DNA of 64,000 nucleotides from Dicyema japonicum. Taxonomy: Eukaryota; Animalia; Dicyemida. The notes under the pieces were generated by a model. The model had not been told where the DNA came from, searched no databases, and saw only the letters and a list, made by a program, of their open reading frames with translations. The position numbers were made by a program, and so were the translations under genes. The stretch is taken from contig RDEW01000043.1 of assembly GCA_011109175.1 (NCBI GenBank), positions 186,001 to 250,000 of the forward strand, in the 5' to 3' direction. Below, piece after piece: positions 1 through 64,000 of the stretch (position 1 is its first letter; each line of letters begins with the position of its first letter).

Positions 1-1648
1 GACAAAGGAACGCAAATTGTGGACCAAATGGAAGTGGCTGAAATTATCGCTGCCCACTTTGGAAAACTTTTTGACCCAAGGAACGACACTATCAACCTAG
101 AACGAGGAAAATTGGACGAGGAAATCACACCATATGAAGTTGAACTTGCGAGTTCCAAGTTGAAAAACAACAGGACTCCTGGCCCCGACGGACTCGCTGG
201 TGAATTCTTCAAATATGGAACCCAAAAGCTGTATGAATGCATCGCTAGGATCCTGAATGAAATGTACTATTATGGTCACACGCTGACCCTGGGAGAGGGT
301 ATCTTGATACCTGTACATAAGGCGAATAAACCAAGATCTAAGGTGGAGAACCTCCGTCCGGTCATATTAATGAATTCACTTCGGAAAATTCTGGCGAACA
401 TAACATTACAAAGGATGGAAGGACGCCTAGATACTTTTCTGTCGCCATACCACAGCGGATTCCGAAAAGGAAGATCTACTTCCGATGTTTTGTGGTCCCA
501 CAAGTGGAGATCTGCGGCCGTTCAAAAGTTCAAAATGTCTACAACCATCCTCGGAATCGACATTTCGAGGGCCTTCGACTCTGTCGACAGACGGAGGCTA
601 ATACTGGTTTTGGAAAGTTTCCTAGACGCTTCACTGTCAGAATGGCCACCACCCTCCTAGCTGATACTTGGCTCACTGTAAGAGTCGGGGGAGCCTTGTC
701 TCGCCGATTTGAGACGACTGTTGGCACTCCACAGGGAGACCCATTATCACCTATACTTTTTGTCATATACCTTGAAGCTGCTTTACGGGAGTCAAAACCG
801 ATAATGGGTGAAAAGACAAACATTATTGCGTATGCTGACGACGTAGACTTTATTTCAAATGACAAAATACCGCTCACCCGCTTGATGGAAGAAGTGTCTG
901 GAAGACTAGCCGAATGGTTCCTAACAGTAAATCCGGACAAGACTGACGTAACTGAACTCAAGAGGGAAGAAACAAGGACGGAGGAGTACTGGCGCAAATG
1001 CAAAAAGCTTGGCTCCCTCCTAGGAGACCATGAAGAAATTACGAGAAGGAAAACCCTAGCACAAACTGCCCTCTCCAGATTAAAGAACATCTGGCTTCAC
1101 AAAAAGGGCCTTGACATTATAACAAAAACTCGATTATACAACTCGCTAGTGAAACCCATACTACTATATAACGCTGGTACCTGGGCCTGCTCAAGAAATG
1201 AACTGAAGAGGCTTAATGCGTTTCATAGAGACCAACTACGGCATATGATGTTCGAAAGAAGTGATACGAGGATGTCATCTAATCTTCTCTATAAGAGGAC
1301 GAAGACCTCAGAAATTTCTAATGAGATTCTGGATACACGATGGAGGCTTTTCGGCCATATTCTGCGACTGGACCTAGATGCCCCCGCGAACGTAGCCATG
1401 GAGGATTACTTCATGTTGGAGGCCCCCCGTTTCCGTGGTCGCCCAAGGACGACACTGGCAGTCGTTCTCGACGAGGACCTCAAAGAAATGGGACGGCATC
1501 TTGCAAGTGGAGAGGATCTGGACTGGTTGCGCGCTGCGGCTTTGAATAGGAGGAAGTGGATGAAACTAACCAGTGATTTGCTAACTCGTGTTGCACATGC
1601 TTTGTCAAGTCCTATGACATAGCGATAAGTGCTTAAATAATAATAATT
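1..1648 (+). mobile_element. RTE-like non-LTR retrotransposon (RT region and 3' end; runs off the window start)
   Basis: ORFs 19-660 and 492-1622 join across a 1-nt frameshift near 639 (ctgtc where ctggtc is expected). RT motifs PGPDG, GIDISRAFD, GTPQGDPLSP, YADD; C-terminal WRLFGH..RGRP; 3' stem-loop 1593-1632 then (TAA)n tail. Confidence 0.9.
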
Positions 1649-1689
1649 TCCATTCAGCTTAATCTCCTCCTCTTTGCCTCTAGGCACGA

Positions 1690-3200
1690 CGATAATGTTA
1701 CATTCGTTTTTATCAGGCTGTGAGTTTTCTAGGAATCGTCAAGGAAGTCATTCCATATTTGTTCTCTATACGCATTCTCTCCAAGGTTTTCTTGATGACG
1801 GTTGATTGAATATATGCTCGAGTTGGCGCCTCAACCTTCAGACAATTGTTATGATGTTTGTAGAATTTGCTCACAATACCATCCCATGCTAGTACGATTG
1901 GTACAATATTAACTTTAGCATTGTGGATAGATGCCAATTAATTTGCAAATCATATTTTTGTAATTTTTCGACCTCGACTTGTTTCAACGCCTGTTGAGAG
2001 GTGTTTCCCACTTCGATGAGCATAATTAAGTTTGCCGTTTTTTCTAGTAAAAAAATATCTTATTTTTTGTTCTGCACTTTCGTATCTGTACAGATTGCTG
2101 TATCCACTCGAATCTCGACTGATTAATTCACAACTACTGATTGCACAGAATGTGTTTTCAGTTTCTTGGATTTTTTATTCCGTATTGTCGGCATAGATGC
2201 AAATGTAGCATCTGACAATTTCGTTATGACGTCGGAGATAGTCGCTATTCAGCAATCTACCACATCTTTTTGCCAAGTGGTCAACAGTTATCTTGGCTGA
2301 GTTGCAGTAGCTGCAGCTGACCCCAGGGTTATCGAAGAATAGGTTTCAGTCTTGTGATAGACACAGCATCCCTTCACATCTGGAGGAGTTGTTCCCATGC
2401 GATAGCCAAAGGGAAGATTCCGTGATGTCGATATTTAAATTACTCAGACAGTGGAATAGGACTCCATGTAGCTTCTTTTTCTAAATTTCTTTGATTTTCT
2501 TTTAATAGGAGGAGACTGAGAATATCAGGCCTTTGAGTTTCAAATTTTCGGCATAGAAATTCTGCGATTGTGACATGTGTGTTATTTTTTTGATTTGATA
2601 ACCCGAGAATCCCCGACTTCCTCAATAGATTCCAATCCCCTTCCAAGTTGGTTTCTTGGTATATAAAGTCTTTCTTTATTCGCTGGTTTCAGGTGAATCC
2701 GATGATGCACAAGGATTTTGCGTATGCTTTTGTCAGTCAGTTCATATTCAGTTGGTTCGATGTCAATTAGTCTGATGTAATAATAATACAATGATAAGCC
2801 ATGTTCGTTTATATCTTTAAACGAGATCCATTTGAGCAATGAGACACACAGGTTTGGATTTCACCAAGTTCTTCAAGTTTGCTACAGACTTCAACTTATG
2901 AAATTTATAATTAAAGGTTTTCGTTATTAAAGGCCATCCTTCTCGAGGTAATCTTCCAAAACTTGTCTTGGATACTCGGAAAACTTCAAACACACACTCA
3001 ACTATGTCCTCCTTATTCACGATAATCGCCTGGAGAGATATGATATTAGTTCGGATCTCCGGTAGGGAATTTTAATCAATTTCTTGTACTCCGAACAGCC
3101 CCGAACCACTTCGCCTGCGTTCTCATTGTTTTGTCCACCGGTTCATTCACAGGAAGGTCCGTAGGAAATATCAACTCTTATTAGTAGAAACAAACGTGTT
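1690..3200 (-). mobile_element. R4-like RLE-type non-LTR retrotransposon, internally deleted and degenerate
   Basis: Minus-strand fragments RKILVHHRIHLKPANKERLYIPRNQLGRGL (2582-2839), CSYC..TVDHLAKRC..DYLRRHNEIVR zinc knuckle (about 2200-2340) and IVPIVLAWDGIVSKF (1713-1937). Confidence 0.75.
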
Positions 3201-3265
3201 CAACAGCACAAGAATTATTAATAAATTAAACGATATTTAGATTAATTAGAGAATAATTAACAAAA

Positions 3266-3337
3266 CCCGAGGTAGCTCAGGGGTAGAGTGGGAGACTGTA
3301 GTTCTCTAGGTCCCCGGTTCGAATCCGGGTCTTGGGA
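3266..3337 (+). tRNA. tRNA-Tyr(GTA), intronless
   Basis: Full cloverleaf: CCCGAGG/TCTTGGG acceptor, GCTC/GAGT D arm, GGAGA-CTGTAGT-TCTCT anticodon arm, CCCGG-TTCGAAT-CCGGG T arm; T-run terminator follows. Confidence 0.92.
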
Positions 3338-3344
3338 TTTAATT

Positions 3345-3480
3345 TTTAAAGACAATTATTTAACAAGGAAACAAATGTTAGTTGAGGAAGCCGGCTGTGT
3401 GGATCGCGAACGAGTTCCCTCTGAATGAGGTCATTCCAATCTTTTGTCTCAGCCATAACCCTTCTCGCTGATCCCTTTTA
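3345..3480 (-). mobile_element. CRE-like element, short 3'-end fragment
   Basis: KRDQREGLWLRQKIGM..RGNSFAIHTAGFLN*; nearly identical to 37840-38045. Confidence 0.8.
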
Positions 3481-3519
3481 AAATGTAAATATTTTTCAAA
3501 TGTAAATGTATATAAGGCA

Positions 3520-3930
3520 CAAACTCTGAATGAGATTGTCAAGCGGGCTATGGATGCTGCTGAATACTCAGCCATTCTTGAACCGGTCGGGTTATGCAGA
3601 AGTGACGGGAAACGACCGGATGGGATGACCATATTTCCCTTTGAGGCTGGAAAACCACTTATTTGGGACGTGACATGTACAGACACGTTCGCCCGAACAA
3701 TCTTCACGAATGCGCTTCAAGGGTCTGCTCTGCAGCCGTCAAGGCGGAGAAGGCCAAACTCGAAAAATACGTCGACCTTCCCGATAATGTCAAATTTGTT
3801 CCCCTTGCTATGGAGACTTCCGGATCCTACTCCCCCTCTACACTCGAGTTTTTCAGACGTCTCGGAAACCGGATCACTTCGTGCACTGGAGATCTCCGAG
3901 CGATCGCAATTCTGAGAGGGAACAGCCTTA
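3520..3930 (+). mobile_element. CRE-like element, RLE endonuclease fragment
   Basis: LEPVGLCRSDGKRPDGMTIFPFEAGKPLIWDVTCTDT, homologous to the C-terminus of ORF 15211-18114. Confidence 0.85.
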
Positions 3931-4059
3931 TGTTTTTTAATAAAAAAAATATTAAAAAAAACTATAATAGGCAATAAATAGGCGAGGTAAATCTCAAGAA
4001 GGGATCCTCCAAAACGATAGCATGTCCCCGCTGCTCTTCGTTCTCTGTTGGAACCATTG

Positions 4060-4420
4060 AGCCGCCGCTTCAATTAACGGGTTGAGCAAATACCGGTTCA
4101 TTGTGAGGGTATTTGTTTCAGTACAAATCATTTTTTTATTGATGACTTGAAGATTTATGCTCGAAAAACCAAGGAGCTCTACTCCACGGGGGTCTGTGCC
4201 AGGGAGTTTTTAAAGATTATAGGACTAGATTTGAACTTTAGTAAGAGTTATAAAGGAAAACAAAGAATATAAGTATCTTGGTGCTACCGAAACTCCAAAA
4301 TACCTTATCATGCTTGAGACAGTGACAAGTTACTGAAGGCATTCATAGAAGGGTATCTTTGTTATGTAAGAATGCAAGGAATTTGTTCCTACCATTAAAT
4401 GATTATGTTATCTAGCTGCT
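4060..4420 (+). mobile_element. Degenerate R4-like RT fragment
   Basis: NHFFIDDLKIY-like RT catalytic motif near 4125-4160; heavily disrupted. Confidence 0.45.
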
Positions 4421-5499
4421 ACTACATAGGTGTTGTGGAGTTTGAGACCAGAGGATGATGAGATTGGTGTTATGATCCGTGGAGTACTCAGAGAAAACCA
4501 TGTCCATTGGTGGCAGCCAATAAGAAGAGACTATATTAACCCCGTGAGAAATTCGACTGTGGACTAGTAGTCCAAATGAGTGAGCGTGTCCTAATACGAA
4601 TGCACAACATCTTGATAACTGGGTCAAGTGTATCTGCTAGGAAGCACGCCATAACAACGACCAAGTAAACAAGGGCAACTATCAAACCTTTTTTGTCTGC
4701 TAAGTTTGGTGTTGATTAGTAAATGTGAAGGCGTTGATCGAATTACAAAATAATAATTTAATTGAAAGGATCTTTTGGGTAACCCACATTAAGTCATCGA
4801 CAACATGGCTAAAATACGGTGACAACTCACCTTGATTTGATGTGTTGGGTAGAGGGATCAATTAGACAATACACTCTCGGAGTTGTTTCAGCAACAAGAA
4901 TCGAACCTTCTTGAGGAAAGGTGGGGAATAGACATGAGAGGAAAGTTACCAGTCTCATCCAAGGCCCCCTTTTATGCTAGTTCTCTTATTTCATCGATAT
5001 TGTCGGTCAGTTTTAGTTTTCTGTCTACACCTTTTCATTTAACATGGATGGTAGAGTTTTCCTGAGCCTTCCTCGAAATAATCGCATTCTTCCATTAAAT
5101 ATTTTTCCGATTTGCTGGTACAGTCCGTCCACAAAAAGTTACCCAACAGTTTCCATCTCGATATTGGTTTTGTGTACATAGTTTGTATAATGTTTACTTT
5201 ATTGATCTTCAAATCGTATATTGAGTCGCTTCCTAAGCATGATGAGGTGAAAGCTGTCAATCCACGACAAAACATTTGTATACTTTTAGATTTACTTTTT
5301 CACTAAGATTTCTACCCGAACGCCATATCTTTACTAGCGCCATATCGTTTCTTAAAAAAACTAGAGGAAAGGATCTTTCCGTCGGGCTACTTCTTCAACA
5401 TTCCCCAAAACGATCCGACCTTCTTATGTATTCTCCTTTTTGGACGGCTGAATGAAGTAAACTCTGCTTTTTCAATGTTTATCTTTAAGAACCAAACTT

Positions 5500-5660
5500 A
5501 TTTTTATTTATTTAAAACCAAGAATCACCGACAAAATAAAAGAGAGTGGGGGACGTCAGGTGATCCCGGCCTTTCTCGGTGCTCTCCCGAGAGCCGACAC
5601 ACTTCCTGTATAGACGAATAATTTTTCGGAAGTTTTGAGGTTTCAACTGGGCTCCGATTT
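5500..5660 (-). mobile_element. Vingi/Ingi-like LINE, short 3'-end fragment
   Basis: 3' stem GGGATCACC...GGTGATTCT followed by TGG and an A-rich tail, as in the other Vingi-like 3' ends of this window. Confidence 0.6.
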
Positions 5661-5812
5661 TTGGTTGGTTATTTATTTATTTATTAAAAACAAAAAAACA
5701 AATTAAAAACTTTTATAATTAATTATTAATGTAATTAAAATAATAAAAATTGTTTTTTTGTGGTAAACCAAATTAAACAATAATTAACAAAGTTGATTAA
5801 ATCTAGGTTTTT

Positions 5813-6360
5813 ATGGTAATTAGTTAATTAAAATTTTAGAATAATCTAACTGACGATGAGCATGCAGGTAAATTTTAAGAAAAAAAATCTTCTAGAATTC
5901 AGAGAGGCCTTCGAACTCTTCGACAAGGACGGGGACGGGACAATAACAACGAGTGAACTGGGTACAGTGATGAGATCCCTCGGACAGAACCCAACTAATG
6001 CTGAACTCCAGGACATGATAAACGAAGTGGACACAGATTGTATGATAAATATTGGTAAAAACAAAAGGCAACGGGACAATTGACTTTAATGAGTTTTTGT
6101 CTATGATGAAGAAAACTACGGATGGCAACAACAACTCCTCTGAGCTTATGGAGGCATTCCAAGTCTTTGATACAAACAATGATGGATTAATAAGCTTTGA
6201 TGAACTGAAAAATGTAATGAACAATCTAGGGGAAAACTGCACTGACGACGAGTTGACCGAGATGCTGGCGGAGGCTGATTTGGACGGTGATGGACAAGTG
6301 AATTATGATGGTCTGAGTTTGGTTATTGTAGAATTTGTCAGGATGATGAATGACAAGTAA
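5813..6360 (+). CDS. CaM: Calmodulin, 5 exons: 5813-5815, 5840-5867, 5896-6039, 6068-6310, 6332-6360
   Basis: Spliced product [28 protein letters not shown]...EFVRMMNDK with four EF-hands. Introns of 24, 28, 28 and 21 nt at conserved animal calmodulin positions (after ATG; 144-nt exon 3). Confidence 0.95.
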
Positions 6361-6507
6361 ATGGCTAACAATGACTAACCTTTTAATTATTATTTATTTG
6401 TTATAGAATTTAGTTAATTAGTATGACGGCTTTTTTGGTTTTATTATTATCCTAATTGACATTTTTTAAAGTTTGGGTAAACGGCCATTAATATAGGTCA
6501 AACTTGC

Positions 6508-6822
6508 TAATAATAATAATAAAGCCTTTTCACGAGAGCCATAGTATTTTATAGCTCCGCATAGGCAGGACACACACTTTATTTAATTTTAACTAATCGT
6601 AGAACCAAGGAATGATCTTCACTTCTTTTTTTCTTTTTTTTGTGTCAGTGTCCTTTCTAGACAATCCAGTTCCGCAGTGAGTATTTACTGATGACGGCGT
6701 CACTCGTCAAACCCTTTTGGCATCGTAGATGCGTGGAACCTTCCACCAGGTGAACAGCAGCAAGAATCGAACCCTTGACCTAAGCCACTTTAGTCCGACA
6801 CCTAACTACTAAGCCACCCGGC
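6508..6822 (-). mobile_element. tRNA-derived SINE family 1 (RTE-type tail)
   Basis: A box TGGCTTAGTAG and B box GGTTCGATTC in the head; body shared with 21123, 22656 and 37510; (ATT)n tail. Confidence 0.9.
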
Positions 6823-7450
6823 TAACACATTTTTAAAACTTCCTTTTCTCAGTCTACACCTAAAGGTGCCTCTCCTTACTAAATACTATAATTGTGCATC
6901 ATACAACATCATGGTGTTGAATACTATGAGTCTCACCTGAAATTTGCAAAAAATATCAAAACCTTCTTTTATTGTGGAAAGTACACTTAAATGTGAACTC
7001 TAAGTGAACTCAATACTCTAGGCATTAGAATAATACTTAAGCTGACTAAAAACATAGAATTCACACTTTCAATATTTTGCATCCTCTGACACTCAACAAC
7101 TCCACAAATTATCCCAGAGTACAAGGGCGTCAGAATAACAAAATTGATTGGCTGATAAAAATATTAAACATGGTAGAACACATTGATTTTGTAATAAAAA
7201 ATGAACGTTAATGTTGTACCCTGGAAATCCAGTTACATAGTTCCAAGGATATTCCCACTTTGATGAGGATGCATCATAGGGCATCATGCCAGACATACTT
7301 GAACATTCTCTCATATCAAACAAGAGTGTCACTTTCATATTTGCATGAAGTAAAATATGAGAGCCCAAACTTTGTCACAAGATTGCTCTTCAAAATTTGT
7401 TTAACATTTTCTGAGGTTTTAGAACCACCCAAACGAAACAAAATAAGCGG

Positions 7451-7785
7451 GAACAAATCCTTTCCGACAACCTCCAAAAATCAGGTCTGACAAAGTTAAC
7501 CCTTTTGCAAACCCTTTTCACCTCTCCTGATTTAAAAGATAATCATTTTGAGTCCAATTTTTCAAACCTGAATATTGACCGCATTCTCATTAGTCCTTTT
7601 CTAATTAATATTTTACTTAAATCAGGCTGTTATGCACATGCTTTATTGGCATGGGGACGAGCTATGAAGTTTGTCTTGTAATCATTTTCAATGCCCACAA
7701 AGGAGGCCACTAATTCAATGAAAACTTTCCCTTGAAGAATTTTTGCCCTCTCTGATTTTCGGAGGTTATCGGAAAGGATTTGTTC
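7451..7785. repeat. 34-bp inverted repeat pair (7451-7484 and 7752-7785)
   Basis: GAACAAATCCTTTCCGACAACCTCCAAAAATCAG versus the reverse complement of CTGATTTTCGGAGGTTATCGGAAAGGATTTGTTC; two mismatches. Confidence 0.75.
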
Positions 7786-7854
7786 ATATATGCAGGATAT
7801 TTTTATCCACTTGCAGCTTAAGAATAATATAATATATAATAACAGTTTTTTCCG

Positions 7855-7905
7855 AGAGCATTTATAGCTCCGCATAGGCAGGACACACACTTTATTTAAG
7901 TAAAA
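7855..7905 (-). mobile_element. SINE family 1, 3' fragment
   Basis: atagctccgcataggcaggacacacacttt is identical to the SINE1 3' region. Confidence 0.8.
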
Positions 7906-8169
7906 AACAGTTAATTAAGAAGCCTAAGAAGCCCTGTCGAATTTAGTAACAAACATGAATTTATATTTGATTATTTCATTAATCCTATTTTTAACCAATT
8001 TTGTGCATTTATTTTAATATTAGACAAATTTAATACCAATTAACTATTGGATTTGAATTTGTTGTTGTTGACATGGTGGTTTCTTTTTTTTGTAAGAAGA
8101 GAAAAAAAATATGTTTCATTCGACCTTTCTACGAAAATTATAAAAAATACGATTACTCATGTTGAAAAA

Positions 8170-8620
8170 AGGGATCAAAACTGCCTCAAGCAGGTCGAGG
8201 TAAAAAAAGTTCCACAAGTATGACCTACTGGCGAACGAACTTGAGATTATCCACCGCGCAAAGGTGAAAATAATCCCTGTGGTCATCACTTGGGATGGAA
8301 TTGTCTCCAGATTCTTCAAAGGCCACCTGGATGCCCTCAAGGTTGAGGAGAGGGTCAAAGCTTATATACAAACAGTAGTGCTACGAAGACTTTGGAGAGT
8401 ATGCAAGCTGAGGAGAGGCATGGAGAATCGATGCCTGTTGATGAGGAAGACGGCAGGGAATGTCAACCTAGGGTACTCTCTGAATATGGGGTGTGCAGCG
8501 ACGTGAACACGCCTATAAAGTCAATAGGAGTTGGCCCCGGGAAGATCGAGTTATACGGGCATATAAAAAAATTACTTTTACTTATTGTTTGATTAATAAA
8601 ACGAATTAACTATTTATTTC
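8170..8620 (+). mobile_element. R4-like element, 3' end
   Basis: KYDLLANEL..KIIPVVITWDGIVSRFFK..VKAYIQTVVL; homologous to 1713-1937. Confidence 0.75.
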
Positions 8621-8829
8621 AACAATAGAATCAATTTTTTGGTTCAATAAAATAAAAAAAATCAGACTTGAGCTGACAAAAAACAGTGAGCATTTTGATT
8701 CAAAGGCTAACATTATCTCCGTTTATTCTAATTGTTTTAATATTTATCACAAAATGGGGTAAGTATAATTGAGCTTTTCTGCTTAATCCTGCTTATTGAA
8801 GATTTTCTGTCTATAGAAGTTCATTAGCC

Positions 8830-10400
8830 CGAGGGCGATGCCGTTTATGGATGACTTTATCAGTAGGGAAGATATTCAATGCAACGTTTGTTCCCGGAGT
8901 AACAAGAGAAAGCTTGAGATCCATTGTTTTGATTGTTCCTTGTTCTTCCACCTTGGATGTGTCGGGTTGTCGAGAAAGTCTTTGAAACCTTTGTCTTCTT
9001 GGATTTTCCCCGACTGTTTAAGACCCAAAAAATTTGATTTCCTTACTGGATTTACTAAATCCCTCAATATGTCTGACCTTGTTTCTGGATCGTCCATCGA
9101 TCACCTTACGTCTGAACAGATTCTAATCTTGCGTCGAGGTTACGAATACAGAGACATATTCCTTTGAAGATCCCAAGGTCCGTGAGGGTGGCGGCAGCCG
9201 AGGCTCTTGCCCGAGCAATTGACAGGGCTCCCTTGTCTTTGGAGACCATGGATTGGATTTCCTTATTTCCCTTTCCCTTAATTGCACTCGGATTGGATTT
9301 TAATCGTCGACGAATTTCTACCGCTGCAAAAAAATCTATTCAGTCATTTGAGGATGGGAATCTTTCTATTTCTTCCCTCTCGAGAGTACCTTATCATGGA
9401 AACAAAAAATTTTATTTTTTCAATCAAACCGTTCTTTCAGTAACCCCTGAAGTCATTTCTTTTCTACGTTCTCAGTAAACCCTGAAGTCATTTCTCCTTC
9501 TCCATTGGATCTGAAAGAATTTTTCAATCCCATTGGACTGCCCCATCCCAGTTTGATTTAACGATCTGATGTAATGGCTGGGATCAAATCCTTCCCCCCC
9601 AGACGATAGCGGGGTATTAATGGTTTACTTCCTGGGCATATCAGAGACCTTTCGTCATTCTTAACTTTTGAGACGGGAGATCATCTTGTATCATAGTTAA
9701 CCAAACTTGTAAACCTGTGTACATCCAGGAATATCTCTTTCGTCACCAGTGAACTCTTTTTTTTTCCTTATTGTTACCCTTCTCCAAGCCTGGTGGCGAA
9801 GTCAGGCTTATTGCTGTCGGCAGCCTATTCCAAATACTTGTTTCAAAACTTTCGTGCTGGCGTGTCATCAATGAGCTGTCTTTCGAATTGAAACATGCAC
9901 AATGTTTTTGGCACGTTCCTCTCCTTGCTGCCTCTTTCTCGGAAAGCCTAAAGAAATTCAATATTCTGATCTCCAAGACTATTGAAGAAATTGTGAATAT
10001 AAATTTCGATAAATTGGATTGAAGCAAGCTTTTTACCCTCATATTTGGATATAGGCCTAATTTGTTTTGTGGACGTTTCCTTACCGTCCTTCATGTCCTC
10101 TTTGTCGTGGAACGCGTTACTCATCCGGGACATTCTTCCAGATTTCTGAAAGTCGGCTTTGGGCGACAAAATTGCTAATGGGTTGAAGAGCTGGTCAGTT
10201 GCCTTAGGGGAAACCATCTTGATACACACCTACTGAGAATCTGGACCAACATTCTGTACAAAAATACTCATTCGAACATTATGGAAACAGAAGACATGCA
10301 CCGTAGAGCTTGCATTCTGGTAGTCTCTTCCCCTCACAACTGTGCTTGCCTGAACGCGTTCCTATCATCGTCAATTGTTCCATTCTGAAACAAGACGCCC
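8830..10400 (+). mobile_element. Degenerate PHD-bearing CRE-like element
   Basis: PHD CNVC..CFDC..FHLGC..W; KIPRSVRVAAAEAL; PKPGGEVRLIAVG; many stops and deletions. Confidence 0.8.
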
Positions 10401-11510
10401 TCCGGAATCAGATATTTATCCGTCTCGGGAAAACTTAATTCTATTTCCATTAAAGTTGTGATCCTAGTATTAACTTAAATTTGTATTAATGATTACTGGC
10501 TGTGACCAAGCCAACTGCTATTTTTCAGTTAAGTAACTTAGTTCCAAACAATTGAAATTACTTGTTACATGTCATTGGTATGATAAATGGAGTGTCTCAT
10601 AGTTGTCAAGATCTCTCAAATGTAAATTGAACAAAGCGGAGATTTTCGGTACTCCGTTTGGAAAAAAAGGAATGAGCAAGATATTTTTTACCAACCAAGT
10701 TTTCTAGGAAGTATATTTGTTAGCCATTTTTGGAAGTGAAGAGGAATTTTAAGANGAATATAAATTTCGATAAATTGGATTGAAGCAAGCTTTTTACTCT
10801 CATATTTGGATATAGGCCTAATTTGTTTTGTGGACGTTTCCTTACCATCCTTCATGTTTTCTTTGTCGTGGAACGCGTTACTCACCTGGGACATTCTTCC
10901 AGATTTCTGAAAGTCGGCTTTGGGCGACAAAATTGCTAATGGGTTGAAGAGCTGGTCAGTTGCCTTAGGGGAAACCATCTTGATACACACCTACTGCGAA
11001 TCTGGACCAACATTCTGTACAAAAATACTATTCGAACATTATGGAAACAAAAGACATGTACCGTAGAGCTTGCATTCTGGTAGTCTCTTCCCCTCACAAC
11101 TGTACTTGCCTGAACGCGTTCCCATCATCGTCAATTGTTTCCTTCTGAAACAAGACGCCCTCCGGAATCAGATATCTATCCGTCTCGGGAAAACTTAATT
11201 CTATTTCCATTAAATTTGTGATCCTAGTACTAACTTAAATTTGTATTCATGATTACTGGCTGTGACCAAGCCAACTGCTATTTTTCAGTTAAGTAAATTG
11301 GTTCCAAACAATTGAAATTACTTGTTACATGTCATTGGTATGATAAATGGAGTGTCTCATAGTTGTCAAGATCTCTCAAATGTGAATTGAACAAAACAGA
11401 GATTTTCGGTACTCCGTTTGGAAAAAAAGGAATGAGCAAGATATTTTTTACCAACCAAGTTTGCTAGGAAGTATATTTGTTAGCCATTTTTGGAAGTGAA
11501 GAGGAATTTT
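9995..11510. repeat. Tandem duplication of about 760 bp (9995-10752 and 10756-11510)
   Basis: Two highly similar units; the single N of the window (10755) lies at the junction. Confidence 0.85.
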
Positions 11511-11906
11511 AGACAAAAGAATTACTAAGAACCCTACGTTAGATCAATTTTTAATCATGATTGTAATTATTGAAACCGCCAGCGATATACTGAGTGACGA
11601 TAGAAAAATTCGTGGATGTTGAGTGTCAGGGACGAAAACCATGTTGTCCCGACATAACATATAATTTAGATCGATTTTATTTCATCCAGCCTACATCAAA
11701 GTAACCACAAAATTATTAAGTTGATCTTCCTTTACCGGTGTGAATATATTTTTGTAATTGTACAGCAAAATTGATTGATTACTCCTGTTAACTAATAAAA
11801 GTTTAAGATAATGGTGATATAATCAACTAATGGACTATCGTTGAGTTACTAATTCCTACCAATTTGATTAAAATTAACAAAAACAATTCATGAACGAAAA
11901 ACCAAA

Positions 11907-12747
11907 TTAATCCAATTCCATCAAAATCTTTCCAATCTCATCAGAACTCAAACGATAAAACTGATCAGTAACATACGCAATCTATCAATCACACATCACC
12001 CCACCTCTATATTAGTCTCAGTGATTGTCTCTTGCATGACCTGTTTCAGTATCTTCGCAGCCATCCTTATGGTCTCATCCAGCCCCTTATTCTCGTTGTA
12101 GTTCTCCGCCAAGTAACTGTTGGCTCCGTCAGATCCCGCCCCAATGGAAATAGCGTTATACTCAAGGTAATTCCCCGAAGGGTCCAAGAGGTAACTGAGA
12201 TCAATAAGACTACTACAGTTGTAGACCGTCCTTTCCAGCGGATGCCATTAGAATCGCCACTCCGTAAGGTCGACTCTAAAATCATTGAAAAGACAACCAT
12301 TTTCCGTTTTTCCTCCTCTTCCATAGAAAATGCCATCATCTGTTTGCTTACAACCTCTGCCAACATTGCAGGAGAAATCTTCTCTCCGAAGCTCAAACAA
12401 TGGTTTACAGCCTCCGAGCGGGCACGGTCCACGATCAAACGAAAATCAGCCATGAGACCACTCACAGAAAAAACTGAAATCACAGATCATTAAATTACCG
12501 ATAACGTTGTCAATTTTAACAATTTTTTCTATACTAGAAGGGATTATCAACTTTGAGGGGATCTTCTTTTCCGCGATCAAGACGATTCCCTCGTGACACT
12601 TCACACCAATCACAGTGCTTCCAAGCTGATGGTGAGGCACTATGGTCATACCTTGACAGATTCAATAGCGTACTCTATTTGGTAGATTCTCCCTTCTGGA
12701 GAGAAGGTGTTAACACCGCGGTCGTATTCTCCTTGAAAACCACGCAT
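11907..12747 (-). CDS. PSMA5: 20S proteasome subunit alpha-5, 6 exons
   Basis: Spliced [32 protein letters not shown]|LGSTVIG...SRPYGVAIL...[16 protein letters not shown]...ELD*; GT-AG introns of 26, 25, 22, 22 and 23 nt; open frame. Confidence 0.93.
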
Positions 12748-12950
12748 TTCTAGCAATTATTAAAATATAAATTATTGAAATCGCTTTTTTATATAAAACA
12801 CACACAAGAAGAGAAGACAGCGTTTTTATTTTTAAATTTAAATAATTCAATAAATTTACTTATTTTTATTTTCAAAAAATGATAACAGTTCAAATTAGCG
12901 TTAAAATTAATGTATTATCATTTACTTTGGTTGAACTCGTATTATTTATA

Positions 12951-13274
12951 AGCCACGTGGCGCCATGTGGTGCTGCGTGGTTAATTGGTTGAAGTTTTCT
13001 GCTTGCTTGTCTGTTCCTCCTCTCTCTTCCTATTAGAGTGGCGTCATGTGATCCACCTGTCTAGGTGGCGTCCAGTGCCAGGCCGGCACGAAAAAGAATC
13101 ATTAGCTCTCCCCCACTCCACAGGAGGGGTTTCCACAACTGCAAGTATGGACGTCTTTTACCCTTTATGTTGATTCCGGATGGACTCTGTTTCTGTAAAA
13201 GTGGAAACTGGATACACTTAATTAGTTGTTTACTTTAACTTCTTTCTCGGTGTATCCGGGGTTATTAAATTAAA
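12951..13274 (+). mobile_element. Non-autonomous bipartite Vingi-like element (family 2)
   Basis: Shared with 24330, 25147, 33600 and 38665. The 5' part matches the LINE leader at 39820-39960 and the 3' part matches Vingi-like 3' ends. No Pol III boxes. Confidence 0.85.
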
Positions 13275-13279
13275 CTCGT

Positions 13280-14110
13280 ACCGTATCGAGACTACTAGCA
13301 AATGGCGTTCCCCAGGGCTCCCCATTATCTCCCCTTTTTTAGCGTTATGATGGATGACTTGCCACTCCCTCAGGGGGACGATGACATATTATTAACGTAT
13401 GCTGATGATTTAGTCATTGCCTCGAGGGATGTGAATATTGTGGAAGCAACGAGAAGAATGCAGGACAATCTGAATAAATTAAGTTTATGGCTTTGGAAAA
13501 TCAATTGACTGCTAGCCCGGAGAAGTCGGTGTTGACCCTAGTCATGACAAACAGAAGACTAGGGGAAGTATCAATTGACGTCACACTAGATGAGAAGATT
13601 ATCCCGCAAAACAAATACCAGAAAATCCTGGGAGTTACCTTTTGACACCTTCTTAACCTTTACAAAACATGTCGAAAATATGTTATTGACTTGTACGAGG
13701 AAAATCAACTTCCTGAAGGCGTTCTTGGGAAACCTAAGAAACAAAAAAGATCTGAGTTGTCTGGAGGTCATATACAAACAGTCCATCGAGGCTACAATAG
13801 GATACGCATCTGGGGATCTAATCTTTCTGCAACCAATTCGGACAAGATATGCAACATTCAAGTGAAGGTAGAAAACTTACTAAAGAAATATTTCCGAGTG
13901 GAAATTCTGCCAAGAAACTTAGAAAATATGATAGAGGCGATTGGAACAGTGCCCCTGCGAAGGACTCGAGTATGCGGAACCCCGTCCATATCGGAAATGC
14001 GCAGGAACGCAGTCGGAACACCGAGAAAAAGAATGCGGAGACTGTTGAGGGAAGCTGAGATCACCTGAATTTTGTTATTTTGAATATGACAGTGGCTTTT
14101 TTGGTTCAAT
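13280..14110 (+). mobile_element. 5'-truncated Vingi-like LINE (RT C-terminal half)
   Basis: GVPQGSPLSP, YADD, QKILGVTFD, VIYKQSI..YAS; frameshifted. Confidence 0.8.
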
Positions 14111-14179
14111 AAAAAAACTGGTAAATGATAAAGCTCGACGTGGTTCTTGAATTATGTCTTTTTTCACACATGTCGAATA

Positions 14180-15060
14180 ATCTGTTCACATTGACGTCAT
14201 TCAACGTTCGAGGCTTAAAAGAAAAACGGAAAAGGGAGGATTTGATGACTTAATATCATAAAGGTCACTATATGCAGTATACAGGAGACTAAAGTGAAGG
14301 ATGCAGTTGAGAGAGACTTATACTACTAGACTCCGAATGCAACTACTACGGACTTGCTTTGCTATACATCAATGTCTTTGAGAATCCACAGAGTGTAAGT
14401 GTCAATGACAGAATAGCAGTACTTCAGGAAGGAGCAATGAAAAAATCTAAGACCAGTGATATTACTGGGAACATTGAGGAAGATACTATCTCTGATAACC
14501 CTTATTCGGATATCTCCTGATGTTTATAAATTTTTGTCGTCGGGACAGAGTGAGTTCAGAAGTGAGACGCTCCACCGCAGATGTTGTTTGGTCCCACAAA
14601 TGGATATATGCCATGTGTCGAAGATACAGGAGTGATTTTAAGATTCTGGGAGTGGACATGTCCAGTGACACTGTCAACAGAAAAACATTGTGGACGTTGC
14701 TGAGAGTTTCCTTGATGAGGATAACATAAGACTTGTCCGTTTCCTACTATCAAACACTGAATTAACTGTACGAGTTGGGAACACGACATCGAAGCCTTTC
14801 GGAACAACAGTTGGAATACCTCAGGGTGACTTTCTTTCTCCGGTTTTATTTGTCGTACACCTGGAAGCGGATTGAGAGCTCTTAGAACAAAATGTGAAGG
14901 ATGCATGCCGATGGATTATATATGCAGATGACATAGATTTGTGTCAGAAAACGATCTGGAACTTAGATTTGCTATAGAGAAAATCCCTGGAGAATTTAAA
15001 AAATGGTCTCTGCGAGTTAATTAGGAAAAGACCGAACACATAAGAATTACAAGGGAATTA
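14180..15060 (+). mobile_element. Degenerate RTE-like element (APE start plus RT fragment)
   Basis: TFNVRGL APE start; RSTADVVWSHKW, ILGVDMS, GIPQGDFLSPVLF, YADD. Confidence 0.75.
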
Positions 15061-15124
15061 AAATACAGTACGACCCCAATAGAAAGTGCCCCAAATATAG
15101 AGAGTATATATATATTCTTACATT

Positions 15125-18120
15125 GATGAAACACGTTGTGTCGTCTGTTCTCGTTGTGTTGCTAAAAGAAGAGGATAAGAAGAGAATAAGAAAGGAAAAT
15201 CAGAAAAGACATGCAGAAAACTGTAAAAGAATATGAGATCTGCACAAAGTGCAACATAATGAACAAAAGAAAGCGGATGATCCATTGCACAGCCTGTTCG
15301 TATGGCTTCCACATGTCCTGTGCCGGAATGACTAAAAGAGCCCTGGCTGCCATTTCCGATTGGCACTGTCGATCTTGTCTCCTACCAGATAATACGACAA
15401 ATCTTCCTACGCTACCTTCTGAACATGTTCCACTAGACCATCAGGAAATACTTGAATTGATCTCCAACCTGACGCACACACGAAGACTCCTGATTAGGAT
15501 CCCCAAAGCTGCCCGTATATCTGTCGCGGACTGCCTATGTGAGTGTATTGAAAGGGCAGTTTCTTCGGACGACTCTGATGATTGGGTACGATTATTTTGC
15601 TTTGCTCCATTCACACTATGCATACCCCATAGGAGGGGGAAAGAGGAGAAATCACTTACGTCATTAGTAAAGGAGAATGTCCACACATTCTTCTCAAAAA
15701 ACCTATTGGCAAACTCAGAAAAGCTCACCTACAAATTTCAAAACCATGAGAAGCCAACATCGACTATCTCGGACACTCAGAGATTAAGAAGCGCGATCCG
15801 TCGAAAACTTTCGGAAGGTGGTATCCGTGCTGCGGTGAGGATCCTTGCAGATCAACAATGTATAATTGAGCCGTCCGAACAGTCCTACGCATCACTTGTT
15901 GAGCGACACCCAAGTCTTCCCAACGACCACCGGGTTCCCCCTTGCCCAGGACAATTACCCAATCTGCTTGTCTCTGAAGAGGACGTAAAAGATGGTATCC
16001 TCTCTTTCGTCCCGAGTAGCAGTGGAGGACTAGATGGGCTCCGTCCGGGTCACATCAAAGATCTCATTGCTCATAACACGGGCAACTCTGGGGTCCGGCT
16101 CGTGTTGGCTATCACCAAACTAATGAACAGGATGCTATCAGGGACACTACCAGAAACAATTCGACACGTAATGTTTTCCGCAAAGTTAATCGCATTCGAC
16201 AAGAAGGGAGGTGGAATACGCCCTATTGCAGTCGGAATGGTCTTCCGTCGGTTGGCATCAAAGCTTGTATGCAGAGCAATCCTACCTACGCTGATAACAC
16301 AGCTGCAACCAACCCAAATAGGGGTCGGCACACCGGGGGGTTGTGAAGCGGCAGTTCATGCTGTCCGAACATTCACCGAAAAGAACGTGAACATTCCTCA
16401 CGTAATCGTCAAAATTGACATTAAAAATGCCTTCAACTCGATACGACGTGATACAATTCTGGAGGATTGCTTCACATACTACCCATCAGTGTACAGCTAT
16501 ATTCATAGTTCGTACGGAAAACCATCCAGTCTGGTACATGGCCAATATTACATTCCATCGTCTTCTGGAGTCCAACAAGGAGACCCACTGGGGCCCGCCT
16601 TGTTCAGCCTGGGAATTGCCCGTATCACAGGATACTGCTCCACTCCTCTGAGAGTATGGTATTTGGATGATTGCACCATGGGCGGCCATCCGAAGGATGT
16701 ACTAGATTGTTTGAAAAGTCTGATAGTACAATTGGAATCCCTATGCCTAACTCTAAACACCAATAAGTGTGAAGTAACCAATTTTGGATTTCCACAGTCT
16801 GAATGGGATCTGATCCTTGGTATGTTCAGAGAGATCATTCCGAAAGCCACAGAAACCAAATCAGAACAACTGGAAATACTTGGATGCCCTCTTACTGATG
16901 CTGGAATCAGTAACACTCTAAGAACAAAAGAACATCAACTAAAAACAACATTCAGACGTCTGGAGATGCTGGACGCACACACCTCCCTATTCCTCCTGAG
17001 AAACGCCTTATCAGCACAGAAACTGAACTACGTTCTTCGGGGGGCACCCTGCTACTTGAAAATGCAACAGCTCGATGCTATCGATTCCCTCTTCCGGAGT
17101 ACTATTGAACGTATCACAAATGTGAAATTTGACGACCAAGGGTGGGACCAAGCGACCCTACCCGTTAGCCTGGGCGGACTGGGAATCCCTTCAACGAAAG
17201 ATCTGGCTTGCCCTGCTTATCTATCCTCTTTGGGCTCCAGCCGACTGCTGGTCAGGATGATTCTCCAACTCCAAACAGAATCATCTGAAATCACAGAGAT
17301 GGAGCATTTGAAGGGGATGATGCCTGAGCAGAAAGATCGTTACAGGACCATCTGCGAGGATAAATATGAGAGGCTTCTGAACCAATCAAACCAACACAGA
17401 CGTGCATGTCTAGTCACTGGAAGATGCGAATCGAGTGGCGCATGGATCAATGCACTCCCAGTTGGCAGTGTCGGGACCCATCTTGACGACGATACTGTCC
17501 GCATCGGCATCTCCACCAGACTTGGACTGGAGATTTGCCGGACCCACAAATGCCGATGTGGCGCAACCGTCGATTGTTATGGACTCCATGCCCTCTCTTG
17601 TCGAAGGAGTGCAGGACGATTCCCAAGACACAAGGCGATCAACGGAATTGTCAAGCGAGCCCTGGAGTCTGCGGGATACCCAGCCATACTAGAACCTGTT
17701 GGTCTGGACAGAGGAGACGGAAAACGTCCCGACGGGATCACAATTTTCCCATTCGAAGAGGGGAAACCTTTGGTCTGGGACGCTACTTGTGTCGACACGC
17801 TTTGCCCGTCCAACATTGTCGGGAGCGCGGTAGACACACTGTATTCCGCGGAAAAAACGATGATGGCAAAGGAGAAGAAGTACGAAGCGCTACGCGACCG
17901 ATTCGCGTTTTATCCGATAGTGGTCGAGACAACTGGAGGAATAAGTGGAAAATCGCTTCGCTTCCTAAAGAAACTTGGACGCTTAGCTACACTAAAAAGC
18001 CACGACGCACGTGAGACCCGGTGGCTACTCCAGTTGATCTCTGTTGCAATCGTGAGAGGCAACGCAACGTCGATAATGTCGGCGGGGTCCACTTTGGATG
18101 GATGGCAGTTTTAAATATGC
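15125..18120 (+). mobile_element. Full-length PHD-CRE non-LTR retrotransposon
   Basis: 5' leader shared with the copy at 43741; 3' terminus shared with 56885-57000. Possible but unconfirmed TSD TTCTTACATT (15115-15124 and 18157-18166). Confidence 0.88.
15211..18114 (+). CDS. Intact single ORF of a CRE-like RLE-type retrotransposon: PHD finger, RT, CCHC, PD-(D/E)xK endonuclease (967 aa)
   Basis: C4HC3 PHD at aa 11-57; SSGGLDG, GIRPIAVG, KIDIKNAFN, GVQQGDPLGP, YLDD; CRCG..HALSC; KRPDG..WDATCVDT..VVETTGG; no stops or frameshifts. Confidence 0.93.
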   Translation: MQKTVKEYEICTKCNIMNKRKRMIHCTACSYGFHMSCAGMTKRALAAISDWHCRSCLLPDNTTNLPTLPSEHVPLDHQEILELISNLTHTRRLLIRIPKAARISVADCLCECIERAVSSDDSDDWVRLFCFAPFTLCIPHRRGKEEKSLTSLVKENVHTFFSKNLLANSEKLTYKFQNHEKPTSTISDTQRLRSAIRRKLSEGGIRAAVRILADQQCIIEPSEQSYASLVERHPSLPNDHRVPPCPGQLPNLLVSEEDVKDGILSFVPSSSGGLDGLRPGHIKDLIAHNTGNSGVRLVLAITKLMNRMLSGTLPETIRHVMFSAKLIAFDKKGGGIRPIAVGMVFRRLASKLVCRAILPTLITQLQPTQIGVGTPGGCEAAVHAVRTFTEKNVNIPHVIVKIDIKNAFNSIRRDTILEDCFTYYPSVYSYIHSSYGKPSSLVHGQYYIPSSSGVQQGDPLGPALFSLGIARITGYCSTPLRVWYLDDCTMGGHPKDVLDCLKSLIVQLESLCLTLNTNKCEVTNFGFPQSEWDLILGMFREIIPKATETKSEQLEILGCPLTDAGISNTLRTKEHQLKTTFRRLEMLDAHTSLFLLRNALSAQKLNYVLRGAPCYLKMQQLDAIDSLFRSTIERITNVKFDDQGWDQATLPVSLGGLGIPSTKDLACPAYLSSLGSSRLLVRMILQLQTESSEITEMEHLKGMMPEQKDRYRTICEDKYERLLNQSNQHRRACLVTGRCESSGAWINALPVGSVGTHLDDDTVRIGISTRLGLEICRTHKCRCGATVDCYGLHALSCRRSAGRFPRHKAINGIVKRALESAGYPAILEPVGLDRGDGKRPDGITIFPFEEGKPLVWDATCVDTLCPSNIVGSAVDTLYSAEKTMMAKEKKYEALRDRFAFYPIVVETTGGISGKSLRFLKKLGRLATLKSHDARETRWLLQLISVAIVRGNATSIMSAGSTLDGWQF

Positions 18121-18239
18121 TTTACTGGGGATAAATTAACTGATTATTTTATTTGTTTCTTACATTTTAAAACTATTATTTGTATTTTTTAATAACAAAA
18201 TATGTTGTTTTGATAAAAAGAGGATTTAATTTATTTTAT

Positions 18240-19620
18240 GTGAAATAATCAGTTATTTTGAACCCAGTATTATACTTATTTCTTAGAATCTTTGAAATTT
18301 TTATTCTGAATTCATAGTATTTTTTGAGCTCTTCAGGGCAAGAAATTTCGAGAATATTCATTATTCTTATTGAATCTTTTAAACATAACCCTTCAAATCT
18401 CATCATTTCTTTATACAAAGTCCCATTATCTTCAATTCCGTTTATTTAAAGTTCCATTAACCCTGAAACATGTTTATCAATTAATTCAGATGCTTTTTTG
18501 AATTAATTTCACGAACACATGTTCTCTGTTCGTTTATTTTCATCCAACAATTGACAATCGTTGTTGTTGTTACTCGACTCCAAGATTATCCTACAAATGC
18601 AATTATTTGCCTCATTTTAATCTTCAATAGGGTCGAATAGTATTCCTTAACATCGTCAAGACATATCATTTCATAAAGAACGTTGTTATAATATCTTGAA
18701 AGAGTTTATGATCCCCATATCTAAAGGTTGAAGAAGTGCTGTTGTATTTTTAGGAAATTTATGAATTAATAAGTTTGAATATTCTTGAAATTTGTGGCAC
18801 GGTGCATTATCCATAAGAATCAAAAATTTTCTGTTTCTTGGACCATTTCAAAGTTTATTTTTTGTAACCATTAATCAAAAATATCAGTCGTCATCCAAGC
18901 ATTTTTTGACGCTGTGTACAAAACCTAAAAATAGCCTAATGAAATATAGCCCATAATCCTCAGTTTGTAAATTTTCTAAGCATCTTGGCGATTTAAATTT
19001 CCCGATAACAAGGAGGTTTAATTTCTCACTTTCAAGACTGCAGCATAAAAGAACTGAAACTCGTTCTTTGCTTTTCGTTTTACCAAAACAATCATCATTT
19101 AAAGAGACAAATGATTTACATGAAGTTTTTTTTTTTTTAACAAAAAGAGAGGTTTCGTCGCAGTTAAAAATATCTTTTTCTCGTATTTATCAAATAAACT
19201 GTCGTAATCGTTAAAAATCTTCGACTTTATTTATGTCACATGAGTTCTTTTCACCGAAATTACTTTGAACAATAATTCATGGCGTTTTTTAAATCGATCC
19301 AATCTGATGCTTTGAAATCATTGAAGTCAAGATTAGCTGCAATTTTTGCAATAGTTTTGAGGAGAAATCCTGAAACTAAAATCCGATTTTTTTAATTCGT
19401 GAGACAGTTCCTTTCCCAATATTGTATAATTGATAAATTTTTCTTTCTGACATATTTTCTTTCATTAAAGAATCAGAAATCTTCTGTTTCAGATGTAGGG
19501 GTAGGACTGTAGAGTAGTTGAATATCCTCATCAATGCAGCGATTCCATAATCCTCAAGATTCTTTAGGAGGATCGTTAAGATTTTGTTTTAATGAGTTTC
19601 ATTACATTTCTCACGACATT
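18240..19620 (-). mobile_element. Degenerate pogo/Tigger transposase remnant
   Basis: Minus-strand fragments NCDETSLF, KSKERVSVLLCCS, VIGKFKSPRCL homologous to 62125-63345. Confidence 0.7.
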
Positions 19621-20050
19621 TTCAGTGAAGTAAATCATATCAGGTTCCTTTTTCGGTAACTGAGATATAAAGGGGGAACATCCGACTTCTTATTGTCCTT
19701 TGGAATATTTTCACGAAATATTTCATCAGGTTATTCAAATCCTTTTGGATCCTTCTCAGATGATCTTTCATCTAATCTTAAGAACTCTTCGAATAGTCTC
19801 TGCAATAGATCTATTTTGTTCAAAGATGAGAGCACGTGCTTCCATCTCGATTTCTGTGATTTGAGCTCCCCGTTTTTTATTTCATTATTCAGATCTCTCA
19901 GCATGAACTCATTTTCAGTAGTTAATCGGACAGACTTTTTGAGTTGATTTCTTTCCTTGATTAATGTTATATTCCCTGGCATAGTTACGGTGGTGTTTAG
20001 GCACAGATAGTGATCTAGTACGGTTTGGTTTATAGTCATCTCGTAAACTA
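19620..20050 (-). mobile_element. Vingi-like LINE, APE-RT linker fragment
   Basis: LIKERNQL..LRDLNNEIK..SRWKHVLSSL; same IKERNQL motif as 31143. Confidence 0.55.
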
Positions 20051-20102
20051 AATTGTCTAAACGGTGGAAAGAATAGTTGGATCCTTTCGAATGCATTGGG
20101 TG

Positions 20103-20830
20103 TTTATTATTATTAGCACTTTCACTAGAGCCATAATATTTATAGCCCCGCATGTGCAGCAAAAAATAAAAGAATTTGTTAGCTTGCTCCATGCTCTTCT
20201 GTTCTTAGCCAGGTCACTCAGTGTGGACAGATTCGTCACCAGATGCCAATGTTTTTCTTCACGGCTTTCAGATCGTTTTGTAAAACGACCGGGAGGGTTG
20301 TTCTTGGTCTTCCACGAAAGCGTTTTACATTGGAGGAAGTAGTAATTTTCCATTGCGATATTCGAGGGAGATATCGGGTCCAACTTCAGGACGTGTCCAA
20401 AAAGTCTCCAACGAGATGATCTCGAGACTTAATGGTGTACAGTCACACTTAATTTACAGTTCTTTCCGCGAGATCTTGGATGGCCAGGACATTCCAGTTA
20501 TGTTTCTTAGATGATTCCTGTGAAACGAGTATTTCTTGCCGTTCTAATATACAAATTATCTTAGTTTCAAATTACAAATGAAAAAATTATTTTTGAGTAA
20601 AATTTAAGATTCTAGATTTATTGTTTTTCCTCGTTCAACATTTTCAGTTCGAAGCACATATTTCTTTCTATTGCCAGTATTTCTCATATTGTGGTTCATA
20701 ATGGATACCGGGGGAAATACCTATGAATATCACTTATTTTTGAGTATATTAAGTAAGTACCATAGCGATCCCTTGGCCTTCTAGCTAAGAACAGTGTTAT
20801 TGGCGGTTTCGTGTTCAGTAGCTTCTTTCC
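20103..20830 (-). mobile_element. RTE-like element, 3' fragment with terminal stem-loop and (TAA)n tail
   Basis: RWRLFGHVLKLDP..NIAMENY; 3' GCACATGCGGGGCTATAAATATTATGGCTCTAGTGAAAGTGC then TAATAATAAT. Confidence 0.8.
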
Positions 20831-21122
20831 ATGTGGGAATAAAAAACTAAAATAATAAATTGAAATAACTGTTCCAATTAAATTTCCATCAACTCATTTT
20901 TGAAAATAGTCGGACTCTACCGAAGTTATTATAATTATGTTCTGACTAATTATTAGTGACTTTTTAGCACTAATTCGTACTCTTCTTCACTTAAAAACCC
21001 AAATCTTTTTTTAAAAACAGATTTTTTAAAGAGTCCCTTGAGCCAAAACCTCTCTCCTCAAGGATTGTTATTCATTTCTTTTAGGCTTTTTAATTTTTCT
21101 TTATTTACTAGATGCATATGTT

Positions 21123-21446
21123 GGTGGCATAGTAAATTGGTGTAGGGCTAAAGTGGCTTAGGTTAGGGTTCGATCTCGCTGCTGTTCACCAGGTGAAAGG
21201 TTCCACGCATCTACGATGCCAAAAGGGTTTGACGAGTAACGCCGTCATCTGTGGATACTCACTGCGGAACTGGATTGTCTAGAAAGGACCCACATACAAG
21301 AAAAAGAAAAAAAAGAAGTGAAGATCATTCCTTGGTTCTACGATTAGTTAAAATTAACTGTTCTTTACTTAAATAAAGTGTGTGTCCTGTCTATGCGGAG
21401 CTATAGATTTTATGGCTCTCGTGAAAAGGCTATTATTATTATTATT
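21123..21446 (+). mobile_element. SINE family 1 with 14-bp TSD
   Basis: B box GGTTCGATC; (TAT)n tail; TSD TAGATG(C/T)ATATGTT at 21109-21122 and 21446-21459. Confidence 0.9.
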
Positions 21447-21569
21447 AGATGTATATGTTAACGTCAAATTAGAATTCCTTTATGGGCGGATTTTTAATAG
21501 GAGTGTGAGATTATATATTCCAAAAAACATATATTAATAATATTTATTTTAATAAATTAGTATGTTAAT

Positions 21570-22551
21570 TTATTTGGTAACGAATCTCCAAACATTACAA
21601 GGCTTCTCAACTCTGTGTATGTCATAAACAGAATTACAAGACATTTCATTAGCGAACTCATAATAAGTTCTAAAACTTAAATAAGACTATTACATGCACT
21701 TTTCTGACTCTATGCAGAGGTTATTTCCACTTCTACAATGCCGGATGATGACAGGATCATTTTTCTGATTATTTAAATAATCTTACATTAATTGGGCATC
21801 CCTCAAGCTCAATCCTCAGTGAAGGATCTCGGTTCAGCACAACAAAACACGTAGAGAATCCGTTGTCCTCATAAAGAAATAGTTTTGGTTTTCTGCTTCT
21901 CTTTGTCACGTGTCTTGTCTCACAACATGAGGAACTTCCAATAAAATACTTTAATTTTTTTTATTTTTTACATATTGTCCGCAGTCCATTGTGGTCCTTA
22001 ATGTGAAAGGTTCCCCATATCTAAGAATATCGTCTGGATAGAGACTTTTCTTGTCAAATGAACTACTATAATCATTCAATTGATACCGATCCACTTCGAA
22101 AACGGTCCTGGGAGTTGGAGACTGGACCTCTTGACTAGCCACTACTGGACATCCAGAAAAATTGTTTTTGAACTGTCCTGACTCATTCAAATTGGGAGAA
22201 AACGAAAGACAATATTCCTTAGGGAGAAGGTCCTCGTATGTGAAACTCGATTGCTCAATGTGGGAGTTAGTGATTATCACTTTATCTCCAAAACGAAGGA
22301 AGTCGTCTATAGTAGGTCCTAATTTGACCTTAAAATTAATTTATAATTAACCTCAACTTGTAAAATTGACTTGACTTTGTTATTTATTTGACATAAAAGT
22401 TCCCCATTTTCGTACTTTTTGAGGTAATCTGAGGTATTGGACTAATTTATAATTTGAGGAATACTTTTATCAGACAATTCTCTTCGAACCAATTTCCACA
22501 TAAAACTTGAGATGAAAATTTACGAATATGAGGACGAATGGTTATATCCAT
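21570..22551 (-). CDS. CFAP161: Cilia- and flagella-associated protein 161, 6 exons
   Basis: Spliced product contains FSSQVLCGNWFEE, FLRFGDKVII, ILRYGEPFTL, DPSLRIELEGCP, IHRVEKPCNVW; introns of 23, 23, 23, 22 and 24 nt. Confidence 0.9.
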
Positions 22552-22655
22552 AATATTGCTATGGAATTATTATAAAAAAATAAAATTAAATATTTATATA
22601 GGTTAATAAATAAATGAATAAAATAAATAAATTAAGTCCAACTTTAGGAATAACT

Positions 22656-22979
22656 GAGAAGGACAAAGTGGTTAGTGTCGGGCTAAAGTGACTTAGGTTA
22701 CGGGTTCGATCCTCGCTGCTGTTCACCTGGTGGAAGTTCCACGCATCTACGATGTTAAAAGGGTTTGACGAGTGACGCCCTCATCAGTGGATACTCACTG
22801 GGGAACTGGATTGTCTAGAAAGGACCCACACACAAGAAAAAGAAAAAAAAAGAAGTGAAGATCATTCCTTGGTTCTACGATTAGTTAAAATTAACTGTTC
22901 TTTACTTAAATAAAGTGTGTGTCCTGCCTATGCGGAGCTATAAATATTATGGCTCTCGTGAAAAGGCTGTTGTTATTAT
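22656..22979 (+). mobile_element. SINE family 1 with 12-bp TSD
   Basis: TSD TTAGGAATAACT at 22644-22655 and 22980-22991; B box GGTTCGATCC. Confidence 0.92.
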
Positions 22980-23229
22980 TTAGGAATAACTCCTTTTCAA
23001 GTATGACCTACTTAGGACAAGTGTGAACAGACAGTGTTTCACACATGTCGGAGTGGTAATAAATGGCATTGATCATTTTGATAGCATTGTGTTTCATTAG
23101 GCTGATTCAGATATTAATAGAAAAATAACCACTTGAATGAAGGTAGAGAACATAAATCGCATTTATTAGATATCTTATTTTAGAAATTTCCGAACGTTAT
23201 TGATTAGCCGTTTATCCCTCTGGACCGTT

Positions 23230-24320
23230 ATTGAGACTAAAAGGATGAGCCTTTTCGCGGTCACCATTGCATTCGAGCCATTGTTGTCTCTGGTTGTTGA
23301 GCCACAAGAAAGCAAACCTTCTAGTGGAAAAGTAAAACAAAGAATATGCTAAAACATACAAAAAATGAATTGACCTGCTAATATGCGAAAAGCTCAAAAA
23401 AAGAAAGTGATCGATCAACGGCGATGCATGCTCCGAGGATACTACATATCATGCGTCGGAATTACCAAGAAAGTTGACATTACTTACTGAAATTGCCAAT
23501 GATGCCTCTTTCATGGAAGAACGACTCACCAAACTCAACGTTTGCCATCAGACAATATGCCTTTTGGTCATAAAGTTGGGTTTATTTTCACCGTTTCCGG
23601 AATGGAAATCGTTCATATCATTGCTCCATCAATTAATTCTTATGGTCAGAGACTCCAGCCAACCACGAATCGACAATGCTCTTATAACAATAAGACAATA
23701 CTTAAAATAAACGTTCACGCGGTTGGAAATCCTGAGCCACATACTTTATGGTACCCCTTGTTTCTTGATGTTGCAAAAGCTCGAAACAATGAATTCAATT
23801 TTCCATTCTACTATCTAGTGTCTTACAAACGTCAAGTTTGATGATTAAGGTTGGACACTGGCAGCCCTATCCGTCCCTCCGGAGGTCTTGGCATTTGTTC
23901 CCTGACAGATATAGCCTGCCCCAACTTCCTCTCGTCTCTACAGCCGACCATTGGTAAAGATGATTCATCTCCCCGCCGAATTATCGATCAATGAAACGAA
24001 GTAATCTGATTCTTGGCCACCAGAAGAGCTGCAAGCATCCGAACCCATAAACAGAAAGACTACTATAAAATCATATGTGAAGATAAATTTGAGAGACTAA
24101 TTAGAAATATGAATCAACACTGACGAGACTGTCTGATCACTGAGATATCTGAAGGAGCCGGAGCATGGATTGACAAATTCCTGATTGGGAACATTGCACG
24201 CATCTGGATAATGAAATAGTCAGATCGGAATCTCTATTCTTATGGGGTTGAGAATATTGTAGGCTCACTGTTGCTTATACTTACGGATATCAGACCTTCT
24301 AGTCCCCGCAGCTAACATGG
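23230..24320 (+). mobile_element. Highly degenerate PHD-CRE remnant
   Basis: PHD-like Y(Y)ISCVGITKK near 23420-23470; later EGAGAWIDKFLIGNI (compare SSGAWINALPVGSV). Confidence 0.55.
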
Positions 24321-24329
24321 AGTCTGCCG

Positions 24330-24641
24330 ATAATAATAATAACCCCGGATACACCGAGAAAGAAGTTAAAGTAAACAACTAATTAAGTGTATCCAGTTTC
24401 CACTTCTACAGAAACAAAGTCCATCCGGAGTCAACATAAAGGGTAAAAGACGTCCATAGTTGCAGTTGCGGAAACCCCTCCTGTGGAGTGGGGGAGAGCA
24501 AATGATCCTTTTTCGTGCTGGACGCCACCTAGACAGGTGGATCACACGACGCCACTCTAATAGGAAAAGAGAGGAGGAACAGACGAACAAACAGAAACTT
24601 AAACCAATTAGCCACGAAGCACCACATGTCGCCACACGGCT
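24330..24641 (-). mobile_element. Non-autonomous Vingi-like element (family 2)
   Basis: Near-identical to 12951-13274; (TTA)n tail. Confidence 0.88.
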
Positions 24642-24649
24642 AAAATTTT

Positions 24650-25090
24650 AAGACTGTCGGGTTGGATGTAGACTTCTACAATATATCCTTTTGGGCTAAT
24701 TTATTTTTTGAACGTTAGGAGTTATTGTTGACAACTGTATCTTCGCAAGTTTTGGTAGATGTATATATTGAAAACCCGACTCGCATAAGTAAGTCGCTGG
24801 AAAAGGTAATAGTATAGCCATTGAGATATCAGGGTATTTTGAAATGTATGCTCTCCAAAAATTAAAAAGGAGTTCATTATATGTATTTGATTTGACGTTG
24901 ATTCTTACATCAAAGCAATAAGCATATTCAATTGATGTTAGATTTGCTGGTATTACTTCACTTTGAATGGATTTTGTACCCAATCGTCATCAAATTTATT
25001 CCGAAAGTATTTTGCAATGTCATCCTAAATTACCAAATGATCTTTAAATTTCGCGGAACCCTAAAACTGGCTTCGCGGAACCCAGGTTGG
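24650..25090 (-). mobile_element. hAT (Buster/Charlie-like) transposase C-terminal remnant
   Basis: FW..YPDIS..LLPFPATYLCESGF dimerisation motif; repeated GGGTTCCGCGA subterminal motif at 25050-25082. Confidence 0.7.
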
Positions 25091-25146
25091 GAATTCAACT
25101 TGGAATATTCCAATTAATTAAATCTTTTTTAGCGGGAACATCAATT

Positions 25147-25455
25147 TATTTATTAACCCCGGATATCCGAGAAAGAAGTTAAATTAAAAAAACTAATTAA
25201 GTGTATCCAGTTTCCACTTCTACAGAAACAGAGTCCATCCGGAATCAGCATAAAAGGTAAAAGACGTCAATTATTTGCAGCTGTGAAAACCCCTCCAGTA
25301 AAGTGGGGAGAGCAAATAATCCTTTTTCGTGCCGGCCTGGCAATGGGCGCCACCTAGACAGGTGTATCACATGACGTCACTCTATAGGACGAGAGAGGAG
25401 GAATAGACAAACAATTCAACCAATTAGCCACGAAGCACCACATGGCGCCACGCGA
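25147..25455 (-). mobile_element. Non-autonomous Vingi-like element (family 2)
   Basis: Near-identical to 24330-24641; (TAAA)n tail. Confidence 0.88.
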
Positions 25456-25519
25456 TTTTTTTCCTGCCGATAGACGGAAGATAGACTAAAACCACTTTGA
25501 TAATCTAATTTATACAAGG

Positions 25520-26070
25520 CCTCGAATAAATGCCGTTGCGGCGGGGACGTTGATACAAAAGGCTTACATCCACTCTCTTGCCGACGAAGTGCCGGTCGAG
25601 CCCCGCGCCACGCAGCCCTCAGTGACATCATTTTTCAAGCCCTCAAGGTTATGGGATTTCCGGCCCAATTGGAACCATTGGGCTTAGACAGAGGCGACGG
25701 GAAGAGGCCGAATGGAATGACGTTATTCCCATACTCCCACGGAAAATCACTCGTCTAGGACGCAACTTGTGTAGACACATTCTCAAGAGCCAAATTGCTG
25801 ACGGCTACGCACTCTCCTGGAGACGCAGCCGACCAGGCGGAGGTCAAGAAGATCCATAAGTACGAATCCCTCGGAGACTATTACCATTACGCCCTCATTG
25901 CTGTGGATACAACTGGAACTGTAGGCGCGAAGACGGACGCCTTTCTCCACAGCATAGGAAGCAAACTCGCCTCAAACAGGTGCGAGCCATGAGAGGAACT
26001 CTGGTTGAGGCAGAGGCTCGAAATGGCGATTATCAGAAGTAACGTCTTCGCCATTCTGTCGTCCTAATTT
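25520..26070 (+). mobile_element. CRE-like 3' fragment (CCHC and RLE)
   Basis: CRCGGDVDTKGLHPLSCRRSAG, LDRGDGKRPNG; same subfamily as 46200-46780. Confidence 0.85.
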
Positions 26071-26196
26071 TTGACTAAATTAATTTATTTGTTTTATTAA
26101 ATAATTGCTTCATTTATACAAGTAAAAATAATATTCAAATATTTATAAACAAAAAGTGTTAATTAAAAATAAGTTACTTTGGAAACGAAAAATCTA

Positions 26197-26979
26197 ATGT
26201 TTGGAAAGTCACTCGCGGTGCTTTGCCGAAAAAACGGTGATTACATAATTCCAGACTTTGTCAGGGATCTCTGTTCGGCTATCAAATTTAAAGGTGCATA
26301 GATCCTTCAATTTAGGGTTTAACTTTCCGGCTTATTCCGTTTGGAAGGAAACAGGGAAGAGGTTATGGAGGAGATTAACAAAATTAACAGCGGAATGAGG
26401 TCTAATCTCCAAGATCATTCGATTTTGTTAACCACATCGCTTCTCAAGGCTTTTATACGACTTCTCCCCTACCCACTGGTGCCCTATGAATTGAACAATC
26501 TGTTAATTAAAGTTAACGAAGGCAGATTTAATAAAATATTATAGATTATAAGGGGGATGTTTTGAAATATAAAACGGGTGAAATATTTTATAACTTAATT
26601 CCAAAAGAAAATTATTATTTTCTCCATTATTTATGTTTATTCTTAAATGAGGCAATCAAATATGAACACAAAAACATGCTCTCCGCACAATCAGTGGGAA
26701 TTCTATTTGGTCCTCTGATCTTCAAGTACTACGTTTTACATGTTTAGATACGACCTAACAGACTTTAGGTTCATCAACAAAGTTACTAAGTTAAACTCCA
26801 TTTTTGAGTTTGTGGTTAAGTTCTCACATTTAATCTTTTCCCCTGAAACCCACGTGCCCTTGGACAAGCTAACAATGAAAATCTTTTCGGAATCCAACAA
26901 AAACATAAATTCTAGCAATAGTTCTCTGCCAATTCCAAAGTTTAGTTGTAATTTAATAACAGGGAAATACACGTGCTAG
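26197..26979 (+). CDS. Small RhoGAP-domain protein, 4 exons; one GC-AG intron; 1-nt deficit near 26329
   Basis: IPDFVRDLCSAI, GLFRLEG (arginine finger), LLKAFIRLLPYPLVP, NMLSAQSVGILFGPLIF; introns of 22, 23 (GC-AG, 26522-26544) and 22 nt. Start codon uncertain. Confidence 0.8.
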
Positions 26980-27559
26980 AGCAAAAAGTCAAAAAATCAA
27001 GTCAAAAACGACAGAATAAAGTAAAATTGTTTAACCACTTTAGGATTGGAAAAAACTGTCTAGGGAGAATAAATCGTCTATTTTGTGGTTTTTGGTTGTA
27101 TTTATTAGAGTAATGTAATGTAAATAATTATTCACAAATGCACTTATTTATTATTTTTGATAATCAATAGGAAAAGTCAAATAACTTTTCTCAATTATTA
27201 TCAACGATATCTGTTTTTCTCACAAAGCTATCCTTCATCAATGACTAGGATACCACCAACTCATATTTTGACTAACCTTTACTTCACACAAAGATAATAG
27301 AACAGATAAGAGATTAGTCATGTAAAATCAAAAGACCTCATAAAATCGATTTTGTTTAATCATGAATTTAGCCATTTCAAGGAATTTGATAGTGTGTGGT
27401 ACTAGGCCCTTTCAAAATGTTTATATGGATAGTTGAATTATCATAATTTATGAAGACAATTTTCTCTTAGGCATTCCTAGCGCAATCATTTTGATTTCAC
27501 ATATTATGGGTACAGAGAGTAATTTATTACTCAAGAAAAAAAGGATCAACCTGCTACTA

Positions 27560-27760
27560 GAAAAATCAAAGAGAATTAAGCGTGTAATTCACTCACTTGG
27601 AGACGAGACAAAAAGGAGGAGTTCGAGAAAATTTGAATGTACGAATCACTCAGGAAAACTACAATTTCATTCCTATTGCTATGGAGACTTCGGAGATTGT
27701 CGGAAAGATGACGGATGCCTTTTTCTCGAATATCGAACGAAGGTCTGCTATTAAGATAAG
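27560..27760 (+). mobile_element. CRE-like C-terminal remnant
   Basis: Frameshifted F.PIAMETSG.VGK motif. Confidence 0.55.
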
Positions 27761-28124
27761 ACTTTAGTTGTATAAAAAATTGAAACCTTATAAAAAAACT
27801 GATTATGGATAAGGAGATGCTATTGAAAAAGGTTAGACTGTCTTTTGTAAAATATACATGTGGCCTACCTTCATATATTCAGCTTACTGAGGATTAAATC
27901 TGGCGGGGAGTGAAACAAGAGAAGAGTCCAGACACTTCAAAACAGAGCCCATGTTACCTGAGGACACTAAACATGACTTAATAATTAGATTCATTTTAGT
28001 GTTACAATGTTGAGTTTAGAGGTAACTTGAAATGGTATATTTGTGGTGGGGTTTCTATTAATATTTAATAACTAATAGTAAACTTTAAATAGACAATTGA
28101 ATTTGTAGGCAAAAAAATAAAAAA

Positions 28125-30182
<2,058 letters not shown>

Positions 30183-30289
30183 TTTGACTGAAATAATTAT
30201 TTTTAGCACGTGATTTTAAATTAAAATTTATTTTAAATATAATTTATTTTTAGTGTATTATTTTATCTCTTATTATTATTCAAAATATT

Positions 30290-31060
30290 TACGGCTTACA
30301 TTCCGACGCCGAATAGAGAAAACGACCTGCTTCTGGCTTATGCAGACGATATCGTTTTAGTTTCACGGGATCAGAACACCCAAACAGCGACGGAAAGAAT
30401 ACAACACCACATGGATCGACTACTCGAGTGGTTTAATAAAAATCGGATGTCAATCAATACCGAAAAATCTGTTACAACTGTTAACCTCGGACAAAAGATT
30501 GTCGAACAGGACAATAGAAGTTACTGCGGAGGGAAGAGCATAGCCGTACAGCAAATGGCGAAAAAATATTGGGTCTGACTTTCGATACGCACATGAACTT
30601 TACAAGTCACGTCACTAACGTGCTGAACAAATGTGAAAAAAAATCAACCTTCTGAAATGCCTAACAGGTCTATGGAAGATTGACATCACTCTATACTTAA
30701 CAAGCTTTACTCACAATACATCTAACCATTCATTTCATATGCATGTACTTCATGGGGACCACTGTCCTCTTATACGAACATCCAGAAAATCTCCGCAACC
30801 CAAAAAAGGCCTTCAAACAAACTGAGAGATGGTATATAGGGAAAACATCAAATCACCGACGCCCATGGAGACACTAATTGAAAAAAATAAAAATGGACAC
30901 CAATACCAAAAAGGAAGTGCTCGCCCGCAACGAACTTGTGTAGGCTCAAGGAATCAACACCGAGCAAAGATGAGAGCCTTGATCTAATTCGTCGGGATCA
31001 CTCAGTTTAGTTTTTTCGGTTTAACAGTGGTCTTTGGAATTAATTTTAATTTAATTAACT
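30290..31060 (+). mobile_element. 5'-truncated Vingi-like LINE
   Basis: LLAYADDIVL, LGLTFD; 3' stem GGGATCACT (30994-31002) with AGTGGTCTT (31026-31034). Confidence 0.8.
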
Positions 31061-31139
31061 ACCTCAAGATCACTGGGTCAAAAAGAAAGGCGCAAAAGTT
31101 CCCGAACATCACTTAAATTCTTCGAGTTGTCGAGAGACG

Positions 31140-32405
31140 GCCTTGATTAAAGAAAGAAATCAACTGATACGGTTATTATGTAAACAGGCAATAATACGAC
31201 CAATGCCGAAACCTGGAAGACCGAGAGATGACCCAGGGTCTTTTAGACCGGTGTCACTGTTCCATGTCAAAAATCCTGGAGAGGCTTGTGCTCGGAGAAT
31301 AAAAGAATTTTTACCAGAGAGGCCTTTTCAACATGGATTCAAAAATGAGAGATCCACGTCTACATACAAACATTGACCGATTTTATTCGAGTCGGATTTG
31401 CAAACAAGCCGAGACACTTAAAAACAGTGCTCTGGTCAATCGACATGCACAAGTCTCGAGGAAGATTCTAGCGAGAAAAATATTTCAATCGGAGATCCCA
31501 GGGAAGCTAAAGCTTTGGATCATCAACTTCCTAAGTGGACGAAGACGCGTGTTGCCTCGGAGGTCTGAAATCAATCTCACGTCTCTTCTCCAACAAAGTC
31601 CTTCAGAATCTCCTTTATCCTGCTTGTTTAACCTCTTTTGGCCGATCTCCCGACTCTTGAATCTTATAATGATGTTCTACTCCTATGCGGATGATCTTGT
31701 GTTGGCTTCGCGAGATCAGGACATCCAGAAGACCACAGAAAGAATACAAATTAACCTGGACAGGCTTAATGCCTGGATAATGGAAAACCGGCTCGTGGTG
31801 AATGCAGAGAAGTCGTTTACGTCACTATTTACCTCTGACAAAAGATTGGGAAGGAAGACAATCACCTTAAAATTAAACAAGGTCGGCATCCCTTTCAACA
31901 GATGTCAAAGGATCTTGGGTGTGACAATTGATATGCATCTCTGTTTGACACCACACGTAGAAAACATTCTATTGAAATGCGAGAAGAAACTGAACGTATT
32001 GAAAAGTTTATCGGGAATATGGAAGAGTGGTACTCACCCGGTCCTGATGAACGTGTACAAACAGTATATCGAGCCATATTTCTCATATGCAAGCGCCTCA
32101 TGGGGACCGTCCATCTATTGGACAAATATGAGGAAAATCGAGGAAATGCAAAAGAGGATTTTCAGAGTAACGGAGCGTTGGATTTGTGAAGATCATCGAA
32201 CCGGACCGACGCCTCTGGTAGCCCTCATGAGACTAGATTCCAGATCACGGGAATGTGGGCATGAAAAATCAGTCAGCCTGTACGTTCATGGACGGGCACG
32301 AGGGAAGAACACTGGACAAAAATGAGGTCGCTGTTAGAATGCATCGGGATCACGTGATAATTAGTTTGGTTTTACCGTGGTCTTGGGTTGTTAAATAAAT
32401 AACTG
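31140..32405 (+). mobile_element. 5'-truncated Vingi-like LINE (RT domain, no RNase H seen)
   Basis: PKPGRPRDDPGSFRPVSL, QHGFK, YADD, ILGVTID, VYKQYIEPYFSYASASW; 3' stem GGGATCACG/CGTGGTCTT; (TAAA)n tail. Confidence 0.85.
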
Positions 32406-32439
32406 AGTGATCCCAGACGTAATTCTATCAAGAAATTTT

Positions 32440-33420
32440 CAATGGGCTGGATTTTGTGTTCTGAGCATATTTACTTTATTGCAGTCTCCTGCATTGTTCA
32501 TAAACTGTGGCAAGGCTCATAGTTTGGTCTTTAAGTGTTTTGAGAGCACTTTTAGGATTCTTATTTTCTTCAGAGCAGAAGTTGCTTTGTTCTAACCATG
32601 TCGGACAAAAGAGAGTACATGATCAATGGTGCCCCCTCCAAATCCTCGGTATTTTGTTAATAGGAATAGCCTCGGTCTACATAAGGATTTTTGGTTCGAC
32701 ACATAGCTGTTCTTTGTAAGTAGTAAACAGCGTGACAGAGGACTTTGCTGTTAATGTGTCGAGCCTCAGCTTCGAGGGCTATTTTTCCAGCTTGTCAAGC
32801 ATTTGTTGGGCGGACTGAGTCGCTGATTGCATGCTTCTGAATGATATCGTCTGCATAGGACAGGATTAGGCAGTTTTCATTACAGGTTTGTGGCATGTCG
32901 TTTATGTAGAGATTGAAGAGTTGGGGTGACAGTGGGGGGCCTTGAGGGACTCTATTTGAATGTAACGAGATCTTGAATTGATGTTGTTGCAGAGTAGTTG
33001 TGCTCGTATTCTATTTAAGAAGTTTCCAAGCCAAAGTTTCAAGTTCGGGTGGATGTTGGTTTCAAATATTTTCTTTGTAAGGAGTTTCCTGGGAACTGTG
33101 TCGAACGCTTTTGTGATGTCCACGGATATAAGTACTGTTTTCTGATGGAGTTTGGGGGTTAAATCCTTCCGCAATGAATTGTGTGAGGGTTGTGAGGTGT
33201 GTTGTGGTCGAATGATTGCCCCGGAACCCGTGATGGGTCGAAGGTATTGAGATTGAATCCTGTACTTTCTCCAGAACAAGCCTTTCAAGGATCCTTGAGA
33301 CCGGACTCAGAATAGATAGTGGGCGATAGGATGATGGTTCATTTATTGGTTAGGTTTTCGAATAGGTTTGATTAGGGACTTGTAATTTTTCATAGATTAT
33401 GTTACCGTCACGGACATCAC
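32440..33420 (-). mobile_element. Degenerate Vingi-like RT fragment
   Basis: SSYRPLSILSPVSRILERL, VDITKAFDTV, LKLWLGNFL. Confidence 0.75.
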
Positions 33421-33599
33421 TTCATTCTTAGCGGAAGAGTTTCCGCAATAATAATTTTCACCAGTGGAGTTAGTCAGGAAGATCCCTTTCAACAACTGTG
33501 TCGTACCTGAAGGATCTGTTTGACGAGAATTGACCTTGATTAAAAACTCCATCTTTCGGGTTATAACCCACGAATGCCGAATTCTATATCATCAGACGT

Positions 33600-33890
33600 T
33601 ACATTCAGCCAAAAAGCAAAGTTACAGTAAAAAACTAATTGTATCCAGTCTCCACTGTTACAGAGTCCTTCTACTTCACACAAGTCCATCCGGAACCAGC
33701 AAAAAAGGTAAAAGACGTCCATTCCTTGCAATTGTGGAAACCCTTCCAGTTTAGTGGGGGAGACCAAATGATCCTTTGGGCGCCACCTGAGACAGGTGGG
33801 TCACATGAAGCCACTCTAGTAGGAAGGGGAAGAGGTGGAACAGACAAAACAAACAGAAAATTTAGCACCAGATAGCACCACGTTGCGAAA
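33600..33890 (-). mobile_element. Diverged subfamily of the non-autonomous family 2
   Basis: Retains ATGTGA, the CCACCT..AGGTGG hairpin, ATCATTTG and TGGACGTC blocks. Confidence 0.7.
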
Positions 33891-33899
33891 ATTAAATTA

Positions 33900-34150
33900 T
33901 GAAATATTGTTATTTATTTAGAACCCCAGGATCACCGAGAAGGAAAGACAGAAAAAACCTAAGACAGTTAGGTAATCTCAGTTCCCCCAATCAATCGAGC
34001 CATTCAATGTCTGTGGTATCCCATTGTTCCCACTATCGTACGAAAGAGTCTTTTCTCATCCCTGCAGAGGAATCTGAGTGGGGAAGGGAGCTTCTTAACC
34101 AATCGACTTTCTTTTGCCTCTTAAAAGTACAGGCCAAGCGGGTTTCCATC
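33900..34150 (-). mobile_element. Vingi-like LINE, 3'-end fragment
   Basis: 3' end ...CCTTCTCGGTGATCCTGGGGTTCTAAATAAATAA, close to the family 2 terminus. Confidence 0.65.
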
Positions 34151-34179
34151 CTTCCGGATCGGCAATTACGGGTCTTTTT

Positions 34180-34420
34180 TTATTAGTGCGTTTTCTTGCA
34201 AGAATAAAAAGGAAAGCTGAAAATATCAAAATGATGAAAACTCTGAAGATTGTTACCAGGGACCCTCAGTTTTCCATTGGTGTGGCAAAATCAAAGACTG
34301 GAAGTGGGGTGTTTGCTGTTCTACGTGCAATGAATTCTTCCATATTAGCTGCGCACGACTAACTAAAGTCGAGGAGAAATGTCTTCCTCACTGGAACTGC
34401 TGCAGTTATCTGACTGCACG
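34180..34420 (+). mobile_element. PHD-CRE 5' fragment
   Basis: VCCSTCNEFFHISCARLTK..PHWNC PHD remnant preceded by a purine-rich leader. Confidence 0.65.
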
Positions 34421-34469
34421 GGAAATCGAGCCCTCTATCGTGCACGTACGGAGGCTTCTATGCCTTTTA

Positions 34470-34822
34470 TCAACAACTCGCGAAAAATCCAAGAAGATAC
34501 TATTAGGGATACCTGAGCTTGAGAAAAAAATAAAAAGATAGTCCAAGACGCCATTTTCTGATGTGCATAATATACGGATACAAAAAATATTGTATAAAAT
34601 ACTCATGTTGCAACGATTACCACCACTCCAAATACTATCGAATTATCTACAATCATACAGAAATTGTGAGCCGATGCCATGTCCTATGAGAAGAGCTGTT
34701 CAGGATTCTCGACCCGCCGGACTCGTCCTCACCTTTGTCGGTCTGGGATCACTTAGTTAGATGAGAACTTTTATTTCTTTCTCTTTGACCAGTGATCCTG
34801 GGGGTAATAATAATAATAATTA
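34470..34822 (+). mobile_element. Vingi-like LINE 3' end with (TAA)n tail
   Basis: QRL..ILSNYL..PCP C-terminus; stem GGGATCACT (34745-34753) with AGTGATCCT (34791-34799). Confidence 0.75.
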
Positions 34823-35647
34823 CCACCACTTGAGATGTCTGAGAATGAGTAAATCTTGCGCGGAGTTCTTTGCTGTAATGGATTGCGCTACGTGCATAAA
34901 CAATGGACCCCGAAGAGAACTTACCAACAAATCGGACCCGTTCTCAAGCAGCCAATCTCTAAATACAACTCTGTCCTCGTAAACATATCCAGCCTCGAAA
35001 GTCCAGGAAAATACCACTGAGGATTTCGAAAGACGTTCGGATCCCTGCTACTGCTACTTCATGTCTATCCTCACTCATCAACGATGCACTCACATCGAAC
35101 AGTGAAAATTCTTGGTAAGACTAATGAGCTTTGCTCCTCTCGCTCTTTGCCTGTCCATCAATGAATCTACAAAAAATGACCACGACCAAAATGAAGCCAT
35201 ACGTTCTGGAGGTGCACATAAGTTCAACATTTGCTCGAAAATTAAGAAGAAAATTCAGACTATTTATAAACACAATTTCATCAACATTCAGATCTCGCAA
35301 ATATGTAAACCCTCAGCCAAACCACCTCCCAATCCTAACAAAATCAAAGAGGGTGAATCAAAAACTAATCAAAGATGATATCCTAGCAGTTCACGAGTGG
35401 TTGCTTTGGATGATACACTCCTTTCCCCGTCCCAACTGTTCTTGAGACACTAAGGAGGAAACATCCAGATCCTCCGGACGACCTTTGTATACCTACTACT
35501 CTTGAAACCATACCTCAGTTTCAAATAACTCCAAGACCCTCCAGACCCGAAAGTTGTGTCTCCATCAATGTTTTTGAAAAGTCAATTGTCAAAAATATTA
35601 ATTTAATATTTAATAAAATTTGTTTTTTTTAATTATTATAGGAATCG

Positions 35648-36581
35648 ATGCAAGGCTGCGTTACAGAGGAAATTGATTCACTTTTAACGGTTTTTAACCA
35701 AGAAATTGCAGAAAAAGTTAAAGAAATTAAAGAAACTGATAATTATAAAATTCCTGAAGATGTTGTAGAAATCACAAAATACATAGACTTGACTTGTTTG
35801 ACAGCTCATGATAACTCTACAAAAATTGAAAATATATGCTCTAAGGGACTTGGCCCGTTTGGTCCCCAATCATATCACGTTGCCGGAATTTGTTGTTTTT
35901 CCTGTTTTTCTGAATGTTTGGTGGAGTTTGTCACACGTCATGGCTGTTCTGAGACGATGAAGACTGCTGTTGGTAGGTAAAGTACTCATTCCAAGTGTGT
36001 GGGGGATTTCCTCACGCCCAGGTCCCTTTGTGTGTCAAAGTGCTCGAAATTAAATATGCAGTGGAGCATGGAGTGTCAGAAATTGATTTAGTAATTCCAC
36101 GTGGGTTGGTTTTTGCAAACCTATGGGATGGTATGAAATGTATAATCATTAGAACTGTTCGATGAACTTACAATTCTTAGAAAAGCCTGTCCGCGTGCGA
36201 CTCTTAAAGTTATAATCTCCTCAGGAGAACTTATTGATGGGGATCTCATCCAGAAAGCAGCGGCTGTTAGCATTCTGGCCGGTTATAACCTGGTTTTAGT
36301 TTAGGATGTGACTTTGTTAAACTTTGTACTGGTTTTGGATCTGACTTGGCAACTTATGAGGCCGGAATTCACGTGGCTGCTGTTATCAAAAAATATTATG
36401 AAAAGACAGGCAAGAAAATTGGAATGAAAACCAGTGTGGAATCAGAACAGTTGAGCAAGCCTTTCAATGGATGACACTAGTGAAACATGAATTGGGAGAC
36501 TCGTGGCTCACCCCTAAACTATTTCGTATTGGGGCTAGTTCTTTATTAGACAATGTCATCAAAGTTATTAATAACCATTAA
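35648..36581 (+). CDS. DERA: Deoxyribose-phosphate aldolase, 4 exons; 1-nt deficit near 36436
   Basis: YIDLTCL, GGFPHAQ, GVSEIDLVI, LKVIISSGEL, DFVK(LC)TG, GMKTS(G)GIRT, LFRIGASSLL; introns of 23, 22 and 23 nt. Confidence 0.9.
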
Positions 36582-36929
36582 TTATTTCTCTATTTATTTG
36601 CTTTTGTGGTTACATAGTTATCCATCTCATTGTGGCTATTAATTCCATTAGCACAATCTCTTTGGAGTTTTCACCTATGGGCTGCAAGAAACGCAATCAA
36701 ATATTTCACCCTCCAAATTGTAATAATGAAAAGAAAAAAAATATAAATTGTTGAATCCGCTAAATCGAGATTTTAGAGAATATAAAGATTTATTTTTGAT
36801 TACGTTTACTTCAATATCAAACCAATTAAAACCAAAAGCATTGGGATCGGTCGATGAAGCTCGAGAGGTAAGAGAATGGATTATGCTAATAGAAACTTGA
36901 TAAGAAAAAGAAGAAGGAACTTGACAAAG

Positions 36930-37320
36930 AAACATCTATACAGTGTTTTTGGAGACTTGGAAATAAGGCGAATTTTACCAATCTCTCTCTACACAAGGAA
37001 AAATTTACGAATCTTGTGAATAGTGCATACATGAATATTTCAATCTTCGGATTAACTTATGTATGTGAATCCATTTTTAGCAAATGGTTCAAATAAAGAA
37101 CAAATACCGCAATAAACTGACAGATATGCATCTAAGTCAGTTGTTACGAACCTCGACATCTTCTATTGTACCAGCTTTTAAAGAGCTAACTGACTACTGG
37201 TTTATAAATTTACTTTTTCTTTCTTTTTTATATTAATTAAGTTTTGAAAAAATTGGCAGCCCTTACAAATAAAATAATTTATTGATTTGGCCCCTGGGTC
37301 AAAATTCTTGAGATCCACTT
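36930..37320 (+). mobile_element. hAT (SPIN/GTF2IRD2-like) C-terminal remnant
   Basis: ISIFGLTYVCESIFS motif near 37035-37085. Confidence 0.6.
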
Positions 37321-37509
37321 GTTTATATAAAAGCTATCTAGATTATCTCAAAGTGAGAAAAACTGATAATTAGGGCGGAAATTGTTATATTTAGGACAAA
37401 AAAATAGGACATAATTATTTTCAATGACTCTTCCTAACTACTTTTTATAATATATAATTTTTAACATTATTTTTATTAAAATTTCTCTTTTTTTGAGAGT
37501 TTAGTTTCA

Positions 37510-37830
37510 ATAGCTGGTGACGGTTTCCGCTCAAAAGGCCTGGAAGTCGCTAGTTCGAATTTTGATACTGCATATTTCGGTTGAAGGTTCCACGCATCAA
37601 TATGCTTTGGCTTGACGAGTGACGCCGTCATCAGTGAACTTCACTGCGGAACCGGATTGTCTATAAAGAACATACACCCAAGAAAAGAAAACAAAAAAGT
37701 GTAGAGCATTCCTTGATCCTCCCTCGATTAGCTATTATAACTGTTCTTTACTTAAAATAAAGTGTGTTCTGCCTGAGGGGAGCTATAACTGATATGGCTT
37801 CTCGGAAAGTGCGAATATTATTATTATTTC
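37510..37830 (+). mobile_element. SINE family 1, diverged copy
   Basis: Body blocks GGTTCCACGCATC, TGACGAGTGACGCCGTCATCAGTG and CACTGCGGAAC; (ATT)n tail. Confidence 0.8.
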
Positions 37831-37839
37831 AATTTTTTT

Positions 37840-38045
37840 ATTAAAAACAATTATTTAACAAAGAATCAAATGTTAGTTGAGGAAGCCGGCTGCGTGGATC
37901 GCGAACGAGTCCCCCTCGGAGTATGGCCATTCCAATCTTTTGTCTCAGCCATAATCCTTCTCGTTGATCCCTTTTCTTTCTGGCAAGTTCGCGCAAGAAC
38001 TCAGCCGTCATTGGACCAACGGCTTCCGATGACTCGACCCATAGT
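37840..38045 (-). mobile_element. CRE-like 3'-end fragment
   Basis: VESSEAVGPMTAEFLRELARKKRDQREGLWLRQKIGMAILRG; matches 3345-3480. Confidence 0.8.
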
Positions 38046-38049
38046 TTAC

Positions 38050-38420
38050 TCAAATCTGCGCAAAGTTCTACTCACAGTACATCGAACCACGCATTTCATA
38101 TGCGTGTGCTTCATGGGGACCATTGACCTCTTATACGAACACTCTGAAAATCTCCGCAACCCAGAAAAGGATTTTCAAATGATGGTATACGGGGAAAAAT
38201 ATCAAATCACCGACGCCTTGGAGACACTAACAGTTAAGAACCAGTATAAGCTCATTTCAGCCATGCTGGCCGCTCTCAGAATTGAAAACCTATCACCAAT
38301 GACGATTTTTAAGTAAATGCGGTCAATAAGCCAGATCCTTTCTCCGATATCTAGCTTCCTCCTTACAAGAGACGATCCGATACAGTTCAGCAGGGTCACT
38401 GATCTGCTATTTAATTAAAT
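38050..38420 (+). mobile_element. Vingi-like C-terminal remnant
   Basis: Nucleotide similarity to 30720-30880 (catatgc..tcatggggacc..ttatacgaac..aaaatctccgcaaccca). Confidence 0.6.
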
Positions 38421-38664
38421 TTTATATCATATAACATATTAATAAAAAGACCCTTCCTTTAAAAATGGCATTTATAGCAAAAAAAGTTGCCCTACTAAAA
38501 TCAATCTTTCTCAGATACTAATTAAGTCCAATTTTACAAAAAAAACTTTAGCACTAATATTATTTACCCTCATTACAATCCTTAACTTACCATTTCTCAT
38601 AGATACTAATATCAGAATTTTCAAAAAATTGCCGAAAAGCCTTCGTTTCTTCGAGTTTTTTGGA

Positions 38665-38965
38665 TATGGTTAATTAGTTTAAATTTTCTGCTTGCTTGTC
38701 TGTTCCTCCTCTCTCTTCCTAATAGAGTGGCGTCATGTGATCCACCTGTCTAGGTGACGCCCAGTGCCAGGCCGGCATGAAAAAGGATCATTTGCTCTTC
38801 CCCACTCCACTGGAGGGGTTTCCACAACTGCATGTATGGACGTCTTACCCTTTATGCTGATTCCGGATGGACTCTGTTTCTGTAGAAGTGGAAACTGGAT
38901 ACACTTAATTAGTTGTTTACTTTAACTTCTTTCTCGGTGTATCCAGGGTTAATAAATAAATAAAC
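38665..38965 (+). mobile_element. Non-autonomous Vingi-like element (family 2), 5'-truncated
   Basis: Near-identical to 12975-13274; (TAAA)n tail. Confidence 0.87.
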
Positions 38966-39149
38966 ATCAATGAAAGCGAGCTTTCCTTCTCCGTAAGTAT
39001 GAGTCTACTTAACGCCTCCCTACTGTTATCACCATACGAACTGCGTCAAAATCGGCTAAGTTCATGTCCACGTATTGAGTAAATTTTTTTCCAATTAACG
39101 TTTCTGTAATCCAGGAAAGTGTTTTGTCTTTTTTTCGAGATGAGAGTGC

Positions 39150-40020
39150 CCTTCATCCGAAAGAAAATAGGATTATGGTCGCTCCGGAAGTCATAAATCA
39201 TAGACCAGTTATCAAGAGAAGCAATGTTAGGGTGGCAAGGGTCAAATCAGCTGAAGTCGTGTTGTCATAAGCTCTATAGGGTGTTCTTCTGTTCATCCGA
39301 TAGTCGTTAAAGATTATGAAGTTATCCAGTAGAGAAAAACGGAGATTTCCTCTGGCAGTTTGGTTTTTGTACCAGGTAGGGTGTTTTGCGTTGAGGTTGC
39401 CGCATATCAATAAATGTTGGTATTGGCGTAACATATTCAGGGGGAAGGTAAATTCCTTTTGGCAGGAGCTGGCAGAAAAGAATGACATGTTAGCAATTGT
39501 GATATTTCCCATTCTTGTGAGAATGGAGATCCCAATGTATTCCACGGGGGATGGAGGATGTAATATGATGGCGTTATTGTGTGTCTCACTTTTCACGAGA
39601 GTACTACCTCCTCCACGGCCAAACTGGCGGGTATTGGAGTGGGGGAAAAGTGTGTCAGTTTCGTATCCTGTAGGAGACACACGTCGACGTCGTATTTCTT
39701 TAAGAAATTCCTGAGTTTGATTATGTTTCCTTTTAATCCATTTATGTTGAGTTGGATGATGTAAAGAGATTTCACTGGTCCCGGTCTAAGTTTGATGTCT
39801 CCAGAGATGATTAAGAGCGTTTTTAACAGGTCGGATGAGTAGACTGAGAGAGCCGTCCAAGAGAGACATTCTTCTTGAATTGGGGTAAGCAAATGATTCT
39901 TTTTTACTGTGTGCATAATTCCACACTACCAAAAACGGCAAACCACATGACGTGCGCTAAAAACTGCTGTTTTTTCTTGGTTAGCTATACTCAGTTCTAT
40001 GATAGTTATGTCCGCCGAAT
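39150..40020 (-). mobile_element. 5' part of a single-ORF Vingi/Ingi-like LINE: leader, 2A-like motif, APE endonuclease
   Basis: LLIISGDIKLRPGP (39776-39817) directly followed by IIQLNINGL, VCLLQDTKL, LLICGNLNAKH and ADLTLAT. Confidence 0.8.
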
Positions 40021-40381
40021 ATTATTATTAATAGGAATTTCGAAAAAACAATAATTAATTAGAGTTTTTCTTGTACCACATATTTGTATAGCAGTATGAG
40101 TAGGACGGAATCATTTTATAGTCTTTTACTGAGACTTGGACGTATCTCAGACATTTTAGTCTCTTCAGTACTCGAATTTAATTTTCTGGGGGTAAATTCA
40201 CTCTATTATAGAATAATGAAGGTTGGAGATTCAATTTATTAATTGATATTGACTAGTTTCACAGTGGTTTGGTTTTGGTTCACGAAATATTAAGGAATTT
40301 ACATTATGAACTAACCTAGATTGAAATATCTAAGGAAATAGACGAGTAAGGTTATTTTAGAAATAGTTTAATGTTAGTTTA

Positions 40382-42600
40382 TTAAAATCCCCAAGCTCAG
40401 CGTAGGCCAGATCCAGATTGGAGGCAATCTCCTTGTAAATTTTCTTCTCAGACATCAATTCCTCTAAAAATAAGATTAAGTGTGTTAGTGGTTAACAGGA
40501 ATGATAAATTAGAATAATCCGGGAAACGAATAGTTAATTATTATAATGAATTAATGTCCGCCATTGTAGAATCAAACAATTCTTGCAGTTCTGACAACTT
40601 AGACTTTTCAGTTTTGAGAATTTCTGTTAATAAAAAGTACTGTACTCTCTAGACAGATCACTTCGCTCTCGAGTTTCTTTTTATGGTTAGAAAGAATCCC
40701 ATTTTCATTATTAGACTAAATTAGTGGTTAGAATGGTAAAGTTAGTGAGGATTTATGCAACCTTCCAATCTATCAATATCCTGCTGTCGCTTATTGGACA
40801 CTCTATCGCATTCCGCAGCTTTGTTTTCGCTCTTAATTATTAATTTTAACCAAATAAGCGCTATTGTTCGCATATACCTCATACAACTCTTCCCTCAACT
40901 TCTTTATCGTCGCCTCATATTCCCTCCTCTTTGTTGTAGGCCTAAAATATAGTCAATTGATTTGTTATAGAAACAGGACTAGTAAGGAGCCGTGTTAACA
41001 AGGAAAGGACTCGTTAGAACAGTACCTCATTACTACTAATTTCAAGGGACTTAAGATTATTCCCTACTACTTTTAGCTCTTCTTCTAACTGGATCACCTT
41101 ACTATAATACAAATAAATTTTGATCTCTCTATTAAAGGGAACCGCCGCGGCAAATTACACCACTAACCAGGTTTGACTGTGACTGCAATGCCTTGAGTTT
41201 TACTTCTGAGTCATGTAACTGTTCATTTGTGGTAAGGATTAGTCTGGATCTGCAAAAATACTACCTTTCTTTATTTTCTAGCATAGTTTCTAGTTTATCT
41301 AGAGAATTTTCCATTGTTTTGTTGCGGTTGTTTAACTAAAAGTAAGCGAGCAAATATAAAACACCACTGCTACACCCTGACCATGCGGCGGTTCCCGCAT
41401 TAAATTTACCTTTCAGCTAATTCAAGGCGAGATGTCGCTCTTTCCAAGTCCACTTCGGTCACCATGAGTTTCCGACAAGTCTTGGACTTAATAGAAAAAT
41501 AACCTCGTCGTATTTGTGGTCACTATCGTCGGCAGTCCATTTGACATCCCCCAACTGTTTTTCCAGAGTGAATATTCTCTCTTCATCGTTTGTGGTCCTC
41601 GTTTCAAGTACTTTACGGATTCTGCAAAAGAATTAAGGGTCAGAGTGTTAGCAGTGGTTTTACAAAGGAAATATTAATATACGATAATTATTTCGGTTTG
41701 AATCTCCTGGTATGATTGCTGCAAAGATTTGAAACCACTCTCCAGTTTTTCGTTTAAAATCTCCAGTTTTTCGTTTTTATCGTAGATTACCTTTCTATGA
41801 CTATGATTAGTAGGATTTAGGAGTTGGGAATTACCGCTCAGAATCCTCATATTTTTCAATGTACTCATTGAGTAGATCTGTCTTTTCTTTCAGAGTCGTA
41901 TCGATCGATTCATTGCTTTCATCTAGCATTTGAAGTCTTCTATTCAATGACTGAAGTTCTAATTCTTTCTAAAATAAATAAATCATGTTGTAATAATTAT
42001 TGACAGCAAAAATATATCACGCCAATACATCATAAAGATCTTTTTTTATAAGTTCATTTTCCTTATAAATATTATTAAATTTATCCTCAAATTCATTTCT
42101 CTCATTCTTTAGAGATTCTATCTTATTTTTTATATTTTCCATTGAACTAATTTGCAATTCAATTGATCTACATTTATTCGCAATCTATTGCATTTTAAAG
42201 ATTGGGTTAACCATGCAAAAAAACTAATTATTTTTTAATTTTAATAATAAAAAACAATTTAATAAAATTAACCTCGCTTTGTTCTTTTAAAACATCATTC
42301 AGTTTACTTGAGACCTCGTTATACTTTTGGTCAAGATTTTCGAATTCAATATTCAAACATTTTTCCCGCTTAATTATAGCAGCAATTTCATCATCTTTCT
42401 AAAAAACCCAGATTAAATTAAAATTAAATAAAAATCAAATAATAATAAATCATATATTACTTATAAATTACCTCTTTCAACTGTTGTTCCAAAACCTCAA
42501 CTTTCGATTCAAGTTGATCTGCATTTTCTAGACATTCTTCCTTTTGCTGCTTAATTTCCAGAATTTTCTTTTTAAGAGAATTTAAAGTTGCCTCAGCCAT
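40382..42600 (-). CDS. Tpm: Tropomyosin with duplicated, mutually exclusive exons. Canonical set: 42600-42472, 42398-42273, 41968-41835, 41621-41504, 41480-41410, 41101-41026, 40941-40878, 40831-40762, 40463-40382. Divergent set: 42214-42212 plus 42184-42029, 41968-41835, 41800-41683, 41335-41265, 41243-41168, 40941-40878, 40715-40646, 40623-40541
   Basis: Exon lengths 126/134/118/71/76/64/70/82-83 nt and phases match the classical tropomyosin layout (exon 7 is +1 nt and the last exon -1 nt versus 63 and 83). Peptides SLNRRLQ, RKVLETR..NDEERI, RKLMVTEVDLERA, LEEELKVVGNNLKSLEIS. Confidence 0.92.
41137..41167 (-). promoter_or_regulatory. Intronic element Y (intron 6a-6b), perfect 12-bp complement of X2
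   Basis: 41137-41148 (GGGAACCGCCGC) and 41385-41396 (GCGGCGGTTCCC) are exact inverted repeats. Confidence 0.72.
41364..41400 (-). promoter_or_regulatory. Intronic switch element X (intron 5a-5b): X2 GGGAACCGCCGC, X1, and local hairpin ATGCGG/CCGCAT
   Basis: GC-rich island in an AT-rich intron; complementary to both U and Y. Confidence 0.7.
41638..41661 (-). promoter_or_regulatory. Intronic element U (intron 4a-4b), complementary to X1 (41364-41382)
   Basis: Transcript AAAACCACTGCTAACACTCTGACC pairs with GGTCAGGGTGTAGCAGTGGT (about 20 bp, one bulge, one G-U); contains a CTAAC branch-point-like motif. Confidence 0.7.
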
Positions 42601-42899
42601 AGTTAAATCGTACTAATCGTTCAATCCTTTATACAATTTATAACGTTTTAGTTTGATAGGTAATTATGATTATTGACATTCATTGCGTTCTCTATAATGG
42701 AAATCTGTCATCATTTCTTCTGTCAATTGAGGCCATATTATTATTTTCTGTTTTAATATTTTCAACCCGATTGGATTCAAACATGATTTATCCTATCTCT
42801 ACTGAGTCTATTATCGATGTTTTGTGAGTCATTTATTTGCCTCATTATAGGGTGGCAACATGAACCGATCAACATATTTTTCCATTTTATTACGTCATC

Positions 42900-43330
42900 A
42901 CTTTTCGAATAACTTAGAAAAACTTTCTATTTTACATCTCAAAATTAAAGTCATCAATTCGAATATCATGGAGCAACATACAATCATTTATAATACTGAA
43001 GTAGTCGTTATTCAAGAAAGCAAACTCAATTCGTTATCCTCAACCCCAATCTTCTCCAATTATATCGAGAAATAAACGTCTTTGATGTTGTGGCGAAATA
43101 CTGATTATTATCAAAAACCAAATATCATCCACAGACATTACTACACGTGTAAATATTCTATTTTGAGAAAATAGAACAACAGATCACCCAATTTTTTACT
43201 TCCAAGGCTCTGTCTGGAAATCTTATTATCTTTCTAAAAAACTGGTGATTTTCAATCATCACACCTGGAGACCAAACAGGGTGTAACGATAACCCTACTT
43301 TCGTGTATCTGCTCACATAAGATTTTACTA
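42900..43330 (+). mobile_element. Degenerate APE endonuclease fragment (Vingi-like)
   Basis: EVVVIQESKL..STP, compare VCLLQDTKL..SPTP at 39600-39700. Confidence 0.5.
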
Positions 43331-43729
43331 AAATTATCTGGAGTGTTTATTACTAGTTTCCTGTTGTGGTTAAACTCAATAAGTAAACGCCCATATGAAT
43401 AACCTAACCATCAAGAACTAAATGACTGTGCTATTGCTTTTCGACTGGAAGCTATGGATTTAAATCACGCTTATTAACTTCATAGTGTTTTGTTATTTGG
43501 TGAGAGTCGGTTTGCACCTCGAGCAACCTATAAGTTAATAAATCCGGCCATTGGTTCAAAAACTCATCCAAAAGAGACGACCTTGCTCTAGTTCAATAAT
43601 TTGATTAGTGGACACCTTATTACTTTCACATACAAGGTAGCGACAGAACTCCACTTTTCTTGGAAAACTTGAAACCTGGTTGGAGTCGAATCGATTGTCT
43701 TTTTAGAAATTTTCCTATACGATTTTCCA

Positions 43730-46700
43730 CCAATATCGAATCGACACGCTACTCGTTGTGGTGCTAAGACGAAAGAAAAGAAAAGAAAGGAAATACAGAA
43801 AAGAACATGCAGAAAACTAATTAGGCCAAGTCTGACTCTGTTCATTGTCCATCTATGGATCACGTTACATTCGAAGAAATACTACTTTTACATGCGAGAT
43901 CGAAAGAGCAGTGCGTGTCTTGTGGATATTGCAACGCGAAGAAGTACGAGTTGAATTGCACATCGTGCGGAAGATTTTTCCATCTCGGGTGTATCCGAAT
44001 GTCGAAATTGGCTGCATCTTTACAAATGGGACTGCGCATACTGTATGGATGCCGATACCGCTCGGTGCCGTCATCCGGCTGAATTAAGTCATCCCTCTTA
44101 TTCTTATTCTGGACAAATCGAACCCTTTTTGTTATGCCTATCGGAGAGTCGGAAAGGTAGACGGATTCCACTGACAATACCAAAAGCCGCTCGAATTTTC
44201 GCTGCTGAATGCCTCACGTCATTAATTTATAAAGCCATCAGTACCAGCGACCAGGCCTCTTGGATACGTCTACTGAGCTTTGCACCTATGACCCTAGGAA
44301 TTTCTGCCTCAGAGCAAGCTCGCAACGGATCACTGGCCTCAAAAATCAAGAACTTCTGCCTTTTTGGCCACTTCAACGCAGCAAGACTCAGGAATCGAGC
44401 CTGAGCAAGTTCTTCGGCGTAAACAGTTGTCTACAGAAGCTGGGAGTAAACAGGAAGATTCTAAAACATTTCAAAGAGAGTGAACCGAAAACTGATGGAA
44501 GGGGACGTTCGCGCAGCTGTAAGAGTAGTGTCTTTTGACGAATCACTGTTGAAGCCGTGCCGAGAAGTCTTGGAGTTACTGAGAAGAAAGCACCCTGCTT
44601 CACCATCGAACTAGCGGAACTTGAAAATGCCAGAAGACCTCCCGGCATTTACTCCCACGGAATTTGAAGTAGTGCGGAATAAAGTCTTTTGTTCCCAGTA
44701 GCTTCTGAGGTCTGGACGGACTGCGCCCAAGCCATGTAAAGGACTTAACCTCCGAAGCTACTGCTGAAGCAGGCCGTGCATTGCTAACGTCTATCATCTT
44801 GCTGCTCACTCGAATAGTTAATGGTGATAATCCAAAATTTGCTAGAGATCTTCTTTTTGTGGACATCTATTGGCATTCCGAAAAGGAGATGGAGGTGTCC
44901 GTCCAATTGCGATCGGTACAGACTGTCGAAGGCTTGCTGCTAAAATCGCTGCCCGGAGAGTCTCCACAATTGCTGAAGAGCTGTCCGACTCAACTTGGTG
45001 GGAGTGACGGTGGTTGCGAGGCAGCAGTCCACACCGAGGATTTACTTCAACAACAATAATTCCAGACCCAAAGGCTAGGCCTGAAGCTTGATATATCAAA
45101 TGCTTTCAACTCGCTGGGGAGAAACTGAATTTTGGAAACCTGTTGGCAAAGAGCTCCAAAAGTTGGCTGACTAGTAAACCTATCGTATGGGACGGACTCA
45201 GCCTTAGTATACGGAAGCGATATCGTTTATTCACGCACAGGCATTTAGCAGGAGACCCTCTAGGCCTTTGCCATTTGCAATGACAATTGACACAGTGGCA
45301 CAAAACATAAACAACGAACTCAACCTGTGGTACTTGGACGACGCCACAATAGACGGCCCATGAGAGAATGTATATCAGGATATTTCTTCAACCATTCTAG
45401 CTCTAAATCAATTGGGTTTAAGTGTCAATGTTATGAAATCGGAACTGATCAATTTTTCCTGCTCATCTCCTATCTTTTCTACTGCCAAGAATTCAGATTC
45501 CTACTTCCAGGTTTCAGCATATCTTCCTTGGACAAGGCACTATTCCTTCGAATGCTCTCTCGGAAACGACGAGCTGAAAAAAGCCTTACCAGTAAGGATA
45601 AGGAAGTTGAAGCCTCTACAAATAGGGTATCATTTTGGATCCACATGTGTCTTACTTTTGCTCAAGAAATGTATTTCAATGTCGAAGATGATGTACATTT
45701 TGAGATGTTCACCCTGTTTTGAACACCGTAGAGCACTATTGTCGGCTGATGGGACTCTGAGACGATCGGCGGAGTCAATACTGAATCTCAAATTCGATGA
45801 TCTGGACTGGACAATGTGCAAACTACCTGCGAGAAATGGGGCATTAGGTTAAGATTCCCCCCCCCCTGAGCCGCCCAGCATGACTACTTATCATCCTTTG
45901 CGAGTTGCAGTCGATTGGTTTAAGCAGTCATACGTAACGCTATCGGACATACTTGGACTCGGAGCTTGATAGAGTTAGCTCGTTGTGGGGAAAGTTGGCT
46001 TTGAATTCTTGTCGAACTTTGTTTGCCAGAAGAGTTGGGACTCAATTGCATTTATGAGCATTCTGGAGGCTGCGAAGACATGCGCCAACCAACACCGACT
46101 AGCAAACATTAAGTCGGCCGCACATCGTGGAAATGTAGTCTGGCTCGCGCCCCTACCGTGCCCACATCTGGGAACTTTTCTTGACGAAAACACATGAGGA
46201 TCGTGGTGGCACTGCACCTAGGAGTGTACATATGTCGGAGACACAAATGACGTTGCGGCTGGGACGTTGATACGAAGGACTTACATCCACTCTCTTGCCG
46301 ACGAAGTGCTGGTCGAGCCCCGCGTCACGCAGCACTCAATGATATCATTTTTCGAGTTCAAGGCGCGGGATTTCGGCCCAATTGGAACTTTGGGCTTAGA
46401 CAGAGGCGACGGGAAGAGGCCGGATGGCATGACGTAATTCTCATACTCCCACAGGAAAATCACTCGTCTGGGACGCAACGTGTGTGGACACCTTCTCAGA
46501 AGCCAGATTGCTGACGGCGACGCACTCTCTTGGAGACGCAGCCGACCGGGCGGAGGCAAGAAGATCCGTTAATACGAATCCCTCGGAGGCCATAACATTT
46601 CACCCTCATTGCTGTGGAGACAACTGGAACCGTGGGAACGAAAACGAATGCCTTTCTCTCCAGCATTAAAAACAAACTCGTCTCAAAAAGGTGTGAGCTA

Positions 46701-46790
46701 CGGGAGAGGCTCTGGTTGAAGCAGAGGCTCAAAATGGCGATTTTCATAGGTAGTGTCTTCGCCATTTTGTCGTCCTAGTTATTTATAATT
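43730..46790 (+). mobile_element. Near full-length, disrupted PHD-CRE element
   Basis: Leader shared with 15125; PHD CVSCGYC..CTSCGRFFHLGC; TIPKAARI; GSDGGCEAAVH; WYLDD; CRRS; KRPDG; many indels. Confidence 0.88.
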
Positions 46791-46999
46791 TTAAAAATAA
46801 ATTCTCTTCAATTTAAAAAAATCGAAGGGAGATTCGAAAGTTATGTTAAGCTTTTCCATAAAACTGGAACCCTAAATATTGAGAGTAACGTTTGATGGAT
46901 TTTTATCATTCTTCCGCCATGTTGAATTTTTTATTAGCGGACTTTAATTCGTCGCAGAAATGTTCGACTCTTTTATACAATCACACTTTTTAAGCTTTT

Positions 47000-48650
47000 T
47001 AAGCTTCTACCGGGTATGTTGATTCCATTTGGAAACAGTAGGATCTCGTAGTTCCCCGTAGATACTCTCCCATGCACTAGAAATCATCGGCGTGTGCATG
47101 TGTGGTATTAGACAATCAAAGTCGTATATATTGAATCGACTTGTTACATCCCCGAAGATTTCATCGAACAGTTTATTATTAAGATATGCCTTCCCTCCAT
47201 CCGAATGACTATAGCCAATGTTTACATTCCTACTTCATCTTCTTGTCCTCGTGGTTATCAACCTGATCATTTCACACGACTAGAAGTCTCTATCTGTGGA
47301 AACAAAGAGCCCCTTCTATAAACCAACAACTGGTCCAAAGAGGTTCACTTATATCAGATAACATAGAAGACTTATTAATCCTTAATTATCCAAAAAACAT
47401 ACGAGGACGCAATCCTGTAGCTTTGAACTTCTTCACAGTTGATTGGCTATTAGATTTATCAACAAAGTAATTTTGAAACCCTCAAAAGTTCATACGAGCT
47501 TTCATTGAGTTAGTTTTTTGAATCCTAAATTAATCTTCACAAAGAGGAAGGTTTTTATCTTATCGTGGGTATCTAACCCGATGAAATTTTAGGAAACTTT
47601 GCCAATTTGAGCAAAGCTCGCTGGGTTCCATGAGGTATTCCATTATTGGTGAGACGTTTCGTCTTATCCGTATAATGTAGGAGTCTATTTCGATGATAAT
47701 ACTATTCTAAGGCATCAGTTTTGTACAGTTTCTCTCCGCCAATGGGGACAATCTATGCTGTAAGAGCGTACTCAATGATCGATAAACAAATTATTTTTAA
47801 AGAAGTTCCAATGAAGGATAGTAAATACCGGAAGCTATGTTGGAAGAATGGCGGCAGGAATAATCGTCATAAGAAATATCCTTTAAGTGCACCTTTGAGA
47901 GAATTCACTTCAGAAAGATCAGACGATATGAGGATGTTATTCTTGGATGTGCCTGTCACAACTGTATCTTATCTTGTGTCCCAAGTGCTTCATGTAACTT
48001 GATTTAGCCTCACATAATTTAATGAGCTTGTTAGTGAGTTTTTTGTGTATTATTTGATGGAGAACCATCCCCATCTTCGAGATGTGTTTTAAAATCTTTT
48101 AGAAAAAGTTGAATGAACTCTTGTGATCAAGGAATCTATTTTCGTTTATTTTTAGTATCTGTGGAGGTGTTTAGTTGATTTATAGTCAAATGAATTTGCA
48201 CCATACGTTTTTGATCATCATATTCCTTTTCTTTATGAAAGTGACCGAGTGAACTTAGTCTCTGATTGAAGTCCTTGTACGGAGATAGAGCATGAATAGT
48301 TTTTTTCCGTTCTGAAGATGACCCTGCTAAGCATATTTCTTGCTTTTATTCGTGATATCCGTCACCCACATCCCAGAAAGAGGAGTCCACGTACTTAGTG
48401 AGATCGATAGTAATTAAAGTAGAGAATAACTTAATATGAGCGGACTAACGGATAGCCTTTAAAATATTATGTGAGGATTTTTATAGTTTGTGTCTTGGAT
48501 TACCGCAATGTCGACTTTGTGATAAGACATAAAACTCCAAACTTGACCAGGGAGGAAAAAAACCGGGTTATGTTCTAGGTAACCACAAGTACAGTCTGGA
48601 GAAACGGGAAGGAAGGGAGCCATTTCATACATTGAAAAGGAGAGAATGAT
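47000..48650 (-). mobile_element. Highly degenerate non-LTR (probably R4-like) remnant
   Basis: Scattered RT-like fragments on the minus strand and no coherent ORF; weak call. Confidence 0.35.
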
Positions 48651-48747
48651 AATTTTTCATGCCTAATGAGCGCCAGTACGTTAGGAAAACTCAATTTCAA
48701 CATAAATATGTAAATTAATAAATAACACATACAAAAACAACATAAAG

Positions 48748-49236
48748 TCATGTCTTTTTTGAATTATTAATAATCTTTCCAAGCCCAGCATAGGTTCTTT
48801 CAAACTCCAATGCAGAACTGATCCCCTGTTCTTGTTTTCCCAGTCCCTGACCTTTCTTATATCCCATTTTCTCCATTATTCTGCTGGCGACACTGCAACT
48901 CCCCTTGGTTGCCTTTGGGGTAAAAACATGGCTAAAAGTCAATTAACCCTACAAAACTTATTATCGTTGACGAAAGGAAGAGAATATTCTTTCGCCTTGA
49001 AATGAGGAGAATTTGTAATCGGTTTTCCATCTTCGGATGTTAAATTTAAATACTTTTTATGCCAGTTTTCTGTTTGATAATGTCATGCGTAAGCTTCAAA
49101 TAATCATTTGGGTAGAGTGGGTCATATTCGTCATCAAGAGTATCTGAAGCACTCAATACAGTCTAAAATGGCGTAAAATACATACTTTTGAAAAATCATT
49201 AGGTATTAAGTCCTCACTCCAACGAGTAGTCGACAT
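48748..49236 (-). CDS. RBM17: SPF45/RBM17-like splicing factor (SPF45 motif and G-patch), 4 exons, about 139 aa
   Basis: DEYDPLYPNDY (human DEYDPMFPNDY); VASRIMEKMGYKKGQGLGKQEQGISSALEFERT..GKII G-patch; introns of 23, 23 and 26 nt; TGA directly after the G-patch. Confidence 0.82.
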
Positions 49237-50469
49237 CACAAAAAGTAATCACAAAAAGTAATCACAAAAAATTCAAAAATTTAAACTTTGTAAATTAATT
49301 TATTTTTAAGTTTAAAATAATTAATAAAAAGAATGTTAATCACTGAAATTCAGTTATTATATTAAAAAAAATTTAGTTAACTTCAGTCGGATCGGGTGAA
49401 TGATCGAGTGTGTCACGTGAGACTGGATGGCTTCGAAAGCGTATTTAAATAGCCATCGTCAGAGGAAACAGCATGGCCATTCAAGTATCCTAACTTTTAA
49501 TTTTTTAACATATAAACTATCAAAATATATCCAAGGCAATTTTAATTTGGCGTTATGTAGTTCATTAACTCTGCAAGTTTTGGTAACGCCCTGAGGGCAT
49601 TTAATGCGCTCGGAGGAAAACAAATTGCTTCTTCCCTCGGGGAAGTTACTCGCTACCAGACGACACGCTCATAGCAAGGCTTCAACCTCAGGAAAAACTC
49701 AATAGCCAGGCAAAAGAGCAGATCGGCTACTGTGCTACAATTTAACGTTATTGGAATATAGGATCCTGGAACTATGCTTGATATATGTAAGCATAACATT
49801 AATATTTAACTTTTCCGAGAGATAAAACTCACTACAAATAGTTCTACATTCAAGGAATTGCAGACTGAGTATCATGAAATGGTCCCTAATTGGGAGAATT
49901 TTTGATTCCAGTGAAAATGGTCAGTTGGTGTATTTTTAGCCATTTGGTAATTATTATTAGAGCAGAGATGTGAATTTATTTTTTAGATGTTTGTTATTTA
50001 TAAATATGGAGCCCTTACAGTAACAGATAAGTTCATCGTTGTTCTGATAAATTGTTTGTAGATAATCGTCAATCACCCTGCTCTATCGCAATGACGTACC
50101 CGCCACGGCTCGGAGTAAGATGAGCTTCTGTGATTTTTTCGCATACATATGAAACATGTTTTGAAAATGATAAGGAAATATCAAATATCACATAAAGTAT
50201 TTACGGTTTTTAATCACATGAAAGATAGCTTTTTTATTTTCTATTTTTTTATAAATAATATTTGTTCCAAGTTGAATTGAAGGTCTGAAGTGAAAAGCTT
50301 TACTAATGACTAAGGCGATTTTTTGCCATAAATGCCATTTTTAGAGGAAGAGTAATTTTTATTAATGAGTTAAATTATATAAAAATTTATTTAAAATGTT
50401 TTATCTTTACGAAGTTATAGATGCCATTTTTGCTATTTTTGATTTTAAATGGCATAATTCATTTCACTT

Positions 50470-50830
50470 TCTATCCTGCCTGAGGAGTGCTAGAGGGAGT
50501 CCTAGACACGCCGCAATCAATGGAGTTATTGCTTGGGGACTTGAGGCTGCCGGATTTCCTGTCCAATTGGAACCCCTTGGACTTGCTCAAGCCAACTGAA
50601 GACCGGACAGAACCACTCTCTTCCCATCGGAAAGTGGTAAATACCTTGCCTGGGACGCCACCTGTGTCGATAATTCTCTCCCTCCAACCTTTCAACGACA
50701 GCAACTGACCCAGGCTCTGCTTCGGAGAAGGATTTTAACACAAGCACGCAGTGGAAGAGGTTGATTTTCTTTTCACATTTGTTTAAAAACATTTCCCACG
50801 TGGCGTGAGAAAGTCATAATGGGTGTCAAA
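50470..50830 (+). mobile_element. CRE-like RLE fragment
   Basis: SARGSPRHAAINGVIAWGLEAAGFPVQLEPLGL. Confidence 0.75.
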
Positions 50831-50999
50831 TACTACTTTCAGGATATTCTGCCATTTTTGGAATGGCAACTTGCTTCCATCTGCTTCTATATCCACTGTC
50901 CTGTTGGATATTCTCTTATCAGAGGTAAAGAGAGACGTAACCGATTTTTCCGGGCTGATCGACTAACTATTTTCATTTAACCAGTAGATTAAGCAGTTT

Positions 51000-51640
51000 A
51001 CAAGTAATAGTAATCACGCCGAGGCGACCTGAACGTCTTGGTCTCTAGATGCAATAACAATATCATCTGCATAAGCCAATAAAAGGTCATCCTCAAGCTC
51101 AGGAGGAGAATCATTCAGAAAAGTTGAAGAGTATAGGGACAGAGGAGATCCTTGGTGTAATTTATTTAGAATTAAACGGGAGCTCGACCGTAGGTTCCCA
51201 AACAGACTCGTCCTTTTTGTCCACTGAGGAAATTCACCAGCCAGAGTTTGAAATTCCCAGGTATATCCATCTGATAGATTTTCCTGGTGAGTCTTTATCT
51301 TGAGATGTAGTCGAATGCCTTGTGAATATCTACAGAACATAGAATTATCTTTTTATGCCTGGGTTTGTTGGTGAACCCTGAGCAAATAAAATCACTCAGG
51401 GATAGTAGGTGGGTCTCTGTCGAGTGAAAAAAATTTAAATCTGTATTGGAATGGTTTCTCTAGGATTGTTTCTCTGATCTTCTTAAGAACTAGTTTTTCC
51501 AGAATTTTCGATATTGAAGATAGTAACGATACCGGTCTGAATGATGCCGGATCGTTTTCTGGTTTTCCCATCTTCAGTATAGGGCGGATGTAGGTGAGTT
51601 TCCATAGTGAAGAGGGATTACCAGCAATCTGGAGTAAAAT
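51000..51640 (-). mobile_element. Vingi-like RT fragment
   Basis: PILKMGKPENDPASFRPVSLLSSISKILEKL; HQGSPLS; LLLAYADDIVIAS. Confidence 0.8.
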
Positions 51641-51789
51641 CCGCTTAATTAGTTAATTTACTCGTTAATTTATTTAACATCAAAGTTTAGATAAATTTAG
51701 GTCAGTTTGAATAAGAATTTTGTGTTCTAATTGCGATCAGGTTTTCAAAGTTTTGCAAAAACTATATTTTTGAAATTTTATTGTTAATA

Positions 51790-53080
51790 GGGGCTACATT
51801 GGGGTCAAGCTGGACATCTGCAATGCCTTCAATTCACTGAGGAGGGATCAAATTTTCGAAACTACAAGCAAACGAGCCCCAGAACTTATTCCACTTGTCT
51901 ACTTCGCTTACGGAACTAATTCTTCACTGGTTTTCGGGGACAAGATTATCTGTTCAGAGACTGGAGTCCAACAAGAGGACCCACTTGGTCCACTTCTCTT
52001 TGCTCTAGTCATTGAGAAAATCAGCTAAATTTCTTCTAAACATCCATTTTGACGTGCCGAATTGGAATCAATGCAAGCTTCCTACACGCCTCGAAGGTTC
52101 TGATCTCAGGTCGGCACTGGAGATCGCCTTTCCAGCATATGTGTCATCGCTCTCAAGTGGAAGCCTTTTGGTCAAAAATATCCTACGTTTTCCAACCGGA
52201 CTTTCTTGGGAAAAAGTCTTCGACGAAGCTCGACGCGAATGGTGTGAAACTGGTTTGGATACCCCGAACGATCCTTCGAGGCAACGTAACTGGGATGAGA
52301 TCTAGTCCAAGAATATCTTCGATGTGCTAAAGTCTGAAGCCAACCAGCATCGTCTTGCATGTCTTTTGTCCGCCGCCAACCATGGGAGCGGAGCGTGGCT
52401 AGATGCACTCCAGTGTTCTTCCTTAGGGACCCTTTTGGACGATGACAGAATTCGGATTGGGACCGCACAACGCCTGGGAGTTGATGTTTGCGTCGAACAC
52501 AAATGTCGTTGTGGAGGGATCGTCGATGCCAAAGGGCTGCATCCGCTCTCGTGCAAAAGGAGTGCAGGCAAAGCACCCCGCTACGCTGCTATGAACAACA
52601 TTATCATACGTGCTTTTTAAGCTGCAGGCTTACCGGCACTAGTGGATCCAATGGAATTGAACCGCGAAGACGGGAAAAGACCGAATGGGTTGACTATATT
52701 TCCGTTCACTGAGGGAAAATCGCTCGTATGGGACTGCACTGTTGTGGATTTTTTCTCGAACTCGATGATACTCAGCTCGGCGCAGTCTGCTGGATCGGCA
52801 GCCGATCTGGCCGAAAAAATCAAGATTAAAAAATATGGCGAAATTGGAGACCGCTACCGTTTTGTACCGGTGGCAATCGAGACGTCTGGTGCGGTCGGAA
52901 GTATCACAGCCTCTTTCCTGAAGGAAATCGGGGGGAAATTGGCCCACCGTAAGAACGACGTGCGGGAATCAATCTGGCTGAGGCAACGAATTGGGATCGC
53001 AGTTGTCCGCCAAAACGCTTACTCCGTAATGTCAGCAGCCGATCTCCCTCATAGTTAATAAATAATATTTTATTGTTAAA
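51790..53080 (+). mobile_element. Internally deleted CRE-like element, 3' half
   Basis: AFNSL, GVQQEDPLGP, GSGAWLDAL, CRCGG..HPLSC, KRPNG..WDCTVVD..FVPVAIETSG. Confidence 0.85.
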
Positions 53081-53269
53081 TAAAACATAATTGTATTTAG
53101 CACGCTATATAGTATTTTTAGTGATGCCAAAACCCAAGTGTTCTTGCTTAAGAAAGGTAAGCGTATAGTCTTGGAATTCAAAGATGAGTTCTGTATTGCT
53201 GATGATGGCCTTCTATTTTGTTCTCTGTTTATCCAAAGTCAACTGTTCAAAAAAATTTTCAGTTGATGT

Positions 53270-54320
53270 TTTATAAATGAGTTGACAAAATTATTAACGT
53301 ACAGTAAACTCTCTTAAATTTGCAATTCTCAGATTTGCCATTTTTTAAAGAAATATTCTAATTTTAGTGGAAATTTGCCAGAATTTTTGAAAGTTTTTAA
53401 AAAAATTACTGAAAATTAAAACAATAAAACATTATTCAATAGCATGCCTCCGTTGTGATTCTAGTGGTAGATATACAAGACTCACTATCGAACAAAAAGA
53501 TCAAATATTGCGTTGTAAGGATGACAACAACTTATTATCATGCCAATAAATGGTTGATAAATTTTCCTCTCTGTTTAAAGTGAACATTTCCCGATGGTCA
53601 GTTAACGCTATCTTAAAGAGTCGTGAGTCAATTTTGGAATAATTCAAAACAAAAATTTATCAACAAAAACAGTCAAAAAGTTAAAGTACCTGCAACTTGA
53701 TGAAAAGCTTGTTGAGTGGATGAATTTGATGGAGACAAAAAGTATTCTTAATGTTTTTAAAATTTAAGGTGCATTGTTGAACGTTGCACTAACATCCAGT
53801 AAAGCAGAATTCTTCGCTAAGCATTTGTTCAAGGATGTCGGATACCCACCTGATGTGGTAATTACTAGGTATTCTTTTGCTTAATTTATGCAGGTAGGAA
53901 AGTTGGTTTGAAGCAGTGAAATATTATTTCATGAATTTTGAAATAATATTTGAAATTGTTAACGCATTTCAGTCAGATAGAGTTTTAGTATCAAATGCTA
54001 AACATTATGTTAACAATCCGGATATTAAGGTTAAATTAACGGAAATCATATTCAATTATTCGCAAATAGTAAGTTTCGGAGTGTTGCGACTACTCAATCA
54101 GTCGGGCATATTAATGATATACACGGACTACAATTTGATAATGACAAGGCAAACATCAAAAGTTGTATAATTAAAGGACTGGAGGAAAATGGATTTAAAC
54201 TTATTATTGAAATAATTGAACCAAAAATTAGCCAACAAGATTATTTTTGTCTTTCACGCTGTCAGGCATCCTCTGAATCTGTTGAAAGAGCTATTAAAAT
54301 GCTAAAAAATAATTTAACAA
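53270..54320 (+). mobile_element. Degenerate pogo/Tigger remnant
   Basis: TACAGTAAACTC TIR-like start; HTH fragment YTRLTIEQKDQIL; disrupted frames. Confidence 0.55.
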
Positions 54321-54499
54321 AAGGATAGGATCTTCCATCCGAACAATATCAAACATTATCTTTTATTAAATTATAATAAATAAAATTTAAATGTTATATT
54401 TTATTATTTTAAGTTATAAATTTTAAAATTTTAAATGTTAGATTTTATTATTTTAAGTGCTATTTTTTAATTATAATTGCTAGATTTTGTGATTTTTTA

Positions 54500-56230
54500 G
54501 CGCTAAAATTTTTTTTCCCAGCCACTTGGAGAATAGTGATTCGGGGTCAAGGACATCACAACGGAAAACCCAGAAGACACAGACATATCCTTCAAAACAA
54601 GGCCTTCTCTGTTCGTCCCCAAACAACCAAACGAGGTATCTTTCGAGTTTAAGTCTTCCAAAAGGATCGAGAACGGTGCATTTTCATCATGAAACAAATT
54701 CTCGATAAGATAAGGATACAAAGATAATTTTTTAGAATACATTCCTCCAATTTTCATTTTCCACTCGTACTTCCAGGGAAACAAACTCACACAATTCTTG
54801 GGATATGATTTTCAAGTTACGAACCTTTAGATTTAGTCTGTAGAACAAAGATGCACCCGTTCCCTCAACCAGAATTCCATTTAATATCAAGAGAACCCTC
54901 ACTCTATCCCTCATGTTGATAATTACCCTCACTCTTTAACTTGGTTTTATTAACAATTAATATATAATCGAGATTGGTGGATAGCATATGCACATCTCAG
55001 AACGCCTTCTCTATAAGGATCGGCCGTTTTGAACAGACTTCATGCTTGTAGAACCTCTGCCTCTCCAAAAAAGTGCACCAAAGGCTCCTGACGTCAAAAC
55101 CAATTTGGCACAAATATAAACCAGTTTGTCAACAGCTTTTATCAATTCCAAGTCTGCAACTGGGGCTTCCACCAGATTAGGAGTCCGACAGTATTCCCTT
55201 TGTTCATGTAATTGGTAACATTGTTTGTATTGTCAGAGGTTCGGTTAGTATCCACGGTCGACATTTTCGTGTCTATTTGGGTTAAAATCACATTTTATGA
55301 GGTGTGTAGATATTCCTCAAACACTTTCAACAGCCTCAGCTTTAGCCCACTTAACGGGTCGAGACACCGTCTTAGTCGTGTCTATTGTTCTTTCTTCTAA
55401 GACAGCCTTTGCTGAAGAAAAAGCACCATAACAAGCCAAATGAATAACTGTCCGCAGCTAGTGCATTTTTTTCAATTTCCTTAGCCAAACAAGAGTTCAC
55501 ATTGTGATCTCCACCACAAATTAAGCACCTTTCCTTATCCTTGCAGAAATTCGCAATGTGCCCAAATTTTTGGCATCGGTAGCACTTAGTTACCGGTTTC
55601 ATGTACCATTCAAAACGAACTTTCTGGAATTTAAACACCATCCCCAGTCTCACAAGTGTGGTGGCTTCCGCCCTAGATTTCAAAGTTAATTTTCCAACAG
55701 GAAAACTGCGCCCGTCCTTCGTGAAACTTTAAAGAGAAACCAGGTGAGTTTCTGTAAAATAGATTCAAGTCATCATCTGAAATCCAAGAAGGGATTCCCT
55801 TCACAACAAAAGTAGAAGGATATAGAAAGGAAGTGGCAAAAACATGTCCAACAATACCAAATGGCGCTTTCAAGCCAAAATCATCGACACAAGCGTCCAC
55901 ATCTTCTTTTGAGGCAAATTCAAGCGTAAATATGCCTGATTTCCTAATTGTAATTCTTGCCTTACTGGCAGTCGCTGAGTTTGATAGTATGTTAAAACGT
56001 TTAATCCGTCCCAAAGACATGTTTTTAATTTCCAGATTCACTACAAAAAAATCATATGTCAAGTTAGAAGTGACAGCTTGTCCTGACACGACAATTTCAT
56101 GTAGTTCATTGGTGGGTATTTCAATCCTCTTCCTTGATTTAGACTCCAATGTCGGTTTACCATCATTAGCCAGTTTTTTTTGGTGTTGTTTGATGATTTC
56201 TCAACTTTTTTTTGTCGAAATTTTGACACA
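54500..56230 (-). mobile_element. Jockey/I-group LINE 5' part: gag-like ORF1 and degenerate APE
   Basis: Zinc knuckles CYRCQKFGHIANFC and CLICGGDHNVNSC; downstream ILLEDLNSK..FGC..TNREG APE-like motif. Confidence 0.75.
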
Positions 56231-56234
56231 CATA

Positions 56235-56660
56235 ACGCAAGTGATAATGGTATGGAGTTTACAGCTGAAATAATAACTACACTTTCTGGATTGTGGAATG
56301 GAATTACCATTGTTCATGAAATTTTTATATTACTTTTATTTTAATTATCAGAAGACCTCGTCACCCTCAAAGTCAGGGATCAATAGAAAGCAAATTGCGA
56401 TATCAAAGATATACTTTGTGCATGGATGTCCCAAAATAAGACTTTGGATTGGACTATTGGAATCAATTTTGTACAGTTCTCAAAAATTCATCCTATCGTA
56501 CAACTATAAAACAATTCCCATATTCTGCTCTGTTCGGTGAAGATATGAGAATTGGATTACGATCAACAAATTTACACCAAGATTTTTTCAAAAAATAATG
56601 AAGATGATTTAAGTGAAATATGGATTTATATTGACAAAAATAGATGCAAATGATTAAAAA
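56235..56660 (+). mobile_element. Ginger/KRBA2-type integrase remnant
   Basis: DNGMEFTAEII..LW..IVH, then RPRHPQSQGSIE and PYSALFG; an AT-rich intron-like spacer ending in CAG interrupts the H-G-K-P-R-H motif. Confidence 0.6.
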
Positions 56661-56884
56661 ATAATTATAAATGCTATATCAGATGTCACAAAAATAACAA
56701 CTGCTTAAATCAACTTCAATAATTATTTTAAAAAATTTTTGTGACATTTTTAACCATTTTAACCCGAAACAATAATAGTCTTATCTTTCTACGTCAGGCT
56801 GACCATAATCAGATTAGATCAAAATAAGTGAGAAAACTTATTACAATTTTAATTTAGTCAATTCATGAAATGACTGAATCATTT

Positions 56885-57000
56885 TCTAGTCTACTCCAGT
56901 GGCTACTACAGTTGATCTCTGTTGCAATCGTGAGAGGTAGCGCAACGTCGATAGTTTGGCTGGGTCCACTTTGGATGGATGGCAGTTTTAATAAAAGAAT
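56885..57000 (+). mobile_element. 3' terminus of the 15125-18120 CRE family
   Basis: Near-identical to 18019-18114. Confidence 0.85.
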
Positions 57001-58042
57001 AAATTTGTGTTTAAATTTCATGAATTGACTGCAACATCAATTTTGTGAGTGGCAAGAAAAGCAAAAATTCAGTAAATATGTAAAGCAGTATGTTGAGTAG
57101 AATAACATTTAGAAAAATCGTTTTTCAGGGACTAGTGTTCTGTCTACTAAGCCCGACGAGAATTTGGAATATCCAAATAGATCTTCGGGAGCGAATTAAT
57201 TGCGCTCGCTCAACAGCCGTCATCAAAAGGCTCGACTTGCATAAGGTTGAAGAACAGTTGATGGGGGAATATTTGTGTTCTTTGAGTTTATGGATTAAAT
57301 TTGTCATCCAAATTTAATTGATTTTTATAGTTTCAATAATTAATGATTTATTTGCTTTGGTCTTATTGTCATAGAGTTTTCATCAATACAATTGAAGTTA
57401 TCTTTGATTTCTTTATGCACATAGCGACAACTGACTGACTAATTTTGTAAGTCTAAAAGAAGAGTTTTTGAAAGAGAATATAATTCATAATAGTATAAAA
57501 ACTTTTCTGAATGGAAAGAACTGGTGGAGACTTTGATCCTTATTTTGTACATTTAATTATGACATAATTTGTCTCATCTATGTTTTTCATGTTTATAAAC
57601 ATTTGATCAATAAATTCCCGCTGTTTTCTTGATTAAGTGGAGTTTAGTATTAAAAATTATTTTTTACGAAATTAAATTTTTTTGAATAAACATTTTATAA
57701 TTGAAAAAAGAATTTTATTATTTTTAGTCAATTCAAGTAAAGGAAATTGGTAATGATCCACTAAAAGTAACGACCAAAAGCGGACGCTACAGAAATCAGT
57801 CAAATGATCTGTTGTGAAGAAATACAAGAAAAAAGATGGTCTGCTTTGTGGCCATCTAGTGAGTATTACGAAACTGATTGCCCGATTCTGTTGATATATT
57901 TTTGTAAAGCTCACCACGTTTACATGATTAGTAAGCCCAAAAAAGCTTAGATGCAAAATTAATAATTACTAAATATATAAATAATCAATAAACAACGTCA
58001 TAATTTATTTTAGTTTGTTAATTAGTAAGGATTTAGTAAATA

Positions 58043-58881
58043 TTAGTTGGGTGAATCATTACTTGAATTATCAAACTCTTCTGATCCCAAGTCTAAATAG
58101 TAAGAGTTATCAAACTCCAAAGATTTATGTTGTCTTTGATAATCTGAACAATTCCAGCAGAATCATTGGTGGGAGATAGTGCATCACATGTGGAATCACA
58201 GAATATGTTTGAAATTGCAGAATTGGCAATGTTAAGGGCTCTTTTCTTGTCATTTAAAACTTCATAGTAAAAGACGGAAAAATTAAGAGCTATTCCAAGT
58301 CTAATAACGTTGGTTGGGTGAAGGTTCAGAGCCACAGATTCAGCGTTCACGTAAGATTGGAGACTCGCCGACACGTAATCTTCATTCGGAGACATAACCT
58401 CTGCTAAATATCGGTTGTAATCTCCAATCCTGCAAAAAATTTAAAATAAAAAACATCTTTTCAAAAAAAGCACGTGTCTCGATCGAAGAGTATTGACTTT
58501 CAATGAACTTTTTTCCATATTTGAGGACAAAATCTTTAATTTTAATGATTTCGCTGACGCACTGAGAGTAAAAGCTCACGAACCTTTTGCCGAATATCTG
58601 CTATGACTTTGGTAGAATATGAGCCAGAGTACTTTTCCCGACAAACGAGGACGTCCAAAACACGGATGGCATTTCGATGTTCCGTTATTTTTCTTTTGCA
58701 GCAGGAAAAAAAACAGTTTCTAATGAAATCAGGAATGTCGTCGATTGAATCACCGTCTAAAAAGTTTTTAAGAAGAATCATCGTGTCTGGTCAATTGAGT
58801 TAAAATACCTTTGGATCTCATTATTTGATCGCTTATATAAATTCCTAGTTGAGTATTCGGCCAAATTAAAGATTCAATCAT
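58043..58881 (-). CDS. Divergent 14-3-3-like protein, 4-5 exons
   Basis: FFEKM|IGDYNRYLAEV, LHPTNVIRLGIALNFSVFYYEVLN, IVQIIKDNINLW; introns of 22, 22 and 25 nt and possibly 23 nt. Start and last exon uncertain (unspliced stop at 58093). Confidence 0.85.
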
Positions 58882-59036
58882 CGAGTTTATTTATACCTTT
58901 TATATTTAATTTTATAAATTTTTTACTAACTTTAAATTAAATAAAAATTAATATATATTTTCAATTCTTCATTTTTTCGTGATTAATATTTTAATTTTAA
59001 GTTTTTAACTATTATTGTAAGACAACATAGAATCAT

Positions 59037-61148
59037 GACTGAGAAGAAGCTCTGGTCTCAGCCGCTGCTGGTGACAAACTACCAAAAACATATAAAGAAC
59101 CACCTATATACATTGCCAGCTAATATGACTATACAAGACCTATGGGATCAGACCAAAAGCATTATTTGCCTTGCCGCAAACACCCACCTTGGAGTGAGAC
59201 GGCAGACAACCGGAAATATGTCACTTGGCCATCCAGACTCCTTATTACTGGCAAAACAACAACGAGAAATATGGATACAGAGTCTAAACACGACGGATAT
59301 ACATATCAAAAACAAACTACGAACTGAACGAAATATTATCAAGAGAAGAATCATGAAGCTTAATAATGAACACTCGAAGGATGTCTTCCTATCACATCTT
59401 AGAGAGCTGGAGCAACTAAAGGACAATGCACAAATGTTCGCTGCAGTCCGACTAATGCGAGGAAAGAAAAAAGCGACAGTACATGTTATGGATGGGAAGG
59501 GGAAACTTATCTTAAAACCAGACGAACAGATCGAATTGATTGCTGCCCATTTTGAAAAACTGTTCAATGCGAACGGCCAAGAACTGGCCCCTTTCATCGG
59601 AGAACCGCGGATGCTGGAAACAATTATCACATCTAAGGAAGTTCAGAGTGCGTGCAGTAAGCTAAAGAATCACAGGAGCGCTGGACCAGACAACATCCCT
59701 CCCGAACTGCTGAAATATGGACCTATGCGTCTATTCGAAACCATTGCGACATTGTTAAATGGAATGTTTACATCCAACTCTGTCCTACCACTGGGGAAAG
59801 GGACATTGATACCTATACAAAAGCCTAACAAACCAAAGGGACCACTAGAAAGCCTACGCCCAGTCATATTGTTAAACACATTACGAAAAGTTCTTGCATC
59901 TGTTGCTTTGGACCGCTTAAAACATCCTGCAGGAAATTACCTATCAGCATGCCATAGTGGATTTCGTGAAGGAAGGTCGACAGCGGACATTCTGTGGAGC
60001 CACAGGTGGCGGTGTGCAACGGCTCAAAGATACAAAAATGCCACGACCATCCTGGGGATCGATATGTCAAGAGCTTTCGACACCATTAGCCGACACAAGC
60101 TAATGGTTGTCCTTCATCAATTTGTGGACCAATCATTGCTACGGATAATCAGAGTACTTCTCTCAAGTACTGAACTGTCAGTCCGAATTGGGAGAACTCT
60201 ATCCCGACCATTCAAAACTACAATCGGCACTCCTCAGGGAGACTCCCTCTCCCCCTTACTATTTGTGATATATCTCGAAGCTGCACTAAAGGATCTAAGA
60301 ACTTGCTATGAAGGAAAAATAAACGAAGTCGTATACGCGGATGATGTGGATTTTATATCCGAGGATACAGAAGCTCTCACACATCTGCTGGAAAATGCAC
60401 CGGACAAACTGGGGGAATGGTTCCTCATCGTTAACCGGGCCAAAACGGAAATCACGGAAATCAAAAGAATGGACAACATCCTTAATGAACGTTGGCGACA
60501 TGTTAATAAGCTTGGATCCCTACTGGGGGACACAGAAGACATCATCAAAAGGAAAACACTTGCAGGAGTAGCAATGCGAAAACTCAAAAAGGGATGGCTG
60601 AAAGGACTAGATGTCAATCTGCGGATACGCATGTACAATGCATTTGTGAAACCGATACTGACATACAATGCTGGTACTTGGGCCTGTACAGGTGCGGAAT
60701 CAATGGCTCTCGATGGGTTCCACAGAAAACAGCTTAGAGTATTATTTGGCATGCAGTGGCCAGCCAGAATCTCGAATACCGGTATTTACAAAAAATGCAA
60801 GAGTAGGCCTCTAAGCCTGGAAATCACTGACGCCCGGTGGAGACTGTTTGGTCACGTACTACGCATGGATCTTGCTGCCCCGGCTAATGTGGCGATGGAG
60901 GACCATTTCATGTTCGAGGGCAAATGCTTCCGTGGCAGACCAAGGATGACCCTACCTATCATGCTGCACAAAGACCTCCAAAGGATGAAGAAATGCCTAA
61001 AGACGGGAGACGATCTGGACATGCTGAGATCGACTGCGTGTAACCGTGGAGGATGGAAGAGGCTAACTAATAACATTGTTTCTTGTATTGCACATGCTTT
61101 GCTATAACTATTATGGCAAGGCGATAAGTGCTGTAATAATAATAATAT
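59037..61148 (+). mobile_element. 5'-truncated RTE-like element with 13-bp TSD and uninterrupted RT ORF (59035-61107)
   Basis: TSD AACATAGAATCAT at 59024-59036 and 61149-61161; AGPDN, GIDMSRAFD, GTPQGDSLSP, YADD; 3' stem-loop 61090-61131; (TAA)n tail. Confidence 0.93.
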
Positions 61149-61893
61149 AACATAGAATCATATTACAAAACTCCATTCGTGCCACGTTTGTATGATCCTC
61201 GATACCACTCTCTCCTTCCTCTTATATTCAATGCTAAACTCCTCTGACTGCTGAGGTCTTCACCTGCCCTTAGTGTTCTTTTGCAGTCTCAAATCTCCAT
61301 GAAAGCTTTATTAAGCGAACCGCCTCTGAACTTCTCTTCAAAGAATTCTTCCAAGATAATGTTTGTTTGCATATCTCGCTCTATAGTTTTTTTAGCGCAT
61401 CTTCATGATCAGAATTCCAGAAGACCATCTTTTGTAAATGTTTCACTCCTTACATGATTTGACCACTTTAGTTTTAAGAGAGACCTAAGTTGGTTCCTAT
61501 GAAAATAGTCGACTATCGAAATTACCCATGTTCCCGAGTTATACGTAAGATCGTCTCACGAAAGGTTTCATACAATCTGAGTCGGAGTGATGGGCATACT
61601 AGACGCTTTTGGATCCATCCTTTCAAAAGCTTTTGCATGGTCACAGTAGATAACAATTTCCTTCTGGCAATGTCTTCGGAGTACACAAGAAGCAAGTCAA
61701 GTTTTGTGGTCTTCCTTCAGTTTTCGGTACTGCGTGGTTCCATCCGCTTGATCTCGACGATATTTGTCTTGGAAGGGTTCATTAATACAGATTATTTATC
61801 CAGGGGTCTGGTGCTACCTCCATGAGACGAATAAGTGCATCTTTGCTACTTGGAACATGTCATCATAATCGGCGTAAACAATTTTCATAAATA
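61149..61893 (-). mobile_element. Older RTE-like element (3' part); its RT continues at 63560-64000
   Basis: IVYADY, LRLRLYETF..ILTYNSGTW, DYFHRNQLRSL; joins the 63560-64000 segment once the Tigger element is removed. Confidence 0.75.
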
Positions 61894-63559
61894 CAGTCGA
61901 CCCCGTATTGGGGCACCAAGTGCCCCAAAAAGCGGGGGTGCCCCAAAAACAGGGGTTTAATAAAACAGAGATTTTAAACATCAAAAATCAATTATAGAAA
62001 AATAATCAGTTAATTTATCCCAGTTATCCTTTTACTTCTTACATTTTTCATAAAATTAAGTCGAAAATCGTAAAATTCTTTGAGCATTTCAGGAGATATG
62101 TAAAAAATTTTCTTCTCTAGCTGATCAAGAGAATCTTGCGTTTCTCTTTAGAATTGTTTCCATGTTATTGTTTTCTAAACCTTCGTTGTAAATATTATCA
62201 ACGAATTCGTCACTTTCCCCATTCAATGTTTCGTTTACGGCATTGTTGATCATTTCTTCTGTAATGGTATCTTCAATTTTTACGGAATCACGAATCTTTT
62301 CAATTTGATTCCAACAATTAAATATTAAACTTGGATCAAGTTTTTCCCAGCTTTTAGAAATTAGCAGAATTACATGACGAAGGTTTATTTTGTTTATCAA
62401 CCGTTTGAATTCATCATCATCCTCCTCAAAACACAAATACTGAATCAGATAATTTGAGTAATAATCTTTAAAGGTCTTGATAATTCCCATATCCAATGGT
62501 TGCAAATACGGTGTTGTATTTTTTGGCAAAAATAAAAACTCAATATTTGAGCATTCAATAGTTTTATGACATCCCGCATTATCAAGCAATATTAATACTT
62601 TTCTGTTGATTGTATAAAATCTTTCATTTATCCGAGTCAACCAGCTCATAAAAATATTTCCAGTCATCCATGCATTTTTAGAGGATGAATATGAAATTCC
62701 AAAATCTTTCACATTGAAATTTTTGAGACATCGAGGGTTTTTAAATTTTCCAACAATCAATGGCTCAAGTTTTTCCCCCATGGAATTGCAACAAAGAAGT
62801 ACAGTGACTCTTTCTTTTCCCTGTTTAAAGCCAAAAGTATCGTCATTTATTCCGACAAACGACTTTCGTGGAGTCCTTTTTATATAAAGAGCAGTTTCAT
62901 CACAATTAAAAACATTTTGTCTTCCATATTGAATAATTTTCTCATCAAGAATTTTAAAAAACTCATTGATGTAAGTCAAGTCACATGAATTTTTTTCTCC
63001 ACAAATTGATTTAAATTTCAGTTCATGTCGCTTTTTAAATCTGTCAAGCCAGCCGTTTGAAGCTTTGAAAGTATCAAATCCAATTTTTGAAGCCGTATAT
63101 AAGGCAATTTTCTTTATGAAAGGACCTGATATTGGAACCTTATCTTCGCGTAGTTTCTGAAATATTTCAAAAACTTGATCATCGAATTTAGATTTCTCAC
63201 AATAAGGCATAGGATCCTCATCCGTGTTTACAGTTCCTTGTTCAAGAAAAGGTACAATTGTTTTTTTTATTCGCGAAATCATGCCTTTACTAGTTTTGTA
63301 TTTTTTAATTATCTGTCTTTCAGATAATTTGTTCTTCAATATCAATTTAATATATAATTAATTTTTTTATTAATAAAATATAATTTATTTTATTATAATT
63401 ATTCCCACAATTTTATAGTGCCCCAAAATTTCCATATTTTTTATCGATTTTCCATTTTACTCTGCCAAAATGTTGGCCAAAAAAATGCCCAAAATGCGGG
63501 GGTGCCCCAAAATCCGAGGGTGCCCCCCTTGGGGTCTGCCTCAATTCGGGGTCGGACTG
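61894..63559 (-). mobile_element. Intact pogo/Tigger-family DNA transposon (1666 bp)
   Basis: Imperfect TIRs CAGTC(C)GACCCCG(T/A)ATTG(G/A)GGCA, TA TSD (61892-61893 and 63560-63561), GTGCCCCAAAA subterminal repeats at both ends. Confidence 0.93.
62125..63345 (-). CDS. pogo/Tigger transposase (HTH, CENP-B-type DNA-binding domain, DDD catalytic domain), 406 aa
   Basis: [40 protein letters not shown]; open frame. Confidence 0.93.
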   Translation of the reverse strand: MILKNKLSERQIIKKYKTSKGMISRIKKTIVPFLEQGTVNTDEDPMPYCEKSKFDDQVFEIFQKLREDKVPISGPFIKKIALYTASKIGFDTFKASNGWLDRFKKRHELKFKSICGEKNSCDLTYINEFFKILDEKIIQYGRQNVFNCDETALYIKRTPRKSFVGINDDTFGFKQGKERVTVLLCCNSMGEKLEPLIVGKFKNPRCLKNFNVKDFGISYSSSKNAWMTGNIFMSWLTRINERFYTINRKVLILLDNAGCHKTIECSNIEFLFLPKNTTPYLQPLDMGIIKTFKDYYSNYLIQYLCFEEDDDEFKRLINKINLRHVILLISKSWEKLDPSLIFNCWNQIEKIRDSVKIEDTITEEMINNAVNETLNGESDEFVDNIYNEGLENNNMETILKRNARFS

Positions 63560-64000
63560 TATCGTCGCTGTAATAATCCCGGAGATCTAGTAGATAAGAT
63601 TCAAGGTACACAGCGAACAATAGCGGAGAGAGGGACTCTCCTTGAGGTGTGTCTACAGTTATCTCAATTTCTTTCTAAATACATTTTTAATACGCATTCG
63701 AACACTTTGTTTGACAGGAGTATCCGTATTGGAGTGACCTAGTCCAGGAAACTTTTCAGCACTTAAATGAGTTTTCTTACACGAACAGTTCGAAAGCACT
63801 GGTGAGATCATTTAAAGGAATAGTCCTTGAACCTTGGAATCTTTGCTGAATAGCAAAATGTCACCTATGGCAACATACTACATCAGCTGTTGATCTCCCA
63901 GTCCTGAACTGACTATGGCTTTGAGCTAAGTACCCACCACTAGCCCGTGGCCGATTAAGTACGGTCAGGACAAAGAACTTCCTCAGGGTATTTAGAAGGA
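63560..64000 (-). mobile_element. Older RTE-like element, RT segment upstream of the Tigger insertion
   Basis: GRSTADVV and TPQGESLSPLLFAVYLE on the minus strand. Confidence 0.75.

Follow-up and report, generated by a model that had tools for sequence, protein, structure and literature searches.

Crossed Intronic Helices as a Candidate Two-State Splicing Switch in a Tropomyosin Gene of Dicyema japonicum

Introduction

What keeps far-apart splicing decisions of a single gene coordinated is an open question, and documented cases are mostly ascribed to transcription kinetics or trans-acting factors. A tropomyosin gene of the dicyemid Dicyema japonicum raises this question in a very small space. 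The gene lies on the minus strand of a 64,000-nt stretch of genomic DNA (contig RDEW01000043.1, positions 186,001 to 250,000; hereafter the window, to which all coordinates refer), and packs three tandem exon pairs, between exons 3 and 7, into about 0.9 kb. How might one exon of each pair be chosen in concert with the others? The compact locus suggests a purely cis-acting RNA solution built from four short intronic boxes. Here we argue, with a probability of roughly 0.55, that two crossed helices between these boxes select one whole exon set, either 4a-5b-6a or 4b-5a-6b.

Results

Downstream of exon 3 (134 nt, 41835–41968) and a 34-nt intron (41801–41834), the alternative exons follow in the order 4a | 4b-5a | 5b-6a | 6b. 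Exons 4, 5 and 6 each occur in tandem duplicate, and the two members of each pair agree in phase and in length (118/118, 71/71 and 76/76 nt), as is characteristic of mutually exclusive tandem exon pairs. The divergent copies are 4a (41683–41800), 5b (41265–41335) and 6a (41168–41243); the canonical copies are 4b (41504–41621), 5a (41410–41480) and 6b (41026–41101). Partner copies adjoin across the cluster borders. A 23-nt micro-intron bounded by GT and AG (41481–41503) links 4b to 5a, and a 21-nt micro-intron (41244–41264) links 5b to 6a. The former is not represented in the RNA contigs described below; the exon lengths on its two sides, 118 and 71 nt, match those of other tropomyosins. The three introns within the pairs are unusually long for an animal with ultra-short introns: intron U between 4a and 4b (61 nt, 33% GC, 41622–41682), the central intron X between 5a and 5b (74 nt, 45% GC, 41336–41409) and intron Y between 6a and 6b (66 nt, 36% GC, 41102–41167). 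An 84-nt intron (40942–41025) separates 6b from exon 7 (40878–40941). Near 40922, in exon 7, the window carries one extra G relative to most reads and to the RNA contig.

Exons 1, 3, 4b and 6b match the Pfam Tropomyosin profile (PF00261) colinearly, at profile positions 2–37, 39–81, 85–122 (E = 7e-8) and 147–170 (E = 8e-6), respectively. All of these single-exon scores fall under the cut-off for the whole protein, which is expected for pieces. Exons 4a and 6a gave no match to this profile. The exon order and gene structure given in a preliminary description of the locus hold in the light of these assignments. In-register similarity between pair members exceeded that of shuffled sequences for 6a/6b (15/5,000 shuffles) and for 5a/5b (77/5,000); for 4a/4b it is weak (256/5,000), with 6 of 39 residues identical. 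The frame of 4a is open, and so are all eight combinations of the type 4x-5x-6x. The reading frame therefore does not enforce coupling. The earlier proposal that mixed routes are out of phase survives for the direct 4a→6b route, which is indeed out of frame, and fails as a general statement. Searches for relatives returned nothing usable: the exon 3 peptide had 0 hits among 1.84 billion protein representatives, a homologue search with the 57-aa frame containing 4b found no word-sharing homologue, and a scan of metagenome contigs produced 600 pattern matches with 0 confirmed.

Evidence from RNA comes from spliced contigs of one small, low-depth public run that behaves as spliced RNA; the four further runs retrieved resemble DNA. 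Contig 19 joins exon 3 directly to 4a (41835→41800); the 34-nt intron is absent from it and the start of 4a is fixed by it. Contig 18 reads 5b-6a→7, with the 21-nt micro-intron precisely removed and 6b skipped. The divergent exons 4a, 5b and 6a are used in mRNA, since all three are present in spliced RNA contigs. This observation removes the objection, raised in the preliminary description, that these exons might never be used. In the same low-depth run, no read or contig contained exons 4b, 5a or 6b or covered the 4a→5b or 5a→6b junction, and none bore on the choice between 4a and 4b, or between 5a and 5b, across a junction.

Four boxes in introns U, X and Y account for two long-range helices. 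The U box (41638–41661) is complementary to X1 (41360–41382). Where about 20 bp had been proposed, we find a helix of 22 bp with one bulged A and one G·U pair, extendable to 28 bp, with a stability of -37.1 kcal/mol; the complementarity consists of one block of 13 nt (92%) and another of 11 nt (91%). X2 (41385–41396, inside a feature at 41383–41400) is the exact 12-nt complement of the Y box (41137–41148), just as had been stated, and the two form a perfect 12-bp helix of -29.1 kcal/mol. Alternatively, X2 can fold into the local 6-bp hairpin recognized before, for which we calculate -9.7 kcal/mol. The branch-point-like motif CTAAC (41647–41651) does lie inside the U box and is covered by U:X1. 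It is one candidate 4b branch site, and one of its A residues is the bulge of the helix. A second candidate for this site, TTAAT, is found just 3' of the U box, about 12 nt before the AG. Finally, the sequence AGTGGTGT is present twice, at 41361–41368 in X1 and at 41157–41164 at the start of intron Y, as had been noticed.

Along the RNA, the boxes follow one another as U, X2, X1, Y. Because X2 lies 5' of X1, with 2 nt between them, U:X1 and X2:Y cross, and a nested fold can contain only one of them. The former encloses 4b-5a and the latter 5b-6a, the loops measuring 241 and 215 nt, so that both are placed as the preliminary description had it for looping out these two blocks. The remaining lengths between splice sites and helix are approximately 18–24 plus 19–27 nt for U:X1 and 13 plus 35 nt for X2:Y. 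The exclusivity of the two helices rests on this crossing, that is, on a pseudoknot, and loops of more than 200 nt make the steric bar less than strict.

Folding of the sense pre-mRNA gave the two states that had been predicted. By default, U:X1 (p of about 0.8–1.0 over most of the helix) forms together with the X2 hairpin (p of about 0.9). The probability of X2:Y is 0 while U:X1 forms, and this helix emerges once the U box or X1 is blocked. Forcing X2:Y costs 8.8 of 204 kcal/mol. The z-score of the fold is -1.8 for the sense strand and -0.05 for the antisense strand. Long-range pairs between exons and introns in the MFE structure were disregarded because they depend on the ends of the folded segment. 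Constrained folds also contained a 12-bp helix of A-U and G·U pairs between the 4b-5a micro-intron and intron Y beside the Y box, which was not significant (z = -1.2).

Comparison with shuffled sequences and with the remainder of the window shows that the pairings are real and non-random. The U-X duplex has a z-score of -6.1, and 0/2,000 dinucleotide shuffles produced one as strong; the perfect 12-bp X-Y run appeared in 1/20,000 shuffles. U:X1 and X2:Y are the best two among the 91 intron pairs of the gene, and rank 2 and 3 among 2,187 seeded duplexes at 100–500 nt in the 64-kb window. The rest of the top duplexes in the window come mostly from regions of about 50% GC, and one of them has a reverse-transcriptase motif. 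Both helices are stronger on the sense (transcribed) strand than on the antisense strand. Even when up to 3 mismatches are allowed, X1 is unique within the window, and the boxes match no Rfam family (E up to 1), no tRNA and no dispersed repeat. Within the same 91 intron pairs, no comparable boxes were found in the likewise interleaved 8a | 8b-9a | 9b region, no helix positioned to exclude 4a, 6b or the 8b-9a block by looping rose above chance, and no such helix occurs in the 213-nt (3→4b) or 226-nt (6a→7) intron.

Discussion

A two-state switch is a plausible model for how these helices may work. U:X1 would bring the 4a donor to an effective distance of about 45–50 nt from the 5b acceptor and would cover or abut the 4b branch site; 4a→5b splicing would therefore be favoured. 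X2:Y would reduce the distance between the 5a donor and the 6b acceptor to about 48 nt and favour 5a→6b. The helix that forms would pick the full set, 4a-5b-6a or 4b-5a-6b. We consider it slightly better than an even bet that the helices form in vivo, direct splicing and yield these two exon sets only. The trigger is likely to lie in the order of transcription, in which U comes first. If the branch-site region of U were engaged for 3→4b splicing before X1 emerges, X1 would stay free and Y could later open the X2 hairpin. If this region were not engaged early, U:X1 would form.

A more specific version is correspondingly tentative, and we would not bet on it. The 40-nt element in the central intron could be a bistable switch that couples three exon pairs and admits two all-or-none sets of the eight in-frame possibilities, with X1 serving as a decoy for the 4b branch-site region. 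Like U2 snRNA, such a decoy would pair with this region in such a way that an A of CTAAC bulges out. If this reading were true, the locus would provide the first RNA-structure mechanism coordinating exon clusters and the first pairing of this kind beyond arthropods and vertebrates. The locus would further illustrate how 300-nt introns can be removed, and exons skipped, by a spliceosome tuned to introns of 20–40 nt. If the prediction of two exon sets holds in publicly available RNA data, the gene would become a small, tractable model of structure-driven splicing coordination, and control of exon choice by competing structures would reach the dicyemids.

Some features of the locus speak against a switch. 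U is transcribed about 270 nt ahead of X1, which gives 4a→4b splicing a head start, and coexistence of both helices as a pseudoknot would promote 4a→6b splicing, which is out of frame. The skipping of 4a in the canonical route and of 6b in the divergent route is left unexplained by the model. Two results given above also count against it: the low-depth RNA run yielded neither the 4a→5b nor the 5a→6b junction, and the likewise interleaved 8a | 8b-9a | 9b region has no boxes of this kind.

The alternative that survives best, although we regard it as unlikely, is that the helices are independent intron shorteners that do not compete. Each would help a spliceosome adapted to introns of 20–80 nt to remove an intron of 347 or 308 nt, and the choice of exon set would fall to other determinants, such as stage-specific promoters, trans-acting factors or the strength of the splice sites. 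The effective lengths after shortening do fall within the range of the ordinary introns of this gene, and loops of more than 200 nt leave steric room for a pseudoknot. There is also precedent: Howe and Ares, cited in PMC4691838, reportedly described in 1997 long yeast introns with stems that reduce the distance between donor and branch site. Independent helpers, however, would not need inner boxes that lie 2 nt apart in crossed order. Moreover, the 213-nt 3→4b and 226-nt 6a→7 introns have no helix, and 6a→7 is spliced regardless.

It is less probable still that the complementarities arose by chance, or were left over from the exon duplications, and play no part in splicing. They were picked out after the fact from a window that contains nine exact 12-nt inverted repeats at 100–500 nt spacing and about ten duplexes of -28 to -30 kcal/mol. 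X2/Y is nevertheless the sole G+C-rich exact inverted repeat of at least 12 nt at this spacing in the window, and the composition-matched shuffles reported above argue against chance for both helices. So does the placement of the boxes. The four arms fall precisely in the three within-pair introns, which are rich in A+T; both pairs adjoin in the central intron, and the G·U pair works on the sense strand only.

Competition of the kind described for Dscam1 exon 6, 14-3-3zeta and Mhc, where selectors compete for a docking site (Graveley 2005 and Yang et al. 2011, as cited in PMC4165533 and PMC4691838), would make U the docking site, with X1 and AGTGGTGT at the start of intron Y as rival selectors. 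The dicyemid locus shares with them long-range intronic pairing, which here would set which tandem homologous exon is used. In contrast to them, it has no docking site common to several selectors: U pairs strongly with X1 only, and X2 and Y make a separate pair. The preliminary description was right that AGTGGTGT is common to X1 and the start of Y. Its suggestion that both compete for U is rejected, since the U-Y duplex, with this sole candidate second selector, comprises only about 6 bp and is not above chance (311/2,000 shuffles, z of about -1). Pairing of U with Y would furthermore place the four middle exons in a single loop and lead to the out-of-frame 4a→6b junction. We consider this explanation very improbable.

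Equally far-fetched is another use of the double-stranded segments, as RNA-editing substrate, small-RNA precursor or protein-binding site: 22–28 bp of dsRNA is sufficient length for dsRNA-binding proteins, but the Rfam search was negative, the single RNA run shows no A>G differences within the region, and arms more than 230 nt apart do not make a compact hairpin precursor.

The preferred reading, selection of one whole exon set by crossed helices, has a close relative in insects. A central bidirectional element had been thought to be without precedent, which is wrong: exon 4 of Drosophila srp is controlled by bidirectional RNA pairing with exactly this crossed topology, and the pairing has been validated experimentally (PMC4691838; PMC6071210). 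Bidirectional pairing is also known in RIC-3, MRP1, hymenopteran Dscam exon 4 and lepidopteran Dscam exon 9 (PMC4691838, Yue et al. 2016; PMC6071210, Ivanov and Pervouchine 2018). As in srp, the dicyemid introns contain two separate complement pairs, U:X1 and X2:Y, each around one alternative unit. Both inner elements reside in the central intron, where the one that pairs downstream lies upstream of the one that pairs upstream, and simultaneous formation of the crossed helices is impeded by the pseudoknot. In srp, looping out leads to skipping and draws splice sites closer to each other; the dicyemid helices, predicted from sequence and folding, would do likewise. Unlike the srp loop, which holds one exon, each dicyemid loop holds two exons from two pairs together with a micro-intron. 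The outer exons of srp are constitutive, whereas 4a and 6b are themselves alternative, and the scheme would consequently couple three exon pairs. The distances involved also differ, with 60–350 nt between dicyemid splice sites in a genome of introns of about 25–40 nt. On balance, we favour viewing the dicyemid locus as the bidirectional scheme of srp extended to two-exon blocks and three coupled exon pairs.

Two other systems share single traits with this locus. In mammalian ATE1, the elements R1 and R4 compete for R3 in the control of exons 7a/7b, and a further helix spans 30 kb (PMC7797038). Common to both genes are alternative helices among several intronic elements, which in ATE1 govern one exon pair; the dicyemid gene differs in having two non-overlapping helices that span about 0.3 kb each. 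The lev-11 gene of C. elegans belongs to the same protein family and has mutually exclusive exons in several adjacent clusters, 4a/4b, 5a/5b/5c and 7a/7b, made up like those of the dicyemid of tandem homologous exons of equal length (118 nt and others) (PMC4165533). Coupling between clusters by RNA structure is not reported for lev-11 in that work, and in the dicyemid gene the matching copies stand back to back, linked by micro-introns.

Exon Organization of the Tropomyosin Gene

The tropomyosin coding gene lies on the minus strand, from ~42600 to 40360. Colinear matches to the Pfam Tropomyosin profile cover exons 1 (profile positions 2–37), 3 (39–81), 4b (85–122) and 6b (147–170); the same profile search returned no match for exons 4a and 6a. 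Exons 4, 5 and 6 each occur in two copies of equal length (118/118, 71/71 and 76/76 nt), which follow each other as divergent 4a, canonical 4b and 5a, divergent 5b and 6a, and canonical 6b. This layout is expected from three tandem exon duplications, and C. elegans lev-11 is a tropomyosin gene of comparable design (PMC4165533). The unusual part is the intron pattern. Back-to-back partner copies are linked via micro-introns of 23 nt (4b-5a) and 21 nt (5b-6a), and the introns within the pairs are long for this gene set: 61 nt for U (4a/4b), 74 nt for X (5a/5b) and 66 nt for Y (6a/6b). GC content and intron sizes agree with Dicyema japonicum (PMC6736024; PMC13644364), the genome of which has 36.7% GC and a mean intron of 38 bp (PMC6736024). 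Exon 2 is seemingly duplicated too (42029–42398): copy 2a spans 42273–42398 (126 nt), and a second copy with an uncertain acceptor ends at 42029; a start at 42184 would give it a length of 156 nt.

Mixed splicing routes had been described as out of phase. This holds for 4a-4b and 4a-6b; all eight 4x-5x-6x routes have an open reading frame, so the frame does not force exon coupling.

Complementary Boxes in Introns U, X and Y

All complementarities claimed in the preliminary description are present. Box X2 (41385–41396) and the Y box (41137–41148) are exact complements over 12 nt, with a predicted energy of −29.1 kcal/mol as compared to −9.7 kcal/mol for a local X2 hairpin. The U box (41638–41661) and box X1 (41360–41382) form a single 22-bp helix with one bulged A and one G·U, extendable to 28 bp (−37.1 kcal/mol). 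The bulge is one of the two As in CTAAC (41647–41651), a candidate branch site for exon 4b. Since a second candidate, TTAAT, lies immediately 3′ of the U box, the claim that U:X1 covers the 4b branch site should be read as "covers or abuts". A shared motif, AACCACT(G/-)(C)TAAC, precedes the acceptors of 8b (40716–40730), 9b (40484–40496) and 4b (41647–41659), and probably represents the species' branch-site consensus, similar to yeast TACTAAC.

The U–X duplex between whole introns has z = −6.1 (0 of 2,000 dinucleotide shuffles were as good), and the perfect 12-bp X–Y run recurred once in 20,000 composition-preserving shuffles. The gene's 14 introns give 91 pairs, of which U–X and X–Y rank first and second, and none of the others stands out. 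Across the 64-kb window, U:X1 and X2:Y are second and third of 2,187 seeded duplexes with 100–500 nt spacing, and both are stronger on the transcribed strand. Other top-ranking duplexes lie mostly in regions of ~50% GC, one with a reverse-transcriptase motif. With nine examples in the window, exact 12-nt inverted repeats are not rare; X2/Y is the only G+C-rich one. The boxes matched no dispersed repeat, Rfam family or tRNA. The strongest mid-range duplex is a 34-nt inverted repeat (7451–7484 / 7752–7785; 94% complementary, arms 267 nt apart), which may represent small-transposon ends or another structured element.

Folding of the sense pre-mRNA (821 or 906 nt) gives U:X1 with p ~0.8–1.0 over most of the helix, the X2 hairpin with p ~0.9, and X2:Y with p = 0. 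A separate fold of 41100–41700, proposed earlier as a check, bears out the same picture in MFE and centroid alike (z = −1.8 sense vs −0.05 antisense). X2:Y costs 8.8 kcal/mol when forced, and enters the MFE when either the U box or X1 is unavailable. Constrained folds also contain a possible 12-bp A-U/G·U helix between 41125–41136 (intron Y, adjoining the Y box) and 41487–41498 (4b-5a micro-intron), which is not above chance.

Along the RNA, the boxes follow as U, X2, X1 and Y; hence the two helices cross, and because of this topology U:X1 and X2:Y fold as alternatives. This crossing, absent from the preliminary description, is the actual basis for any two-state behavior. The connecting loops of 241, 2 and 215 nt make a pseudoknot with both helices sterically conceivable, so mutual exclusivity is likely but not guaranteed.

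Comparison with Known Systems

A Dscam-type docking/selector system can be rejected because there is no site common to competing selectors. The preliminary description knew of no central bidirectional element coupling multi-exon blocks in a micro-intron genome; a central bidirectional element as such has been published for Drosophila srp exon 4 (PMC4691838; PMC6071210). There, both selectors reside in the central intron, the downstream one pairing with the docking site upstream and the upstream one with the docking site downstream; the authors mention a possible pseudoknot (PMC4691838). According to Ivanov and Pervouchine, the element that pairs downstream sits upstream of the other, and the pseudoknot impedes simultaneous formation of both helices (PMC6071210). 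The U:X1/X2:Y pair shares this crossed topology. In contrast to srp, each dicyemid loop holds two exons from two pairs, separated by a micro-intron, and the outer exons (4a, 6b) are themselves alternative, so that the scheme would coordinate three clusters, in a dicyemid-type genome with ultra-short introns. No account of neighboring exon clusters being coupled by RNA pairing turned up in the literature searched.

Possible Mechanism

With 4b-5a looped out by U:X1, ~18–24 nt would separate the 4a donor from the helix, and 19–27 nt the helix from the 5b acceptor; for 5b-6a inside the X2:Y loop, the corresponding distances are 13 + 35 nt. Either helix would shrink a 347- or 308-nt intron to an effective ~45–50 nt, a size routine for this gene's spliceosome, while hiding the enclosed exon block. 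Since U is transcribed first, the decision may be taken there. Engagement of the U branch-site region in splicing of exon 3 to 4b would leave X1 free, and Y could later displace the X2 hairpin; without such engagement, U:X1 would form. We infer this helix-directed route as the most likely reading.

Against a switch, the model does not explain why the canonical route omits 4a and the divergent one omits 6b, and the head start of 4a-to-4b splicing over U:X1 formation is a further objection, as is the lack of coupling by reading frame. The 3′ end (40360–40831) is likewise interleaved, as 8a (canonical-like, 40762–40831), 8b (40646–40715), 9a (with stop, 40541–40623; joined to 8b by a 22-nt micro-intron) and 9b (about 40360–40463). 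The comparison of the gene's intron pairs revealed no comparable or significant complementary boxes flanking 8b-9a, which also speaks against the switch. Exon layout and complementary boxes are confirmed; their interpretation as a two-state switch is partly supported, with good statistical and positional and partial RNA support.

Spliced RNA

The RNA support comes from one small public run, X5 (2017), which behaves as spliced RNA. In contig 19, exon 3 is spliced to 41800, which fixes the 4a acceptor and a 4a length of 118 nt. Contig 18 contains 5b, 6a after exact removal of the 21-nt micro-intron, and then exon 7, skipping 6b; its 16 "letters between" are exon 7, misaligned because of a synonymous and a 1-nt G-run difference. 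Therefore the divergent exons 4a, 5b and 6a are in use, and inclusion of 6a goes along with 6b skipping. The 4a-5b junction and exons 4b, 5a and 6b are in no contig of this small run, where contigs indicate presence, not absence. Four other, DNA-like runs contain no variants in 41100–41700.

The G run of exon 7 (40921–40924, minus strand) is one G longer in the window than in the RNA contig; all of sequencing run X1 also has the shorter form, as do X2 and X4 in part (run names unrelated to the boxes). Exon 7 as written meets a stop and is in frame once the extra base is removed; the cause is an assembly error or, alternatively, a haplotype with a frameshift. The synonymous C/T difference is at 40936. 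Downstream, the 6a-exon 7 contig retains intron 7-8a unspliced and extends across exon 8a plus another 4 nt (40758–40877). This stretch is either an unremoved 162-nt 7-to-8b intron or, since the reading frame stops 15 codons into intron 7-8a, an alternative short C-terminus.
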